Shown here in pieces: positions 1-61,011 of a DNA stretch of 61,011 nt. Made by a program: the position numbers and the translations under genes. Source of the stretch: an uncultured Lachnospiraceae bacterium. Its GTDB lineage: Bacteria; Bacillota; Clostridia; Lachnospirales; Lachnospiraceae. Position 1 is the first letter of the stretch. Each line of letters opens with the position of its first letter. The stretch covers positions 1-61,011 of the forward strand of contig CADARM010000003.1 in assembly GCA_902790275.1 (NCBI GenBank), in the 5' to 3' direction. The notes beneath the pieces were generated by a model that saw nothing but the letters and a program-made list of their open reading frames with translations, was not told where the DNA came from and made no database searches.

Positions 1-1359
1 GAGTAATTCCTTATGCTCGTTCTCAAGCTTTTCTCTTTCCAATCCGGTAAGAGTCTTAAGTCTCATATCGACGATAGCCTGGGACTGTGCATCGGAAAGT
101 TCGAATCTCTCGATCAGTCTCTGCTTTGCTTCCTGAGTATTTGCACTGGATCTGATGATATTGATCACTTCGTCGATATTATCGAGTGCGATAAGGAGAC
201 CCTGTAAAATGTGATCTCTTTCTTCGGCTTTGTTAAGATCGTATTTTGTTCTTCTTGTAACAACTTCCTTCTGATGATCGAGGTAATGCTCAAGCATTTC
301 AAGGATATTAAGAACCTTGGGCTCGTTGTTAACAAGAGCAAGCATGATAACACCGAAAGTATCCTGGAGCTGTGTATGCTTGAAAAGATTGTTAAGCATG
401 ATGTTGGGGTTAACATCTTTTCTGAGTTCTATTACAACTCTCATACCTTCACGGTTTGTCTCATCGCGAAGATCCGTGATACCGTCGAGTTTTTTATCTT
501 TTACAAGCTCGGCTATCTTTTCGATAAGTCTTGCTTTATTTACCATGTAAGGAAGTTCGGTAACGATGATCCTGTTCTTTCCGTTGGGAAGAGCTTCGAT
601 ATCAGTTACGGCACGAACTCTGATCTTTCCGCGGCCTGTTCTGTATGCTTCTTCGATACCTCTTGTACCAAGGATCATTGCTCCCGTAGGGAAGTCCGGT
701 CCTTTGATTATATCTATGATCTCATCGATATCGGTCTTTCTGTCTTCTTCAACCTGGTTGTCGATGATCTTTACAACGGCATCGACAGTCTCACGAAGGT
801 TGTGAGGAGGAATATTGGTAGCCATACCTACGGCGATACCTGTTGTTCCGTTTACAAGAAGGTTGGGATATCTGGAAGGAAGAACGGTAGGTTCTTTTTC
901 GGTCTCATCAAAGTTGGGAACGAAATCAACCGTATCTTTATAGATATCCGCAAGAAGTTCCATCGAGATCTTGGAAAGTCTTGCTTCCGTATAACGCATC
1001 GCAGCTGCACCGTCGCCGTCGACCGAACCGAAGTTTCCGTGTCCGTCTACCAAAGGTGCTCTCATTGACCAGTCCTGAGCCATGTTTACCAAAGCGCCGT
1101 AGATCGACGAGTCGCCGTGAGGGTGATATTTACCCATTGTATCACCGACGATACGGGCCGACTTACGATGAGGCTTATCCGGTCCGTTGTTGAGTTCTAC
1201 CATTGAGTAAAGAACTCTTCTCTGAACAGGCTTAAGACCGTCTCTGACATCGGGAAGCGCACGCGCAGCGATTACGCTCATCGCATAATCGATATAGCAG
1301 TCTTCCATCGTCTTTTTAAGGTCAACTTCTTCAATTTTGTCAAATATTGTATCTTCCAT
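1..1359 (-). CDS. gyrA: DNA gyrase subunit A, N-terminal part (runs off the window edge)
   Basis: Translated by hand from ATG at 1359 (GGAGG RBS upstream): [48 protein letters not shown]...[26 protein letters not shown]...[21 protein letters not shown]; follows gyrB. Absent from the ORF track because no stop lies in the window. Confidence 0.98.
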
Positions 1360-1395
1360 TTTGCCTCCGTGTTGTTAACACTTCATCATAAATAA

Positions 1396-1575
1396 TTAAT
1401 TCTTCAAAAATCTGGATATCTGGATAAACAGTATAGTTCCCAGCGATCCAAAAACCAAAACGACTATTCCGAATATTATCAGTAATTTTATCGTTTGTTT
1501 TTTATTCTTGTCGGCTATGCTCAATATAAGAGCCCAAAGCCAGAACGCAAATAACAGAAAAAGAATAATTTTCAT
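1396..1575 (-). CDS. Putative 59-aa small membrane protein between gyrB and gyrA
   Basis: Hand translation MKIILFLLFAFWLWALILSIADKNKKQTIKLLIIFGIVVLVFGSLGTILFIQISRFLKN*; two hydrophobic segments around a basic loop; ATG 3 nt after the gyrB stop (TAA TAG ATG); fills the intergenic gap. Confidence 0.6.
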   Translation of the reverse strand: MKIILFLLFAFWLWALILSIADKNKKQTIKLLIIFGIVVLVFGSLGTILFIQISRFLKN

Positions 1576-1578
1576 CTA

Positions 1579-3537
<1,959 letters not shown>

Positions 3538-3547
3538 TTATTATTTA

Positions 3548-4633
3548 TTATCCCACTACTTCAACTATTCCGTCATGTACATCAAATACTCTGTCTATCT
3601 TGAATCTTTCGTTTACAAAATCATCAAGTCCGGTACATGTAATGATAGTCTGTATATTGCTTATGCTTTCAAGAAGCATGTTCTGTCTGTTTGAATCAAG
3701 TTCCGATAAAACATCATCGAGCAAAAATATAGGATTATCGTTTGTATTTCTTTTGATTATCTCGATCTCAGCAAGTTTTAATGATAAAGCTGCTGTTCTC
3801 TGCTGACCCTGAGATCCGTATTTTCTGGCATCTATTCCGTTTATGTTTATTACATAATCGTCTCTGTGAGGACCACATGATGTCATTTTACTCTTTAAAT
3901 CTCTTTCGGCATTCTGTTTAAGAGTACTTTCTATCTTATCTTCCGGAGTATCGGGCTCATATCTTATATCAAGAAATTCCTTTTGTCCGGTAAGTTTGTA
4001 ATGTATCTCTTTAACAATGACGTTTAATTCATCAACAAATTCTTTTCTCTTTTTTATAACCTGGCTTCCGTAACTCTGAAGCTGCGAATCCCAGATAAAA
4101 AGAGTTTCTTTTAAAGCAGGTTCGAAATAAATGTCTTTTAAAAGTTTATTTCTCTGATCTATGATCTTGTTGTAATTGCTTAAATTGAAAACATAAGAAG
4201 AATCAAGTCTGCAAATCTGCATATCTATAAAAGATCTTCTGTAAGAAGGACCGCCTTTTATAATATTAAGATCTTCAGGAGAAAATAAAACTACATTAAG
4301 AATACCTATCAATTCAGAAGTTTTTTTAAGTTTTTCAAGATTAAGAGCTATGATCTTGGATTTTGATTTTCTTAAGTGTATATCTATTCTGATTTCTTCT
4401 TCTTTTTTATTTATTTTTGTTCTTAAATGACCTTCGTCACTTTCGAAATTTATAATCTCACTGTCTTTACTGCCTTTATGAGATTTTGTTGTTGAACTCA
4501 AATAAATCGCTTCCAGGATATTTGTTTTTCCCTGAGCATTTTCACCGGTTAAAATATTTGTACCTTCATCAAATTCGATACAAAGATTTTTATAATTTCT
4601 GTAATTTTCCAGTTCCAGTGATTTTATGATCAT
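3548..4633 (-). CDS. recF: DNA replication/repair protein RecF
   Basis: Walker A GENAQGKTN, GPHRDD, GSQGQQR, LLDDVLSELD; canonical position. Confidence 0.98.
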   Translation of the reverse strand: MIIKSLELENYRNYKNLCIEFDEGTNILTGENAQGKTNILEAIYLSSTTKSHKGSKDSEIINFESDEGHLRTKINKKEEEIRIDIHLRKSKSKIIALNLEKLKKTSELIGILNVVLFSPEDLNIIKGGPSYRRSFIDMQICRLDSSYVFNLSNYNKIIDQRNKLLKDIYFEPALKETLFIWDSQLQSYGSQVIKKRKEFVDELNVIVKEIHYKLTGQKEFLDIRYEPDTPEDKIESTLKQNAERDLKSKMTSCGPHRDDYVININGIDARKYGSQGQQRTAALSLKLAEIEIIKRNTNDNPIFLLDDVLSELDSNRQNMLLESISNIQTIITCTGLDDFVNERFKIDRVFDVHDGIVEVVG

Positions 4634-4666
4634 CTTGTTTCAACTTTTCTTAAAAATATCCAAAAG

Positions 4667-4876
4667 TTATATTTTATTAATAATAACTTCAGTACCGTTA
4701 TAAAAGACTTTGTCGCCTTTATATAATTTTTTTCCTCTCTGATATTCGACTTCGCCGTTGACTTTTACTTTTCCTTCCTGAATTTCAAATTTTGCATCGG
4801 CTCCGTTTTCAACCAGAGATGCAGCTTTTAAAAGCTGGCCTAATTTAATAAAATCGTCTTTTAAATAAAAATCCAT
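4667..4876 (-). CDS. yaaA: S4-domain RNA-binding protein YaaA
   Basis: FIKLGQLLK...VKVNGEVEYQRGKKL; lies between dnaN and recF. Confidence 0.92.
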   Translation of the reverse strand: MDFYLKDDFIKLGQLLKAASLVENGADAKFEIQEGKVKVNGEVEYQRGKKLYKGDKVFYNGTEVIINKI

Positions 4877-4902
4877 TTTTTTCTAAATAAATATTCTTAA
4901 AA

Positions 4903-6012
4903 TTATCCCAAAATAGGAAGAACAACGTAGTTATAAACATCTTCTTTTCTGATAAAGCAGGGGAATTTCTTTCCAAGAAGATAAATAGATACATTTTCAT
5001 CATCTATTGCTTTTAATGCATCTATAAATAACTTGGGATTGAAGTTAATCTCAATATCATCGCCTTCTTTTGAAATCTCGATGTTTTCATTGATACTTCC
5101 GATCTGGGAAATAACACTTACATTTAAATTATTGTTTGAAATCGTAAATTTAACCGATTTTTTATCTCCGTCTTTTGCAAAAAGAGTTGTTCTGTCCAGA
5201 CATTCATATAAACTCTTTTTATTGATATCTACTTTTGTAATGTAATCTTTATATTTAAGATTTGAAGAATCAAAGAAATTACCTTCGATAAGTCTCATAA
5301 CGATAATGTTCTGATCAAATTCAAATACAACATTATCATTCATAAAATACATATCGATCATGGCATCTGTATCATCAGATATTATTTTGATAAGTTCATT
5401 AAGACTGGTACCTTTTATGATAACTCTTTCATTGATCTCATTATTGTTGATCTCAATCTGTCTTATTGCAACACGGCTCTGTTCAACAGCTTCAACTCTT
5501 AAGATACCGTCTTTAATAACAAATAATTCACCTTCAAGGATCTTATTAACAGAATTTAAAGATGTACAGAAAATAGTTCTTCTTATTATATCTTTTAAAG
5601 CATACTGACTTATTTCAAGTTTTGTATCTCTTTCGATCTCAGGAAGATCACTGAATAAATATCCCATCTTTCCGGGAATGGAAGCTTTTATATTATTGCT
5701 TTCAATAAGAACATTTATAGCATCTTCATCTTCTTTTTCATTGTAAAATACATTGATGTTTCCATCAGGGATCTTTCTGATAAGATCGGTAAGCTGTCTT
5801 GCATCTACACCAACCATACCTTCCTCAATTATCTCACCTTCAACTATTCCCTGGATCGCCATATCTTCATTATTGGCAAGAAGTCTTATATAACCTTTGG
5901 TTGCATCAATAAGAATACATCCGCTTGTATTTAAATTAGGTTTATTAGATATAGCTTTTCCTACTATTGATACAGAATTGATAAATTTTTCCTTATCGAT
6001 GGAAATTCGCAT
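4903..6012 (-). CDS. dnaN: DNA polymerase III beta sliding clamp
   Basis: 369 aa directly downstream of dnaA; RLIEGNF, INFNPKLFIDAL, terminal YVVLPI; GGAG RBS. Sequence looks divergent. Confidence 0.93.
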   Translation of the reverse strand: MRISIDKEKFINSVSIVGKAISNKPNLNTSGCILIDATKGYIRLLANNEDMAIQGIVEGEIIEEGMVGVDARQLTDLIRKIPDGNINVFYNEKEDEDAINVLIESNNIKASIPGKMGYLFSDLPEIERDTKLEISQYALKDIIRRTIFCTSLNSVNKILEGELFVIKDGILRVEAVEQSRVAIRQIEINNNEINERVIIKGTSLNELIKIISDDTDAMIDMYFMNDNVVFEFDQNIIVMRLIEGNFFDSSNLKYKDYITKVDINKKSLYECLDRTTLFAKDGDKKSVKFTISNNNLNVSVISQIGSINENIEISKEGDDIEINFNPKLFIDALKAIDDENVSIYLLGKKFPCFIRKEDVYNYVVLPILG

Positions 6013-6026
6013 TTTCCGGTCTCCTT

Positions 6027-6136
6027 AAATAAATAATTTTATATATTTTAATAAAAATAATAATAGTAGCTGTTGATATGTTGATAACTTATTAATTATA
6101 CCATAAAATAAAGGTTTTTTCTATTCAAAACTGTGT
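6027..6136. other. oriC unwinding region (dnaA-dnaN intergenic): AT-rich tract, DnaA-trios, tandem DnaA boxes
   Basis: AT-rich 6027-6060, TAA-TAA-TAG-TAG trios 6058-6069, then TGTTGATAT (6071-6079) and TGTTGATAA (6079-6087); same layout as the B. subtilis basal unwinding system. Confidence 0.85.
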
Positions 6137-7498
6137 TTATAAAGAGGTGATAGTTTTTATTAAAGAGTCGATATTTTTTTCAAAAGAAGGATCGTTTTCT
6201 ATCATTTCTCTTACTTTATTAATACCGGAAATAACAGTTGAATGATCTCTGTTAAGTTTACTTCCTATATTACTCTTTGTATCTTCGGTAAGTTTATCGC
6301 AAAGATACATGATTATCTGTCTGGGAACAGCAATATCCTTATTTCTTTTTGTGGATAAAATATCATTTATTGAAACATTATAATGTTTTGAAACTTCATC
6401 CATAATGATATCGATGTTGATAACTTTGGTCTTATTGGGATTAATGATATCTTTTAAGCTGTTTTTAGCCATTTCCAGAGTTATAACATCAGAAGAGATC
6501 CTGGATAAAGCGATAAGTTTATTGTAAGCTCCTTCAAGTTCTCTTATATTTGAACTTATATTCTCGGTAATATAAATTAAAATATCATCATTTATCTTAT
6601 TTCCGTGTTTCTGGTTTAACTGATCAAGGATAGCTTTTCTTGTTTCATAGTTAGGCGGCTGAACATCAACCTGAAGTCCCATCTGGAATCTCGTTAAATA
6701 TCTTTCATCAAGGATTTCCATATATTTGGGATGTTTATCGGAAGAAATTATTATTGATTTTCCGTTTTCATATAAAGAATTGAAAGTATGGAAAAATTCT
6801 TCCTGGGTTGCATCTTTTCCTATAATAAACTGAATATCATCTATTAAAAGAACATCGATATTTCTGTATTTTTCCCTTAAAACGGTCATGGATTCGGTAT
6901 TATCCTTTTTACCGCTTCTGATGGACTTGATAACTTCATTGGTAAAATTCTCACTGTTAACATAGAGGATCTTTAATGAAGGATTGTTTTCATTTATATA
7001 ATTACCGATCGCATGCATTAAATGAGTTTTACCGAGTCCGGAGCCTCCGTAAATATATAGAGGATTGTAGGTATTATTATCCGTACCTGCAGTTTCGGCC
7101 ACAGCAAGACATGCGCTTACGGCAAAAGAGTTATTGCCGGTAACGAAATTATCAAAAGTATATTTCTTTATTAAACTTGTATTTGAAGATTCTTTTTCGG
7201 GAATATTGTTCTGATTATTGCTTACTTCCTGAGGTTTTTCTTCATTAACTATAAAACTTACGTCATATTCGTTGTTTAAAGTCTCGGAAATGGCAATTAT
7301 AAAGATGTCTTTGTATTTATCTGTAATAAGATCAATGACATTGGCTTTATCGTTGGGTAACATTATGGTTACGGTATCATTGGTTTCACTGTAATATTCC
7401 ATCGGATCGATCCAGATCTTTACAGCTATAGGGGATATTCCGTAATCGCTTACAACCGATTTCTTGATAATATCCCATTTCTCTTGTACCGGTTTCAT
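6137..7498 (-). CDS. dnaA: Chromosomal replication initiator DnaA
   Basis: YNPLYIYGGSGLGKTHL, LLIDDIQF, QEEFFHTFN, NIRELEGA, RDHSTV; start placed at ATG 7498 behind GGAGG (7506-7510). A perfect DnaA box TGTGGATAA lies inside the CDS (6350-6358). Confidence 0.98.
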   Translation of the reverse strand: MKPVQEKWDIIKKSVVSDYGISPIAVKIWIDPMEYYSETNDTVTIMLPNDKANVIDLITDKYKDIFIIAISETLNNEYDVSFIVNEEKPQEVSNNQNNIPEKESSNTSLIKKYTFDNFVTGNNSFAVSACLAVAETAGTDNNTYNPLYIYGGSGLGKTHLMHAIGNYINENNPSLKILYVNSENFTNEVIKSIRSGKKDNTESMTVLREKYRNIDVLLIDDIQFIIGKDATQEEFFHTFNSLYENGKSIIISSDKHPKYMEILDERYLTRFQMGLQVDVQPPNYETRKAILDQLNQKHGNKINDDILIYITENISSNIRELEGAYNKLIALSRISSDVITLEMAKNSLKDIINPNKTKVINIDIIMDEVSKHYNVSINDILSTKRNKDIAVPRQIIMYLCDKLTEDTKSNIGSKLNRDHSTVISGINKVREMIENDPSFEKNIDSLIKTITSL

Positions 7499-7744
7499 AA
7501 TTAAGCCTCCTTCACTCATTCTATTATATTTAATTTGTTCCATAAAATCAAATTTTTAAGGACAAAAATAGGTTAGATTTGCTTAATTCCTTATGTTAAC
7601 TTTTTGTTAAGTTATGATACTTATAAAGGCAAAATTTGTTATTAAAAATAACTAACATGAAAAATATCGGTTTTATGGGAAAGAATAAACTTTGGATTTT
7701 TTAATAAACAGGTAAAAAACGATGAATAAACTTAAAAAATAAAG

Positions 7745-7776
7745 TTATCAACAATTTATCCACAATTAGTTGATAT
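7745..7776. promoter_or_regulatory. DnaA boxes in the dnaA-rpmH intergenic part of oriC
   Basis: TTATCAACA 7745-7753, perfect TTATCCACA 7756-7764, degenerate AGTTGATAT 7768-7776 in a very AT-rich spacer. Confidence 0.8.
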
Positions 7777-7910
7777 TTTTATGTAAATTCATTATTTTAA
7801 CTGGAAATTTTCGGATTTTCCATATCTAGTTGTATATTAAATATATATTTCTATATGTTGCATAATTAAAAAAATTCAGTTTTTTCCTATATATAAAGAG
7901 TTTTTTTTTC

Positions 7911-7939
7911 TTGACTTGAAATTTTTCTTCCTATATAAT
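7911..7939 (+). promoter_or_regulatory. sigma-A promoter of rpmH operon
   Basis: TTGACT-17 nt-TATAAT. Confidence 0.75.
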
Positions 7940-7980
7940 TTATGATGTTTTCGACGTATAGGAAATGGAGGTATGCTTTT

Positions 7981-8115
7981 ATGAAAATGACATTTCAGCC
8001 TAAGAAGAGACAAAGATCTAAAGTTCACGGCTTCAGAGCAAGAATGAGTACTCCCGGCGGAAGAAAAGTATTACAGGCTAGAAGAGCTAAGGGAAGAAAA
8101 GTTTTATCCGCATAG
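7981..8115 (+). CDS. rpmH: 50S ribosomal protein L34
   Basis: Hand translation [44 protein letters not shown]; GGAGGT RBS; below the ORF-track length cutoff. Confidence 0.99.
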
Positions 8116-8126
8116 TTGAGATAGAC

Positions 8127-8153
8127 AGGCCGCATTATATGTGGCCTTTTTTT
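8127..8153 (+). terminator. Intrinsic terminator/attenuator between rpmH and rnpA
   Basis: AGGCCGCAT-tat-ATGTGGCCT stem followed by a T run. Confidence 0.65.
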
Positions 8154-8168
8154 CGCTAAGAAGAAAAT

Positions 8169-8510
8169 ATGATATTTACTGATTCTTTAAAAAGTAACCA
8201 GGATTTTGGGAATGTTTATAAGTCCGGCAGATCATATGCTAACAAATATTTGGTAATATATACGTTGAAAAACAATACGGACAGAAACAGACTTGGAATA
8301 TCGGTTAGTAAAAAAGTAGGAAACAGTGTCGTAAGACACAGAATAAAAAGACTTGTAAAAGAAAGTTACAGACTACACGAAAAAATGTTTAATAGTGGTT
8401 TAGACATTGTAGTCATCGCGCGTAAAGGATCTGACGCCTGTGACTATGCAGGTATTGAGAGCGCATTATTACATTTATTTAAATTAAACGGTACACTAGT
8501 TGGTAAATAA
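8169..8510 (+). CDS. rnpA: Ribonuclease P protein component
   Basis: RLGISVSKKVGNSVVRHRIKR motif; follows rpmH. Confidence 0.98.
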   Translation: MIFTDSLKSNQDFGNVYKSGRSYANKYLVIYTLKNNTDRNRLGISVSKKVGNSVVRHRIKRLVKESYRLHEKMFNSGLDIVVIARKGSDACDYAGIESALLHLFKLNGTLVGK

Positions 8511-8540
8511 AGGTAATTTATATACATATAGATCTAATTA

Positions 8541-8750
8541 ATGAAACAAATATTTATATTTATCATAAAGTTATATCAGAAATATTTATCACCTTTAAAA
8601 TCTACACGCTGCCCTTATTATCCGTGCTGCAGCCAGTATGGCCTTGAAGCGATTCAGAAGTACGGAGCGATAAAAGGCGGTTTTTTGGCTGCCTGGAGAA
8701 TCTTAAGATGTAATCCATTTTCGAAAGGCGGTTATGATCCTGTACCGTAA
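8541..8750 (+). CDS. yidD: Membrane protein insertion efficiency factor YidD
   Basis: YQKYLSP...[10 protein letters not shown]...[17 protein letters not shown]. Confidence 0.97.
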
Positions 8751-8762
8751 CAGGAGGCAGAA

Positions 8763-10178
8763 TTGTACGAATTATTATTGACTAAAAATTCTACATTAAT
8801 TATCGGCCAGGTTGCCTGGGTTCTCGGTAAATTAATGGAAGGAATCTTTTTTGTTCTTGATAAGATCGCTTCCTTATATGGAGGAACACCCAATATCGGT
8901 GTTGCGATCATTATCTTCACAGTTATCATCTATCTTTTAATGTTACCCTTAACAATCAAACAGCAGAAATTCTCAAAGATGTCTGCGATCATGAATCCTG
9001 AGATCCAGGCAATTCAGGCTAAGTATAAAGGTACAAAAGATCCTGATCTTATGCAGCAGATGCAGCAGGAAACAAGTGCCGTTTACGCAAAATACGGAGT
9101 ATCACCTTCCGGCAGCTGCGTACAGTTACTTATCCAGATGCCTATCTTGTTTGCACTTTACCGTGTTATCTATGCCATTCCCGCATATGTTCCCATGGTA
9201 AAGAACGAATTCATGGGACTTGTTAATGCCATGATGGGTATTGACGGCGGTGTAATGACAGATGCCAATACTTTCAAGAATTCGGCAACATTTATCCAGA
9301 CACTTTCATCCGCAGCAGCATACAAAAAGCAGTTTAAACCTGAATTTTTAAATACTAGTACGATCTCGATCGACAATATCACTGCTAATCTTATAAGCAG
9401 TCCCGATGCTGCAGCAAATATCGAAACAACAAGAAATACATTTATCGATGTATTAAACAGAGCAAGTTCAAAGGACTGGACAGCTTTGGCAACACAGTTC
9501 CCCGATTTTTCGACACTTGTTCATAACACCAATGCAGCATTGGAAAAATATAATTCATTCCTCGGTATCAATATCGGATATTCTCCCCTTGATACCATCA
9601 AGAGTTACTGGGCAGAAAAACCCGAAGGTTGGATTCTTGTAGTTCTTGTAGCTGTAATGATACCTCTTCTTGCAGCACTTACACAGTGGATCGGTATCAA
9701 ACTTGCACCTACTGCTCAGAATCAGCAGACTCCCGGCCAGGAAGAAAACCCCATGATGTCTTCAATGAAGATGATGAACACATTCATGCCGATCATGTCA
9801 GCAGTTTTCTGTTTCTCTCTTCCCGCAGGTATGGGTATCTACTGGATCGTCGGTGCAGTAGTACGTAGTGTTCAGCAGATCGCGATCAACAAGTACATCG
9901 ACAAGATGGATGTTGATAAAGTCATCGAAAAGAACACAGCCAAGTACGAAGAAAAGCTTAAGAAAAAAGGAGTTCTCGCTCAGGGAATCAACAACAAAGC
10001 AAAGAGCAATACAAAGTATGTTAATCCCTACGCAAGAAACAACAACAATGCTTCTGCAAAGAGCAATACTCCCGCAAAGCCCGTAAACAATGCAAAGAAC
10101 GATAAGATCTCTTCATCGGGAAGCATTGCGGCAAAGGCAAGAATGGTTAAAGATTTTAACGAAAAGAATAACAAGTAA
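8763..10178 (+). CDS. yidC: Membrane protein insertase YidC/SpoIIIJ family
   Basis: TTG start behind GGAGG; LPLTIKQQK, NPEIQAIQAKY, LLIQMPILFALY, PAGMGIYW; synteny. Confidence 0.95.
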   Translation: MYELLLTKNSTLIIGQVAWVLGKLMEGIFFVLDKIASLYGGTPNIGVAIIIFTVIIYLLMLPLTIKQQKFSKMSAIMNPEIQAIQAKYKGTKDPDLMQQMQQETSAVYAKYGVSPSGSCVQLLIQMPILFALYRVIYAIPAYVPMVKNEFMGLVNAMMGIDGGVMTDANTFKNSATFIQTLSSAAAYKKQFKPEFLNTSTISIDNITANLISSPDAAANIETTRNTFIDVLNRASSKDWTALATQFPDFSTLVHNTNAALEKYNSFLGINIGYSPLDTIKSYWAEKPEGWILVVLVAVMIPLLAALTQWIGIKLAPTAQNQQTPGQEENPMMSSMKMMNTFMPIMSAVFCFSLPAGMGIYWIVGAVVRSVQQIAINKYIDKMDVDKVIEKNTAKYEEKLKKKGVLAQGINNKAKSNTKYVNPYARNNNNASAKSNTPAKPVNNAKNDKISSSGSIAAKARMVKDFNEKNNK

Positions 10179-10198
10179 TCGGAGGGTTATAGATAATC

Positions 10199-11005
10199 AT
10201 GGAATATATGGAATTCAGTGCAAAGACCGTACAGGATGCGATTACGGAAGCATGCACACATTTTGTTGTAACAAGCAGTTCACTTGAATATGAAGTAATA
10301 GAAGAGGGTTCAACAGGATTTTTAGGAATCGGTTCAAAGCCCGCTGTTATCAAGGCAAGAGCTAAGAGTGAAGAGATGGAAGAAGCTAAGGCCGTATTCA
10401 CTCAGGAAGAAGAAAAGAAAGAAGCCAAAAAAGAATTCAAGAAAGAAAAGAAAGAATTCAAAGATAACAAAAAAGAAGTAAAGAAGGAAGAAAAAGCCGA
10501 AGTTAAGAAAGAAGAGCCTGCAAAGAAACGTGAGATCAACGTTGATGCAAAAGAAGTAGAAAAGAAAGCTACTGATTTCTTAAAAGACGTTCTTTCCAAG
10601 ATGGAGATCGAGAACGAAGTTAAGGCTAAATATGATTCCGAAGAAAACTGCTTAAACATCGAGATCTCAGGTGAGGATATGGGTGTTCTTATCGGTAAGA
10701 GAGGACAGACACTCGATTCACTTCAGTACCTTGTATCACTCGTAGTTAACAAAGGAACAAAAGAATACATCAGAGTTAAAGTCGATACCGAAAACTACAG
10801 AGAGAGAAGAAACAAAACTCTCGAAAACCTCGCAAAGAACATGGCATTCAAAGTTAAGAGAACAAGAAGAAGCGTTACTCTTGAACCCATGAATCCTTAT
10901 GAGAGAAGAGTAATTCATTCGGCACTTCAGAATGATTCTTATGTAACTACTCATTCCGAAGGAGAAGAGCCTTACCGCAAGGTCGTAATTACCTTAAAGA
11001 AATAA
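10199..11005 (+). CDS. jag: RNA-binding protein Jag/EloR/KhpB (KH + R3H)
   Basis: LIGKRGQTLDSLQYL KH motif; PMNPYERRVIH R3H motif. Confidence 0.96.
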   Translation: MEYMEFSAKTVQDAITEACTHFVVTSSSLEYEVIEEGSTGFLGIGSKPAVIKARAKSEEMEEAKAVFTQEEEKKEAKKEFKKEKKEFKDNKKEVKKEEKAEVKKEEPAKKREINVDAKEVEKKATDFLKDVLSKMEIENEVKAKYDSEENCLNIEISGEDMGVLIGKRGQTLDSLQYLVSLVVNKGTKEYIRVKVDTENYRERRNKTLENLAKNMAFKVKRTRRSVTLEPMNPYERRVIHSALQNDSYVTTHSEGEEPYRKVVITLKK

Positions 11006-11010
11006 GGACT

Positions 11011-11034
11011 AAGGCTGCTGAAAGGCAGCCTTTT
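11011..11034 (+). terminator. Intrinsic terminator after jag
   Basis: AAGGCTGC-tgaaag-GCAGCCTT followed by T tract. Confidence 0.8.
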
Positions 11035-11045
11035 GTTTTCTTAAT

Positions 11046-11147
11046 GGCTTCCCCTTGAGGGCGAACGTCGTCCAGGGGACGACATGCTTGTGAGCCGACC
11101 GAGCCGGAAGGCGAGACAAGCTGTCAGCGAAGCTGACTGATGAGGTG
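11046..11147. repeat. GC-rich, multi-hairpin REP-like intergenic element
   Basis: GGCTTCCCC-ttga-GGG...AAGC, GTCGTCC-agg-GGACGAC and GTCAGC-gaa-GCTGAC-TGATGAGGTG hairpins; GC content far above the flanks; resembles short palindromic repeats recalled from Clostridiales genomes. Confidence 0.65.
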
Positions 11148-11152
11148 TAGAT

Positions 11153-12535
11153 ATGGATACGATTGCAGCTATTTGTACGGCATTATCACCTTCGGGAATC
11201 GGTATTATCAGAGTTTCCGGAGAAGATGCGATCACAATTTCAGATAAGATTTTCAAGGGTGCGGATAAGAAGACACTTAAGGATTCTGATTCGCATACGA
11301 TTCATTACGGTCATATTGTTGACGGTGATGAGATCGTGGATGAAGTTCTTGTGATGCTTATGAAGGCTCCGAGGTCATACACGATGGAAGATGTGGTTGA
11401 GATAGACTGTCATGGCGGAATCCTTGTATTAAGGAAAGTTTTTAATCTGCTTATTGATAACGGCTGCAGACCGTCAGAGCCCGGAGAGTTTACAAAGAGG
11501 GCATTTTTAAACGGAAGGATCGATCTTACAAGTGCGGAAGCGGTAATGGATCTCATCTCTTCCAAAAGTGAAATGGCAAGAAAAAATTCCGTTTCGATGT
11601 TAAACGGAAAGATGTATGAACTGATCAGGAAATTAAGAGAAGAAATTCTTTATTATATAGCTAAAATTGAAGCTGCTTTGGATGATCCCGAGCATATGTC
11701 ACTTGACGGATTTGAAGAAGAACTTTCAGGAAAGATAAATGATATACAGGATAAGATAGATCATTTGATCAAATCCTATGATAACGGAAAGATCTTAAAA
11801 GAGGGTATCCATACCGCGATAGTAGGAAAACCCAATGCAGGAAAATCTTCCATCCTTAATATGATCTTAAATGAAGAAAGAGCGATCGTTACAGAGATAG
11901 AAGGTACTACAAGAGATACTCTTGAAGAGTCTTATGATATAGGCGGGATCACTCTTAACTTAATCGATACCGCAGGGATCCATGAGAGTGATGATGTGGT
12001 TGAAAAGATAGGTATAGAGAGAGCAAAATCCGCGATCGAAAAAGCCGACCTTGTTTTATATGTTGCGGATTCTTCAACGGAAACAGATCTTTTTGACGAT
12101 CAGATAATCGCTTTGATCAACGGTAAAAAATCGATATGTCTTTTGAACAAATCGGATCTTCAGAGAGAGACAACAAAACAGGAACTTAATGCACATTTTG
12201 AAGGAAGCACGACAAGACCTGTATTCCTTTATACCAGTGCAAAAACAGGTGAAGGGAAAGAAGAATTGTTCAACGCGATAAAGGACATGTTCTTTGCCGG
12301 AGAGATCTCATTTAATGATGAAGTAATGGTTTCAAATCTGAGACAGAAAAACGATCTTGTTATTGCGAGTGACAGTCTTAAAAAAGTTACGGAATCCATT
12401 GAAAACTCAATGCCTGAAGACTTTCTTTCAATAGACTTAATGAGTGCTTATGCCGCACTCGGTGAGATAATAGGTGAAGAAGTCAGTGACGATCTTGTAG
12501 ATAAAATCTTCTCTGAATTCTGTATGGGAAAATAA
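11153..12535 (+). CDS. mnmE: tRNA modification GTPase MnmE (TrmE)
   Basis: DTIAAI, GEFTKRAFLNG, GKPNAGKSS, GTTRD, DTAG, NKSD, terminal FCMGK. Confidence 0.98.
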   Translation: MDTIAAICTALSPSGIGIIRVSGEDAITISDKIFKGADKKTLKDSDSHTIHYGHIVDGDEIVDEVLVMLMKAPRSYTMEDVVEIDCHGGILVLRKVFNLLIDNGCRPSEPGEFTKRAFLNGRIDLTSAEAVMDLISSKSEMARKNSVSMLNGKMYELIRKLREEILYYIAKIEAALDDPEHMSLDGFEEELSGKINDIQDKIDHLIKSYDNGKILKEGIHTAIVGKPNAGKSSILNMILNEERAIVTEIEGTTRDTLEESYDIGGITLNLIDTAGIHESDDVVEKIGIERAKSAIEKADLVLYVADSSTETDLFDDQIIALINGKKSICLLNKSDLQRETTKQELNAHFEGSTTRPVFLYTSAKTGEGKEELFNAIKDMFFAGEISFNDEVMVSNLRQKNDLVIASDSLKKVTESIENSMPEDFLSIDLMSAYAALGEIIGEEVSDDLVDKIFSEFCMGK

Positions 12536-12538
12536 TCA

Positions 12539-12991
12539 ATGGAATATACAATAAGAAAAGCAGACAGAAACGATGAAAAAAGAATAGGTGAATTGTTCAT
12601 TGAAATGCTTCAGACAATTTACAATACAAGAGACGTAAAAGGCTACGAAGAAGGTGACCTTGATCATTATTTTGAAGACAATGAAAACGTTATCTTTGTG
12701 GCCGAATCTGACAATGAAGTGATCGGTTTTCTTTCCGTGGAAGTTCATCGCGAAGACAGAGATTATCTATATCTGGATGACTTCAGTGTTTCGACAGATT
12801 GCAGAGGAAAAGGTATCGGAAACGCACTTTTAAAAGAAGCTGAAAAGTACGGAAGATCACTAAACATTCCCGCAAGTTTACTGCATGTTGAAAAGTCAAA
12901 TGAGAGAGCTTTTAAGTTTTATGAAAGAAACGGATATTCAGTATTTGAAGATCAGGAAAACAGACTTTTACTTTTAAAAGAATTTAAATAA
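12539..12991 (+). CDS. GNAT-family N-acetyltransferase
   Basis: Motif [16 protein letters not shown] and [13 protein letters not shown]; inserted between mnmE and mnmG. Confidence 0.9.
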
Positions 12992-13007
12992 AGAAATAAA
13001 GAACAAA

Positions 13008-14909
13008 ATGGAAAACAATAAGAATAATCTTACAATTGAAACCGATGTATGTGTAATAGGTGCAGGTCACGCGGGATGCGAGGCTGCTTTGGCATGTGCA
13101 AGACTGGGACTGCAGACTGTTATATTCACAGTGTCGGTTGAAAGCATCGCTCTTATGCCCTGCAATCCCAATGTCGGAGGCACAAGTAAAGGTCATCTTG
13201 TAAGAGAACTCGATGCACTCGGCGGAGAGATGGGTAAAAACATCGATAAGACTTTTATCCAGTCGAAGATGCTCAATCTTTCAAAAGGACCTGCAGTTCA
13301 TTCTTTAAGAGCTCAGGCAGACAAAGCAGATTATTCCCACTCGATGAGAGAAACACTTGAGAATCAGGAGAACCTGACCATCAAACAGGGTGAAGTCTGC
13401 GAGATACTTTTTGACGAAGACGGCGATAACAAAATTATAAAAGGTGTAAGGATCTTTACGGGAACAACCTATCTTTGCAAGGCTGTTATAATTTGTTCCG
13501 GAACATATCTTAATGCAAGATGTTTATGCGGTGAAGCCATTACTTATACAGGTCCCAATGGTCTTCAGGCAGCAACTCATTTGTCTGAATCATTGAATGC
13601 AATGGGTGTAACTCTCAGAAGATTTAAAACAGGAACTCCTGCAAGAATGGATAAAAGAAGCCTTGATTTTTCCAAGATGGAAGAGCAGAAAGGTGATGAA
13701 AGAATAGTACCTTTTTCCTTCTCGACAAATCCCGAAGATATACAGAAAGAACAGGTTTCCTGTTACTTAACATATACAAACGAAGAGACACATAAGATCA
13801 TCAGAGCAAATCTCGACCGTTCTCCCATTTATGCGGGGATCATCGAAGGTACGGGTCCCAGATACTGTCCTTCGATCGAAGACAAAGTCGTTAAATTCGC
13901 AGATAAAGAAAGACACCAGGTTTTCATCGAACCCGAAGGTTTATATACAAATGAAATGTATGTCGGAGGAATGAGTTCTTCGCTTCCCGAAGACGTACAG
14001 CTTGCAATGTATCGAACAGTTCCCGGACTTGAGAACTGCAGGATCGTAAGAAATGCATATGCGATCGAATACGATTGTCTGACACCCGGACTTTTAACTT
14101 TATCACTTGAGATAAAAGGTGTGAGCGGTCTCTTTTCGGCAGGTCAGTTTAACGGATCTTCCGGATACGAAGAAGCAGCTGCACAGGGTCTTATCGCGGG
14201 TATCAATGCTGCAAGAAAGATACAGGGAAAAGAACCGGTCATTCTGGATAGAAGCGAAGCATACATCGGAGTTCTTATCGATGATCTTGTTACAAAAGAA
14301 AATCTCGAGCCTTACAGAATGATGACTTCAAGAGCCGAGTACAGACTTTTGTTAAGACAGGATAACGCTGATTTCAGGTTAAGAAAAATAGGATATGAAG
14401 TCGGCCTTGTAACAAAGAAACAATATGATTATGTTTTATATAAAGATAAAGAGATCACCGCAGAAGTTGAAAGATTAAAAAATACTTTTGTCGGAAGTGC
14501 GACAAAGAATCAGGAGTATCTTGAATCGCTTGGTTCTGCACCTCTTAGAACAGGAACTTCACTTGCGGAACTTCTTTGCAGACCTGAGATCACATATGAG
14601 AATCTTTCGTTCTTTGATAAAGAAAGACAGCCTCTTTCGGATGACATCATCGAACAGGTCTGTATCAGGATAAAATACGAAGGTTACATTGAAAGACAGG
14701 AGCGTCAGGTAGCTGCATTTAAAAAGATGGAAAAGAAATTAATACCTGATGATATCGATTATGATGATGTATCTTCATTAAGACTTGAAGCAAGACAGAA
14801 ATTAAAATTATTCAAACCGAGATCTGTAGGCCAGGCTTCACGAATAAGCGGTGTTACACCTGCAGATGTTTCAGTTCTTCTTATCTATCTTGCATCGATC
14901 GGAAGATAA
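13008..14909 (+). CDS. mnmG: tRNA uridine 5-carboxymethylaminomethyl modification enzyme MnmG (GidA)
   Basis: [59 protein letters not shown]. Confidence 0.99.
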
Positions 14910-14939
14910 TTTATATGTCCAATTTATTGTACATATAAA
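14910..14939. repeat. Dyad site A1 (14-bp arms around TT), left copy of a 24-bp direct repeat
   Basis: TTTATATGTCCAAT-TT-ATTGTACATATAAA, one mismatch between arms; 14910-14933 matches 15438-15461 at 22/24. Confidence 0.8.
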
Positions 14940-14962
14940 ATGATATAATAAAAAATGAGGAA

Positions 14963-15430
14963 ATGAAAAAAATGATCAGACAGATTTTAGAGATCGAGGA
15001 AAAAATGCGCATAGCAAGACTTATCCTCGAGTCACTTTTTGACTGGTTTGAGATTCCCGAAACCAGAGAAAAATATATCAAGGACAGCGCAGATCAGATC
15101 ATGGTCGCAGCTTTCGAAGACGATAAGCCCATGGGTTTCATCTGCTTGAAAGAAACCGGAAAAGAAACTGTAGAACTTTCAGTTATGGGTGTATTAAAAG
15201 AATATCATCGTAAAGGTGTAGGCAAATCTTTATTTAAATTTGCTAAAGAGATCGCTATAGAAAAAGGATATTCTTTCATGCAGGTTAAGACTGTAAAGAT
15301 GGGTGTATACGATGACTATGATAAAACAAACAAGTTCTATCTTGCACTCGGCTTTAAAGAGTTTGAAGTCTTTCCCGATTTCTGGGATGAAGCAAACCCC
15401 TGCCAGGTCTATGTTATGTCTTTGAAATAA
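14963..15430 (+). CDS. GNAT-family N-acetyltransferase
   Basis: MGVLKEYHRKGVGKSL motif A, NKFYLALGF; extended -10 TGaTATAAT at 14941-14949. Confidence 0.9.
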   Translation: MKKMIRQILEIEEKMRIARLILESLFDWFEIPETREKYIKDSADQIMVAAFEDDKPMGFICLKETGKETVELSVMGVLKEYHRKGVGKSLFKFAKEIAIEKGYSFMQVKTVKMGVYDDYDKTNKFYLALGFKEFEVFPDFWDEANPCQVYVMSLK

Positions 15431-15437
15431 TCATTTG

Positions 15438-15467
15438 TTTATATGTCCCATTTATTGGACAGGTAAG
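15438..15467. repeat. Dyad site A2, right copy of the 24-bp direct repeat
   Basis: TTTATATGTCCCAT-TT-ATTGGACAGGTAAG; overlaps the rsmG ribosome-binding region. Confidence 0.8.
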
Positions 15468-15472
15468 ATTTT

Positions 15473-16186
15473 ATGGAACACTTCGTTAATGATTTAAAAG
15501 AATGGAATATTAAAATATCCGATGAGCAGTTAAATCTTTTTGAAAAGTATACAGCTCTTCTTCTTGAATGGAATGAAAAGATAAATCTTACCGCGATAAC
15601 GGATATAAATGATATCTATAAAAAACACTATCTTGATTCTTTATCTCTGGTTAAATGTATAGAAGACCTGGGTGATAAAGAATATACATTGCTTGATCTT
15701 GGAACCGGTGCAGGTTTTCCCGGTATTCCCTTAAAGATCATGTTTCCGAATCTTAAGATAACACTGGTAGATTCATTAAGAAAAAGAGTTGATTATCTTA
15801 ATCTTGTAATAGATGAATTAGGCCTTGAGAATATTCATGCTATTCATTCAAGAGCCGAGGTACTCGCACATGATGAAGTTTATCGTGAAAAATATGATAT
15901 AGTCGTATCGCGTGCGGTCGCCAATCTTTCCGTACTTAGTGAATACTGTATTCCGTTTGTAAAGTTAGGCGGAGTATTTGTTTCATATAAAGCCGCAGAC
16001 TCAAATGCGGAATTATCCTCTGCATCAAATGCGATCGGAATGCTCGGAGGAAAGAAAGCAAAAACTTTCGAATTCGTTCTTCCCGATTCCGATTATTCCA
16101 GATGCAACATTCTTATCGAAAAAAAGAAAAATACAGAAGACAGATTTCCGAGAAAGGAAGGTGTACCTTCCAAACGTCCTTTGTGA
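15473..16186 (+). CDS. rsmG: 16S rRNA m7G527 methyltransferase RsmG (GidB)
   Basis: WNEKINLTAI, HYLDSL, DLGTGAGFPGIPL, VSRAVA. Confidence 0.98.
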   Translation: MEHFVNDLKEWNIKISDEQLNLFEKYTALLLEWNEKINLTAITDINDIYKKHYLDSLSLVKCIEDLGDKEYTLLDLGTGAGFPGIPLKIMFPNLKITLVDSLRKRVDYLNLVIDELGLENIHAIHSRAEVLAHDEVYREKYDIVVSRAVANLSVLSEYCIPFVKLGGVFVSYKAADSNAELSSASNAIGMLGGKKAKTFEFVLPDSDYSRCNILIEKKKNTEDRFPRKEGVPSKRPL

Positions 16187-16192
16187 TTTTTT

Positions 16193-16253
16193 GAAAAATT
16201 TTTGATTTTTCACTGGGGTATATTTATACCCTTGAAAAAATGCAAATTTTTTT
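16193..16253. repeat. Dyad site B1 (GGGTATA-TT-TATACCC core with A/T-tract arms), left copy of a 36-bp direct repeat
   Basis: GAAAAATTTTTGATTTTTCACTGGGGTATA-TT-TATACCCTTGAAAAAATGCAAATTTTT; 16193-16228 matches 17124-17159 at 30/36. Confidence 0.75.
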
Positions 16254-16263
16254 GGAGAACGAT

Positions 16264-17136
16264 ATGAACATTCTTGTTATCGGCGGAACAAGATTTTTTG
16301 GCATACATATGGTCGATGAACTTTTGTCACTCGGTCATGAAGTTACGATCGCTAGCCGCGGTCTTGCCAGAGATCCTTTCGGTGAAAAAGTTAAGCGGAT
16401 CATTTTGGACAGAACGGATCCTGAAAGTATAAAAGATGCTTTGTCGGGAAAACATTTTGATGTTGTGATAGACAAGATCGCATATTGTTCAAATGATATA
16501 AAGAATATTATCGATTTTCTTGATTGCGAAAAATATATTTATATGTCTACGACTGCAGTCTATGATCCCAAACATCCGGATACAGTTGAAGAAGATTTTG
16601 ATCCATCAGAAAAAGAATTGGTCTGGTGTGACAGAGGGGATTTTCCTTATGATGTCATAAAAAGATCTGCCGAAGCTGCACTTTCTAAAACCTATGATAA
16701 GAACTGGGTCGCAGTAAGATACCCGGTCGTTCTCGGAAAAGATGATTATACGAAAAGACTTATGTTCTACGTGGAACATACCTTAAAAGGAATTCCAATG
16801 AACATTGATAATCCTGATCATCAAATGTCTTATATCCGTTCCGATGAAGCCGGAAAGTTTATGGCATTTCTTGTTTCAAATGATTTTTCGGGACCGGTCA
16901 ATGGAGCTTCTTCGGGAACAGTATCTTTAAAAGAGATACTCAGGTTTATAGAAGAGAGGACCGGAAAGAAAGCTTTGCTTGATCCGACCGGTGACCCTGC
17001 TCCTTATAATGGCGATCCTGAATTTTCCATTAACACAAAAAAAGCTGAATCTTTAGGATTTAGATTTACAAATATCAATGACTGGATTTATGATTTGATT
17101 GATCATTACATAGAACTTTGTCAGAAAAATTTCTGA
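16264..17136 (+). CDS. NAD-dependent epimerase/dehydratase (atypical SDR) family protein
   Basis: ILVIGGTRFFG Rossmann motif, YIYMSTTAVY, YDVIK; start moved to ATG 16264 behind GGAG. Confidence 0.88.
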   Translation: MNILVIGGTRFFGIHMVDELLSLGHEVTIASRGLARDPFGEKVKRIILDRTDPESIKDALSGKHFDVVIDKIAYCSNDIKNIIDFLDCEKYIYMSTTAVYDPKHPDTVEEDFDPSEKELVWCDRGDFPYDVIKRSAEAALSKTYDKNWVAVRYPVVLGKDDYTKRLMFYVEHTLKGIPMNIDNPDHQMSYIRSDEAGKFMAFLVSNDFSGPVNGASSGTVSLKEILRFIEERTGKKALLDPTGDPAPYNGDPEFSINTKKAESLGFRFTNINDWIYDLIDHYIELCQKNF

Positions 17137-17184
17137 TTTTTTCTCAGGGTATATTTATATGTTCGGAAAAAAGAAAAATTTTTT
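17124..17184. repeat. Dyad site B2, right copy of the 36-bp direct repeat
   Basis: GAAAAATTTCTGATTTTTTCTCAGGGTATA-TT-TATATGTTCGGAAAAAAGAAAAATTTTT; contains the epimerase stop and the next start codon. Confidence 0.72.
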
Positions 17185-17380
17185 GAATAATGAGATCACT
17201 TTTGATCCCGAAAAACAGTATGCGGTTATCCGTTCTTCAATATGCACGGGTGAAAAAGTTGCCGGTTTTAAGAATTTCGATGACGGTCATTTTACGGAAG
17301 TCATGCTCATTAACTCCGTAAAAGATGAAGAATTATTTAAAGAAACTTTCGGGATCACGGAAATTAAGACCGAATATTAA
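17159..17380 (+). CDS. Small conserved hypothetical protein (IRSSICTGEKVAGFK motif)
   Basis: 73 aa; motif resembles a small Clostridiales family of unknown function; no SD upstream of the ATG. Confidence 0.75.
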   Translation: MFGKKKNFLNNEITFDPEKQYAVIRSSICTGEKVAGFKNFDDGHFTEVMLINSVKDEELFKETFGITEIKTEY

Positions 17381-17436
17381 TATGTACTTACCTATATATT
17401 GATTTGAGCGGTTGATTTTTCGGTACTATATCTTGT

Positions 17437-17580
17437 TGTTTCACGTGAAACATTTTCCGGGATAAATATCGGAAAAGAACAAGATAATGTTTCACGTGAA
17501 ACATATGATACAATATTTTGACAAAAAATGTGAAACATAAAAAAGTCATGTTATACATATTGTATGTTTCATGTGAAACA
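17437..17580. other. parS cluster (ParB/Spo0J binding sites)
   Basis: Perfect TGTTTCACGTGAAACA at 17437-17452 and 17488-17503, one-mismatch TGTTTCATGTGAAACA at 17565-17580, half site at 17528-17537. Confidence 0.97.
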
Positions 17581-17627
17581 TAAATGAATAGTTTTACTAG
17601 ATGTAGAGACAGATATGGAGGGATAAT

Positions 17628-18122
17628 ATGGCAAAGGACATTGCGATCCACATGGAAAAAGACTGGTTCCGATACAGAACGGGAGCTTTTGTTGAACACG
17701 ACGGAAAGTATCTTTTTATAAAAAGTAACTTCGGAGACTATGATTATATGATGGGCGGAGCCGTTCACATGGGTGAAACTTCGGCCGAATGTATCGAGAG
17801 AGAAGTCTATGAGGAATCCGGGATCAAAGCAAAAGCTGTTCTTCTTTGTGCGGTAGTCGAAAACTTCTTTGACGGCAAAGGCGGAAACATTGAAGGAAAA
17901 GACTGCCACGTCCTGGAATATTATTACATTATGAAGGTTGAAGACTTCGGATCGGCCAGAGAGATTACCGACGACGGTGAGAAACTCGTATGGTTAAGCG
18001 TGGAAGAAATAAAGAAATCGAACATTAAACCCAGCTTTATCCCCGAAAGGATCGATGAAATTCTGACGACGAAACATACGATCCATATCATTGAAGACAG
18101 GGATTGCAGTAAAAGAAAATAG
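17628..18122 (+). CDS. NUDIX hydrolase
   Basis: Nudix box GGAVHMGETSAECIEREVYEESG; VVENFF; GGAGG RBS. Confidence 0.9.
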   Translation: MAKDIAIHMEKDWFRYRTGAFVEHDGKYLFIKSNFGDYDYMMGGAVHMGETSAECIEREVYEESGIKAKAVLLCAVVENFFDGKGGNIEGKDCHVLEYYYIMKVEDFGSAREITDDGEKLVWLSVEEIKKSNIKPSFIPERIDEILTTKHTIHIIEDRDCSKRK

Positions 18123-18210
18123 AAAATCGAGAATTTTTAATAACTTTTTTGGAAGTATTTTATATGGATAAAGGTAACCAATAATGTTATTATGAATAAG
18201 CGACTTGAAA

Positions 18211-18226
18211 AATTTCATGTGAAACA
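18211..18226. other. Degenerate parS in the parA upstream region
   Basis: AATTTCATGTGAAACA, 13/16 to consensus. Confidence 0.6.
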
Positions 18227-18258
18227 TACATAGATTTGTGTAGACAGAGGAGAAAAAA

Positions 18259-19020
18259 ATGGGAAGAGTTATTGCGATTGCCAATCAAAAAGGCGGAGTA
18301 GGAAAAACAACAACAGCGATAAACTTATCGGCAGCGATTGCCAAAAAGGGTAAGAAAGTTCTTGTTATAGATATGGATCCCCAGGGAAATACGACCAGCG
18401 GATTCGGTATCGAGAAGAACGAACTTGATAATACCGTATATGAACTGATGCTCGGAGAGTGTCCTATCAAGCAGTGCATTATTCCCGATGTTTTCGAAAA
18501 TCTTTCCATCATTCCTTCAAATGTAAATCTTGCCGCAGCTGAGATCGAACTCCTCGATACCGACAAGAAAGAATTTGTATTAAAGAACGAAGTAGACTGG
18601 ATCAAAGATCAGTATGATTATATTTTCATCGACTGTCCTCCTTCACTCAGCATGCTTACCATTAATGCGATGACCACCGCCGGAAGCGTACTCGTTCCTA
18701 TTCAGTGTGAGTTCTATGCAATGGAAGGTCTGAGCCAGTTGATCCACACAGTCAACCTTGTAAAGGTTAAACTTAATCCGACACTTGCAATGGAAGGTGT
18801 GGTATTTACCATGTACGATTCCAGAACAAATCTTTCCCAGGATGTAGTCGACAGTGTTAAGGAAGCTTTGGAAGAGAGGATCTTCGAGACAACGATCCCG
18901 AGAAACGTTCGTCTTGCCGAAGCACCCAGCTACGGAAAGCCCATCATCGAATACGATCCCAAGTCTGCAGGTGCCGAAAGTTACAACAAGCTTGCCGACG
19001 AACTTATAAAGATAAGATAA
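18259..19020 (+). CDS. parA: Chromosome partitioning ATPase ParA/Soj
   Basis: NQKGGVGKTTT deviant Walker A, DMDPQGN, DCPPSL, IPRNVRLAEAPSYG. Confidence 0.98.
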   Translation: MGRVIAIANQKGGVGKTTTAINLSAAIAKKGKKVLVIDMDPQGNTTSGFGIEKNELDNTVYELMLGECPIKQCIIPDVFENLSIIPSNVNLAAAEIELLDTDKKEFVLKNEVDWIKDQYDYIFIDCPPSLSMLTINAMTTAGSVLVPIQCEFYAMEGLSQLIHTVNLVKVKLNPTLAMEGVVFTMYDSRTNLSQDVVDSVKEALEERIFETTIPRNVRLAEAPSYGKPIIEYDPKSAGAESYNKLADELIKIR

Positions 19021-19099
19021 TTTTACGTGAAACCATAGAAAAAAATTAATCAACAGAGTCAAAACTCATAATGCAAAATACTTTAAAATATAGTATAAT
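19019..19099 (+). promoter_or_regulatory. Degenerate parS and putative internal promoter upstream of parB
   Basis: AATTTTACGTGAAACC (19019-19034, 12/16); ATGCAA-17 nt-TATAAT (19071-19099). Confidence 0.5.
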
Positions 19100-19130
19100 G
19101 CAAAAAGTATGATTTAAGGGGAGAACACTA

Positions 19131-20009
19131 ATGGCCGGTCTTAATAAAAGCAAAGGTTTAAACAAGGGAAAAGGACTTAAGAAACTTATTGATACAAATG
19201 TAGAGAAGCCTAAGATAAACGAAAAAGTCAAAGGCAGTATCGTCATGGTGAACATTTCCAAGGTCGAGCCCAACAAGAACCAGCCGCGTACTTATTTTGA
19301 TGAAGACGCATTGAATGAACTTGCGGATTCCATTAAGGAACACGGTATCATTCAGCCCTTAGTTGTTCAGGACAGACAGACATACTATGAGATAATCGCA
19401 GGTGAAAGAAGATGGAGAGCAGCAAACATTGCCGGCCTCACAGAAGTGCCTGTGATCATAAAAGATCTTACAGAACAGGAAATAGTTGAGATCGCTCTCA
19501 TCGAGAACATTCAGAGAAAAGACTTGAACTGTATCGAAGAAGCGAGAGCATATAAAAGACTTATTGAAGAGTTTAACTTAAAGCAGGACGAAGTAGCAGA
19601 GAAAGTTTCAAAGAGCCGTACAACGATCACAAACACAATGAGACTTTTGAAACTCTGCGACGAAGTTCAGCAGATGCTCATCGACGAGATGATCTCCGAA
19701 GGACATGCGAGAGCGATCCTCGGAGTTGAAGATGCAGAGCTTCAGGCAAACATCGCTCAGCAGGTCTTCGACCAGAAGATGAGTGTAAGAGAAGTTGAGA
19801 ATATCGTAAGAAACATCGGAAAAGAAAAGAAGAAATACAACAAGCAGAAAACTCAGATCTCCGATTCATACAAGAGCTTCGAGACCAAGTTAAAGGAAAA
19901 ACTCGAAACAAAGGTAAGTATCAGCCTTAAGGAAAACGGTTCCGGAAAGATCGAGATCGAATTCTATTCTAATGATGACTTCGAAAGAATCATTGACCAC
20001 ATCAAATAA
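19131..20009 (+). CDS. parB: Chromosome partitioning protein ParB/Spo0J
   Basis: NQPRTYF, IIAGERRWRAA, ALIENIQRKDL, HTH region SRTTITNTMRLL, SEGHARAIL. Confidence 0.98.
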   Translation: MAGLNKSKGLNKGKGLKKLIDTNVEKPKINEKVKGSIVMVNISKVEPNKNQPRTYFDEDALNELADSIKEHGIIQPLVVQDRQTYYEIIAGERRWRAANIAGLTEVPVIIKDLTEQEIVEIALIENIQRKDLNCIEEARAYKRLIEEFNLKQDEVAEKVSKSRTTITNTMRLLKLCDEVQQMLIDEMISEGHARAILGVEDAELQANIAQQVFDQKMSVREVENIVRNIGKEKKKYNKQKTQISDSYKSFETKLKEKLETKVSISLKENGSGKIEIEFYSNDDFERIIDHIK

Positions 20010-20039
20010 TGGTTTACATAACTAGACACGAGGTAATGG

Positions 20040-20600
20040 ATGAACAGCGCATTTTTAAGTAAAATTGGGCTTGGAAATATAGATATCGGATACCTGTTTT
20101 TGATAATGATCATCCTCTGGGTGATATTGATGGCCGGAGTCGGATATATCATTTACGAGAACGTCAAATTCAGGAAAGCATATAAAAAATTCATGAAAGG
20201 TTCAACGGCTGACAGCCTGGAAGAAAAGATCTTCCAGATGTGCGAAGAACAGGATTCCTTAAGAAAACTCGGGATCAAACATTCAAGAGAGATCAAGGAA
20301 CTCTACGCAAAACATCAGTCGGCATTCCAGAAAGTCGGATTGGTTAAATACGACGCATTCAAGGAAATGGGCGGAAAGCTCAGTTTCTGTCTGGTACTTT
20401 TGGACGAGAACGACACAGGAATTTTAATTAATTCCATTCACAATACATCGGGATGCTTCTGCTACTCAAAGAAGATCAAGAACGGTAAATGCGATATAGT
20501 TCTTGGTGAAGAAGAGCAGCTTGCGGTAGATAAGGCGACCAGAAGAAAGATGAAGATCGCCAAGGCCGAACCCGATAATGTTGAGTCGGACAAAGAATAA
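20040..20600 (+). CDS. DUF4446-like membrane-anchored protein
   Basis: N-terminal TM, coiled coil, KVGLVKYDAFKEMGGKLSF; usual neighbour of parB in Clostridia. Confidence 0.8.
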   Translation: MNSAFLSKIGLGNIDIGYLFLIMIILWVILMAGVGYIIYENVKFRKAYKKFMKGSTADSLEEKIFQMCEEQDSLRKLGIKHSREIKELYAKHQSAFQKVGLVKYDAFKEMGGKLSFCLVLLDENDTGILINSIHNTSGCFCYSKKIKNGKCDIVLGEEEQLAVDKATRRKMKIAKAEPDNVESDKE

Positions 20601-20639
20601 CTCTTAAATATAAAGATAATTTTCAAAGGAGATGAAAAT

Positions 20640-21920
20640 ATGATAGACATTAAGTTTTTAAGAGAAAATCCTGAAGTAGTAAAGAAAAACATCGAAAACA
20701 AATTCCAGTTTGACAAGCTTCCCCTTGTAGACAAGGTTATCGAACTTGACGAATTAAGAAGAAAGACACAGCAGGAAGCAGACAACCTTAAAGCAAGCAG
20801 AAATACTATCTCAAAGCAGATCGGTGCACTGATGGCTCAGGGCAAGAAAGAAGAAGCTGAAGAAGTAAAGAAGCAGGTTGCCGAGAACGCTAAGAAGCTC
20901 GAAGAACTTGATGCTAAGCAGAAGGAACTCGAAGAAGAGACAACAAAGATCATGATGGTGATCCCCAATATCATCGATCCTTCGGTTCCCATCGGTAAAG
21001 ATGATACAGAGAACGTAGAAGTTACAAAGTACGGCGATCCCGTTGTTCCCGATTTTGAGATCCCTTATCATACAGAGATCATGGAAAAATTCAACGGTAT
21101 CGATCTTGATTCCGCAAGAAAGGTAGCCGGAAACGGATTCTACTATTTACAGGGCGATATCGCAAGACTTCACTCTGCAGTAATTTCCTACGCAAGAGAC
21201 TTCATGATCAACAGAGGATTTACATACTGCGTACCTCCTTTCATGATCAGAAGCAACGTAGTTACAGGCGTTATGAGTTTTGCCGAAATGGATGCGATGA
21301 TGTACAAGATTGAAGGTGAAGACCTTTATCTTATCGGTACTTCCGAGCATTCGATGATCGGTAAATTTATCGATACTATCATTCCTGAGGAAGAACTTCC
21401 CAAGACTCTCACAAGTTACTCACCCTGCTTCAGAAAAGAAAAAGGTGCTCACGGTATCGAAGAGAGAGGTGTATACAGAATTCACCAGTTCGAGAAACAG
21501 GAAATGATCGTTGTCTGCCATCCCGACGATTCCAAGATGTGGTTCGACAAATTATGGCAGAACACAGTTGATCTTTTCAGATCGATGGATATTCCCGTAA
21601 GAACACTCGAGTGCTGCTCGGGAGATCTTGCAGATCTTAAGGTTAAGTCATTCGACGTAGAAGCATGGTCACCCAGACAGCAGAAGTACTTCGAAGTCGG
21701 AAGCTGCTCCAACTTAGGCGACGCTCAGGCAAGAAGACTTAAGATCAGAGTAAACGGCAAGGACGGTAACAAGTTCTTCGCTCATACATTAAACAACACT
21801 GTTGTTGCTCCTCCCAGAATGCTTATCGCATTCCTTGAAAACAACCTTCAGGCAGACGGTTCTGTAAGAATCCCTGAGGTTCTTCGTCCTTACATGGGAG
21901 GAATGACAGAGATCAGATAA
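20640..21920 (+). CDS. serS: Serine--tRNA ligase
   Basis: MIDIKFLREN, LIGTSEH, CFRKEKG, RIHQFEKQE, EVGSCSN, HTLNNT. Confidence 0.98.
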   Translation: MIDIKFLRENPEVVKKNIENKFQFDKLPLVDKVIELDELRRKTQQEADNLKASRNTISKQIGALMAQGKKEEAEEVKKQVAENAKKLEELDAKQKELEEETTKIMMVIPNIIDPSVPIGKDDTENVEVTKYGDPVVPDFEIPYHTEIMEKFNGIDLDSARKVAGNGFYYLQGDIARLHSAVISYARDFMINRGFTYCVPPFMIRSNVVTGVMSFAEMDAMMYKIEGEDLYLIGTSEHSMIGKFIDTIIPEEELPKTLTSYSPCFRKEKGAHGIEERGVYRIHQFEKQEMIVVCHPDDSKMWFDKLWQNTVDLFRSMDIPVRTLECCSGDLADLKVKSFDVEAWSPRQQKYFEVGSCSNLGDAQARRLKIRVNGKDGNKFFAHTLNNTVVAPPRMLIAFLENNLQADGSVRIPEVLRPYMGGMTEIR

Positions 21921-21942
21921 CTACATCGGAAGCGGTGGTTGC

Positions 21943-22821
21943 ATGAACAGATATTTCAGAGCCGTTGGCTTTTTGAACAATTTCTCAATACAGGAATACG
22001 AAAAACTGGTCGAAGATATCGTTTTTCGTCCGGAAGGCTCCGTGATAGCCGATAATCCCAAGGCAAAGTATTTTATCATCGATAAAAACCTGGATTGCGG
22101 CGAAAACATCGGCATCTGCGTAAGGATCATAAAAGACGCAAAAGGCAATATTCACAGAGATTGCGTATTTCCGTATTTAAGAAATGACGAATATACGAAA
22201 CATGAAGTGTGTTCTTTTGAAAAGAAAATAAGCGGCGAAGAATTTCTTGGTGTATACGAGGATTTAAACCTGGGAGAAAACATTTTCTTCTATGTTCAGA
22301 ATGTGGATGAACTCTACAAGAAGAACAACCTTAAATCCGCAAAGTGCTCGGTAGCGATAGCCGGTCTTTCAATAGCCGGAAACGTAATCCTTCCGATCAA
22401 AAAAGATGAGACGCAGAGAGAGAACGCAAAAGAATACAACAAAAAGCGTATCAATCTTTTGAACAGGGCAAATGACGGAGATCATAATGCTTTTGCGACT
22501 GTCAGATATGATGATATCATGACAAATGTTATGGTTTCCGAACAGGTATTTGTCGAATCGATGGATATCTATACGGTTGTCGATTCATCATTTATTCCCT
22601 GCGGAGCTGAATGCGATCTGTATTCGGTGCTCGGCGAGATCGTGGAATTTAAAATGATCCGGAATGCCTTAAGCGGCGAAAACATTTACATTTTGAAAGT
22701 TTCCGTAAAGGGAGTAGTTCTTACGATCGGTATAAATGAGAAAGATTTATTCGGTGAACCGCAGATCGGATTCAGATTTAAAGGAACTGTATGGTTACAG
22801 GGCCGGGTAAATATGCTATAA
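21943..22821 (+). CDS. DUF3881-like conserved protein
   Basis: N-terminal YFRAVGF and C-terminal GEPQIGFRFKGTVWLQG. Confidence 0.75.
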   Translation: MNRYFRAVGFLNNFSIQEYEKLVEDIVFRPEGSVIADNPKAKYFIIDKNLDCGENIGICVRIIKDAKGNIHRDCVFPYLRNDEYTKHEVCSFEKKISGEEFLGVYEDLNLGENIFFYVQNVDELYKKNNLKSAKCSVAIAGLSIAGNVILPIKKDETQRENAKEYNKKRINLLNRANDGDHNAFATVRYDDIMTNVMVSEQVFVESMDIYTVVDSSFIPCGAECDLYSVLGEIVEFKMIRNALSGENIYILKVSVKGVVLTIGINEKDLFGEPQIGFRFKGTVWLQGRVNML

Positions 22822-22858
22822 TCTTTGATGTACGATTTGGGGCGAAAGCCCATAATCG

Positions 22859-22930
22859 GTTCCTATAGTTAAGTGGATATAATAAGCCCCTCCTAAGGGC
22901 TAGTCCCCAGTTCGACTCTGGGTGGGAACG
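22859..22930 (+). tRNA. tRNA-Arg(CCT)
   Basis: Acceptor GTTCCTA/TGGGAAC, anticodon arm GCCC-CTCCTAA-GGGC, T arm CCCAG-TTCGACT-CTGGG; CCA not encoded. Confidence 0.95.
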
Positions 22931-22931
22931 T

Positions 22932-22974
22932 AAAAAAAGACTGAAGTGAAATTTCACCTCAGTCTTTTCTTTTT
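22932..22974. terminator. Bidirectional intrinsic terminator between tRNA-Arg and the convergent gene
   Basis: A run-AGACTGAAGTGAA-at-TTCACCTCAGTCT-T run. Confidence 0.8.
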
Positions 22975-22989
22975 ATGCGTATATCTTTT

Positions 22990-24957
22990 TTACTCAACTT
23001 TATTGTTTGCAACGAGTGTTTCGAGTTCGCCGCTTACGTATTCGATGATCTCAGAGATCATATCGGCATGTGTTGCGATCTCGTTAGTGGAAGATGCAAG
23101 AGAGTGGATCCTGTTGTTGACGTTTTCAACGATCGTGATGAGTTCTTTCGATTCGGTTTCGATAACATCAACGGCATTCTTAATATGCGTATTTGCATTT
23201 CCGCTGTTTTCCGCGGTGATCTTCGAATCTGCGGCAAGGGTATTGATCTCACCCGCAACGACAGCGAATCCGCGGCCCGCATCACCGGCTCTGGCAGCTT
23301 CGATGGAAGCGTTGAGGGCTAAGAGGTTGGTCTGGTTGGCGATGTCAACGACTCTTACGTTATTGTCGGTAAGTTCTCCGAGGTATTCCGTGATCTGATC
23401 GATGGATTCGTCCAGAGTGTTACAGAAATCGGAAACATTTGCCATCTCGTTTGAGATTACCGAACTTTCGTCTGCATTGCTCGAGTTTCCTGCAAGCATG
23501 TTCTTTATTGATTCACGAAGTGTATTGAACTTCTCGTTGATATCTCCGATCGTTGAAAGGATCTCGGCACGCTGCTTATCAAGTAAAGCTTTTTCATGCT
23601 CGACCATATCCTGAGCTTCGTGTTTTTCGATCTCAACGAGATCTTTTAAGTAGTGAACACAGTTCGAATTGTGGTTAAAGCCGTTATAGATGGCGATCGC
23701 CATTTCTTTACATGTATCATAACCGCAGCTTGAACAGTTGACCTTTCTGGATTCGGCAGTGGTCTTGTTCATCGAATTAAAGATCCGATCAAGTTCGGCT
23801 TCCGAAGGAATCTTTACCATGCACTGTCTTGAGCGGTCGGTATATGATCTTAAATAATCGCTTAAATTAAGATTTGCAAACTGTTTGTTTAATGCGGCGA
23901 GACGTTTCTCGGGAGTCGCATTTTTGGACCATGCACTTTTTTTGGTTGTTTTCTTTACGCTCTGCCGGATCTTCTGGATGTTGTAGTAAGGTGTGTCATC
24001 GCCTGTAACATCGGGATCCGTTCCGGTACCGCAGATACATCCGTTCTCGCAGTTTAAGGCATCAAAGAAAAGGTAAGGAGTCTTTGTTCCTTTGATCTTG
24101 TCGGCATTTGCTTTAAGGAAATGATACATTCTCTTTTCGCCTTCGATCTGACGGATGAATACGTCCTGACCGAGAAGCCAGTAAACATTTTCCTTAAGAC
24201 CGCCGGGCATGGGATAAATGGAACCGAGACCGTACTCGATCTCATCTTTGATAGGCTCGCCCATAAGGTTATGTTTTTTAACATATTCCATCAGGTGATC
24301 GAAAGTCACGTTGTAATTAACATATCCGTGAGTGTTCGGATCGTCGATCTCAAGTTTTTTAGAGATACAGGGGCTGATGAATGCGAGTTTATCTTTTATA
24401 TGTAATTCTTTTCTTGCGTAAATGGCAGAGCATAAAAGAGGACTCTGTACCGGGAAGAGTTTGGGCAGAACTTCGGGAAGATATCTTTCAATGTATCCGA
24501 CCACTGCGGGGCAGGGCTGGGAGATACCGCCGAAAAAGTTGTTTTTCTGAATATAGTTAATGTATGCCCAGGTTGTGATGTCGGCACCGAAAGATACGTT
24601 GATCATACGGTTTGCGCCGAGTTTTTTAAGACCGCCGAGAACCCTTTCGTATTCGTTCGGATAATCGGCACGGAATGCGGGAGCGATAAGAAGTGAGATC
24701 CTTTCTCCGCGTTTTAAGTCATTAAAGAATCTTTCGGTATCGTCACGGTATGCTCTTGCACCATGTTCGCAGGCATCAAAACAAGCCGCACAGGCGATGC
24801 ATTTGGAGCCGTCGACCTCGATGCGGGAGTTTCCGTTTTCGTCGGGATCCGTGGAAATACACGCGCCGATGCATGAGCAGGCACGGATACATCTGTTACA
24901 TCCCACACAGTCATCTGTTGTGTAAACCAGTGATTGTGATTGTTTTAAATCGGACAT
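22990..24957 (-). CDS. Soluble [FeFe]-hydrogenase-like Fe-S sensor fused to a methyl-accepting chemotaxis signalling domain (group C-type)
   Basis: Two CxxCxxCxxxC ferredoxin motifs; H-domain-like motifs [25 protein letters not shown]; CSSCGYDTC FeS motif; MCP signature [30 protein letters not shown]; no TM segment. Confidence 0.88.
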
Positions 24958-25022
24958 ATTATTTACCCCTAAATTAATATTTTCCGAAATATTTCCCCTA
25001 AAATTTAAGTATATATATTATG

Positions 25023-25562
25023 TCACATTTTTTTGGAAATTAAAGCATAAAATTTTTTAAGTTCTTCCTGAGAGAAAACTCTTTTGTCGATGACCTGGCC
25101 GTGTGCGATTATTCCCTTTTTTGACACGGTAAGAATGGTCATGTCGTCAAGATCGATTATATCCGATATATCCGAATATAAAAAATCGTAATTGTCTTTC
25201 GAACCGACAACCCTGAAAAACTTTGAATAAAAGATCACATGCATTTCGACGGGATTGCCGCAATAAAGCTTCATCTGGCTGTAGTTGACCGCAGCCTGAT
25301 AAAGATATCCGAACCAGGACATAAAGAAAACGTAGAGTCCGAGCAGGATAAATACCGCAAAAAGGACCGGCAGTCTTAAAAATACAAAGACAAATCCGAT
25401 CGCGAATAAAACCACTGAAGCGATGAAAGTCATTATCTGCCATTTGGAATGAAACTTCTGATAAGTAACTTTTGCGTATCTTCGATTCATGGATTTTGTG
25501 AGTATGAACTTGTTTTCAATGATCGGAATCAGATCCGGATTGACTGAATCGGAATGTTTCAT
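25023..25562 (-). CDS. Membrane protein, YcxB-like
   Basis: Two TM helices and a small C-terminal soluble domain; overlaps the trmB stop (ATGA). Confidence 0.65.
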   Translation of the reverse strand: MKHSDSVNPDLIPIIENKFILTKSMNRRYAKVTYQKFHSKWQIMTFIASVVLFAIGFVFVFLRLPVLFAVFILLGLYVFFMSWFGYLYQAAVNYSQMKLYCGNPVEMHVIFYSKFFRVVGSKDNYDFLYSDISDIIDLDDMTILTVSKKGIIAHGQVIDKRVFSQEELKKFYALISKKM

Positions 25563-26200
25563 GGTTTCTTTATTATATATTTATTGATGGGATTTCCCAT
25601 GGCCGAAAACTTGGCTTCATATTCGGTCATGATGTTTCCTTCGCAAAGTTCCTTATTGTTATGAAGGTCTCTGGTAAATGCGATCATCTCCCAGCCCGCT
25701 TCTTTTACTTCTTCGAGAGCAAAATCAAAAAGGTCGTTATTGTCGGTCTTAAATTCTATAAGCCCGCCGTCCTTTAAAATGGACTTGTATCTTTCGAGAA
25801 ACTGTCTGCTCTCAAGTCTTCTCTTGGCGTGTCTGTCCTTGGGCCAGGGGTCCGAAAAATTAAGATAGATCCTGTCGACTTCGCCTTCTTCAAAAACCTC
25901 GGTAATATCTTCGGCATCCATTCTTATAAATATCAGATTGTCCAGGGGTTCTTCCTCCATTTTTTGAATGGCGCGCAAAAGCACCGAAGAATATTTTTCG
26001 ATTCCGACAAAATTTATTTCAGGGTGTTTTTGTGCCATCGCATAGATAAACTGCCCTTTCCCCATTCCTATTTCTATTTGGATGGGTTTGTCGTTCGCAA
26101 AGTATTCTCTGACTTTTCCTTTTCTTTCGGTTTCATCATGTATTACAAATTTGCTTTCGGCTATATATTCTTTGGAGCCGGGTACGTTTTTTAGTCTCAT
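25559..26200 (-). CDS. trmB: tRNA (guanine-N7)-methyltransferase TrmB
   Basis: IEIGMGKG, NFSDPWPKDRHAKRRL, FKTDN, MTEYEAKF. Confidence 0.97.
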   Translation of the reverse strand: MRLKNVPGSKEYIAESKFVIHDETERKGKVREYFANDKPIQIEIGMGKGQFIYAMAQKHPEINFVGIEKYSSVLLRAIQKMEEEPLDNLIFIRMDAEDITEVFEEGEVDRIYLNFSDPWPKDRHAKRRLESRQFLERYKSILKDGGLIEFKTDNNDLFDFALEEVKEAGWEMIAFTRDLHNNKELCEGNIMTEYEAKFSAMGNPINKYIIKKP

Positions 26201-26494
26201 ATTATATCCTTATGGTTTTATTGAAAATTAAAGTCATCATAAGAAGACTTCAACAGGAATATTGTATCATATTCCGCCATTATCATAAATTACCATCTGC
26301 CAAAACCGTAGAATTTTATACAATTTGCTTATTTTTCATTGATTTTATAATCCTCAGATGTTACGATACAATCAAATCAGGACTTCTTTTCGTCGGATTC
26401 CCGACAACGGAGTTGTTTATACAACTTTCCCGGAAAATTTCCTGCATTAAAACTAAATAAAGAGCAGGAGAGATTCCTGCGGAAAGGATTAAGT

Positions 26495-27361
26495 ATGGGT
26501 TTAGACTCAAATGAAAAGATTCTTGCCGATCACAATGATGTTTTTGCCGACATTTTTAATGTGTTTTTATATGACGGTAAACGCGTGATCAGGGAAGAAC
26601 AATTGGAGAATTCCAAAGACAGAAGTCAGTACAAGGTTGACGGAAAACTGCACGAACAGGAGAGGGATGTATCAAAGTTCTATAACGGAAAAGAAATGCG
26701 AATAGCGTTTCTTGGAATAGAACATCAAAGCAGGGATGAGGCATATATGCCTTTGAGAGTAATATCTTATGACGGAAGTGCTTACAGAGCGCAGCTTTTA
26801 AAGAATGAAACTTTTCAAAAACCTTATCCAGTAATAACACTTGTTTTGTATTTTGGAACAAAGCATTGGTCGTACGGGAAATCACTTCATGAAGTGCTGG
26901 ATATACCGGATGACATCAAAAAATATGTTAATGATTACAAAATCAATCTGGTAGAGGTGGCATTTCTCGAAGATGAACAGATAGAAAAATTCCAAAGTGA
27001 TTTTAAGATAATTGCAGACTATTTTGTTCAAAAGAGAAGAGGAGCGAATTATATACCGATAGATAAAACCATAGAACATACCGATGAGTTGTTAAAGACA
27101 CTTAAAGTATTGACGAAGGACGAGAGATACGAAACGGTATTGGACGAATTAAATGAAAAGAAGATGAAAGGAGAAGTTAATATGTGTGAAATATATGATC
27201 AGATAGAAGGACAGGGAATTAAGAAAGGAATTCAAAAAGGAATTCAACAGGAAAGGGTTAATACCGAACGGGAGAGAAAGCGCGCAGAGGAAGCAGAAAA
27301 AGAACTCGCCCGTCTTAAAAAGATTTTGGATGAGCATAATATAACGGTATACAATAGTTAA
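26495..27361 (+). CDS. Rpn/YhgA-like PD-(D/E)XK nuclease (often annotated as putative transposase)
   Basis: DVFADIFN, ERD...GIEHQS, MPLRVISYD, PVITLVLYFG, DYKINL and C-terminal GIKKGIQKGIQ repeats. Confidence 0.85.
   Translation: MGLDSNEKILADHNDVFADIFNVFLYDGKRVIREEQLENSKDRSQYKVDGKLHEQERDVSKFYNGKEMRIAFLGIEHQSRDEAYMPLRVISYDGSAYRAQLLKNETFQKPYPVITLVLYFGTKHWSYGKSLHEVLDIPDDIKKYVNDYKINLVEVAFLEDEQIEKFQSDFKIIADYFVQKRRGANYIPIDKTIEHTDELLKTLKVLTKDERYETVLDELNEKKMKGEVNMCEIYDQIEGQGIKKGIQKGIQQERVNTERERKRAEEAEKELARLKKILDEHNITVYNS
27182..27361 (+). CDS. Putative intragenic 59-aa antitoxin (RpnS-like), in frame within the Rpn gene
   Basis: AAAGGAG at 27167-27173, 8 nt before an in-frame ATG (MCEIYDQIEGQGIKKG...). 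Confidence 0.6.
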   Translation: MCEIYDQIEGQGIKKGIQKGIQQERVNTERERKRAEEAEKELARLKKILDEHNITVYNS

Positions 27362-27399
27362 ACCCCTTTCGCCGGGCAAATCCGACGAAGGGGGTTTTT
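27360..27399. terminator. Terminator between convergent Rpn and radical-SAM genes
   Basis: AAACCCCTTTCG...CGAAGGGGGTTT stem plus T tail. Confidence 0.75.
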
Positions 27400-28258
27400 A
27401 GCAGTTTCCTGTATATACAAAATCAAGTTTTTCTCTTGCGATATCGGCCAGATGGTAAATTAAAGAAACATCTGTCGGATTCTTGTCTCGCATATGAAAG
27501 CGAGGGAAGAAGCGGGAGATGTGAAGCGGGATGCTTTTGCCGATTTCGGTACCGGAAGCGTCCTTAAGTGAACGAATCCAGGAAGAGATTTGCCGCATTT
27601 CTTCTTCGGTATCATTTTCTCCCGGAACGATTAAGGTTGTTAATTCGACATGGCAGTGCTTTACGGCTTCTTCGATGAAACGAAGAGTCATATCAAAACT
27701 GCCACCAAGAGTTTTGTCATAGTATTCTTTGGTAAAGCCCTTTAAATCTATGTTCATGGCATCGATGTAAGGTTCAAGTTCTTTTAATACGGAAAGTTCT
27801 GCTGTTCCGTTTGTGACAAGCACATTTAAGAGTCCCGCTTCATGTGAAAGCTTTGCCAAGTCGCGAACAAATTCATAACCGATTAAAGGTTCATTGTATG
27901 TAAAAGCAATGCCGATGTTGTCACGTGTTTTAGCCGAGATCGCAATTTCAACCAGTTCTTCGGGAGTTATTTTTTTTGCTTCTTTTTCCCACAGATAAAC
28001 TTCGTCGGCCCAGGAAATATCTGAGTTCTGGCAGAAAGGGCAGCGAAGGTTGCAGCCGTAACTTCCGACGGAAAGTATCATCTTTCCGGGGTGAAAAAGG
28101 TTTAGCGGTTTCTTCTCGATCGGGTCGAGTGCAAGCCCTGTTATCTTACCGTAATTGGCCGCAAAAACTTTACCGTCTTTTGCACTTCTTGCACCGCAAA
28201 AACCGATTGAACCGTCTTTAATTTCACAATGTCTGAAACAGACTTCGCATTTTGCCAT
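27398..28258 (-). CDS. amrS: AmmeMemoRadiSam-system radical SAM enzyme (PflA-like)
   Basis: CEVCFRHC N-terminus, DPIEKKPLNLFHPG, CNLRCPFCQN, FTYNEP, PLHISRFFP, YTGN terminus; GTG at 28267 is an alternative start. Confidence 0.85.
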   Translation of the reverse strand: MAKCEVCFRHCEIKDGSIGFCGARSAKDGKVFAANYGKITGLALDPIEKKPLNLFHPGKMILSVGSYGCNLRCPFCQNSDISWADEVYLWEKEAKKITPEELVEIAISAKTRDNIGIAFTYNEPLIGYEFVRDLAKLSHEAGLLNVLVTNGTAELSVLKELEPYIDAMNIDLKGFTKEYYDKTLGGSFDMTLRFIEEAVKHCHVELTTLIVPGENDTEEEMRQISSWIRSLKDASGTEIGKSIPLHISRFFPRFHMRDKNPTDVSLIYHLADIAREKLDFVYTGNC

Positions 28259-28419
28259 AAATCCCACCGATATTCATAAAAAAGACACAATAAGTATACC
28301 AATTATTAACAAATATTTACATCTTTTTACATATGTTATGATAAAATTTATATGGTAGAAAAATCAGGGACAGAAACAGGTTTTTCAAAAAACGAATGAT
28401 TGCTTTGAGGAATTAAAAA

Positions 28420-28692
28420 ATGTTAACCGCCCTTTTATTTATAATTTTACCGATGTTTACACCGCAGACGGACGAAGAGTTCGTTGCATGGCTTATGGTG
28501 TTCATTTTAGGAATGATTATCTGTGCTAATTTAGACGTCATTTTGATCGGACTGACAATATACGGAATTTATTCCGCGGTAAAGGCGACGGCGATAATAA
28601 TCCTGGTCCTTCTCCTCATAGGAATAATAATTCTGATAACAAAAAATACCTCTAAGAAAAAACCGGATAACAGAGCACCTGCGGTTTTGTAA
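28420..28692 (+). CDS. Small hydrophobic hypothetical membrane protein
   Basis: 90 aa, about three hydrophobic segments, GAGG RBS. Confidence 0.65.
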   Translation: MLTALLFIILPMFTPQTDEEFVAWLMVFILGMIICANLDVILIGLTIYGIYSAVKATAIIILVLLLIGIIILITKNTSKKKPDNRAPAVL

Positions 28693-28717
28693 AACGCAAA
28701 GCATAATAAGGTGAATA

Positions 28718-29143
28718 ATGAAAACAGTAAAAGTAGTTGCGGCGATGATCTTTGCCAAACGACAAAACCCCGAGACTAAAGCCGAAGAAAAAGCGGTCTT
28801 TGCGACACAGAGGGGATACGGCGAAAATAAAGACGGATGGGAATTTCCCGGAGGAAAAGTCGAAGAAGGCGAAACCCCGAGGGAAGCATTAAAAAGAGAG
28901 ATCAGGGAAGAACTTGATACACTTATCGAAGTCGGTGATCTCATCGGGACCATAGAATACGATTATCCCGAATTCCATTTGTCGATGGATTGTTTCGAAT
29001 GTGAGATAGTCAAAGGTGAGCTAAAATTAATGGAACATGAGGCAGCAAAATGGCTCACAAAAAAGACCCTTTACAGTGTCGAATGGCTGCCGGCGGACCT
29101 GACTATATTGGATAAGGTTTCCGAGAGGTTAAAAGAGGGGTAG
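28718..29143 (+). CDS. 8-oxo-dGTP diphosphatase MutT/NudG family
   Basis: WEFPGGKVEEGETPREALKREIREEL Nudix box; WLPAD. Confidence 0.92.
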   Translation: MKTVKVVAAMIFAKRQNPETKAEEKAVFATQRGYGENKDGWEFPGGKVEEGETPREALKREIREELDTLIEVGDLIGTIEYDYPEFHLSMDCFECEIVKGELKLMEHEAAKWLTKKTLYSVEWLPADLTILDKVSERLKEG

Positions 29144-29181
29144 ATAATTCCTTTAAAAAGCCCGTAAATACGTGTGAAAAC

Positions 29182-29210
29182 TTGACTGAATTTACGTCAG
29201 TTGATAAGAT
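29182..29210 (+). promoter_or_regulatory. sigma-A promoter of the large membrane protein gene
   Basis: TTGACT-17 nt-TAAGAT with TG extension. Confidence 0.6.
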
Positions 29211-29260
29211 TCATATAGGTGTAAGAAACGTTGTTTTTTACTTGTGAAAAAGAGGGAAAA

Positions 29261-32200
29261 ATGAACGACAACTTATCAAAGATTTTGGAACTTGAAAAAA
29301 GAGTCCAGGCAGAGAGAAACGAACTGGATCGCCTCTCCGAATTCTACGGAAGCAGCAATGACTATTTTGTGAAAAACAAACTTCAGTTTCTTCAGGCCGA
29401 ACTGGATTATCTTAATAACCAGTGCAGGCTTTTGAATGAATCTGTTGAGGAAAAAGCTCCCGCAAAGGCACCGACATATGTTAAGCCTTCGGTAAGACCC
29501 GTACCGGTAAAAACACCTGTTGCAGAAAAACCTGCAGCTGCACCTGCAGCGGAAGAAAAACCCGTTGCAGCTTCGGTTACGATTCCCGAAGAAAAGAAAG
29601 AGACAATAGAACCCGCAAAACCCATAGAGCCCGCAAAGCCCATCGTGCCTGCAAAACCTATGGGATATAAGCCCGTGGTTCAGAAACCTGAAATAGAAGA
29701 ATTACCCGACGTGGTCGTTGCACCCGAAGATACTTCATTCTTCGAAAAGAAAGAAGCAGAAGAGAATAAGGCTGCCGAACCCGTTGTTGAAAAAACTGTC
29801 GAACCTGTTATCGAAAAGGCAGCTGAGCCTGTTGTTGAAAAGAAGCAGGAAGACACTCATAAAAATCCCGTCAGAGAATGGACGAGAGATTCAAGTTCTG
29901 TTACAGCTGAAAACGAAAGCAAAAAAGCTGATAATAATATACCTTCCAATATACCTACGGTTGAAGAGATCTTAAAAGAGAATATCGAAGAAAAGACAGA
30001 ATCCGTAAAAGAGATCTTCAAGGAAGAAACCAAGCCGGTTGAAAAAACCGTTGCCAAGCCCGAGACAAAAGAAGCAGCACCTGAACCCGTTAAAGTTCAG
30101 GAACCTGTTAAGCCTGTGGCAGAAGCGAAAAAAGAAGAGGTTAAGGCAGAAGCTCCCAAGAATGAGGAGTTTGTTGTCGAAGAACCCATTGAGATCAAAA
30201 TTCCCGCATCCGTTAAGAAAGAGGAAAAGAAAAAAGGTACTCTCGAAAACAGGATCGGTCTCTGGGTTATGCCTATTTTGGCTGCAACCCTCATATTCAT
30301 AAGTGTTATCTTATTGGCCAGTGCACTTCCCGAGTATATCGGCGATATCTTAAAGCAGATCACGATGGTTGTTGCAGGTCTTTCATTTGCCGGAATCGGC
30401 GTTGTCCTTAAGAGAAAGAATAAAGGCGGAGCGTTCGGTCAGGTTCTTATGGCTATCGGTGTCGGAGAACTGTTTGTCACGCTGGCCGTCTGCAGATTTG
30501 TATTCCAGTCGATAGGCGATCTGATGCTGTTCGTACTGATATTCCTATGGTCCGTCGCGCTGATAATACTGAAACGGTTTTCAAGTATCCTGTTCCAGAC
30601 CATCGGTGAGATCGGTGTTTCGATCGCGGTTATCTTCGGAGTTTGTTACTCCGTAGCTGCAAACAATCACAACGGACTTGTTGTAGTTCTTGCATTTTAT
30701 GCATTCAGTGCATTTGTATATTATTTCCTTTTCAAGTTCAAAGGAAGCATGGCAAATGTCATCATGTTCCATGTTTTCAATATGGCCAAACTCCTCGTAT
30801 TGTCGGTTGGCGTATTCCTTGGAACGGATAACGGACTTGTACTTTCCGGAATCCTGGGCCTCATCTGTGTAGGACTCGGATTCCTTTCGGCGATCGATAT
30901 CATCTTTACATTCAAGAGCGAATCCACTCTTGATGAGATATTCGGACCCATTACACTTTTCTTATATTCGATACAGGTATTTATTTCATCCGCTATCGCA
31001 GTAATGTACTTTATCCTTGTAGGCGGCGGATTTACTCAGGAAATATTTAACGAAGGATTTGATACGGTATTTAATGCCGTTAAGGATTCGAGATGGCTCA
31101 TGGCTGCGGTCGGAGCAACTCTTATCTGTATGATCTTCCTTCTTGTAGAGTTTGTCTGGAAAGAAATATTACCCAAGTACTGGGCAGAGATCATGCTTCT
31201 CTTTGTATTGTTCGGCTCGCTGATCTGTGCACATGAGACATTCAAAGTCGGCTTCATCGTAATGATGGTCCTTCTCACGATCCTCGGATACGCAAGAAGA
31301 AATCATCTGTTAAAGATCGCAGCACTCTGCTTCTATGTAGGATATGCATTTATCCCCGGCGAAGTTGTTTTAAGAATGATCGTCGGACTCGGCATGGGAA
31401 TCGCGGTACTTGCACTTCTTTATGCAACAGAACAGTACTTCTTCGCATACAAGATCAGTATTTACTTCTCACTTATCTTATATGCGGTAACGGTAGCATT
31501 TGCGTCATTCGAGACAAGCAACCTTGTCGGAATAAGACTGGTAGTGATCCTTGCATTCGTTTCACTGCTCGACCTTGTAATGATGTTCTCGTTCCTTTCA
31601 AAGAACAAGCAGAAGGAACTGGATTTTGCGATAGTTCCGGAGATAATGAATCTTCTTCTTACACCTTCGGCACTTATCCTTTCCATGGCCATCGTTTTAT
31701 TAAAAGGAACGATCGGATTTGTTCCTCTTCTGATAGGATTTGTACTCATTATCGTTTCAACTTTCAGAGGATACCTCCAGAACAGGATCCTTTGCAGAGT
31801 TACAGCCGTCGGTTCGCTTTTTGTCGGAGTTGTAACCCTTGCGGTATTTGATTATTCCGCTTTCTGGTTCGCACCGATCGCGATCGTACTCGGAATCGTT
31901 TTAATGTATATCAAAAAGGAAAGATATACATTTATCGAAAAGCTTTTGTATTACATCCTGATCCTGGCTTACTCGGGAACATGCATTTACTATTTCTACG
32001 AGACACTTCTGGATATTCCCGCACTCGGCGTGGCAAACGTATGGTTAATCGCAGCGACAGTAACGGCACTTATCTTTAAGTTTACGGGACTTGCAAAAAC
32101 AGCGGATCAGACAAGTGATGATTTTGAGTGGGTAACATTTGTTACTTCCGGAATACTCACAATATTGTCGGTTGCTCTTATCAACACCGCTGACATCGAA

Positions 32201-34096
32201 GCAAAATACATTCCTTTCGTGATAGTTTCACTGCTTACGCTTGTATGGCTCATCCACGGTTTCGCAGTCAACAAACATCCGGAGAAGATCGCAGTACTCT
32301 TAACGCTTTTACTTATGTTTGTCACGGCGATCGAATTCAGTGATCTGTTCGCGGTATTCGAGATCGTGATCACATCTTTGTTTATCGTACTTCTGTACTT
32401 AAAGAAAGATTCGTATCATGTTTTATACAAAGCTTCGGCTTACATCATACTGCTTATAAACAGTGCGGTCATTCCTTTCCTTTATGCGGATTCGCTCGAG
32501 AATATCAGATTCGTATGGACGGCGGGAATCATACTCATTGCACTTATGTTTGTGACGCTTCTCTTTAAGTTTACCGGTCTTGCAAAGAACCCGAACACAA
32601 AAGAGAACGATATCTGGGTACTCACATTTATTGCTGATATACTGACGGTTGTATATGCCGCAGTATTAATGTTCATCTACAAGGATGACGGAAACTATCT
32701 TCCTACGGCAGCGATCGCAGTTATCACATGTATCTGGATGATCCATGGATTTACGGCAAAGAAAGTATTCTACAAGCTTGCATTCCTTGCTTCCATGGTC
32801 TTGATGGCATGTATTTCCTGGACATTTGTTCCGACACTTTACACGATCATCACAACGGGACTTACGATCATATTCGTAATGCTGCTTTATACAAGCGAAG
32901 AAGCATACTCGGTATGGTTCAAACTTGCAATATATGTGATCGCAATGGTCAATACGATCATCTGCCCGGTACTTTACTACGATACGCTTTCGAAAGTCGA
33001 ATGGCTCGGCGTGACCAGAGTTATCCTTCTCGCAGCACTTGCTGTAGCTCTTCTCTTTAAGTTTACGGTTCTTGCAAAGAATCCCGAGACGGAAGAGGAA
33101 GATTTCTACTGGCCGACATTTGCCACACTCGGACTTGTTGCGATATATGCATACGCACTGATCCCCATCTACAAGAACGACAATATCATTCAGAGTGCGA
33201 TACTCCTTATCATCGCCATGATCTGGATGGTACACGGATTCTTAAAAGACAGATTATCCGAAAAGTTGTGCGTTCTCGCGGTGGCATTCGCGATCATGTG
33301 TATCTCGTACTTCTATATCCCTGCGGCTTATATGGTCACCGCTGCAGCGATAATCGTCGGATACCTCTTCTTCATGTACAGAGCGGATGGCGGATATTCA
33401 TTTATACAGAAACTGTTTATGTACGGCATTGCGATCTTAAATTCGATCATTTGTCCGTCACTCATAAACGACAAATTGATGAATCTGGATGTATTTGTTA
33501 CCGCAAATGTGGTATTCTTACTCCTGTTCACGGTTAACACACTATTCAGATTTACTCCTCTTTCGAAGAATCCCGAAACGGACGAAAGAGATATGAGATT
33601 CATAACTATAGTTGCAAGCCACGTCCTTGTACTTATAGGAATCATGATAACATTTGTTCTTAAGGCACCTGCTGATATCCTTACAGGACTTATCACACTT
33701 GCATCGGTTCCTATCGGAACGGCATGGATCTGGACCGAGGAAGATCTCGATTCGGAATCTATGCTCACGGTCGGAAAGTATTTTGCGATAACGGAATATG
33801 TATTTGTGCCTTTCGTATTATGTTACGCAATGTCGGCACCCGCATACGTTTCCAGTATCGTCGGAATGGTTCTTGCAGTAGGATGTATAGTCCTCGGCTT
33901 TGCAATGAAGATGACGGGCGTACGTATTTACGGTCTTGTCGTTTCAATGATAATGATATTCAAGCTTTCGCTTGTCGATTTCGAGAGATCGTCGCTTCTT
34001 GCGTATGCACTTAGCTTCTTTATCGCAGGTATCGCGTGTCTCGTTATCAGTATGCTGTATTACTTCGTAAATGCGGCTATGGCAGAAAGAGAATAG
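29261..34096 (+). CDS. 1611-aa polytopic membrane protein (DUF2339-like) with P/E/K-rich N-terminus and internal repeats
   Basis: ATG 29261 behind GAGGG; coiled coil, low-complexity linker, LENRIG motif, dozens of TM-length hydrophobic segments, C-terminal RIYGLVV...KLSLVD. Confidence 0.8.
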   Translation: MNDNLSKILELEKRVQAERNELDRLSEFYGSSNDYFVKNKLQFLQAELDYLNNQCRLLNESVEEKAPAKAPTYVKPSVRPVPVKTPVAEKPAAAPAAEEKPVAASVTIPEEKKETIEPAKPIEPAKPIVPAKPMGYKPVVQKPEIEELPDVVVAPEDTSFFEKKEAEENKAAEPVVEKTVEPVIEKAAEPVVEKKQEDTHKNPVREWTRDSSSVTAENESKKADNNIPSNIPTVEEILKENIEEKTESVKEIFKEETKPVEKTVAKPETKEAAPEPVKVQEPVKPVAEAKKEEVKAEAPKNEEFVVEEPIEIKIPASVKKEEKKKGTLENRIGLWVMPILAATLIFISVILLASALPEYIGDILKQITMVVAGLSFAGIGVVLKRKNKGGAFGQVLMAIGVGELFVTLAVCRFVFQSIGDLMLFVLIFLWSVALIILKRFSSILFQTIGEIGVSIAVIFGVCYSVAANNHNGLVVVLAFYAFSAFVYYFLFKFKGSMANVIMFHVFNMAKLLVLSVGVFLGTDNGLVLSGILGLICVGLGFLSAIDIIFTFKSESTLDEIFGPITLFLYSIQVFISSAIAVMYFILVGGGFTQEIFNEGFDTVFNAVKDSRWLMAAVGATLICMIFLLVEFVWKEILPKYWAEIMLLFVLFGSLICAHETFKVGFIVMMVLLTILGYARRNHLLKIAALCFYVGYAFIPGEVVLRMIVGLGMGIAVLALLYATEQYFFAYKISIYFSLILYAVTVAFASFETSNLVGIRLVVILAFVSLLDLVMMFSFLSKNKQKELDFAIVPEIMNLLLTPSALILSMAIVLLKGTIGFVPLLIGFVLIIVSTFRGYLQNRILCRVTAVGSLFVGVVTLAVFDYSAFWFAPIAIVLGIVLMYIKKERYTFIEKLLYYILILAYSGTCIYYFYETLLDIPALGVANVWLIAATVTALIFKFTGLAKTADQTSDDFEWVTFVTSGILTILSVALINTADIEAKYIPFVIVSLLTLVWLIHGFAVNKHPEKIAVLLTLLLMFVTAIEFSDLFAVFEIVITSLFIVLLYLKKDSYHVLYKASAYIILLINSAVIPFLYADSLENIRFVWTAGIILIALMFVTLLFKFTGLAKNPNTKENDIWVLTFIADILTVVYAAVLMFIYKDDGNYLPTAAIAVITCIWMIHGFTAKKVFYKLAFLASMVLMACISWTFVPTLYTIITTGLTIIFVMLLYTSEEAYSVWFKLAIYVIAMVNTIICPVLYYDTLSKVEWLGVTRVILLAALAVALLFKFTVLAKNPETEEEDFYWPTFATLGLVAIYAYALIPIYKNDNIIQSAILLIIAMIWMVHGFLKDRLSEKLCVLAVAFAIMCISYFYIPAAYMVTAAAIIVGYLFFMYRADGGYSFIQKLFMYGIAILNSIICPSLINDKLMNLDVFVTANVVFLLLFTVNTLFRFTPLSKNPETDERDMRFITIVASHVLVLIGIMITFVLKAPADILTGLITLASVPIGTAWIWTEEDLDSESMLTVGKYFAITEYVFVPFVLCYAMSAPAYVSSIVGMVLAVGCIVLGFAMKMTGVRIYGLVVSMIMIFKLSLVDFERSSLLAYALSFFIAGIACLVISMLYYFVNAAMAERE

Positions 34097-34117
34097 TGAT
34101 TTGACCGGGGGAAAAAT

Positions 34118-34747
34118 ATGAACGAAAATATGGTAAAAAGAAATAAGCTTCTGGCAGAAAAAGTTATAAAAGGTCTCGAGTCCAGAAACATGACCGGCTA
34201 CTATGCAGAGAGTAAGGAAGAAGCATTAAAGATCGCTCTTTCACTTATTCCCGAAGGCAGCAGTATCGGAATGGGCGGCGCGATGAGCGTACACGAGATC
34301 GGACTTTCCGAAGCTTTAAAGAGCGATAAGTATAACTTTATCGACAGAGATGCGACAGATGATAAAAGGGCAGCAATGCTTGCAACATATGATGCAGACT
34401 TTTTCTTATCGAGTGTCAATGCGATGAGCGATGACGGTGTACTTGTAAATATCGACGGTAATTCCAACAGGGTTTCGGCTATCGCACAGGGACCTAAGAA
34501 GGTGATCTTTATCGTGGGTATGAACAAGGTTTGCCCCGATACGGATTCGGCTTTAAAAAGAGCGAGAAATGTTGCGGCACCCATCAATGCACAGAGATTC
34601 GGTCTTTCAACGCCGTGCTCGCAAAAAGGCACCTGCTTTGACTGCAAGTCTCCCGACACCATCTGCTGTCAATTCTTGATTACCAGATATTCTCGTCATA
34701 AAGACAGGATCCACGTCATTTTAGTAAATGACAATCTGGGATTTTAG
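34118..34747 (+). CDS. LUD-domain (lactate utilisation LutC-like) protein
   Basis: SVNAMSDDGVLVNIDGNSNRV, VGMNKV, Cys cluster PCSQKGTCFDC...ICC. Confidence 0.85.
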   Translation: MNENMVKRNKLLAEKVIKGLESRNMTGYYAESKEEALKIALSLIPEGSSIGMGGAMSVHEIGLSEALKSDKYNFIDRDATDDKRAAMLATYDADFFLSSVNAMSDDGVLVNIDGNSNRVSAIAQGPKKVIFIVGMNKVCPDTDSALKRARNVAAPINAQRFGLSTPCSQKGTCFDCKSPDTICCQFLITRYSRHKDRIHVILVNDNLGF

Positions 34748-34755
34748 AGGTTTTA

Positions 34756-36219
34756 ATGAAAAAACAGAATTTGTTTAAAAGAATACTTGCGTCGGTATTG
34801 ATGGCAGGTCTTATATTTGCGATACCAATGAATGTCTTGGCGGACGATCCTCCCGATTACGAGGCGGAAGCCGAAGCGAGAAAGGCGCTCCCCATCCAGT
34901 CGAATGCGATAACCGACTGGCCGCAGGGACCCGAGGTGTCGGCACAGGCCGCGATCTTAATGGAAGCCAAAACCGGCGCGATTCTTTATGCCAAAAATAT
35001 AGACGAGCGTCTTTATCCCGCGAGTACCACAAAGATCCTTACATGTACTCTTGCGATGGAAAACTGCGACCTCGATGAGATGGTAACATTTTCCTACGAA
35101 GCGGTTCACGACGTACCCTGGGACGGATCCAAGGTAGGTATGGATGCGGGCGAGGCGATCCCGATGCAGCAGGCACTCGAAGCGATCTTAGTCGGAAGTG
35201 CGAACGAAGTTTCAAATGCGGTTGCCGAGCATGTTGCGGGAAGCATGGATGAGTTCGTGAATATGATGAACAAAAGGGTTGAGGAACTCGGACTTGAGAA
35301 TACGCATTTTATGAATGCGAACGGTCTGTATGACGATAACCACTATACTTCGGCATATGACCTGGCGATCATAGCAAGGGATTTCTTCAGCTACGAGCTT
35401 CTGGCAAAGATGGCAAGAACTCCGAAGATGGAATTCACGCCGACACCGACACAGCCCGATGAGTTTGAAGTCAATTCCAAGAATATGCTTCTGGAAGGAA
35501 AGAAATACCACTACGAATACCTTGTGGGTTCCAAGACCGGATATACGGACAAGGCAAGACAGACACTTGTATCCTGTGCCAGAAAAGACGGTATGGAACT
35601 TATCTGCGTGGTGTTAAAAGATGAATCGCCCTTACAGTTTACGGATACGATCGCACTCTTTGATTACGGATTTAACAATTTCACGATCGAATCCATTGAG
35701 GGAAAAGAGTTCAGCTTCGATTCGAACAAAAGCGGTTTCTTTAAGACCGGAACGGATATCTTCGGTGATTCGGAAGACATCCTTATGCTTAACGACAGTG
35801 CGAAGATCATTTTACCGAACAATGCGATATTCGACGATCTTAAGATGAATGTCGTATACGATACGGACAATGTTAACGCCGTAGCCAAGGCGGTATACAT
35901 GTTTAACGGAAATGCGGTCGGATATGCGGATATCCTTCTTAATTCGCAAAAGACAACGCTCTTTGAGAATTCCGAGAGCACGGTCACAAGCGAAGAGGTT
36001 CCGTACGTATCCAACAAAGACGGAAAGTCCGTTTTCGTTAACATCAAGATAGTACTTATCTCACTGGTAGTTTTCGTATTCCTTGTAACCGTAGTGCTTA
36101 TCGTTTACAAAAAGATCATTATGGCAAAGAGGGATATCCGAAAGAAAAAGGCCAACAAAAACAAAGAAAAAGAACGCGTCTACAGAGATGCGTCCAAACA
36201 TAAGAGTTTTAAATTATAA
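34756..36219 (+). CDS. D-alanyl-D-alanine carboxypeptidase (peptidase S11)
   Basis: Signal peptide, PASTTK (SxxK), SAN (SxN), SKTG, C-terminal TM anchor. Confidence 0.93.
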   Translation: MKKQNLFKRILASVLMAGLIFAIPMNVLADDPPDYEAEAEARKALPIQSNAITDWPQGPEVSAQAAILMEAKTGAILYAKNIDERLYPASTTKILTCTLAMENCDLDEMVTFSYEAVHDVPWDGSKVGMDAGEAIPMQQALEAILVGSANEVSNAVAEHVAGSMDEFVNMMNKRVEELGLENTHFMNANGLYDDNHYTSAYDLAIIARDFFSYELLAKMARTPKMEFTPTPTQPDEFEVNSKNMLLEGKKYHYEYLVGSKTGYTDKARQTLVSCARKDGMELICVVLKDESPLQFTDTIALFDYGFNNFTIESIEGKEFSFDSNKSGFFKTGTDIFGDSEDILMLNDSAKIILPNNAIFDDLKMNVVYDTDNVNAVAKAVYMFNGNAVGYADILLNSQKTTLFENSESTVTSEEVPYVSNKDGKSVFVNIKIVLISLVVFVFLVTVVLIVYKKIIMAKRDIRKKKANKNKEKERVYRDASKHKSFKL

Positions 36220-36243
36220 AAAGAGGCGTTACCGCCTCTTTTT
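36219..36243. terminator. Bidirectional terminator between convergent genes
   Basis: AAAGAGGCG-ttac-CGCCTCTTT with A/T tails. Confidence 0.8.
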
Positions 36244-36772
36244 AATTTTCGTCTTCAGCTTCTTCAGCTTTCTTTGCTTTTTTCTTTTTATTGAATACAA
36301 GGAATTTACTGAATACGTAATTGGCTATCGTAACGAGTACGGCCGAGATGAAGATCTTTACGAACCAGTAGTAAACCTTGTCCTGGGTTTCGATATCGTT
36401 AAATGTAAGATTTATGAAAGAGAGAAGCTTTAAGAGTGCGTTCTCAAACGATACGATGTTGATAAAGAACCACATTATCAGAACATCGAGTACCCAGGTC
36501 GAAACTCTGGATGCGGCGAATCCGCCAAATTCCTTTAAGATGTGTTTGTTTTTGCTCTTAAACACCCATGCTCTGTTTAAGGGATAGGCGAAGCTTACGC
36601 CGACAACCCATGAGATGGTGTTAATGAGGAAATTCTGAAAGGATATGTTTGAATCCAGAAAGAATTTTGCCACAAAGCAGGCGAGCCAGGATACGATGGT
36701 CGTAAGGACACCCACTATCAAATAAATGATTATCTCTTCGTATTTTTTATAAAGTTCTTTTATCTTTTCCAT
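36242..36772 (-). CDS. GtrA-family flippase-like protein
   Basis: YLIVGVLTTIV, FAYPLNRAWVFKS, NYVFSKFLVF. Confidence 0.9.
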   Translation of the reverse strand: MEKIKELYKKYEEIIIYLIVGVLTTIVSWLACFVAKFFLDSNISFQNFLINTISWVVGVSFAYPLNRAWVFKSKNKHILKEFGGFAASRVSTWVLDVLIMWFFINIVSFENALLKLLSFINLTFNDIETQDKVYYWFVKIFISAVLVTIANYVFSKFLVFNKKKKAKKAEEAEDEN

Positions 36773-36784
36773 TTCTTTTCTTCT

Positions 36785-38440
36785 TTATTCGGTTTCTTTT
36801 GTGGTTGCGATCATATCTGCGATGCACCAGTGAGGATTGTCGACGCCGTCGTCCGAATCGTCATAGTATACGAAGAAGACGGTTGAGTCGTAATCGTTGG
36901 AGATCTTTTCCTTGGTCCTCGTAAGGATCATGTTCTTGGAGAACGCGATGTGAAGCGAGTAGCAGATATCCGAATATTCGCAATAATTGTCAACGACCAC
37001 GTTTGTGTACTTGGGATCGTCAAACGTGTGAGCCGAAGTAAATGTGATGTCTACGCCGGTAGCCCACTGCTTGGCCATGTTCCAGTAGTCCGAATCCTTG
37101 ATAAAGAATGCCTGGACTGTCGCAAGACCGTGGTTGGGACCCGAAAGATCTGAAGTGTTGAAATCTTCGTAGGTCTGAACCATTGAAAGGGCTTCGTTTC
37201 TTCTCTCGTCGCTCAAAGTATTGGAAGAGGCCGAATAGGAAGCACGTACCTTGGTGCCGTTTATCTCGATGGGTACTTCTTCGCCTGCGGCATTAAGAAC
37301 CTTGATCGTAGCACCGTTTATAACGTTGTCGACTTTGTATTCCACGTAGGAAGGCATATCGACATAGTTTGATACATAAGCAAATTCGGGGATCTCCTCA
37401 ACATTGCCTGTCATGTATTCTTCGCTTACGTGAAGACCGTCGATGACGGGTGAATATCCTTCGGGAACCGAGAATGTGTAATTTACCACGTCGATGCTGC
37501 AGACGGGTTCGATCGTATCAACATCCCAGTCCATGATGGTGAGGATAGCGAAGATCTTTGTCTGGCTTACAGCCTTAAGTGTTACTTTTGCAACGGTCTC
37601 GCCGTCCGAGATGATGTTGTAGACGGGAGCTTCAGTAATATAGCTTGTCGGATCTTTTTCCGCGGTGAACGAAGAATGTGATTCGAGCGTAGCGATATAA
37701 TTCTCAAGAAGCGTATTGCTGTCTACAAATGTAAGATCCAGATCCTTGAAAGTAAAATCTGCGGGAGTGAAAGCTCCGGTGTTTACATTGCTTTCAAATT
37801 CCTTGATGTATTCAGCCATGTAATTTTCTGACTGTGAATTCTCGTATTTCTTAAGGCATGAATCCGTATACTTTAAAAATACAAATGAAAGAATAAGTAA
37901 GATTACGGTATATATTCCGAGGCCTATCCAGAAAACGGGAGTCTTTTTCTTTTTGGGAGCGCTCTTTTTTGAAGGAGCGGTGTTTCTTCTTGCTGCGCCT
38001 GAACTCTGGCTTGTTCTTCTTTCGGTCTCGATAGCATCCCTTGCTGCGGGACGTCTTGAAGTGTTATTTCCTGAACGTCTTGCCGTATCGGATCTTTGTT
38101 CTCCCGAACGTCTTGCCACATCCGGTCTTCTTGCTTCGCCTGAAGAGGAACGCTTAACCGCTTCTCTTTCCGCAGAGGGTCTTCTTTCTCCGCCCTCGCG
38201 TCTTGCAGCCTCTCTCTCAGCCGAAGGTCTCTGAGTTCTCTGTTCGCCTGAAGCACTGCGTCTTGCGGCTTCTCTGTCAGCAGAAGGTCTTGCGACTCTT
38301 TCCTCGGGGTTTCTTCTCTCAGGTCTTGCTTCGGATGAACCGGTGCGTTCCGCACGCATCTGTCTCATTCTCTCGTTGGCAAGTTCTCTCATGGAGGGCT
38401 GACGTTTATTCTGATTGTTTGTACTGTTTTCGTTTGCCAT
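36785..38440 (-). CDS. Single-pass membrane protein with Arg/Ser-rich repetitive N-terminus and acidic extracytoplasmic domain
   Basis: RPSA(D/E)REA x3 and ARRSG repeats, basic patch, TM FWIGLGIYTVILLILSFVFL, about 360-aa C-terminal domain. Confidence 0.8.
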   Translation of the reverse strand: MANENSTNNQNKRQPSMRELANERMRQMRAERTGSSEARPERRNPEERVARPSADREAARRSASGEQRTQRPSAEREAARREGGERRPSAEREAVKRSSSGEARRPDVARRSGEQRSDTARRSGNNTSRRPAARDAIETERRTSQSSGAARRNTAPSKKSAPKKKKTPVFWIGLGIYTVILLILSFVFLKYTDSCLKKYENSQSENYMAEYIKEFESNVNTGAFTPADFTFKDLDLTFVDSNTLLENYIATLESHSSFTAEKDPTSYITEAPVYNIISDGETVAKVTLKAVSQTKIFAILTIMDWDVDTIEPVCSIDVVNYTFSVPEGYSPVIDGLHVSEEYMTGNVEEIPEFAYVSNYVDMPSYVEYKVDNVINGATIKVLNAAGEEVPIEINGTKVRASYSASSNTLSDERRNEALSMVQTYEDFNTSDLSGPNHGLATVQAFFIKDSDYWNMAKQWATGVDITFTSAHTFDDPKYTNVVVDNYCEYSDICYSLHIAFSKNMILTRTKEKISNDYDSTVFFVYYDDSDDGVDNPHWCIADMIATTKETE

Positions 38441-38452
38441 GTCGCTACCTCC

Positions 38453-39553
38453 TTAATTCTTGGGCATTACCGCAAAAGCTGTCGGTAATTTCCATGATGA
38501 ATTTTTATAATAGAAGGTTACGCTCGACATTTCATATTCGCCGTTGTAAACCATCGAAGACGAACTTCCGCCGTCAAGATTGGCAGCATTGACTGCACCG
38601 TATTCCTGCATGATACCGATAAGATCGGATGCTGTGGCACCAAGGTGACCGCTCGCACCGCGTCCGTCGGTTACGAGGAAAAGAACTGCACCGTCGGCAC
38701 GCTGACCGATGGCTGTTCTGGGGTTGGCACCCGAACCCGTTCCGTTGAGAACACGTGCTTCGCCGTTTGAGATAAGGGATACGAAGTGGTTGTTGGCATC
38801 GGAAGATTCTTCCTGGAAGCAGTGAGCATCGCGGATGCCTTCTTCCTGTACGTATCTTTCAAAATCTGCTGCCGACATTCCTGTCAGATCCTTGATGATA
38901 AGGATGTTGTCGTTGTTAAATCCGATCATGTAAAGACCTGTAAGTCCGCCGGGCTGATTGTAAGTGATCTGACCGTTCTCGACTACTACACCGAGAGGCT
39001 GGCCGCCCTTGTTACCTACGGAAACATAGATACCTGCGTTTACGCCGCCGATGGCACCTCTGTCGGAGATGATCTCGTCGAGGTTCTTACCGTACTCGCC
39101 CCAGCTTCCGTTAGTGCTTGTGGTTGCCATTACAACCTGTGAAGGATCCTTGATGATCATCATCTTTGCAAAGAAAGTACGGCCGGAGATCTCTTCGATA
39201 CGGATTCCGTTTTCGTCGAATTCCTCATCTGCGTAAGGATTGTCTTCACCCGCTTCGGGATCGTCAGCGCCTGTATTTATTGAGATAAGGGAAGTATCGA
39301 CTGTTGTGTCGACCATTTCCATTGAGTTCATGTCTACGATCTTCTGGATCTCTTCATCACTGCATACCCAGTTCGCAAGGAACTTAAGCTGTCCGGTCTC
39401 AAGGATCGTGGTGATGAAAAGTGTTCTTGCAGCTTCCGAAGGGCCGTTACAGCACTTCTGGAGCATGATGTAAAGTGTTCCGGTTACGATTAAAAGAGTT
39501 ACAAGGATCACAAGCAGTACCTTACCTGCGATTCCCATTATTTTTTTAAGCAT
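38453..39553 (-). CDS. Phosphodiester glycosidase (NAGPA/DUF2233) family protein
   Basis: N-terminal TM; NPRTAIGQRADG, TDGR, AANLDGGSSSSM. Confidence 0.9.
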   Translation of the reverse strand: MLKKIMGIAGKVLLVILVTLLIVTGTLYIMLQKCCNGPSEAARTLFITTILETGQLKFLANWVCSDEEIQKIVDMNSMEMVDTTVDTSLISINTGADDPEAGEDNPYADEEFDENGIRIEEISGRTFFAKMMIIKDPSQVVMATTSTNGSWGEYGKNLDEIISDRGAIGGVNAGIYVSVGNKGGQPLGVVVENGQITYNQPGGLTGLYMIGFNNDNILIIKDLTGMSAADFERYVQEEGIRDAHCFQEESSDANNHFVSLISNGEARVLNGTGSGANPRTAIGQRADGAVLFLVTDGRGASGHLGATASDLIGIMQEYGAVNAANLDGGSSSSMVYNGEYEMSSVTFYYKNSSWKLPTAFAVMPKN

Positions 39554-39583
39554 GAAAATAAAAACCTCCGATGTGATAAAACT

Positions 39584-40663
39584 TTATTGTTTCTTCTTTG
39601 ATGCGAATACCCAGGTCTGCTGGATCCTGAAACTCAAGAAGAAAAGGAAGGTGTCTACGACGATCTTGATAAGCGTATCGAAAAGGCTTCCGTCGCTTAA
39701 TTTAAAGATAATGGTCGAGAACAGATAAACAAGGCCGGTCGATGCGGCGAGCTGGCATGCACAGAGAATGTAGTATCTGAGCATTGTCCTGCCGTAGTTT
39801 TCTTTTGATTTGAAAACGACCTTTCTGTTTAATGAGAAGTTCACGAACGAACTTACAAGACGTGCGATCGCTTCCGCAAGGATGATCCTCAATTCGTTTG
39901 AAAAGCCGAGCTTTCCGAAAACGAGATTAAGTATCGTAAAGAGCGTAACATCCACGAGAGTCGAAGCAAGAGAGCTTGCGATATAGCGGATGATCACGCC
40001 GTAGATACGGATCGAGTCGCGGATCGGTCTGAAATGTGAAGTCTGATTTTCTTCTATATAAACGGTGTTGATGACCGTTTCTTTAAATTCTATACCTGCC
40101 TGCTTTACGGCGAAGAGCTGGTTTGTCTCGTATTCGTATCTGTCGCCGTCGATCTGAGTCATTAAAGGAAGATGCTCAAACGGGATCGCACGAAGGCCTG
40201 TCTGCGTATCGCTTACCTTTATTCCGCAGAGGAGTCTGAACACGGTCCTTGTGATCTTGTTTCCGAATCTCGATCTGGCGGGAACGCTTTCGTCATTGAA
40301 GTTACGTACGCCGAGTACGAAAGCGCTCGGGTTTGCTTCAAGAAGTTCGATACATTTTTTTACATCCACTGCGAGATGCTGTCCGTCGCCGTCAACTGTG
40401 ATAACGTTTGGTTTGTTGGGGCGGTTTGCAAGAATGTATTCGAACGCCGTTTTCATGGCACGTCCCTTACCGCGGTTGACTTCGTGAACGAGCACGGTCA
40501 CGCCGGGAAAAGATTTGGCTTCTTCAAAAGGAGCCTTACATTCTTCCTTGCTTCCGTCGTCAACGAGGATTATATCCTCAAAGCCGGCATCAACAAGACT
40601 CTGTACGGTCGTTATTATTTTCTCATCCGGGTTTAAACTCGGGATAATTACGGTTGCATTCAT
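39584..40663 (-). CDS. GT2 glycosyltransferase fused to a GtrA domain
   Basis: IIPSLNPD, VDDGS, NRGKG, VDGDGQH, DTQTGLR, SHFRPIRDS, then a four-TM GtrA-like C-terminus. Confidence 0.92.
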   Translation of the reverse strand: MNATVIIPSLNPDEKIITTVQSLVDAGFEDIILVDDGSKEECKAPFEEAKSFPGVTVLVHEVNRGKGRAMKTAFEYILANRPNKPNVITVDGDGQHLAVDVKKCIELLEANPSAFVLGVRNFNDESVPARSRFGNKITRTVFRLLCGIKVSDTQTGLRAIPFEHLPLMTQIDGDRYEYETNQLFAVKQAGIEFKETVINTVYIEENQTSHFRPIRDSIRIYGVIIRYIASSLASTLVDVTLFTILNLVFGKLGFSNELRIILAEAIARLVSSFVNFSLNRKVVFKSKENYGRTMLRYYILCACQLAASTGLVYLFSTIIFKLSDGSLFDTLIKIVVDTFLFFLSFRIQQTWVFASKKKQ

Positions 40664-41266
40664 TTATAAATCCTTCCGGTCAATAGTATTTTCAGGTTGT
40701 TTTTCTTCGACTTTAACTTTCTTCGGATGTTTCTCAAGCCATTTCTTTATCACGAACTCTCCGAGAAGACATGCAAGGACGCCGAGAGCCGCACCGGTGA
40801 TCGCACCTGCGATAACGTCGGTGGGATAGTGGATACCTACGTAAAGTCTTGAAAGGCTTATGAGTATTGCCACGATAAATGTCGGGATCGAGATCTTTTT
40901 GGGAAGTTTCATAAGATATACGGTTGCCGCGGCAAACGATGAACCCGTGTGCCCCGAAGGGAAAGATGCATCGTGAGCATGTTTTATGATACATTCCAGT
41001 CCTGCGATTATCTCGTACGGTCGGATACGGCCGATGATGTTCTTAAGAAGCGCGTTATTCACGATAACCGAGAAAAGAAGTGCAACAAGTGCGAAGATCC
41101 CGGCTTTTCTCGTTTTTTTGAAAACGCAGAGAAGTAATGAGAGGCCGATCCAGAAGTATCCGTTGTCTCCGAGATGGGTAATAAATTTGAAAATAACATC
41201 ACAAACAGGGTTTCTTAAAGTATCCTGAATCCACAAAAGTATTGTGGCATCGAAATTTAAAATCAT
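40664..41266 (-). CDS. PAP2-family phosphatase (possible undecaprenyl-diphosphatase)
   Basis: KNIIGRIRP, SFPSGH, SRLYVGIHYPTD. Confidence 0.93.
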   Translation of the reverse strand: MILNFDATILLWIQDTLRNPVCDVIFKFITHLGDNGYFWIGLSLLLCVFKKTRKAGIFALVALLFSVIVNNALLKNIIGRIRPYEIIAGLECIIKHAHDASFPSGHTGSSFAAATVYLMKLPKKISIPTFIVAILISLSRLYVGIHYPTDVIAGAITGAALGVLACLLGEFVIKKWLEKHPKKVKVEEKQPENTIDRKDL

Positions 41267-41413
41267 AAAATGCCTCGTTTTTTCACATAATCCAATAAAT
41301 TATATCAAAATAAGGAAACGATTACAACAGAGTCAACAAATAAGAGGCGGGCTGTGATATAATATTCAGGGGAAAAAGACTGATGTATGCAGTCTGATCA
41401 TACGGAATAAATT

Positions 41414-41936
41414 ATGAGAGTCGAATACAAAATAATCAGAAGCTCGCGAAAAACCATGGCCATCGAGATAAAGCCCGACGGCAGGGTCTATGTCAGGATC
41501 CCGAACAGGGTCAGCGACAGACAGGCCAGAAGCTTTGTCGAAAGCAAGGCTGACTGGTTAAAAAAGAACCTCGAAAAGATCGAGGAAAGGCGCGAAGCAA
41601 ACGAAGCGGTCGAAAAATTTACGGAGACCGAACTTAAGATAATAAAGAAGAAAGCAAAAAGGGAGATCCCTATACTCGTGGATTATTACGCTCCCCTGAT
41701 AGGCGTGACCTATAACCGCATTTCGATAAGGGCCCAGAGGACACTCTGGGGAAGCTGCACGGCGGACGGCAATCTTAACTTTAACTGTCTCCTCGTTCTG
41801 TCACGAACTCTGCCACCGGAAAGAGATGAATCATTCGAAGAGGTTCTGGAGTGAAGTTTCAAAGATACTTCCTGATTACAAAGAACTCAGAAAACAGTTA
41901 AAAGACAACGGAAACATTTACCTCGAAAGACTGTAA
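41414..41936 (+). pseudogene. M48/YgjP (SprT-like) metallopeptidase split by a deletion-frameshift near 41800
   Basis: First frame reads ...WGSCTADGNLNFNCLLVL; HELCHRKEMNHSKRFW...YLERL* continues in the +1 frame (41802-41936); the usual linker before HExxH is missing. Confidence 0.85.
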
Positions 41937-42055
41937 AAAAGACTAAAGAATGACAAATATCGGCATTTTTAAGGTAGCGATCATCAAAAATACTGAAAAA
42001 TCACTATATTATGTGGTAAAAGTATGAAAAAATACGCATATTTAGGCATTTTTCC

Positions 42056-42084
42056 TTGACAAATGGCCGAAAAAACACTATAAA
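42056..42084 (+). promoter_or_regulatory. sigma-A promoter of hup
   Basis: TTGACA-17 nt-TATAAA. Confidence 0.6.
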
Positions 42085-42144
42085 TAGTATAGTGCTAGAT
42101 GAAGCACACAAATAATGTAAAAAATGGTATAGGAGGAGTTCATA

Positions 42145-42429
42145 ATGAACAAGACAGAATTAGTTGCAGCTATGGCTGACAAGGCTGGTTTATCAAAGAA
42201 AGATGCTGATAAGGCTCTCGCTGCTTTTATCGACGTAGTTGGTACAGAGTTAACAAAGAAGGGTGGAAAGGTTCAGTTAGTTGGATTCGGTACATTCGAA
42301 GTTGCTGAAAGAGCTGCCAGAACAGGTCTTAATCCTTTAACAAAAGAAAAGATCAAAATCAAAGCTTCCAAGGCTCCTAAGTTCAAAGCTGGTAAGGCTT
42401 TAAAGGACAAAGTAAACAAGAAGAAATAA
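42145..42429 (+). CDS. hup: DNA-binding protein HU
   Basis: MNKTELVAA, VQLVGFGTF, RAARTGLNP, PKFKAGKALKD. Confidence 0.98.
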   Translation: MNKTELVAAMADKAGLSKKDADKALAAFIDVVGTELTKKGGKVQLVGFGTFEVAERAARTGLNPLTKEKIKIKASKAPKFKAGKALKDKVNKKK

Positions 42430-42447
42430 TTAACATTTCTACTATAG

Positions 42448-42478
42448 AAGGACAGCTTTTCGAAGCTGTCCTTTTTTT
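42448..42478 (+). terminator. Intrinsic terminator after hup
   Basis: AAGGACAGCTT-ttcg-AAGCTGTCCTT plus T run. Confidence 0.88.
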
Positions 42479-42494
42479 GCACAGAGGAAACATT

Positions 42495-42734
42495 ATGAGA
42501 CTCGACAAATATTTAAAAATATCCAGACTTATAAAAAGAAGAACGGTCGCAAACGAGGCATGCGATGCCGGAAGGGTTACCGTTAACGACAAGGTTGCAA
42601 AGGCATCGACGGATGTTAATGTCGGCGATGTGATCGGGATAAAATTCGGTGAGAAAACCGTCACTGTAAAAGTTTTAAGCTTAAACGAGACGATCCATAA
42701 GGAAGATGCCAAAGATATGTATGAACTTATGTAA
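42495..42734 (+). CDS. yabO: S4-domain protein YabO/RqcP (Hsp15-like)
   Basis: MRLDKYLKISRLIKRRTVANEACDAGRV; start at ATG 42495 behind GAGG. Confidence 0.95.
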   Translation: MRLDKYLKISRLIKRRTVANEACDAGRVTVNDKVAKASTDVNVGDVIGIKFGEKTVTVKVLSLNETIHKEDAKDMYELM

Positions 42735-42878
42735 CCTCATACCATATTTTGAGGTTAACATAAGACCACGATGCAATTTTAATAATACATGCCGGAAATG
42801 CCCGTAAAATCTACACAAAACGAATGTTCGATTTAAAAAATTTTTTTGAAAAAGGTTACATAATTTGCCAAAAAACAT

Positions 42879-42907
42879 TTGACAGAGAATTCCGAAAACA
42901 GTAAACT
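42879..42907 (+). promoter_or_regulatory. sigma-A promoter of the divIC-like gene
   Basis: TTGACA-17 nt-TAAACT. Confidence 0.6.
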
Positions 42908-42976
42908 ATTTATGTCAACTGTGGTGGACATGGATGTTTATTCGGTTGATATATTTGGTTTACAGGGGATAATCTG

Positions 42977-43294
42977 ATGAAGTGGTGGCATGTGCCGGCG
43001 TACAGAATTCAAAAATTTAAGAAGAGTTCTCTGATCACTCCTATAGTGGTTTTATTTTTGATAATAGCTATGGTCGGTGCGGTAAGCATAGGATGTGCTT
43101 CCTTAAGAAACAGACAGAGAGCATATGACGCCGAGATAGAAAAATATCAGAACCTCATAGCAGCCGAGGAACTTCGAAGCGATGAGATCGCGGAGTACGC
43201 AATGTACACTAAGACAACGGCTTACTACGAAGAGGTTGCGAGAGAAAAATACAGACTGGTTCACGATAACGAAATATTGTTTGTTACACAGTAA
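42977..43294 (+). CDS. divIC: Septum formation initiator DivIC/FtsB family
   Basis: TM, coiled coil, YYEEVAREKYRLVHDNEILF; position upstream of tilS. Confidence 0.82.
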   Translation: MKWWHVPAYRIQKFKKSSLITPIVVLFLIIAMVGAVSIGCASLRNRQRAYDAEIEKYQNLIAAEELRSDEIAEYAMYTKTTAYYEEVAREKYRLVHDNEILFVTQ

Positions 43295-43302
43295 AGCTTA
43301 AT

Positions 43303-43333
43303 GGGGCAGTTCAAAATGAATTGCCTCTTTTTT
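43303..43333 (+). terminator. Intrinsic terminator after divIC
   Basis: GGGGCAGTTCA-aaa-TGAATTGCCTC plus T run. Confidence 0.78.
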
Positions 43334-43406
43334 ATTCGTAAGGATTTGTTTATTGACTGAATTGCCGGATTGCAGAAAGCGTTAGTTTTCGCTAATATAG
43401 ATACAT

Positions 43407-44744
43407 ATGAAAGCAGTGCGTGAATATATAAAAAAGAATGAACTCCTGTCGCGTGGCGACAATCTGATCCTCGGCGTTTCCGGCGGGGCTGATTCGGTTT
43501 GTCTTCTTTATATAATGAACGGACTGAAAAAAGAGTATGACTTAAAGATCACCGCGGTCCATATAAATCATATGATAAGGGAGACCGCAGTAAGGGACGA
43601 GGAGTTCGTAAAAAAACTCTGCACCGGACTCGGTGTTGAATGTATTGCCTTTAAGGCTGACTGCCCCGCTGTTTCAAAAAGAGACGGCATTTCCTTAGAG
43701 GAAGCGGGCCGAAACGAAAGATACAGACTTTTTAAGAAGGCCGGCGACGAAACATACGGTGAGGGAAACTATAAGATCGCGGTCGCACACCATATGGACG
43801 ATCTTGCGGAAACGCTTATCTTTAATATGGCAAGAGGCACCGGTATCGCAGGACTCTCTTCTGTCAAAGCCGCAAAAGACAATATAATAAGGCCTCTTCT
43901 TTGTGTCACAAGGGCGCAGATCGAGGATCATTTAAAAGAAAAAGGTATCCCGCATGTTGATGATGAGACCAATTTTACGGATGATTACGCAAGAAACAAG
44001 ATCCGACACAAGATCATCCCGACGATGAACGACATTACGGAAAAGGCCGTAAATCATATGGCATCCTGTGCCGGTCAGCTTGCGGAGATCGAGGATTATT
44101 TAAAGATAAAGACGGATGAGCTCTGGGAAAAGTACGTTTGTGAAAAAGACGGGCGCATCCTTATAAAAGAAGGTATCAAAAACGAGCACCCGGCTCTTTT
44201 AAAAAGAGTTGTGCACCGGGCTTTAACGAAGGCTGCGGGAAGAGCGAGGGATATTTCCGGGGTCCAGATCGAGGCGGTTCTTTTTCTTTTCGACTCACAG
44301 ACAGGGCGTAAAAGAGACCTTATCTACAATATGGAAGCGCTTCGCGAATACGAAGGAGTATCCGTTATAATGAAGAGTGAGGAAAAGGAAAGCCTTAAAG
44401 AAGAGAAACTCGGGAAACTGACTTTTGAGGTTAAGGACAGAGACTTTTCACAAAATATTCCCACGGATCTGTACACTAAATGGTTTGACTATGATAAAAT
44501 AAAATATTGTCCGACAGTGCGTTTCAGACAGGACGGCGATTATCTGACGATAAACAAAGACGATCAGAAAAAGCTTTTGTCTGATTACATGACCAACGAA
44601 AAGATACCGCTTTCGGAAAGAGACGAAATACCGCTTCTCGCCGACGGTGAGCATGTTTTATGGGTGGTCGGACACAGGATTAGCAACTACTATAAGGTAG
44701 GAAGCGAAACGAAAAAAGTATTGATAGCTAAGTATTGCGTGTAG
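43407..44744 (+). CDS. tilS: tRNA(Ile)-lysidine synthase
   Basis: GVSGGADS PP-loop, AHHMDDLAET, IIRPLL, DETN, YARNKIRH. Confidence 0.97.
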   Translation: MKAVREYIKKNELLSRGDNLILGVSGGADSVCLLYIMNGLKKEYDLKITAVHINHMIRETAVRDEEFVKKLCTGLGVECIAFKADCPAVSKRDGISLEEAGRNERYRLFKKAGDETYGEGNYKIAVAHHMDDLAETLIFNMARGTGIAGLSSVKAAKDNIIRPLLCVTRAQIEDHLKEKGIPHVDDETNFTDDYARNKIRHKIIPTMNDITEKAVNHMASCAGQLAEIEDYLKIKTDELWEKYVCEKDGRILIKEGIKNEHPALLKRVVHRALTKAAGRARDISGVQIEAVLFLFDSQTGRKRDLIYNMEALREYEGVSVIMKSEEKESLKEEKLGKLTFEVKDRDFSQNIPTDLYTKWFDYDKIKYCPTVRFRQDGDYLTINKDDQKKLLSDYMTNEKIPLSERDEIPLLADGEHVLWVVGHRISNYYKVGSETKKVLIAKYCV

Positions 44745-44780
44745 AGCCTCGGATCGCAAAAGGCTCTAAAGGAGTTTTGT

Positions 44781-45317
44781 ATGGAGAAAATATCGGTAAT
44801 GATTTCCGAAGAGGAAGTCAATAAAAGGATCCGTGAGATCGGAGAACAGATCACAAAGGATTATGCGGGAAAAGACATTCTTCTTATCTGCATCTTAAGA
44901 GGCGGAAGCTTCTTTATGTGTGAACTCGCAAAGAGAATAGACCTTGGCGTAAAGATAGACTTCATGTCGGTCTCAAGCTACGGCAAGGGAACGGAATCGA
45001 GCGGTCACATCAAGATCATCAAAGACCTTGAGGAAGAGATCGAAGGAAAGAATGTTATCGTGGTTGAAGATATCATCGATTCGGGAAGAACTTTAAGTCA
45101 CCTTATGGATCTTTTGAAATCGAGACAGCCCGCAAGTCTTGCACTCTGCACACTTCTCGACAAGCCCGACAGAAGAGTCGTAGAAGTTCCGGTTGATTAC
45201 ACGGGATTCAAGATCCCCGATTATTTTGTAGTCGGATACGGACTCGACTACGATCAGAGATACAGAAACCTTCCTTTTATAGGAAAGGTTGAGATTGACA
45301 ACGAAGTACTTAAATAA
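44781..45317 (+). CDS. hpt: Hypoxanthine phosphoribosyltransferase
   Basis: VVEDIIDSGRTL, FVVGYGLDY, YRNLPFIG. Confidence 0.98.
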   Translation: MEKISVMISEEEVNKRIREIGEQITKDYAGKDILLICILRGGSFFMCELAKRIDLGVKIDFMSVSSYGKGTESSGHIKIIKDLEEEIEGKNVIVVEDIIDSGRTLSHLMDLLKSRQPASLALCTLLDKPDRRVVEVPVDYTGFKIPDYFVVGYGLDYDQRYRNLPFIGKVEIDNEVLK

Positions 45318-45335
45318 TTTTTTTAGGAGGCATCA

Positions 45336-47189
45336 GTGAACAACAACAGAGGACCGAGACTTTTCGGTGCATTGGTACTGATAGCGGTTTTATTGATAAT
45401 CGGAATCTTTATTTCCAGATTGGATACCAACGCCCTTATGGGTATAAAGCCGTACACCAGGGGAATGCTCGAAAAACAGCTTGAAGAAAATATGGTTATG
45501 AGTGCTCAGATCGAGCAGAAACTCAATTCCAACGGCGGTTCGGTATATGTTACGTTAAAGGACGGACAGGAAAAAGTATTAAACGTAACCAATACCGCAG
45601 AAGCGGAAGAATGGATCAGAAGCTACGGAATAGACCCTTCGGTAAGCGAAGTACCCGGAGAAAACTGGTTTATCTCACTTCTCCCCACCATCATTATGGC
45701 AGTTGTCTGCGTATTCTTCTTCGTGATCATGCTTAACATGATGTCGGGAATATCCGGAGGAGGAAGCGGCGGAAAGCTTATGGATTTCGGCAAGAGCCGT
45801 GCCAAAATGATCAAAGACAATCACAAGAGACTTACGGACGTAGCCGGACTTGATGAAGAAAAAGAAGACTTAAGCGAAATAGTCGATTTCTTAAAGAACC
45901 CCGGAAAATACGCAAAGATGGGTGCAAGGATCCCCAAAGGTATCCTTCTTGAGGGCCCTCCCGGAACAGGTAAGACTCTCCTTGCAAAAGCCATCGCAGG
46001 CGAAGCAGGAGTGCCTTTCTACAGCATTTCGGGTTCCGATTTCGTGGAAATGTTCGTCGGTGTCGGCGCATCCAGAGTAAGAGACCTTTTCGAAGAAGCA
46101 AATGCAAACAAGCCCTGTATCGTATTTATCGATGAGATCGATGCCGTTGCAAGACGAAGAGGTACAGGTATGGGCGGCGGTCATGACGAAAGAGAGCAGA
46201 CATTGAACCAGATGCTCGTTGAAATGGACGGTTTCTCGGAAAACAGCGGTATCATCGTGCTCGCAGCCACCAACCGTGTGGACATCCTCGATCCCGCGAT
46301 CCTTCGTCCCGGACGTTTTGACAGAAAGATCATGGTCGGAAGACCTGACGTTAAGGGAAGAAAAGAGATCCTTGAAGTTCATTCAAAGAACAAAAACCTT
46401 GGCAGCGACGTAAACCTTGACGAGATCGCAAGGACCACAGCAGGCTACACAGGTGCAGACCTTGAAAACCTTTTGAACGAATCAGCCATCATCGCTACAA
46501 AGCGTGATGCCGCATATATCAATGATGAAGATATAAAGAAAGCCATCATCAAGACAGGTATCGGTACCGAGAAAAAGAGCAAGATCGTATCCGAAAAGGA
46601 AAAGAAGATCACCGCTTATCACGAGACCGGCCATGCGATACTTTTCCACGTGCTTCCCGATATGGATCCCGTTTACACGATATCCATCATCCCTACGGGT
46701 GTTTCGGCAGCAGGTTATACAATGCCCCTTCCCGAGAATGACGATATGTTCTCCACAAAGGGCAAGATGAAACACAGGATCATGGTCTCTTTGGGCGGCC
46801 GAATCGCAGAGTCCATTATCTTTGAAGACATCACGACCGGCGCTTCGAGTGATATCCAGAAAGCCACAGAGATCGCAAGAAGCATGGTAGTAAGATACGG
46901 TATGTCCGAAAAGCTCGGAATGATCAATTACGAGAACGACGGTGACGAAGTATTCATCGGAAGGGATCTCGCACATACCAAGGCTTACAGCGACAAGACG
47001 GCTGCGGCTATCGACGAGGAAGTAAGAGCTATCATCGACGAATGCTATAAGGAAGCCGAGAAGATTTTGAGAGAACACGAAAAAGTTCTTCACGAAGTTT
47101 CGAAACTTCTCATCGAAAAAGAGAGAATTACAAGAGAAGAATTCGAAAAAACCTTCGAAAATGCAATGAATCCTGCAATTACTTGGTAA
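45336..47189 (+). CDS. ftsH: ATP-dependent zinc metalloprotease FtsH
   Basis: GTG start behind AGGAGG; two TMs, [26 protein letters not shown]. Confidence 0.98.
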
Positions 47190-47240
47190 TATTGCACAAA
47201 AGAATTGCAAATTCATTGACAAATTTGTGAATTTCGCGGA

Positions 47241-47269
47241 TTGCAATAAAATGGGGGTGTTGGTATATT
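47241..47269 (+). promoter_or_regulatory. sigma-A promoter of the candidate sRNA
   Basis: TTGCAA-17 nt-TATATT with TGn extended -10. Confidence 0.6.
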
Positions 47270-47276
47270 ATTACTT

Positions 47277-47368
47277 GTAACCCCCCAATACATTATAGTT
47301 TTTTGCTATACCCCATAAGAAGAAATACCTTCTCTAAAAAGGACAGATCAGTAATGACTGTCTTTTTT
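47277..47368 (+). ncRNA. Candidate ~90-nt small RNA with three C-rich single-stranded motifs
   Basis: Own promoter; AACCCCCCAA, TACCCCAT, TACCTTCTCT motifs; small TATAG/CTATA hairpin; terminator GGACAG(A)TCA-gtaa-TGACTGTC-T6 (47336-47368); no RBS-led ORF. Confidence 0.55.
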
Positions 47369-47421
47369 ACGTTTATGGGCCTTTTTTTATTTTTCAGACG
47401 TTATTTCAAACATTGTCAATG

Positions 47422-47450
47422 TCGACAAAAATCCCTTTTACAGATATAAT
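47422..47450 (+). promoter_or_regulatory. sigma-A promoter of the ribozyme-nagB transcript
   Basis: TCGACA-17 nt-TATAAT; predicted start near 47457. Confidence 0.7.
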
Positions 47451-47493
47451 GGAAAAGTAAAACTACGCTTCTTGGGAGGAAAGAAGCGTTTTT

Positions 47494-47626
47494 AGCGCCG
47501 GGCCCGTAAAGGGTGACGAGGCTGGCAGTTATCGAAAGATTCGGCGGGTGCTGTCACGGCTGAAATGTCGTAAGAGAGAAAGTAAAAAGCAGAATCAAAA
47601 CTGTAACAGAGGTTCTCTCAAATTTA
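47494..47626 (+). ncRNA. glmS ribozyme (GlcN6P-activated self-cleaving riboswitch)
   Basis: Cleavage motif A/GCGCC (47494-47499); P1 GCCC/GGGT; GACGAGG; P2 TGGCAG/CTGTCA; TTATCGAA...TCGGCGG core; P3 CGGC/GTCG; P4 GAGAGAA/TTCTCTC with A-rich internal loop; P4.1 GCAG/CTGT. Confidence 0.93.
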
Positions 47627-47667
47627 AGGAAGAAAAATTAAGGAAGATTTTTAAGGAGAATTAAATA

Positions 47668-48459
47668 ATGAGAGTAGTAATTCAGGATAATTACGAAAAG
47701 ATGTGTAAATGGGCAGCAAATTACATTGCAGCCAAGATCAACGCACACAAGGAAGCAAGACCCTTTGTACTGGGACTCCCCACAGGTTCATCACCTATCG
47801 GGGTTTATAAGGAGCTTGTCAGAATGAACAAGGCGGGAGAAGTATCTTTCGCAAACGTTGTAACTTTCAATATGGATGAGTATTTAGGACTTCCCAGAGA
47901 GCATGACCAGAGCTACTGGTACTTCATGCACGACAATCTTTTCAACCATCTTGTTGATATGAAGCCCGAAAACATCAATATCTTAAACGGTATGACAGAC
48001 AATCCCGAAGAGGAATGCGCCAATTATGAAAAGAAGATCGCATCATATGGCGGAATCGACCTTTTCATGGGCGGTATCGGTGTTGACGGCCATCTTGCAT
48101 TCAACGAACCTTACACATCACTCGCATCACGTACGGGTGTCAGAGATCTTACAACAGACACACGTATCGTAAACTCCAGATTCTTCGGAAACGATCCCGA
48201 GAAAGTTCCCGCACAGGCACTTTCCGTAGGTATCGGAACCGTAACGGATTCAAAGGAAGTTCTGGTACTTATTTCCGGTCACAACAAAGCAAGGGCACTT
48301 GCTGCCACAGTTGAAGGCGGAGTAAGCCAGAAGTGGACCTGTTCTGCACTTCAGCTTCACAATGCGGCTATCATTGCCTGCGACGAAGAAGCTTGCGGCG
48401 AGATCACGGTCGACACATACAAGTATTTCCTCGATATCGAAAAGAAGGAAAGACTTTAA
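47668..48459 (+). CDS. nagB: Glucosamine-6-phosphate deaminase
   Basis: VLGLPTGSSP, TFNMDEY, GGIGVDGHLAFNEP, NSRFF, ALSVGIGT, SALQLH; AAGGAG RBS. Confidence 0.97.
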   Translation: MRVVIQDNYEKMCKWAANYIAAKINAHKEARPFVLGLPTGSSPIGVYKELVRMNKAGEVSFANVVTFNMDEYLGLPREHDQSYWYFMHDNLFNHLVDMKPENINILNGMTDNPEEECANYEKKIASYGGIDLFMGGIGVDGHLAFNEPYTSLASRTGVRDLTTDTRIVNSRFFGNDPEKVPAQALSVGIGTVTDSKEVLVLISGHNKARALAATVEGGVSQKWTCSALQLHNAAIIACDEEACGEITVDTYKYFLDIEKKERL

Positions 48460-48480
48460 TTTTATAAGAAAAAAGATCAA

Positions 48481-48518
48481 GATCGGCGGAGGATCGCGTA
48501 TCCTTCGCCGGTTTTTTT
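48481..48518 (+). terminator. Intrinsic terminator after nagB
   Basis: ATCGGCGGAGGAT-cgcgt-ATCCTTCGCCGGT plus T run. Confidence 0.85.
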
Positions 48519-48632
48519 AATTTGTTTTAATAAAATTCACAATTTTAGTCAAAAAAGTTAAAAAATACTTAATTTTTGACGGATATTATGGGGTTGAAAG
48601 AGGGAAACATGTATTGAAGAGAGGGCGATAAT

Positions 48633-49268
48633 ATGAAGATAGTTATTTTTGCGATCATCAGCTACCTGATCGGATGTATTAATCCCGCATATCTGATCGG
48701 AGTAAAAAAAGGATATGATATAAGAGAACGCGGTTCCTTAAACGCGGGAGCTTCGAACGTTCTGATAAATGTCGGGAAAAGGGCGGGAGCGTTTACGGCG
48801 CTTTTTGATATTTTCAAATCCTTCTTCTGTTATAAAACGGCGGAATTCCTATTCCCCGAGATCACTTTTGCCGGAATGCTCTGCGCATGCCTCTGCGTTC
48901 TGGGACATATCTACCCGGTATTCCTTAGATTCAGGGGCGGAAAAGGATTTGCGAGCCTCGGCGGCCTGATCCTCGGATTCAACTTCAAGGTTGCGCTGAT
49001 AATGCTTTTATGTGCGATAGTGGTGGTGCTCGTGACCGATTATCTCTGCGTTGTTACCACACTCACATCGGCTTCCATTCCGATCATCTATTTTTGCGTG
49101 ACATTAGATGCGGTGGGTGCGAGCATCGTATTCTGCATAGGATTTATCATCATATCCAAGCATTTTTACAATTTTAAGCGTATAAAAAAGGGAACCGAAG
49201 CCAGATTCAGCGGTATCTGGAACAGGGAAAAAGAAGAGGAAAGAATCAGACAAAACTTACAAAAATAA
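48633..49268 (+). CDS. plsY: Glycerol-3-phosphate acyltransferase PlsY family
   Basis: SYLIG, GSLNAGASN, GHIYPVFLRFRGGKG, KHFYNFKRI. Confidence 0.88.
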   Translation: MKIVIFAIISYLIGCINPAYLIGVKKGYDIRERGSLNAGASNVLINVGKRAGAFTALFDIFKSFFCYKTAEFLFPEITFAGMLCACLCVLGHIYPVFLRFRGGKGFASLGGLILGFNFKVALIMLLCAIVVVLVTDYLCVVTTLTSASIPIIYFCVTLDAVGASIVFCIGFIIISKHFYNFKRIKKGTEARFSGIWNREKEEERIRQNLQK

Positions 49269-49286
49269 ACGATTAAATCTTTTGTC

Positions 49287-49347
49287 GGGCGTATGTTTGA
49301 CGGGCTGAAAAAACAATGATTTTTTGCCCCCGCATACGCCCTTTTTT
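49287..49347 (+). terminator. Long-stem terminator after plsY
   Basis: GGGCGTATG...CATACGCCC outer stem, inner GGGC/GCCC, T tail. Confidence 0.65.
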
Positions 49348-49409
49348 ATTGAAAAAAAGGCTAAAAAGCGGTAAAATATTCTATGTATGTATTTGCAATG
49401 GGGTGCACT

Positions 49410-52244
49410 ATGAACATAGAAGACAGAAAGAAGCTTTCAAACAGCTTTCAATATATTCTCACAATGAGACCTGCATTAAACAAGCAGGCTCTCTTCTCGG
49501 ATACAACGCAGGATTATGTTACACCTGCGGAACCGCGTCTTAAAGAAAAAGTCACTATCAAATTCAGGACCGCAAAGAACAATGTAGATGCAATATACGT
49601 CATTTCGGGTGAGAAATCTTTTGAGATGGTAAAGACCGAGATGGACGCTATGTTTGACTACTATTCCTGCGTCATTTCCATGGATGAAAAAATATTCGGA
49701 TACTGCTTCCAGATCTTTGCCGGAAAAGTAATGTGCTATTACAATTCCAGAGGCCTTACGAGAGAGATCCAGGAGTATTACAATTTCCGTATCATAGCAG
49801 GCTTCAGAACACCGACCTGGGCAAAAGGTGCCGTTATGTATCAGATCTATGTTGACAGATTTTATAACGGCGATCCCACAAACGATGTTCTGACCAACGA
49901 ATACACATATCTTGACGGATACAGCGAGCAGGTTACGGATTGGGAAAAATATCCCGCACAGATGGGTGTCAGGGAGTTTTACGGTGGCGATCTTCAGGGT
50001 GTTCTTGACAAGATGGATTATCTCGAAGATCTCGGTATCGACGTGATCTACTTCAATCCTCTTTTCGTATCGCCTTCGAACCACAAGTACGATATTCAGG
50101 ACTACGATTACATCGATCCCCATATCGGTAAGATCGTGGTTGATGAAGGGGAACTTCTGGAGAACGGCCAGAAGGAAAACCGTGTCGCTACAAGATACAT
50201 TAACCGTGTAACAAACAAAAAGAACCTTGAAGCAAGTAACGAGCTTTTTGCAAAGGTTGTAAAAGAAGCACACAAGAGAGGCATGAAAGTCATCCTCGAC
50301 GGTGTATTCAACCACTGCGGTTCGTTTAACAAATGGCTCGACAGGGAAAGAATCTACGAGGATCAGGAAGGCTACGAAAAAGGCGCTTTCATTTCTCAGG
50401 ACAGCCCTTATAAAGATTATTTCAGATTCCACAAAGACGACTGCTGGCCTTACAATCCCAGCTACGACGGATGGTGGGGTCACGATACGCTTCCCAAGCT
50501 CAATTACGAGGGCAGCAGGGAACTTACCGATTACATCATGAAGATAGGCCGTAAATGGGTATCCGCACCGTACAATGCGGACGGATGGAGACTCGACGTT
50601 GCGGCAGACCTCGGCCACTCGCCCGAATTCAATCACAGATTCTGGAAAGAATTCAGAAAATCAGTTAAGCTCGCAAATCCCAATGCGGTCATCATCGCAG
50701 AGCATTACGGATATTCCAGAGACTGGCTTATGGGTGATGAGTGGGATACGGTCATGAACTACGATGCTTTTATGGAGCCGGTAACATGGTTTTTGACCGG
50801 TATGCAGAAGCACAGTGACGACTACAGAGAAGATCTGCTCGGCAATGCAGAGAGTTTCTGGGGAGCCATGACACATCACGGCACCAACTTTACGAATTCT
50901 TCGATGCAGGTTGCCATGAACGAACTCAGTAACCACGACCATTCGAGATTCTTAACGAGAACCAACCGAAAGGTCGGAAGAATGCATACACTCGGATCAA
51001 AAGCAGCCGAAGAGGGCGTAAACAAAGCCGTATTCAGAGAAGCCGTTGTGATGCAGATGACCTGGCCCGGTGCTCCCACGATCTATTACGGAGACGAAGC
51101 GGGACTCTGCGGATTTACGGATCCCGATAACAGAAGAACTTATCCCTGGGGTCACGAAGACAGAGAACTCATCGAATTCCACAAGCAGATGATCAGGGTT
51201 CACAAGCTCAACTCAGTTCTTCTTACAGGCTCGCTTATGAATCTCGGCGAAGATTACAACTACCTCGCTTACGGAAGATTCGACAAGGAAGAGCAGATCG
51301 TCGTAATGGTAAACAACAATTCTTACGAGATCGAAAAAGAAGTGGCTGTCTGGAGGATCGGCGTTCCCGAGAACGCAAAGATGCAGAGGATCGCATTTAC
51401 GGGAAGAGACGGATTCTCATTCGATACATCGATAATAAATGCATCCGAAGGAAAGATAAAAGTTACGCTTCCGCCCGAATCGGCGAGCGTATTCAAAGCC
51501 ATCATTTCCGAGAATGACAGAAAGAGAATAACGATATCCGAACCTGAAGAAGTTAAGGAAACCAAGCCCAAGGCTTCGGAGGCCCAGACTTACAACAAGG
51601 TTAAGGAAGAAAACGTTAAAAGTGCCAACGCCGTTCAGTCCGAACTTGAAGGAGAAGTGGTAGATACCAAGGCAAAGAGCGAAGGTAAGGAAAAGGCTTC
51701 CGACAAGGATAAGGCTAACGAAAAGGCAGAAGGAAAGAGTACAAAGGCTTCAGGCGAAAAGAAATCCGATGAAGCAAAGAAAGCAGACGATTCCAAGAAG
51801 GCAGAGTCTTCAAAGAAAGATGAAAAGGAATCCGACAATAAAGACAAGAATGCGTCCAAGGATGACGTAAAGGCCGAAAAACAGGAAAAGAATTCCGAGA
51901 AGAAGGCCGACAAGTCTGAAGACAAAGAGAAATCCGACAAGGCTGAAAAGGCCGAGAATCAGGATAAGGCCGAAAGCAAAGAAAAGGCTGAGAAGCCTGA
52001 GAAGACCGAAAAAGCCGAGAAGGCGGAAAAGACTGAGAAGTCCGAAAAGACCGACAAGACGGAAAAGAGTACGGATACCAAGAGCGAGAAGGCTCATTCG
52101 GAACCCGAAAAGAAATCCGTCATAGACAGAGGCGCTGTTCCCGCAGCGGAGAAGAAAGAAAAGAAATCCGCATGGGAAGTTGCAGAGGAAGTCTGGGGCA
52201 AACCCGAAGACAACAAGAAGAACTGGTTTCCTTTCTTTAAGTAG
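49410..52244 (+). CDS. GH13 alpha-glucan hydrolase (neopullulanase/cyclomaltodextrinase-like) with a long charged C-terminal tail
   Basis: YQIYVDRF, GGDLQGV, DGVFNH, DGWRLDVA, AEHY, SNHD, IYYGDEAG; no signal peptide; start placed at ATG 49410 (49383 is an alternative). Confidence 0.92.
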   Translation: MNIEDRKKLSNSFQYILTMRPALNKQALFSDTTQDYVTPAEPRLKEKVTIKFRTAKNNVDAIYVISGEKSFEMVKTEMDAMFDYYSCVISMDEKIFGYCFQIFAGKVMCYYNSRGLTREIQEYYNFRIIAGFRTPTWAKGAVMYQIYVDRFYNGDPTNDVLTNEYTYLDGYSEQVTDWEKYPAQMGVREFYGGDLQGVLDKMDYLEDLGIDVIYFNPLFVSPSNHKYDIQDYDYIDPHIGKIVVDEGELLENGQKENRVATRYINRVTNKKNLEASNELFAKVVKEAHKRGMKVILDGVFNHCGSFNKWLDRERIYEDQEGYEKGAFISQDSPYKDYFRFHKDDCWPYNPSYDGWWGHDTLPKLNYEGSRELTDYIMKIGRKWVSAPYNADGWRLDVAADLGHSPEFNHRFWKEFRKSVKLANPNAVIIAEHYGYSRDWLMGDEWDTVMNYDAFMEPVTWFLTGMQKHSDDYREDLLGNAESFWGAMTHHGTNFTNSSMQVAMNELSNHDHSRFLTRTNRKVGRMHTLGSKAAEEGVNKAVFREAVVMQMTWPGAPTIYYGDEAGLCGFTDPDNRRTYPWGHEDRELIEFHKQMIRVHKLNSVLLTGSLMNLGEDYNYLAYGRFDKEEQIVVMVNNNSYEIEKEVAVWRIGVPENAKMQRIAFTGRDGFSFDTSIINASEGKIKVTLPPESASVFKAIISENDRKRITISEPEEVKETKPKASEAQTYNKVKEENVKSANAVQSELEGEVVDTKAKSEGKEKASDKDKANEKAEGKSTKASGEKKSDEAKKADDSKKAESSKKDEKESDNKDKNASKDDVKAEKQEKNSEKKADKSEDKEKSDKAEKAENQDKAESKEKAEKPEKTEKAEKAEKTEKSEKTDKTEKSTDTKSEKAHSEPEKKSVIDRGAVPAAEKKEKKSAWEVAEEVWGKPEDNKKNWFPFFK

Positions 52245-52268
52245 AATCGTGCCTTTTAAGGAGTAACA

Positions 52269-53354
52269 ATGATCACAAAACAAGTTATCCAAACAAGCAT
52301 AGAAGAATTGAAGGAAGTATCCAAGATCGACTTCTTTGTTATCGACGGCCAGGGTCTTTTAATGGCGGCAACGAGCAAAGAGATCCCCGGAACGGACCAG
52401 ATGCTTGAGTTCTTTTCTTCAAAAGCGGACAGCCAGATAATCGGCGATGTGACTCTTTTTAAGATAAAAGAGGACGAAGAACCGGTATTTGTTCTGGCAG
52501 CAAAAGGAAACCCCGCAGATACATACGTTTTCGGAAAGATCTGCGTCAACGAACTGACTCATCTCCTGGTTGCGTACAGAGAGCAGTTCGACAATACGAT
52601 CTATTTCCAGAACCTTTTGCTTGACAATCTGCTCTCGGTCGATATCTATAACCGGGCAAGAAAGCTCGGCATCACGCATAACAGCAAAAGGATCGTTTAT
52701 GTGATCGAAGTTCCGAGAGACAAATCGGTCGAAGCGATGCTCGCATTAAAGAGCGCATTTGCCGAAGAAGGTGATTATTCGGTGAGTGTCGATGACAGAA
52801 ACGTAATCCTTATCCATACGCTCGGCGAAGACGAAGACCTTGATAACATCGAAGAGATGGCCAAATGCATCGAGGAGATCTTAAATACCGAGGTCATGAT
52901 AAAGACAAGAGTGGCATACGGTGCGGTAACGGAAGATTTGCGTCTCCTGTCGCAGTCCTACAAAGAAGCCAAAATGGCACTCGATGTCGGAGCGATCTTT
53001 TATTCGGAAAAGACGATCATGGCGTACGATTCACTCGGAATCGGAAGACTTATCTATCAGCTTCCGGTAAATCTCTGCAAGATATTTGTGGAGGAAGTAT
53101 TCGGGGACGAGATGCCCGAAGAGGTGGACGAGGAAGTAATAGGAACCGTCAATGCGTTCCTTGACAATAACTTTAACGTATCGGAAACCGCAAGACAGTT
53201 ATACATTCACAGAAACACACTCGGCTACAGAATAGAAAAGTTAAAGCAGTCGACCGGCCTTGATGTGAGAGAGTTTAACGATGCTTTAACTTTCAGAATA
53301 GCTCTTATGGTTGTGAATTACGTGAAATTCATGGAAGAAAACGAGAAGATTTAA
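52269..53354 (+). CDS. PucR/CdaR-family transcriptional regulator
   Basis: C-terminal NVSETARQLYIHRNTLGYRIEK HTH. Confidence 0.92.
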   Translation: MITKQVIQTSIEELKEVSKIDFFVIDGQGLLMAATSKEIPGTDQMLEFFSSKADSQIIGDVTLFKIKEDEEPVFVLAAKGNPADTYVFGKICVNELTHLLVAYREQFDNTIYFQNLLLDNLLSVDIYNRARKLGITHNSKRIVYVIEVPRDKSVEAMLALKSAFAEEGDYSVSVDDRNVILIHTLGEDEDLDNIEEMAKCIEEILNTEVMIKTRVAYGAVTEDLRLLSQSYKEAKMALDVGAIFYSEKTIMAYDSLGIGRLIYQLPVNLCKIFVEEVFGDEMPEEVDEEVIGTVNAFLDNNFNVSETARQLYIHRNTLGYRIEKLKQSTGLDVREFNDALTFRIALMVVNYVKFMEENEKI

Positions 53355-54082
53355 GCTATACCTCTTAGTGAAGTATTGACGCCGAGAGAATTAAGAAGCT
53401 CACAGATCTCTTTGAGTTCCTCGTTCTTGTAAGGTGTGAATACATTCGGGAAAGAGGCACGGAATTCATCATCCATCATATGGGAAAGAATGGTCTCCGA
53501 AGGACGGTAGGACTGAAGATAATAAGCCTTGCAGCCTTTGATCCATTCGGCGATGGAACGAAATTCTTTTTCACCGTGAAGCTCTCTGCTGACGGTGGTC
53601 CTGAATTCATAATCGATACCTGAATTCATAAGAAGCTTAACAGATTCTTCGATCGCGGAAATATCCACGTTTTTGATACCGCATGCTAAAGGATATCCTT
53701 CTTTTGAAGATTTGATATCCATGGCAACGTAATCGATAAGGGAATTATCGATAAGATATTTGATCGTATCGGGTTTTAATCCGTTGGAATCAAGTTTGAC
53801 CAAAAGATCGCGGGCCTTGATCTTTTTGATAAAATCGACAAGATCCGCATTGACCGTGGGTTCGCCGCCGGTAATGGCCACGCCTTCCAGGCGACCTTTT
53901 CTGGACTCGAGAAATGCGAAGAAATCTTCTTCGGGAATTCCGGGTTCGGAGTCGGGGCACAGAACGAGTTCACCGTTTTGACAGAATGGACAGCGCATAT
54001 TGCAGCGTCCGGTAAAAACAGTGCAGGCGAGATGACCTGGGTAATCCAGTAAAGTTGTTTTGCTTAATCCGTGAATCGTCAT
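53351..54082 (-). CDS. nrdG: Anaerobic ribonucleotide reductase activating protein (radical SAM)
   Basis: LLDYPG, CNMRCPFCQN, AITGGEPT, KLDSNG, YEFRTT; NrdR boxes upstream. Confidence 0.92.
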   Translation of the reverse strand: MTIHGLSKTTLLDYPGHLACTVFTGRCNMRCPFCQNGELVLCPDSEPGIPEEDFFAFLESRKGRLEGVAITGGEPTVNADLVDFIKKIKARDLLVKLDSNGLKPDTIKYLIDNSLIDYVAMDIKSSKEGYPLACGIKNVDISAIEESVKLLMNSGIDYEFRTTVSRELHGEKEFRSIAEWIKGCKAYYLQSYRPSETILSHMMDDEFRASFPNVFTPYKNEELKEICELLNSLGVNTSLRGIA

Positions 54083-54113
54083 GACAAACCTCCGGTAACG
54101 GCTATACAGCCGA

Positions 54114-54182
54114 ATCGACCATATAGTGGTTTTGTAAAGCTTTATTTATTTTAAAGCACAATCTATAGTGGTTATTATATCA
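54114..54182 (-). promoter_or_regulatory. Tandem NrdR boxes and extended -10 promoter of nrdG
   Basis: GCACAATCTATAGTGG (54156-54171, 13/16 to acaCwAtATaTwGtgt) and weaker ATCGACCATATAGTGG (54114-54129), 42 bp apart; minus-strand TGaTATAAT at 54182-54174. Confidence 0.75.
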
Positions 54183-54339
54183 CAGTTGTCAAACGATGTC
54201 TTAATGAAATTGAAAGAGATATAAAAAACACGGAATAAACGTTATTGGTTACAGATACCTATTTTTTTACATAAAAAAATAAGTTATTATTATAATGTGT
54301 GACAAAAAAAGGAAACAAAAATAAAAAGGGGTACGGGAA

Positions 54340-54918
54340 ATGGCAGACTTAAAGAAACTTATGCTGGACGAGATCAGAAAAAATACTCGCATCCAGTCGT
54401 CTTACATCGATGAGACGGAAGAACTTATTGACACGGGACTTGAGAAAAACGACGATAATCTTACTGCAGTTGCGCTCGCATATCTGGACGAGAAGGGGTA
54501 CAGAAGAAGAGTAGACAACCTTGAAATAGCAAAACAGAAGATCCTCGAGACCTCAGAAGGTTACGATACGATCATCGTAAAGAAGAACAGGATCGTTGAG
54601 ACCAACATCTTCGAAAAGGCAACGGTTGCCGAATTAAGAGATGCACTTGACTTATGTCTTGTAAATACGGTTTCGTCGATACATACAAAACTCGACAGAC
54701 TTACAAATAAACAGTATATTTACAAAGTTGATTTTATAGATTCCTTCAAACTCGAAAGCGACAGACCGAGAACAGGGCATCTGGGTGCCGAGAATTTTGA
54801 GACACTCGAAGAAAAGATCAACAAATACGCACACGACGGCTGGGAGCTCGACAAGATGCATACCGAGCCTAAAGGAACGAGAGTATTCCTCGTATTCAGA
54901 AGAGAAAAAATGTCATAG
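54340..54918 (+). CDS. Hypothetical protein with a DUF4177-like C-terminus
   Basis: LEEKINKYAHDGWEL...LVFRR ending; G-rich RBS. Confidence 0.7.
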   Translation: MADLKKLMLDEIRKNTRIQSSYIDETEELIDTGLEKNDDNLTAVALAYLDEKGYRRRVDNLEIAKQKILETSEGYDTIIVKKNRIVETNIFEKATVAELRDALDLCLVNTVSSIHTKLDRLTNKQYIYKVDFIDSFKLESDRPRTGHLGAENFETLEEKINKYAHDGWELDKMHTEPKGTRVFLVFRREKMS

Positions 54919-54920
54919 GA

Positions 54921-54953
54921 GACAGGGGCTGCGCGAGCAGTCCTTGTCGTTTT
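54921..54953 (+). terminator. Hairpin/terminator directly upstream of tadA
   Basis: GACAGGGGCTGC-gcga-GCAGTCCTTGTC then GTTTT. Confidence 0.6.
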
Positions 54954-54960
54954 GCGAATA

Positions 54961-55449
54961 ATGGGATTTGATTACGATCACGAAAAGTTCATGAGGATGG
55001 CCATAAAGCAGGCCGACAAGGCGGCATCGATAGGGGAAGTTCCCATCGGATGCGTCATTGTAAGAGAAGGAAAAGTCATTGCCCGCGGTTACAACCGCAG
55101 GAAAAACGACAGGAACACCCTCTCACATGCGGAGATATCCGCGATTAACAAAGCCTGCAAAAAGACCGGCGACTGGCGTCTGGAAGACTGCGTACTCTAT
55201 GTTACGCTCGAACCCTGTCAGATGTGCGCCGGAGCCATAGTCCAGGCCAGGATCCCGCTCGTTGTCATAGGCTGTAAAAACGAAAAAGCGGGCTGCGCGG
55301 GTTCTATCCTCGATCTTTTCAATGTGGATAAATTCAATCATAAGGTTGATAAGATAGAAGGCGTTCTCGAAGAAGAATGTTCGACTATGCTGACGGAGTT
55401 TTTTAAAGGCTTGAGGCAAAGACTCAAGATCGAGAAGGAAAATCAATGA
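54961..55449 (+). CDS. tadA: tRNA adenosine(34) deaminase
   Basis: GEVPIGCVIV, HAE, TLEPCQMCAGA, FNH; start uncertain (ATG 54961 or TTG 54952). Confidence 0.95.
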   Translation: MGFDYDHEKFMRMAIKQADKAASIGEVPIGCVIVREGKVIARGYNRRKNDRNTLSHAEISAINKACKKTGDWRLEDCVLYVTLEPCQMCAGAIVQARIPLVVIGCKNEKAGCAGSILDLFNVDKFNHKVDKIEGVLEEECSTMLTEFFKGLRQRLKIEKENQ

Positions 55450-56777
55450 AACTGAATACAAAACTGATAATTACATTTATCCTGTTTTTTACGGTACCGA
55501 CGATCCTTGTCGTATGCAGTTATCTTGTGCTTCGCTTCGGCTTCGGATTTATGATCGTAGAAAAGGTTGTCACTGACGGGCAGGTAAGTTTCATGATGTC
55601 GGAAGAATCACTGCTGTCCGCGATCATAGTGATCTTTTGTGTATTGATCCTAACCGGTATCGTTCTGGTCAACTGGCTTATGTACGGATTCATCAAACCC
55701 ATCAACCAGTTAAAGAGAGCACTTCATAATATCGAGAACGGCGATTACGACACATCACTTATCAAGCCCAAGCAGGCTGAATTCGAAGGACTTTTCAAGG
55801 ATTTCGAATCGATGAGAATAAAGCTTAAGGAAAACCGTGACAGAAGAAACTTGGCCGAGAAGCAGAACAAAGAGCTTATCGCCAACATCACGCACGACCT
55901 TAAGACCCCCATCACATCCATCAGAGGATATGTCGAAGGTATCATGGACGGCGTAGCGGATACCGAAGAAAAGATGGACCGCTACATCAAGACGATCTAC
56001 AACAAAGCCAATGCGCTTAACGCACTTATCAACGAGCTTACGGGTTATTCAAAGATCGATGCCCGTGAGATCACATACAACTTCAGAAGGATTTCCGTAG
56101 ACGAATATTTCGGCGACTGTGCTTCCGAGATGATCTTCGATCTTCAGGAACAGGGAATGAAGTTTGTATACGACAACAGGGTCAAGAAGAACACGGCTGT
56201 TCTTGCAGACCCCGTACAGTTAAGTAAAGTTATTCACAATATCATTTCAAACAGCATCAAATACAAATGTCCCGAAAGATCCGTTATCAGAATGCGTCTT
56301 AAAGATATGGGCGAGTACATTCAGGTGGATGTAAGGGATAACGGAATGGGTATTCCCAAAGAGGATACCGAAAAGATCTTCGACAGATTCTTCCGTTCGG
56401 ATGCATCGAGAAACTCGGATAAGGGCGGAAACGGAATCGGACTTTCTATCGCAAAGAAGATCATCGAAGACCACGGCGGACGTATCTGGGCATCGGTTGA
56501 CGGCTCGGTCGGACTTACGATCCATTTCACGTTAAGAAAATATACCGATGAGATCATGGCCGATTACACCAAGGAACCCGAACAGATCAATATCGACATT
56601 GAAAACGTTTACGATGGGGATGAAGTGGGCAGAGGAGAAACAGGCCCCTTGGAAGCTTTGGAACCGGATGAGAAAATAATAATCGATGCCGAAGTTGAAG
56701 AGATCACCGATGAAGAAGTGATCAAGAATTACAACGAAGTTATCAATATGCTCGGTGATTTTGAAGACGAGACATAA
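55446..56777 (+). CDS. Sensor histidine kinase (2 TM, HAMP, HisKA, HATPase)
   Basis: THDLKTPIT, NSIKY, DNGMGI, FDRFFR, GNGIGLSI; acidic C-terminal extension. Confidence 0.95.
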   Translation: MKLNTKLIITFILFFTVPTILVVCSYLVLRFGFGFMIVEKVVTDGQVSFMMSEESLLSAIIVIFCVLILTGIVLVNWLMYGFIKPINQLKRALHNIENGDYDTSLIKPKQAEFEGLFKDFESMRIKLKENRDRRNLAEKQNKELIANITHDLKTPITSIRGYVEGIMDGVADTEEKMDRYIKTIYNKANALNALINELTGYSKIDAREITYNFRRISVDEYFGDCASEMIFDLQEQGMKFVYDNRVKKNTAVLADPVQLSKVIHNIISNSIKYKCPERSVIRMRLKDMGEYIQVDVRDNGMGIPKEDTEKIFDRFFRSDASRNSDKGGNGIGLSIAKKIIEDHGGRIWASVDGSVGLTIHFTLRKYTDEIMADYTKEPEQINIDIENVYDGDEVGRGETGPLEALEPDEKIIIDAEVEEITDEEVIKNYNEVINMLGDFEDET

Positions 56778-56828
56778 TTTGCAACTTGTAAATAATCAGA
56801 GAGATTAGGAAAGAAACAGGGTGAACGC

Positions 56829-57521
56829 ATGAAACTGTTGATCATTGAAGACGAACTCGCAATTGCGGAACTTGAAAAAGACTATCTGGAGATGAACAAT
56901 TATAACGTGGAAGTGGCATTGAACGGCCGTGACGGTCTTCGTATGGCACTCGAAGAGAATTTCGACCTCGTTATCCTCGATCTTATGATCCCCGAAGTCG
57001 ACGGCCAGACCGTATGCAGGGAGATCAGAAAAGAAAAAGACATCCCCATCATCATAGTATCCGCCAAGAAAGAGGACTGGGACAAAGTACAGCTCCTCGG
57101 CGTCGGCGCGGACGACTATATGACCAAGCCTTTCTCACCCAGTGAACTTGTAGCGAGAGTTAAGGCTCACCTTGCAAGATACAGCCGTCTTGTCGGATCC
57201 GCTCACAGAAGCGAAAACGACACGATCGACGTTAACGGACTCCGTATCGACAAGCTCGCGCGAAGAGTATTTTTAGACGGCGAAGAAAAATCCTTCACCG
57301 GCAAAGAGTACGATCTTCTGCTTTTCCTTGCCGAGAACCCCAACCGCGTATTCGGAAAAGAAGACCTCTTCCGCGAGATCTGGAAAGCAGAGCCCGCCGG
57401 CACCGATATCGCGACCGTTACCGTTCACATCAAAAAGATCCGTGAGAAGATCGAAAAAGATTCATCCCATCCCCTTTACATCGAAACTCTGTGGGGCGTG
57501 GGTTATCGTTTCAAAATGTAA
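56829..57521 (+). CDS. OmpR-family response regulator
   Basis: LIIEDE, LDLMIP, DDYMTKPF, IETLWGVGYRF. Confidence 0.97.
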   Translation: MKLLIIEDELAIAELEKDYLEMNNYNVEVALNGRDGLRMALEENFDLVILDLMIPEVDGQTVCREIRKEKDIPIIIVSAKKEDWDKVQLLGVGADDYMTKPFSPSELVARVKAHLARYSRLVGSAHRSENDTIDVNGLRIDKLARRVFLDGEEKSFTGKEYDLLLFLAENPNRVFGKEDLFREIWKAEPAGTDIATVTVHIKKIREKIEKDSSHPLYIETLWGVGYRFKM

Positions 57522-57529
57522 ATTTCAAG

Positions 57530-57718
57530 GGGGCTGGCGAAAAATATTTCCACCGGCAACGGCACTTGAGTTCTAAGCTCGCCGTATCGTTCACAAACAC
57601 GACCGTTTCTGCGGAACTCGCTTTGCTCAAACAGTCCTCGAAACGGCCGGTTCACGATATTGCTCGCTAAGAACTCACGGCAAAAAGTTGCCCGGCAGAA
57701 ACATTTTTCGCCATCCCC
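57530..57718. repeat. ~190-bp nested inverted repeat (MITE/REP-like)
   Basis: Terminal arms GGGGCTGGCGAAAAATATTTC / GAAACATTTTTCGCCATCCCC; inner pairs GGCAAC/GTTGCC, TGAGTTCT/AGAACTCA, ATCGT/ACGAT, CCGTTTC/GAAACGG; apex AACTCGCTTTGCTCAAACAG. Confidence 0.8.
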
Positions 57719-57766
57719 GTTAAAGATATAAATCTCAAAACCTTTAATGAGACAACAGGTTTTATA

Positions 57767-58408
57767 ATGGAAATAGTTTACAAAGATTCGGATATAATCG
57801 TAATAAACAAGCCTGCGGGGATCCCGGTCGAGACTAAGAATATCAGGCAGAAGGACTGCGAGAGCGAACTTAAGAAGATCCTTGCCGGCGAGGGGATCAA
57901 AAACCCCTACCTTGCGGTGATAAACAGACTTGACCAGCCCGTAAACGGACTGGTTCTTTTTGCGCTTAATAAAGAAGCTGCAGCGAAGCTTTCGAAAGAT
58001 TTAACGGACGGAAAGATTGAGAAGTTTTACAAAGCGGAAGTATTCGGCGAATTTGAAGAAAAAGAGGGTACTCTCGAAGATATGATCTATAAGGACGGCA
58101 GATCGAATCAGTCGTTCATTGTCGGCAGTAAGGATCAAAGATACAATCAGGCGAAGAAAGCGATCCTTCACTATAAAGAGGAAGAACCCGGGAAACTTGA
58201 TATTAAACTTATAACCGGAAGACATCATCAGATAAGAGTTCAGCTTGCGAATGCGGGTCATCCGATACTCGGAGATACCAAGTACGGGAATGAGGCCTCC
58301 AGAGAAGAGTCTGATAAAAAGAATATCAACATTCTATGTTTAACCTCATACAGACTCTCGTTTAAGCATCCGAAAACCGGAAAAGAGATGGAGTTTATTA
58401 AGGAATAA
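57767..58408 (+). CDS. RluA-family pseudouridine synthase
   Basis: INKPAGI, NRLDQPVNG, TGRHHQIRVQL, GHPILGDTKYG. Confidence 0.94.
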   Translation: MEIVYKDSDIIVINKPAGIPVETKNIRQKDCESELKKILAGEGIKNPYLAVINRLDQPVNGLVLFALNKEAAAKLSKDLTDGKIEKFYKAEVFGEFEEKEGTLEDMIYKDGRSNQSFIVGSKDQRYNQAKKAILHYKEEEPGKLDIKLITGRHHQIRVQLANAGHPILGDTKYGNEASREESDKKNINILCLTSYRLSFKHPKTGKEMEFIKE

Positions 58409-58455
58409 AAAGGAGTCTGCATTAATGTGGAAGTCCGATCTGTATAGTAAGCACA

Positions 58456-58485
58456 TTGACAAAGTATATACATAAGTATATACTT
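58456..58485 (+). promoter_or_regulatory. vapBC promoter with overlapping palindromic operator
   Basis: TTGACA-17 nt-TATACT; AAGTATATAC-ataa-GTATATACTT inverted repeat across spacer and -10. Confidence 0.85.
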
Positions 58486-58507
58486 TTTTTAATAGGAGGT
58501 AATAACT

Positions 58508-58738
58508 ATGGATACAGCAAAGATTTTTACAAATGGAGGAAGTCAGGCTATTCGTCTTCCTAAAACGTGTCGTTTTGATAATGATGAGGTTTTCGTTAAT
58601 CGTATCGGTAATATAGTTATGCTTATCCCTAAAGAGGACAGATGGAAAAACATGGTTCGAAGCATTGATTATTTTACCGATGACTTTATGGTAGAAGTTT
58701 ATCCGCCTTCGAATAAAGATAAGCGGGAGGAGTTTTGA
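58508..58738 (+). CDS. vapB: Type II antitoxin VapB (AbrB/SpoVT-like)
   Basis: AKIFTNGGSQAIRLPKTCRF; TGATG overlap with the toxin gene. Confidence 0.92.
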   Translation: MDTAKIFTNGGSQAIRLPKTCRFDNDEVFVNRIGNIVMLIPKEDRWKNMVRSIDYFTDDFMVEVYPPSNKDKREEF

Positions 58739-59148
58739 TGAAGCGATATATGCTTGATACGAATATGGTTATTTATGCCATTAAGAATAATCCTCCTCAA
58801 GTATTAAATAAAATTCAACAATACGAATGCGATGATATTTATATTTCAGCTATTACATTAGCTGAACTTGAGTATGGCGTAAGCCATAGTTCCAACCCGG
58901 AGCAAAACAATATTGCATTAATGATGTTTTTGTCAAATATGAATATTGCTCCTTTTGATGACATTGCTGCCATAGAATACGGTCCTATCAGGGAGGCATT
59001 ACAATCTAAAGGTACACCTATCGGACCGTATGATATGCTGATCGCAGCTCATGCCAGGGCTCTTGATTTTGTTTTGGTTACACATAATGTTAAAGAATTT
59101 GAAAGAGTACCGGGCCTTGAAATTGAAGATTGGGTCGGCGATATTTAG
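58738..59148 (+). CDS. vapC: Type II toxin VapC (PIN-domain RNase)
   Basis: YMLDTN, ITLAELEYG, IGPYDMLIAAHA, LVTHNVKEFERVPGL. Confidence 0.95.
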   Translation: MKRYMLDTNMVIYAIKNNPPQVLNKIQQYECDDIYISAITLAELEYGVSHSSNPEQNNIALMMFLSNMNIAPFDDIAAIEYGPIREALQSKGTPIGPYDMLIAAHARALDFVLVTHNVKEFERVPGLEIEDWVGDI

Positions 59149-59164
59149 CATATAATTATCGTAA

Positions 59165-59193
59165 TTGCGACGGACGCAGATATCATATATAAT
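59165..59193 (+). promoter_or_regulatory. sigma-A promoter of ahcY
   Basis: TTGCGA-17 nt-TATAAT. Confidence 0.6.
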
Positions 59194-59279
59194 GGAGAAG
59201 GTTATTTACAGATAACGTGATTCATTTCAAAGAGAAATGATATTACTGAATTAAGATACAGAATGGATAGGAGAAAACT

Positions 59280-60524
59280 ATGGCAAGCGAGATCAGAGAC
59301 ATCAACCTCTACGAAAGCGGAGAAAAGAAAATAGAGTGGGTTAAGAGAAACTGCGATCTTCTTCGTACACTTGAAGGAGAATTCGAAAAGACCAAACCCT
59401 TCGCAGGAAAGAAAATAGCTCTTTCCGTACATCTTGAAGCAAAGACAGCTTATCTTTGCAAGGTTTTAAAGGCAGGCGGAGCCGATATGTATGTTACGGG
59501 TTCCAATCCTTTGTCCACACAGGACGACGTTGCTGCAGCTTTGGTTAAATCAGGTATCGAAGTTCATGCATGGTATGACTGCAACGAAGAAGAATACAAT
59601 CGTCACATAAGAAGCGTTCTTGAAGCAGGTCCCAACATCATCATCGATGACGGCGGCGATCTCGTACATATGATGCATACCGAATTTGTTGATCTTATCC
59701 CCAACGTAATCGGCGGATGCGAAGAGACCACAACAGGTATCATCAGACTCGAAGCCATGAACAAGGCAGGAGAGCTTAAGTTCCCGATGGTAAAAGTAAA
59801 CAACGCAGACTGCAAGCATTTCTTTGACAACCGTTACGGTACGGGCCAGTCCGTATGGGACGGTATCAACAGAACCACCAACTTGATCGTTGCAGGAAAG
59901 ATCGTCGTAGTCGCAGGTTACGGCTGGTGCGGTAAGGGTACCGCAATGAGAGCCAAGGGCTTAGGCGCAAGAGTTATCGTTACCGAAGTCGATCCCGTTA
60001 AGGCTATCGAAGCCGTAATGGACGGATTTGATGTAATGCCCATGAAGGAAGCAGCAAAGCTCGGAGATTTCTTTATCACTGTTACAGGCTGCAACAAAGT
60101 TATCGACGAAGAAGATTTCGCTGTTATCAAGGACGGCGCGATCATGTGCAACGCAGGACATTTCGACTGCGAGATAGATATGGCATGGCTTAAGGCAAAT
60201 GCCGTTGAATCAAAGGAAATGAGAAAGAACATTCAGGGATACAAGCTTCCTACAGGTCAGTGGGTATTCGTTCTTGCCGAAGGAAGACTTGTTAACCTCG
60301 CTGCCGGCGACGGACATCCCGCAGAGATCATGGATATGAGTTTCGCGATCCAGGCTCTTTCCGCTAAATATCTCGTTGAAAAGAACGGCCAGGTCGGCTC
60401 GATGCTCATCGATGTTCCCAAGGAAGTTGACATGGACGTAGCTACAAGAAAGCTTAATTTCCTCGGAAAATACATCGACAAACTCACACCCGAGCAGGAA
60501 GCATACCTTAACGCCGGACTGTAA
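59280..60524 (+). CDS. ahcY: Adenosylhomocysteinase (SAH hydrolase)
   Basis: SNPLSTQD, DDGGDL, EETTTG, KHFFDNRYGTGQS, GYGWCGKG, GRLVNLAAGDGHP. Confidence 0.97.
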   Translation: MASEIRDINLYESGEKKIEWVKRNCDLLRTLEGEFEKTKPFAGKKIALSVHLEAKTAYLCKVLKAGGADMYVTGSNPLSTQDDVAAALVKSGIEVHAWYDCNEEEYNRHIRSVLEAGPNIIIDDGGDLVHMMHTEFVDLIPNVIGGCEETTTGIIRLEAMNKAGELKFPMVKVNNADCKHFFDNRYGTGQSVWDGINRTTNLIVAGKIVVVAGYGWCGKGTAMRAKGLGARVIVTEVDPVKAIEAVMDGFDVMPMKEAAKLGDFFITVTGCNKVIDEEDFAVIKDGAIMCNAGHFDCEIDMAWLKANAVESKEMRKNIQGYKLPTGQWVFVLAEGRLVNLAAGDGHPAEIMDMSFAIQALSAKYLVEKNGQVGSMLIDVPKEVDMDVATRKLNFLGKYIDKLTPEQEAYLNAGL

Positions 60525-60540
60525 AATTTAAGGAGAATCG

Positions 60541-61011
60541 ATGGGATTGTTTGGTGAGGAAACAAAAAACACCGAAGAATATACCGAAGCTCAAAAGAAA
60601 AAATACGGTGAAATTCATCTGCTGATCATAATTCTGGCTCTGTTTCAGATCTGGCTGGGTTTATATATGGTTTTCAACTGGAGCTATGAGATTTATTTCG
60701 GGCTTTTTAATCCGCATTTGAAATTTGAGTATAAATTTATACCCATAATCGCTTCAGTCTCCGGACTTATTGCGGGCGGAATAATGCTATTTTTCAGCAG
60801 GTATTCAAAAAAGTTCATTCCCGCGGGATTATTATATTTATATACTCCGGTGATGATACTTTTAAGGGAAACGGTGATAAAAAACAGATTTGGCCTTTTA
60901 CCGCTTCTTTTATCCGGGATTTTCGGACTTATTTATATTGTGTATTTCTCTTCGGGTATGGGAAACCTTTTCATAGGTGTTGATTATAAAATATCCGACA
61001 CATGGAGGACG
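60541..61011 (+). CDS. Hypothetical membrane protein, partial (runs off the window edge)
   Basis: AAGGAG RBS then MGLFGEETKNTEEYTEAQKKKYGEIHLLIIILALFQIWLGL...; open to the end with several hydrophobic segments. Confidence 0.75.
   Translation, partial: MGLFGEETKNTEEYTEAQKKKYGEIHLLIIILALFQIWLGLYMVFNWSYEIYFGLFNPHLKFEYKFIPIIASVSGLIAGGIMLFFSRYSKKFIPAGLLYLYTPVMILLRETVIKNRFGLLPLLLSGIFGLIYIVYFSSGMGNLFIGVDYKISDTWRT

Follow-up and report, generated by a model that had tools for sequence, protein, structure and literature searches.

A glmS ribozyme subclass upstream of nagB in an uncultured Lachnospiraceae bacterium and its possible role in ammonium-dependent synthesis of glucosamine-6-phosphate

The ribozyme-nagB unit

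The window, i.e. the whole analysed stretch of 61,011 nucleotides from an uncultured Lachnospiraceae bacterium, contains a nagB gene (47668-48459, +) that is flanked by ftsH and a plsY-like gene. It encodes a glucosamine-6-phosphate (GlcN6P) deaminase of 263 aa, which matches TIGR00502 and is of the long, E. coli/Borrelia-like type, and it is preceded by the ribosome binding site (RBS) AAGGAG (47653-47658, +), 9 nt 5′ of the start codon. Further upstream lies the sigma-70-type promoter-like site TCGACA-17-TATAAT (47422-47450, +) with 11 of 12 consensus matches; promoter-like sites number at chance level in the region, so that it is treated as a consensus match only. Transcription is predicted to start near 47456-47457. 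A scan of the sequence revealed an intrinsic terminator-like hairpin with a T run (48479-48520, +; stem 48479-48515), which ends the one-gene unit. An earlier note on this DNA had described a promoter, an RBS, a monocistronic nagB, and a terminator, and had stated that neither nagA nor a sugar transporter is adjacent. All of these elements were seen again, the promoter and the terminator as promoter-like and terminator-like sequences, and no nagA or transporter gene was found next to nagB in the window.

A covariance-model search identified a glmS ribozyme, i.e. a match to RF00234, at 47483-47629 (+) with 64.6 bits (E 1.3e-12). The gathering score is 37 bits, so that the complete ribozyme with its core motifs, which the earlier note had recognised and had proposed to check with the Rfam model, is borne out. 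In the whole genome, which is 87% complete, this match is the sole copy detected, and it sits 5′ of nagB, whereas ribozymes of this family are usually found in a glmS 5′-UTR. Based on the sequence and the Rfam alignment, self-cleavage is predicted between A-1 and G1 (A47494/G47495, +), and the motifs GACGAGG, TTATCGAA and TCGGCGG can all be read in the sequence. RF00234 and pair counts place the core at 47494-47619 (+), with a short P1, P2/P2.1/P2.2, P3, and P4, the composition of the nagB-type subclass described below.

The relatives are represented by a clade of NagBs with at least 89% identity, which comprises the best 80 of 571 matches. The sequence GCGCC starts at +1 in every ribozyme of the clade that was compared (65 of 65). 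For 24 clade ribozyme sequences, which are kin and not independent, 98.4% of the cells pair, compared to 30-45% in slid controls. All seven pairs of the P2.1/P2.2 double pseudoknot are invariant across these 24 sequences, both sides have changed in 14 of 31 pairs, and the scaffold helices P1-P4 pair at 94-100% and contain compensatory changes, indicating at the sequence level that the structure of the clade ribozyme is under selection. Contigs from rumen RNA runs of relatives span the ribozyme and nagB; such contigs show no ends, strand, or level.

Separately, a C-rich small-RNA candidate was observed at 47276-47375 (+), with a promoter-like site at 47241-47269 and a terminator-like hairpin of its own. 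It has no Rfam match near threshold. Matches are present in 24 of 24 genus genomes, the order has weaker ones in a small number of further families, and the candidate occurs also in genomes that lack the ribozyme-nagB unit.

A 5′ hairpin and the nagB-type RNA subclass

A 5′ hairpin, P0 (47460-47493, +; core stem 47465-47473 with 47481-47489), is predicted with −11.9 kcal/mol and a z value of −2.9. It lies directly 5′ of the cleavage site and is not covered by the structured region of the Rfam model, and the hairpin (47465-47489) was absent from the description of the leader in the earlier note. Its loop, GGGAGGA (47474-47480), is Shine-Dalgarno (SD)-like and has no start codon. Cleavage at A47494/G47495 is predicted to remove P0.

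For comparison between leaders, a P0-type stem was defined as a predicted stem that closes at most 6 nt from the cut and encloses an SD-like sequence. Such a stem is predicted in 58 of 64 nagB-operon leaders versus 5 of 88 glmS leaders, and in 69 of 74 leaders of the RNA-pattern metagenome sample. The pair types vary along the P0 stem; each leader was folded alone, and the variation is therefore no formal covariation test. P1 is shorter in the nagB-type ribozymes, i.e. the median distance from G1 to GACGAG is 21 nt versus 29 nt in the glmS-linked ribozymes. The L4 motif CAGAA..ACTGTAACA, which was derived from the nagB-type set, occurs in 64 of 65 nagB-type and in 0 of 90 glmS-type ribozymes. 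As judged from these sequence features, i.e. P0, the short P1, and an L4 of their own, the nagB-linked ribozymes form a distinct subclass.

An upstream SD-like stretch is enriched in both types of leaders. Strong anti-SD pairing 5′ of the cut is found in 58 of 64 nagB-operon leaders (20 expected) and in 52 of 88 canonical glmS leaders (19 expected). In B. subtilis, mRNA is stabilised by a 5′ hairpin or a ribosome binding site, and the cleaved glmS mRNA is degraded by RNase J1 (available portion of PMC3997798). An RNase J gene is present in this genome. For these reasons, P0 is most simply read as a stabiliser that would be taken off by cleavage. Within the literature searched, a cleavage that removes a 5′ stabiliser of glmS mRNA was not found described.

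In the canonical glmS leaders (L197-L296), the enriched SD-like sequence is situated 5′ of the cleavage site at a distance of about 28-40 nt, where it is possibly a general stabiliser that is lost by cleavage. P0 and this stretch together suggest that cleavage also strips a stabiliser from the mRNA.

Two other roles of the leader were considered and rejected. One was sequestration of the RBS by the 5′ leader, with ON or OFF output; no conserved pairing between the P0 loop and the downstream leader was found (mean z −0.3; 5 of 64 leaders below −2), and access to the RBS is predicted to be unchanged by cleavage (mean unpaired 0.51 vs. 0.53, n = 55), with a change of >0.2 in 1 of 55 leaders. A conserved upstream ORF that uses the SD-like sequence of P0 was dismissed after 64 leaders had been read by eye, because the start codon is inconsistent.

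Gene neighbourhoods, retained glmS, and the NagB enzyme

Records of the clade (best 80 of 571) are titled Lachnospiraceae, Oscillospiraceae, Anaerovoracaceae, Eubacterium, and Erysipelotrichaceae, and those of the close relatives rumen Lachnospiraceae. The families are mixed on the NagB tree, a quick tree with many inner forks open, which suggests horizontal spread of the cassette. Among the best 80 of 571, a ribozyme pattern heads the nagB-containing unit at 58 of 80 loci, and the first gene is nagB at 39, an acetyltransferase gene at 18, and glmM at one of these; 22 loci have no ribozyme pattern, including four with <700 nt of upstream sequence. Within 3 kb of the clade nagB, again for the best 80 of 571, glmM is present at 53 of 80 loci, a GlmU-C-like acetyltransferase gene at 48, glmS at seven, YvcK/GlmR at five, and a nagA-like gene at none. 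The acetyltransferase is a stand-alone protein that resembles GlmU models in their C-terminal half, with scores below the cut-off. Operons that join nagB to glmM, the acetyltransferase gene, glmR, and in some cases glmS also occur where a ribozyme is absent. The genes on the 5′ side vary, yet the link between ribozyme and operon is fixed.

RF00234 ribozymes were found in 15 of 43 genomes of the genus, and 15 of 15 are located directly before a long-type nagB. The NagB lineage of this window comprises 20 rows of the quick tree (support 96). In this lineage, glmM and the acetyltransferase gene are mostly not beside the ribozyme-nagB unit, and in this genome glmM, the acetyltransferase gene, and glmR are spread over contigs C16, C9, and C69. 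The ribozyme stays on nagB without these neighbours, indicating that nagB itself is a target. Outside the genus, 50 genomes were tested, drawn from the genomes of the 80 clade loci (best 80 of 571). The ribozyme is present in 43 of them with 44 hits, of which 42 head a nagB unit, one heads acetyltransferase-glmM, one lies at a contig end, and none heads glmS. The operon is split in one genome, G095 (L448 and L173), in which one ribozyme precedes nagB and a second ribozyme precedes acetyltransferase-glmM. A search of metagenomes with the RNA pattern yielded 85 loci, and 77 were kept after removal of one without the 5′ core and seven duplicates. The first gene is nagB at 58 of the 77 loci, the acetyltransferase gene at 13, glmM at three, and glmS at none; three loci are too short.

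The values for other ribozyme-bearing genomes are very different. In an even draw across the class, glmS is downstream in 59 of 60 genomes and nagB in none, and in a draw across the phylum, glmS is downstream in 38 of 39 fetched loci (38 of the 98 positive genomes were sampled). Viral contigs gave four RNA-pattern matches, three upstream of glmS and none upstream of nagB. The ribozyme-nagB arrangement is thus rare outside the clade. The survey of downstream genes that the earlier note had suggested gave nagB, the acetyltransferase gene, or glmM behind the nagB-type subclass, and glmS in 59 of 60 genomes of the class draw. One case among the 399 genomes searched stands apart. In G549:C5 (L321/L334), glmM is followed by a ribozyme of the canonical type (120 bits), a short-type nagB, a terminator-like hairpin (by eye), and glmS. 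This NagB belongs to another, unrelated clade, and apparently represents an independent capture of the ribozyme; nagA was not found in this genome, which is 100% complete.

The displacement of GlmS by NagB, which the earlier note had proposed together with a genome search for glmS, is contradicted by the results. An intact glmS of 608 aa (801 bits, no stops) is encoded on contig C15, where it starts 27 nt after the preceding gene and has no ribozyme. Among the 15 ribozyme-bearing genus members, glmS is over the cut-off in 12 and broken at contig ends in two, so that it is retained in 14 of 15; the single negative member is 84% complete. In the non-genus clade genomes, glmS was found in 46 of 50, and the glmS-negative relatives are known from drafts, the completeness of which is partial or not stated. 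As glmS is kept, no auxotrophy argument stands. The glmS cluster on C15 (G000:C15:4500-23500, L012) includes gdhA, an Amt-PII fusion gene, and asnB, and presumably also glnN, purA, guaA, pyrG, and purF; in addition to asnB, the genome encodes asnA. In half of the fetched glmS regions (10 of 20), at least one member of the nitrogen cluster is found no more than about 4.5 kb from glmS.

At three of the 20 fetched glmS loci, glmS is the last gene of a ribozyme-led operon. At L347, the only one of the three that was read, glmM and glmS are separated by a terminator-like hairpin with a T run (seen by eye; the terminator scan did not list it), and operon-end glmS was therefore dropped as support for control by the ribozyme. 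Separately, an ORF at L013 5599-6768 (G000:C94) ends at a contig end in a C-terminal piece of GlmS, possibly by misassembly; its start we take to be chorismate mutase/prephenate dehydratase-like.

Genes for the supply of amino sugars were searched in this genome, which is 87% complete, so that missing genes are not proven absent. Neither nagA over the cut-off nor a mannose-family PTS was found, and the sole EIIC detected is of the fructose type. The fraction of relatives with nagA is 2 of 14 for the ribozyme-bearing genus members and 26 of 64 for the clade genomes tested (not found in 38). A second NagB-like match is present in just 7 of 50 non-genus clade genomes; where nagA is present, the clade NagB may therefore be the only deaminase for GlcNAc use. 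For the short-type nagB, nagA lies within 1.5 kb in 6 of 16 class-draw loci and is adjacent in 0 of 13 genus cases. Long-type and short-type nagB occur together in 0 of 43 genus genomes. A full bifunctional GlmU over the cut-off was not found in this genome (87% complete), and the stand-alone C-terminal-GlmU-like acetyltransferase (G000:C9:5786-6457) leaves the uridyltransferase step unaccounted for; a search for UDPGP-family uridyltransferases gave no match, and the controls likewise had none.

The nagB product has a score of 376 bits on TIGR00502 (cut-off 237) and matches the E. coli (1cd5), Borrelia (3hn6), and Vibrio (5hj5) enzymes over the full length (E 6.6e-93 to 3.4e-98). The equivalents of D72, D141, H143, E148, R172, F174, K208, Y121, and Y254 are retained in 80 of 80 clade NagBs (best 80 of 571), and the catalytic residues are thus common to the clade and E. 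coli NagB. The position of E. coli K250 reads D. The activator site for GlcNAc6P consists of Y121, D141, E148, S151, R158, K160, and Y254 (residues including S151, R158, and K160 are listed in the available portion of PMC4281351), and three of the seven are altered, i.e. S151T, R158G, and K160R, in 80 of 80 (best 80 of 571). The same changes are present in a sister clade of 10 NagBs, which have no ribozyme, glmM, or acetyltransferase gene within 1.5 kb. Loss of the activator site was therefore rejected as a mark of the ribozyme link, which the changes predate.

The equilibrium value of E. coli NagB is 220 mM, and a Haldane calculation with the kinetics of the Giardia enzyme puts it roughly at 45 mM. 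With 1 mM Fru6P and 10 mM NH4+ as assumed concentrations, the equilibrium ceiling is roughly estimated at 0.05-0.2 mM GlcN6P, which is close to the half-saturation of the B. subtilis ribozyme (0.2 mM GlcN6P). Rumen ammonium is 5-20 mM. On this calculation, amination by NagB would be feasible solely with downstream pull. Bacterial NagB is regarded as degradative under physiological conditions (available portion of PMC4281351).

A possible role of NagB beside GlmS

Starting from the observed anatomy, conservation, gene neighbourhoods, and kept glmS, we think it probable that GlcN6P-triggered cleavage is an OFF switch on nagB and that NagB, alongside GlmS, synthesises GlcN6P from ammonium. As long as GlcN6P is low, the 5′ end of the uncut mRNA would be protected by the P0 hairpin with its SD-like loop, and NagB would be made. 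At rumen ammonium, the enzyme would run in the aminating direction (Fru6P + NH4+ to GlcN6P), pulled by GlmM and the acetyltransferase, and would save the ATP that glutamine costs. Rising GlcN6P would induce cleavage, leading to the loss of P0 and to a 5′-OH end that is open to RNase J. Low ammonium would be covered by the glutamine-dependent GlmS, the gene of which is clustered with genes for glutamine, ammonium transport, and amidotransferases, so that the division between GlmS and NagB would parallel GS/GOGAT versus GDH and AsnB versus AsnA. NagB is reversible and may thus also degrade GlcN6P in relatives with nagA. Biosynthesis by a reverse NagB had been put forward in the earlier note; the gene context of the relatives and the lack of a detected amino-sugar supply speak for it, while the retention of GlmS removes its role as a replacement. 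The wider claim that NagB is the main route of cell-wall nitrogen via ammonium in many rumen Clostridia, with GlmS as a low-ammonium reserve, we regard as evenly balanced.

Several observations count against ammonium-dependent synthesis under an OFF switch. GlmM and the acetyltransferase, which consume GlcN6P, share the switch, in G095 even without nagB; that these enzymes should be shut off by what they consume is a poor match to an OFF switch. In addition, the equilibrium favours deamination, and 26 of 64 clade genomes have nagA. If cleavage turned genes ON, it would induce the removal of GlcN6P, with NagB deaminating and with GlmM and the acetyltransferase leading to the wall; glmS would have shed the ribozyme, and the subclass-specific P0 would be an inhibitory or destabilising leader that is removed by cleavage, so that this extra 5′ domain would invert the output. 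Every gene behind the subclass would then be a GlcN6P consumer, provided that NagB is catabolic, glmS is never behind it (0 of 77 metagenome loci and 0 of 44 hits in 50 genomes), the second ribozyme of G095 heads acetyltransferase-glmM alone, and P0, the short P1, and the L4 motif separate the subclass from the glmS-linked ribozymes. However, the P0 loop has no conserved pairing with the leader and the predicted RBS access is unchanged, RNase J is present and 5′ hairpins or ribosome binding sites stabilise mRNA in B. subtilis (available portion of PMC3997798), and a canonical-type ribozyme precedes nagB in G549. Furthermore, neither amino-sugar uptake nor nagA was detected here, so that an induced deaminase would only run a futile cycle with GlmS. 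We therefore view an ON switch, and likewise an inhibitory P0, as unlikely. The ON alternative of the earlier note thus found no structural support, and retains in its favour that glmM and the acetyltransferase gene also lie behind the ribozyme.

An OFF switch could also act on an ordinary deaminase or near-equilibrium buffer, sparing salvaged GlcN6P for the wall, with negligible synthesis from ammonium. The standard catalytic residues of NagB, the equilibrium on the side of deamination, and the occurrence of nagA in 26 of 64 genomes of the clade, most of which lack a second NagB match, are compatible with this, but repression of a degrading enzyme by its own substrate is positive feedback, nagA is adjacent at 0 of 80 loci (best 80 of 571) and escaped detection in 38 of 64 genomes, and nagB operons that have no ribozyme still carry glmM, the acetyltransferase gene, glmR, and in some cases glmS; such a deaminase or buffer appears quite improbable. 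That the ribozyme is a passenger or relic of a rearrangement without any regulation of nagB would agree with the 22 of 80 loci (best 80 of 571) that lack the pattern, four of which have <700 nt upstream. It is very unlikely in view of the invariant core with compensatory changes, the subclass-specific structure, and the link to the operon that stays fixed while upstream neighbours vary. Least credible of all is the full displacement of GlmS by NagB, the strong form of the earlier proposal; one of the 15 genus members with a ribozyme (84% complete) and four of the 50 other genomes gave no glmS match, but these are drafts, and the gene is intact here (801 bits, no stops) and in most relatives.

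Ammonium-dependent synthesis beside GlmS, the reading that we favour, can be compared with known systems. Canonical RF00234 ribozymes (B. subtilis cdaA-cdaR-glmM-ribozyme-glmS) have the same cleavage-site sequence, double-pseudoknot core, and P3/P4 scaffold, and their hosts have RNase J in common with this host. The canonical ribozyme heads glmS, whereas the nagB-type heads nagB, the acetyltransferase gene, or glmM and differs by P0, which closes at −2, the shorter P1, and the distinct L4. In B. subtilis, glmM is upstream of the ribozyme, while in the operon form with nagB it is downstream. In contrast to the E. coli-type catabolic NagB, the clade NagB is not clustered with nagA and is ribozyme-led, and the activator residues S151, R158, and K160 of the E. 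coli enzyme (1cd5) read T, G, and R. Pairs of ammonia- and glutamine-dependent enzymes are known, i.e. AsnA/AsnB and GDH versus GS-GOGAT, and this genome has asnA, asnB, gdhA, and the Amt-PII gene; in the literature searched, a bacterial NagB/GlmS pair of this kind was not found described. The anabolic deaminases of Giardia and Entamoeba, which do not respond to GlcNAc6P, produce GlcN6P from Fru6P and ammonium, the direction proposed here; the Giardia enzyme has a KM for NH4Cl of about 19-23 mM and is not activated by GlcNAc6P (available portion of PMC4281351). These organisms have no GlcN6P synthase and induce the gene in encystment, while here GlmS is kept, control would be exerted by RNA, and amination is a proposal. 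Giardia retains the counterpart of Arg158, in contrast to this NagB clade.

To our knowledge, the glmS ribozyme has been described as a one-target riboswitch. The literature search, which had the McCown 2011 survey, its 2012 chapter, and the supplements outside its coverage, found no glmS ribozyme before nagB, and the term 'nagB' is absent from the main text of PMC3766115 in its available portion. The RNA belongs to a known class, and its target and its 5′ domain are new. Regulation of nagB by the ribozyme would be new with either sign, and in the case of an ON switch it would be a natural self-cleaving riboswitch that activates. A horizontally shared NagB cassette under the ribozyme predicts a glutamine-independent entry of ammonia into the peptidoglycan of rumen bacteria and, if true, would bear on the flow of rumen ammonia into microbial biomass and on a bypass of GlmS.

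Several other ribozyme loci have unusual arrangements. At L127, L128, L132, and L133, glmS is directly 5′ of a ribozyme that heads acetyltransferase-nagB-glmM, i.e. the canonical order is reversed. Paired close ribozyme matches precede glmS at L216 (G252:C85) and L286 (G247:C13). At L266 (G141:C14:16295-16450, −), a ribozyme of 88 bits follows glmM, and no glmS is present in the next 2.2 kb. At L320/L337 (G539:C8), a clade nagB is cut short by a transposase-like gene and has a ribozyme-like pattern below the Rfam threshold upstream. In G317, a second RF00234 copy (G317:C18:13214-13360, −; L291/L338; 83 bits) is located directly 5′ of a gene for a type I glutamine synthetase (TIGR00653, 478 bits), which takes the place of glmS.
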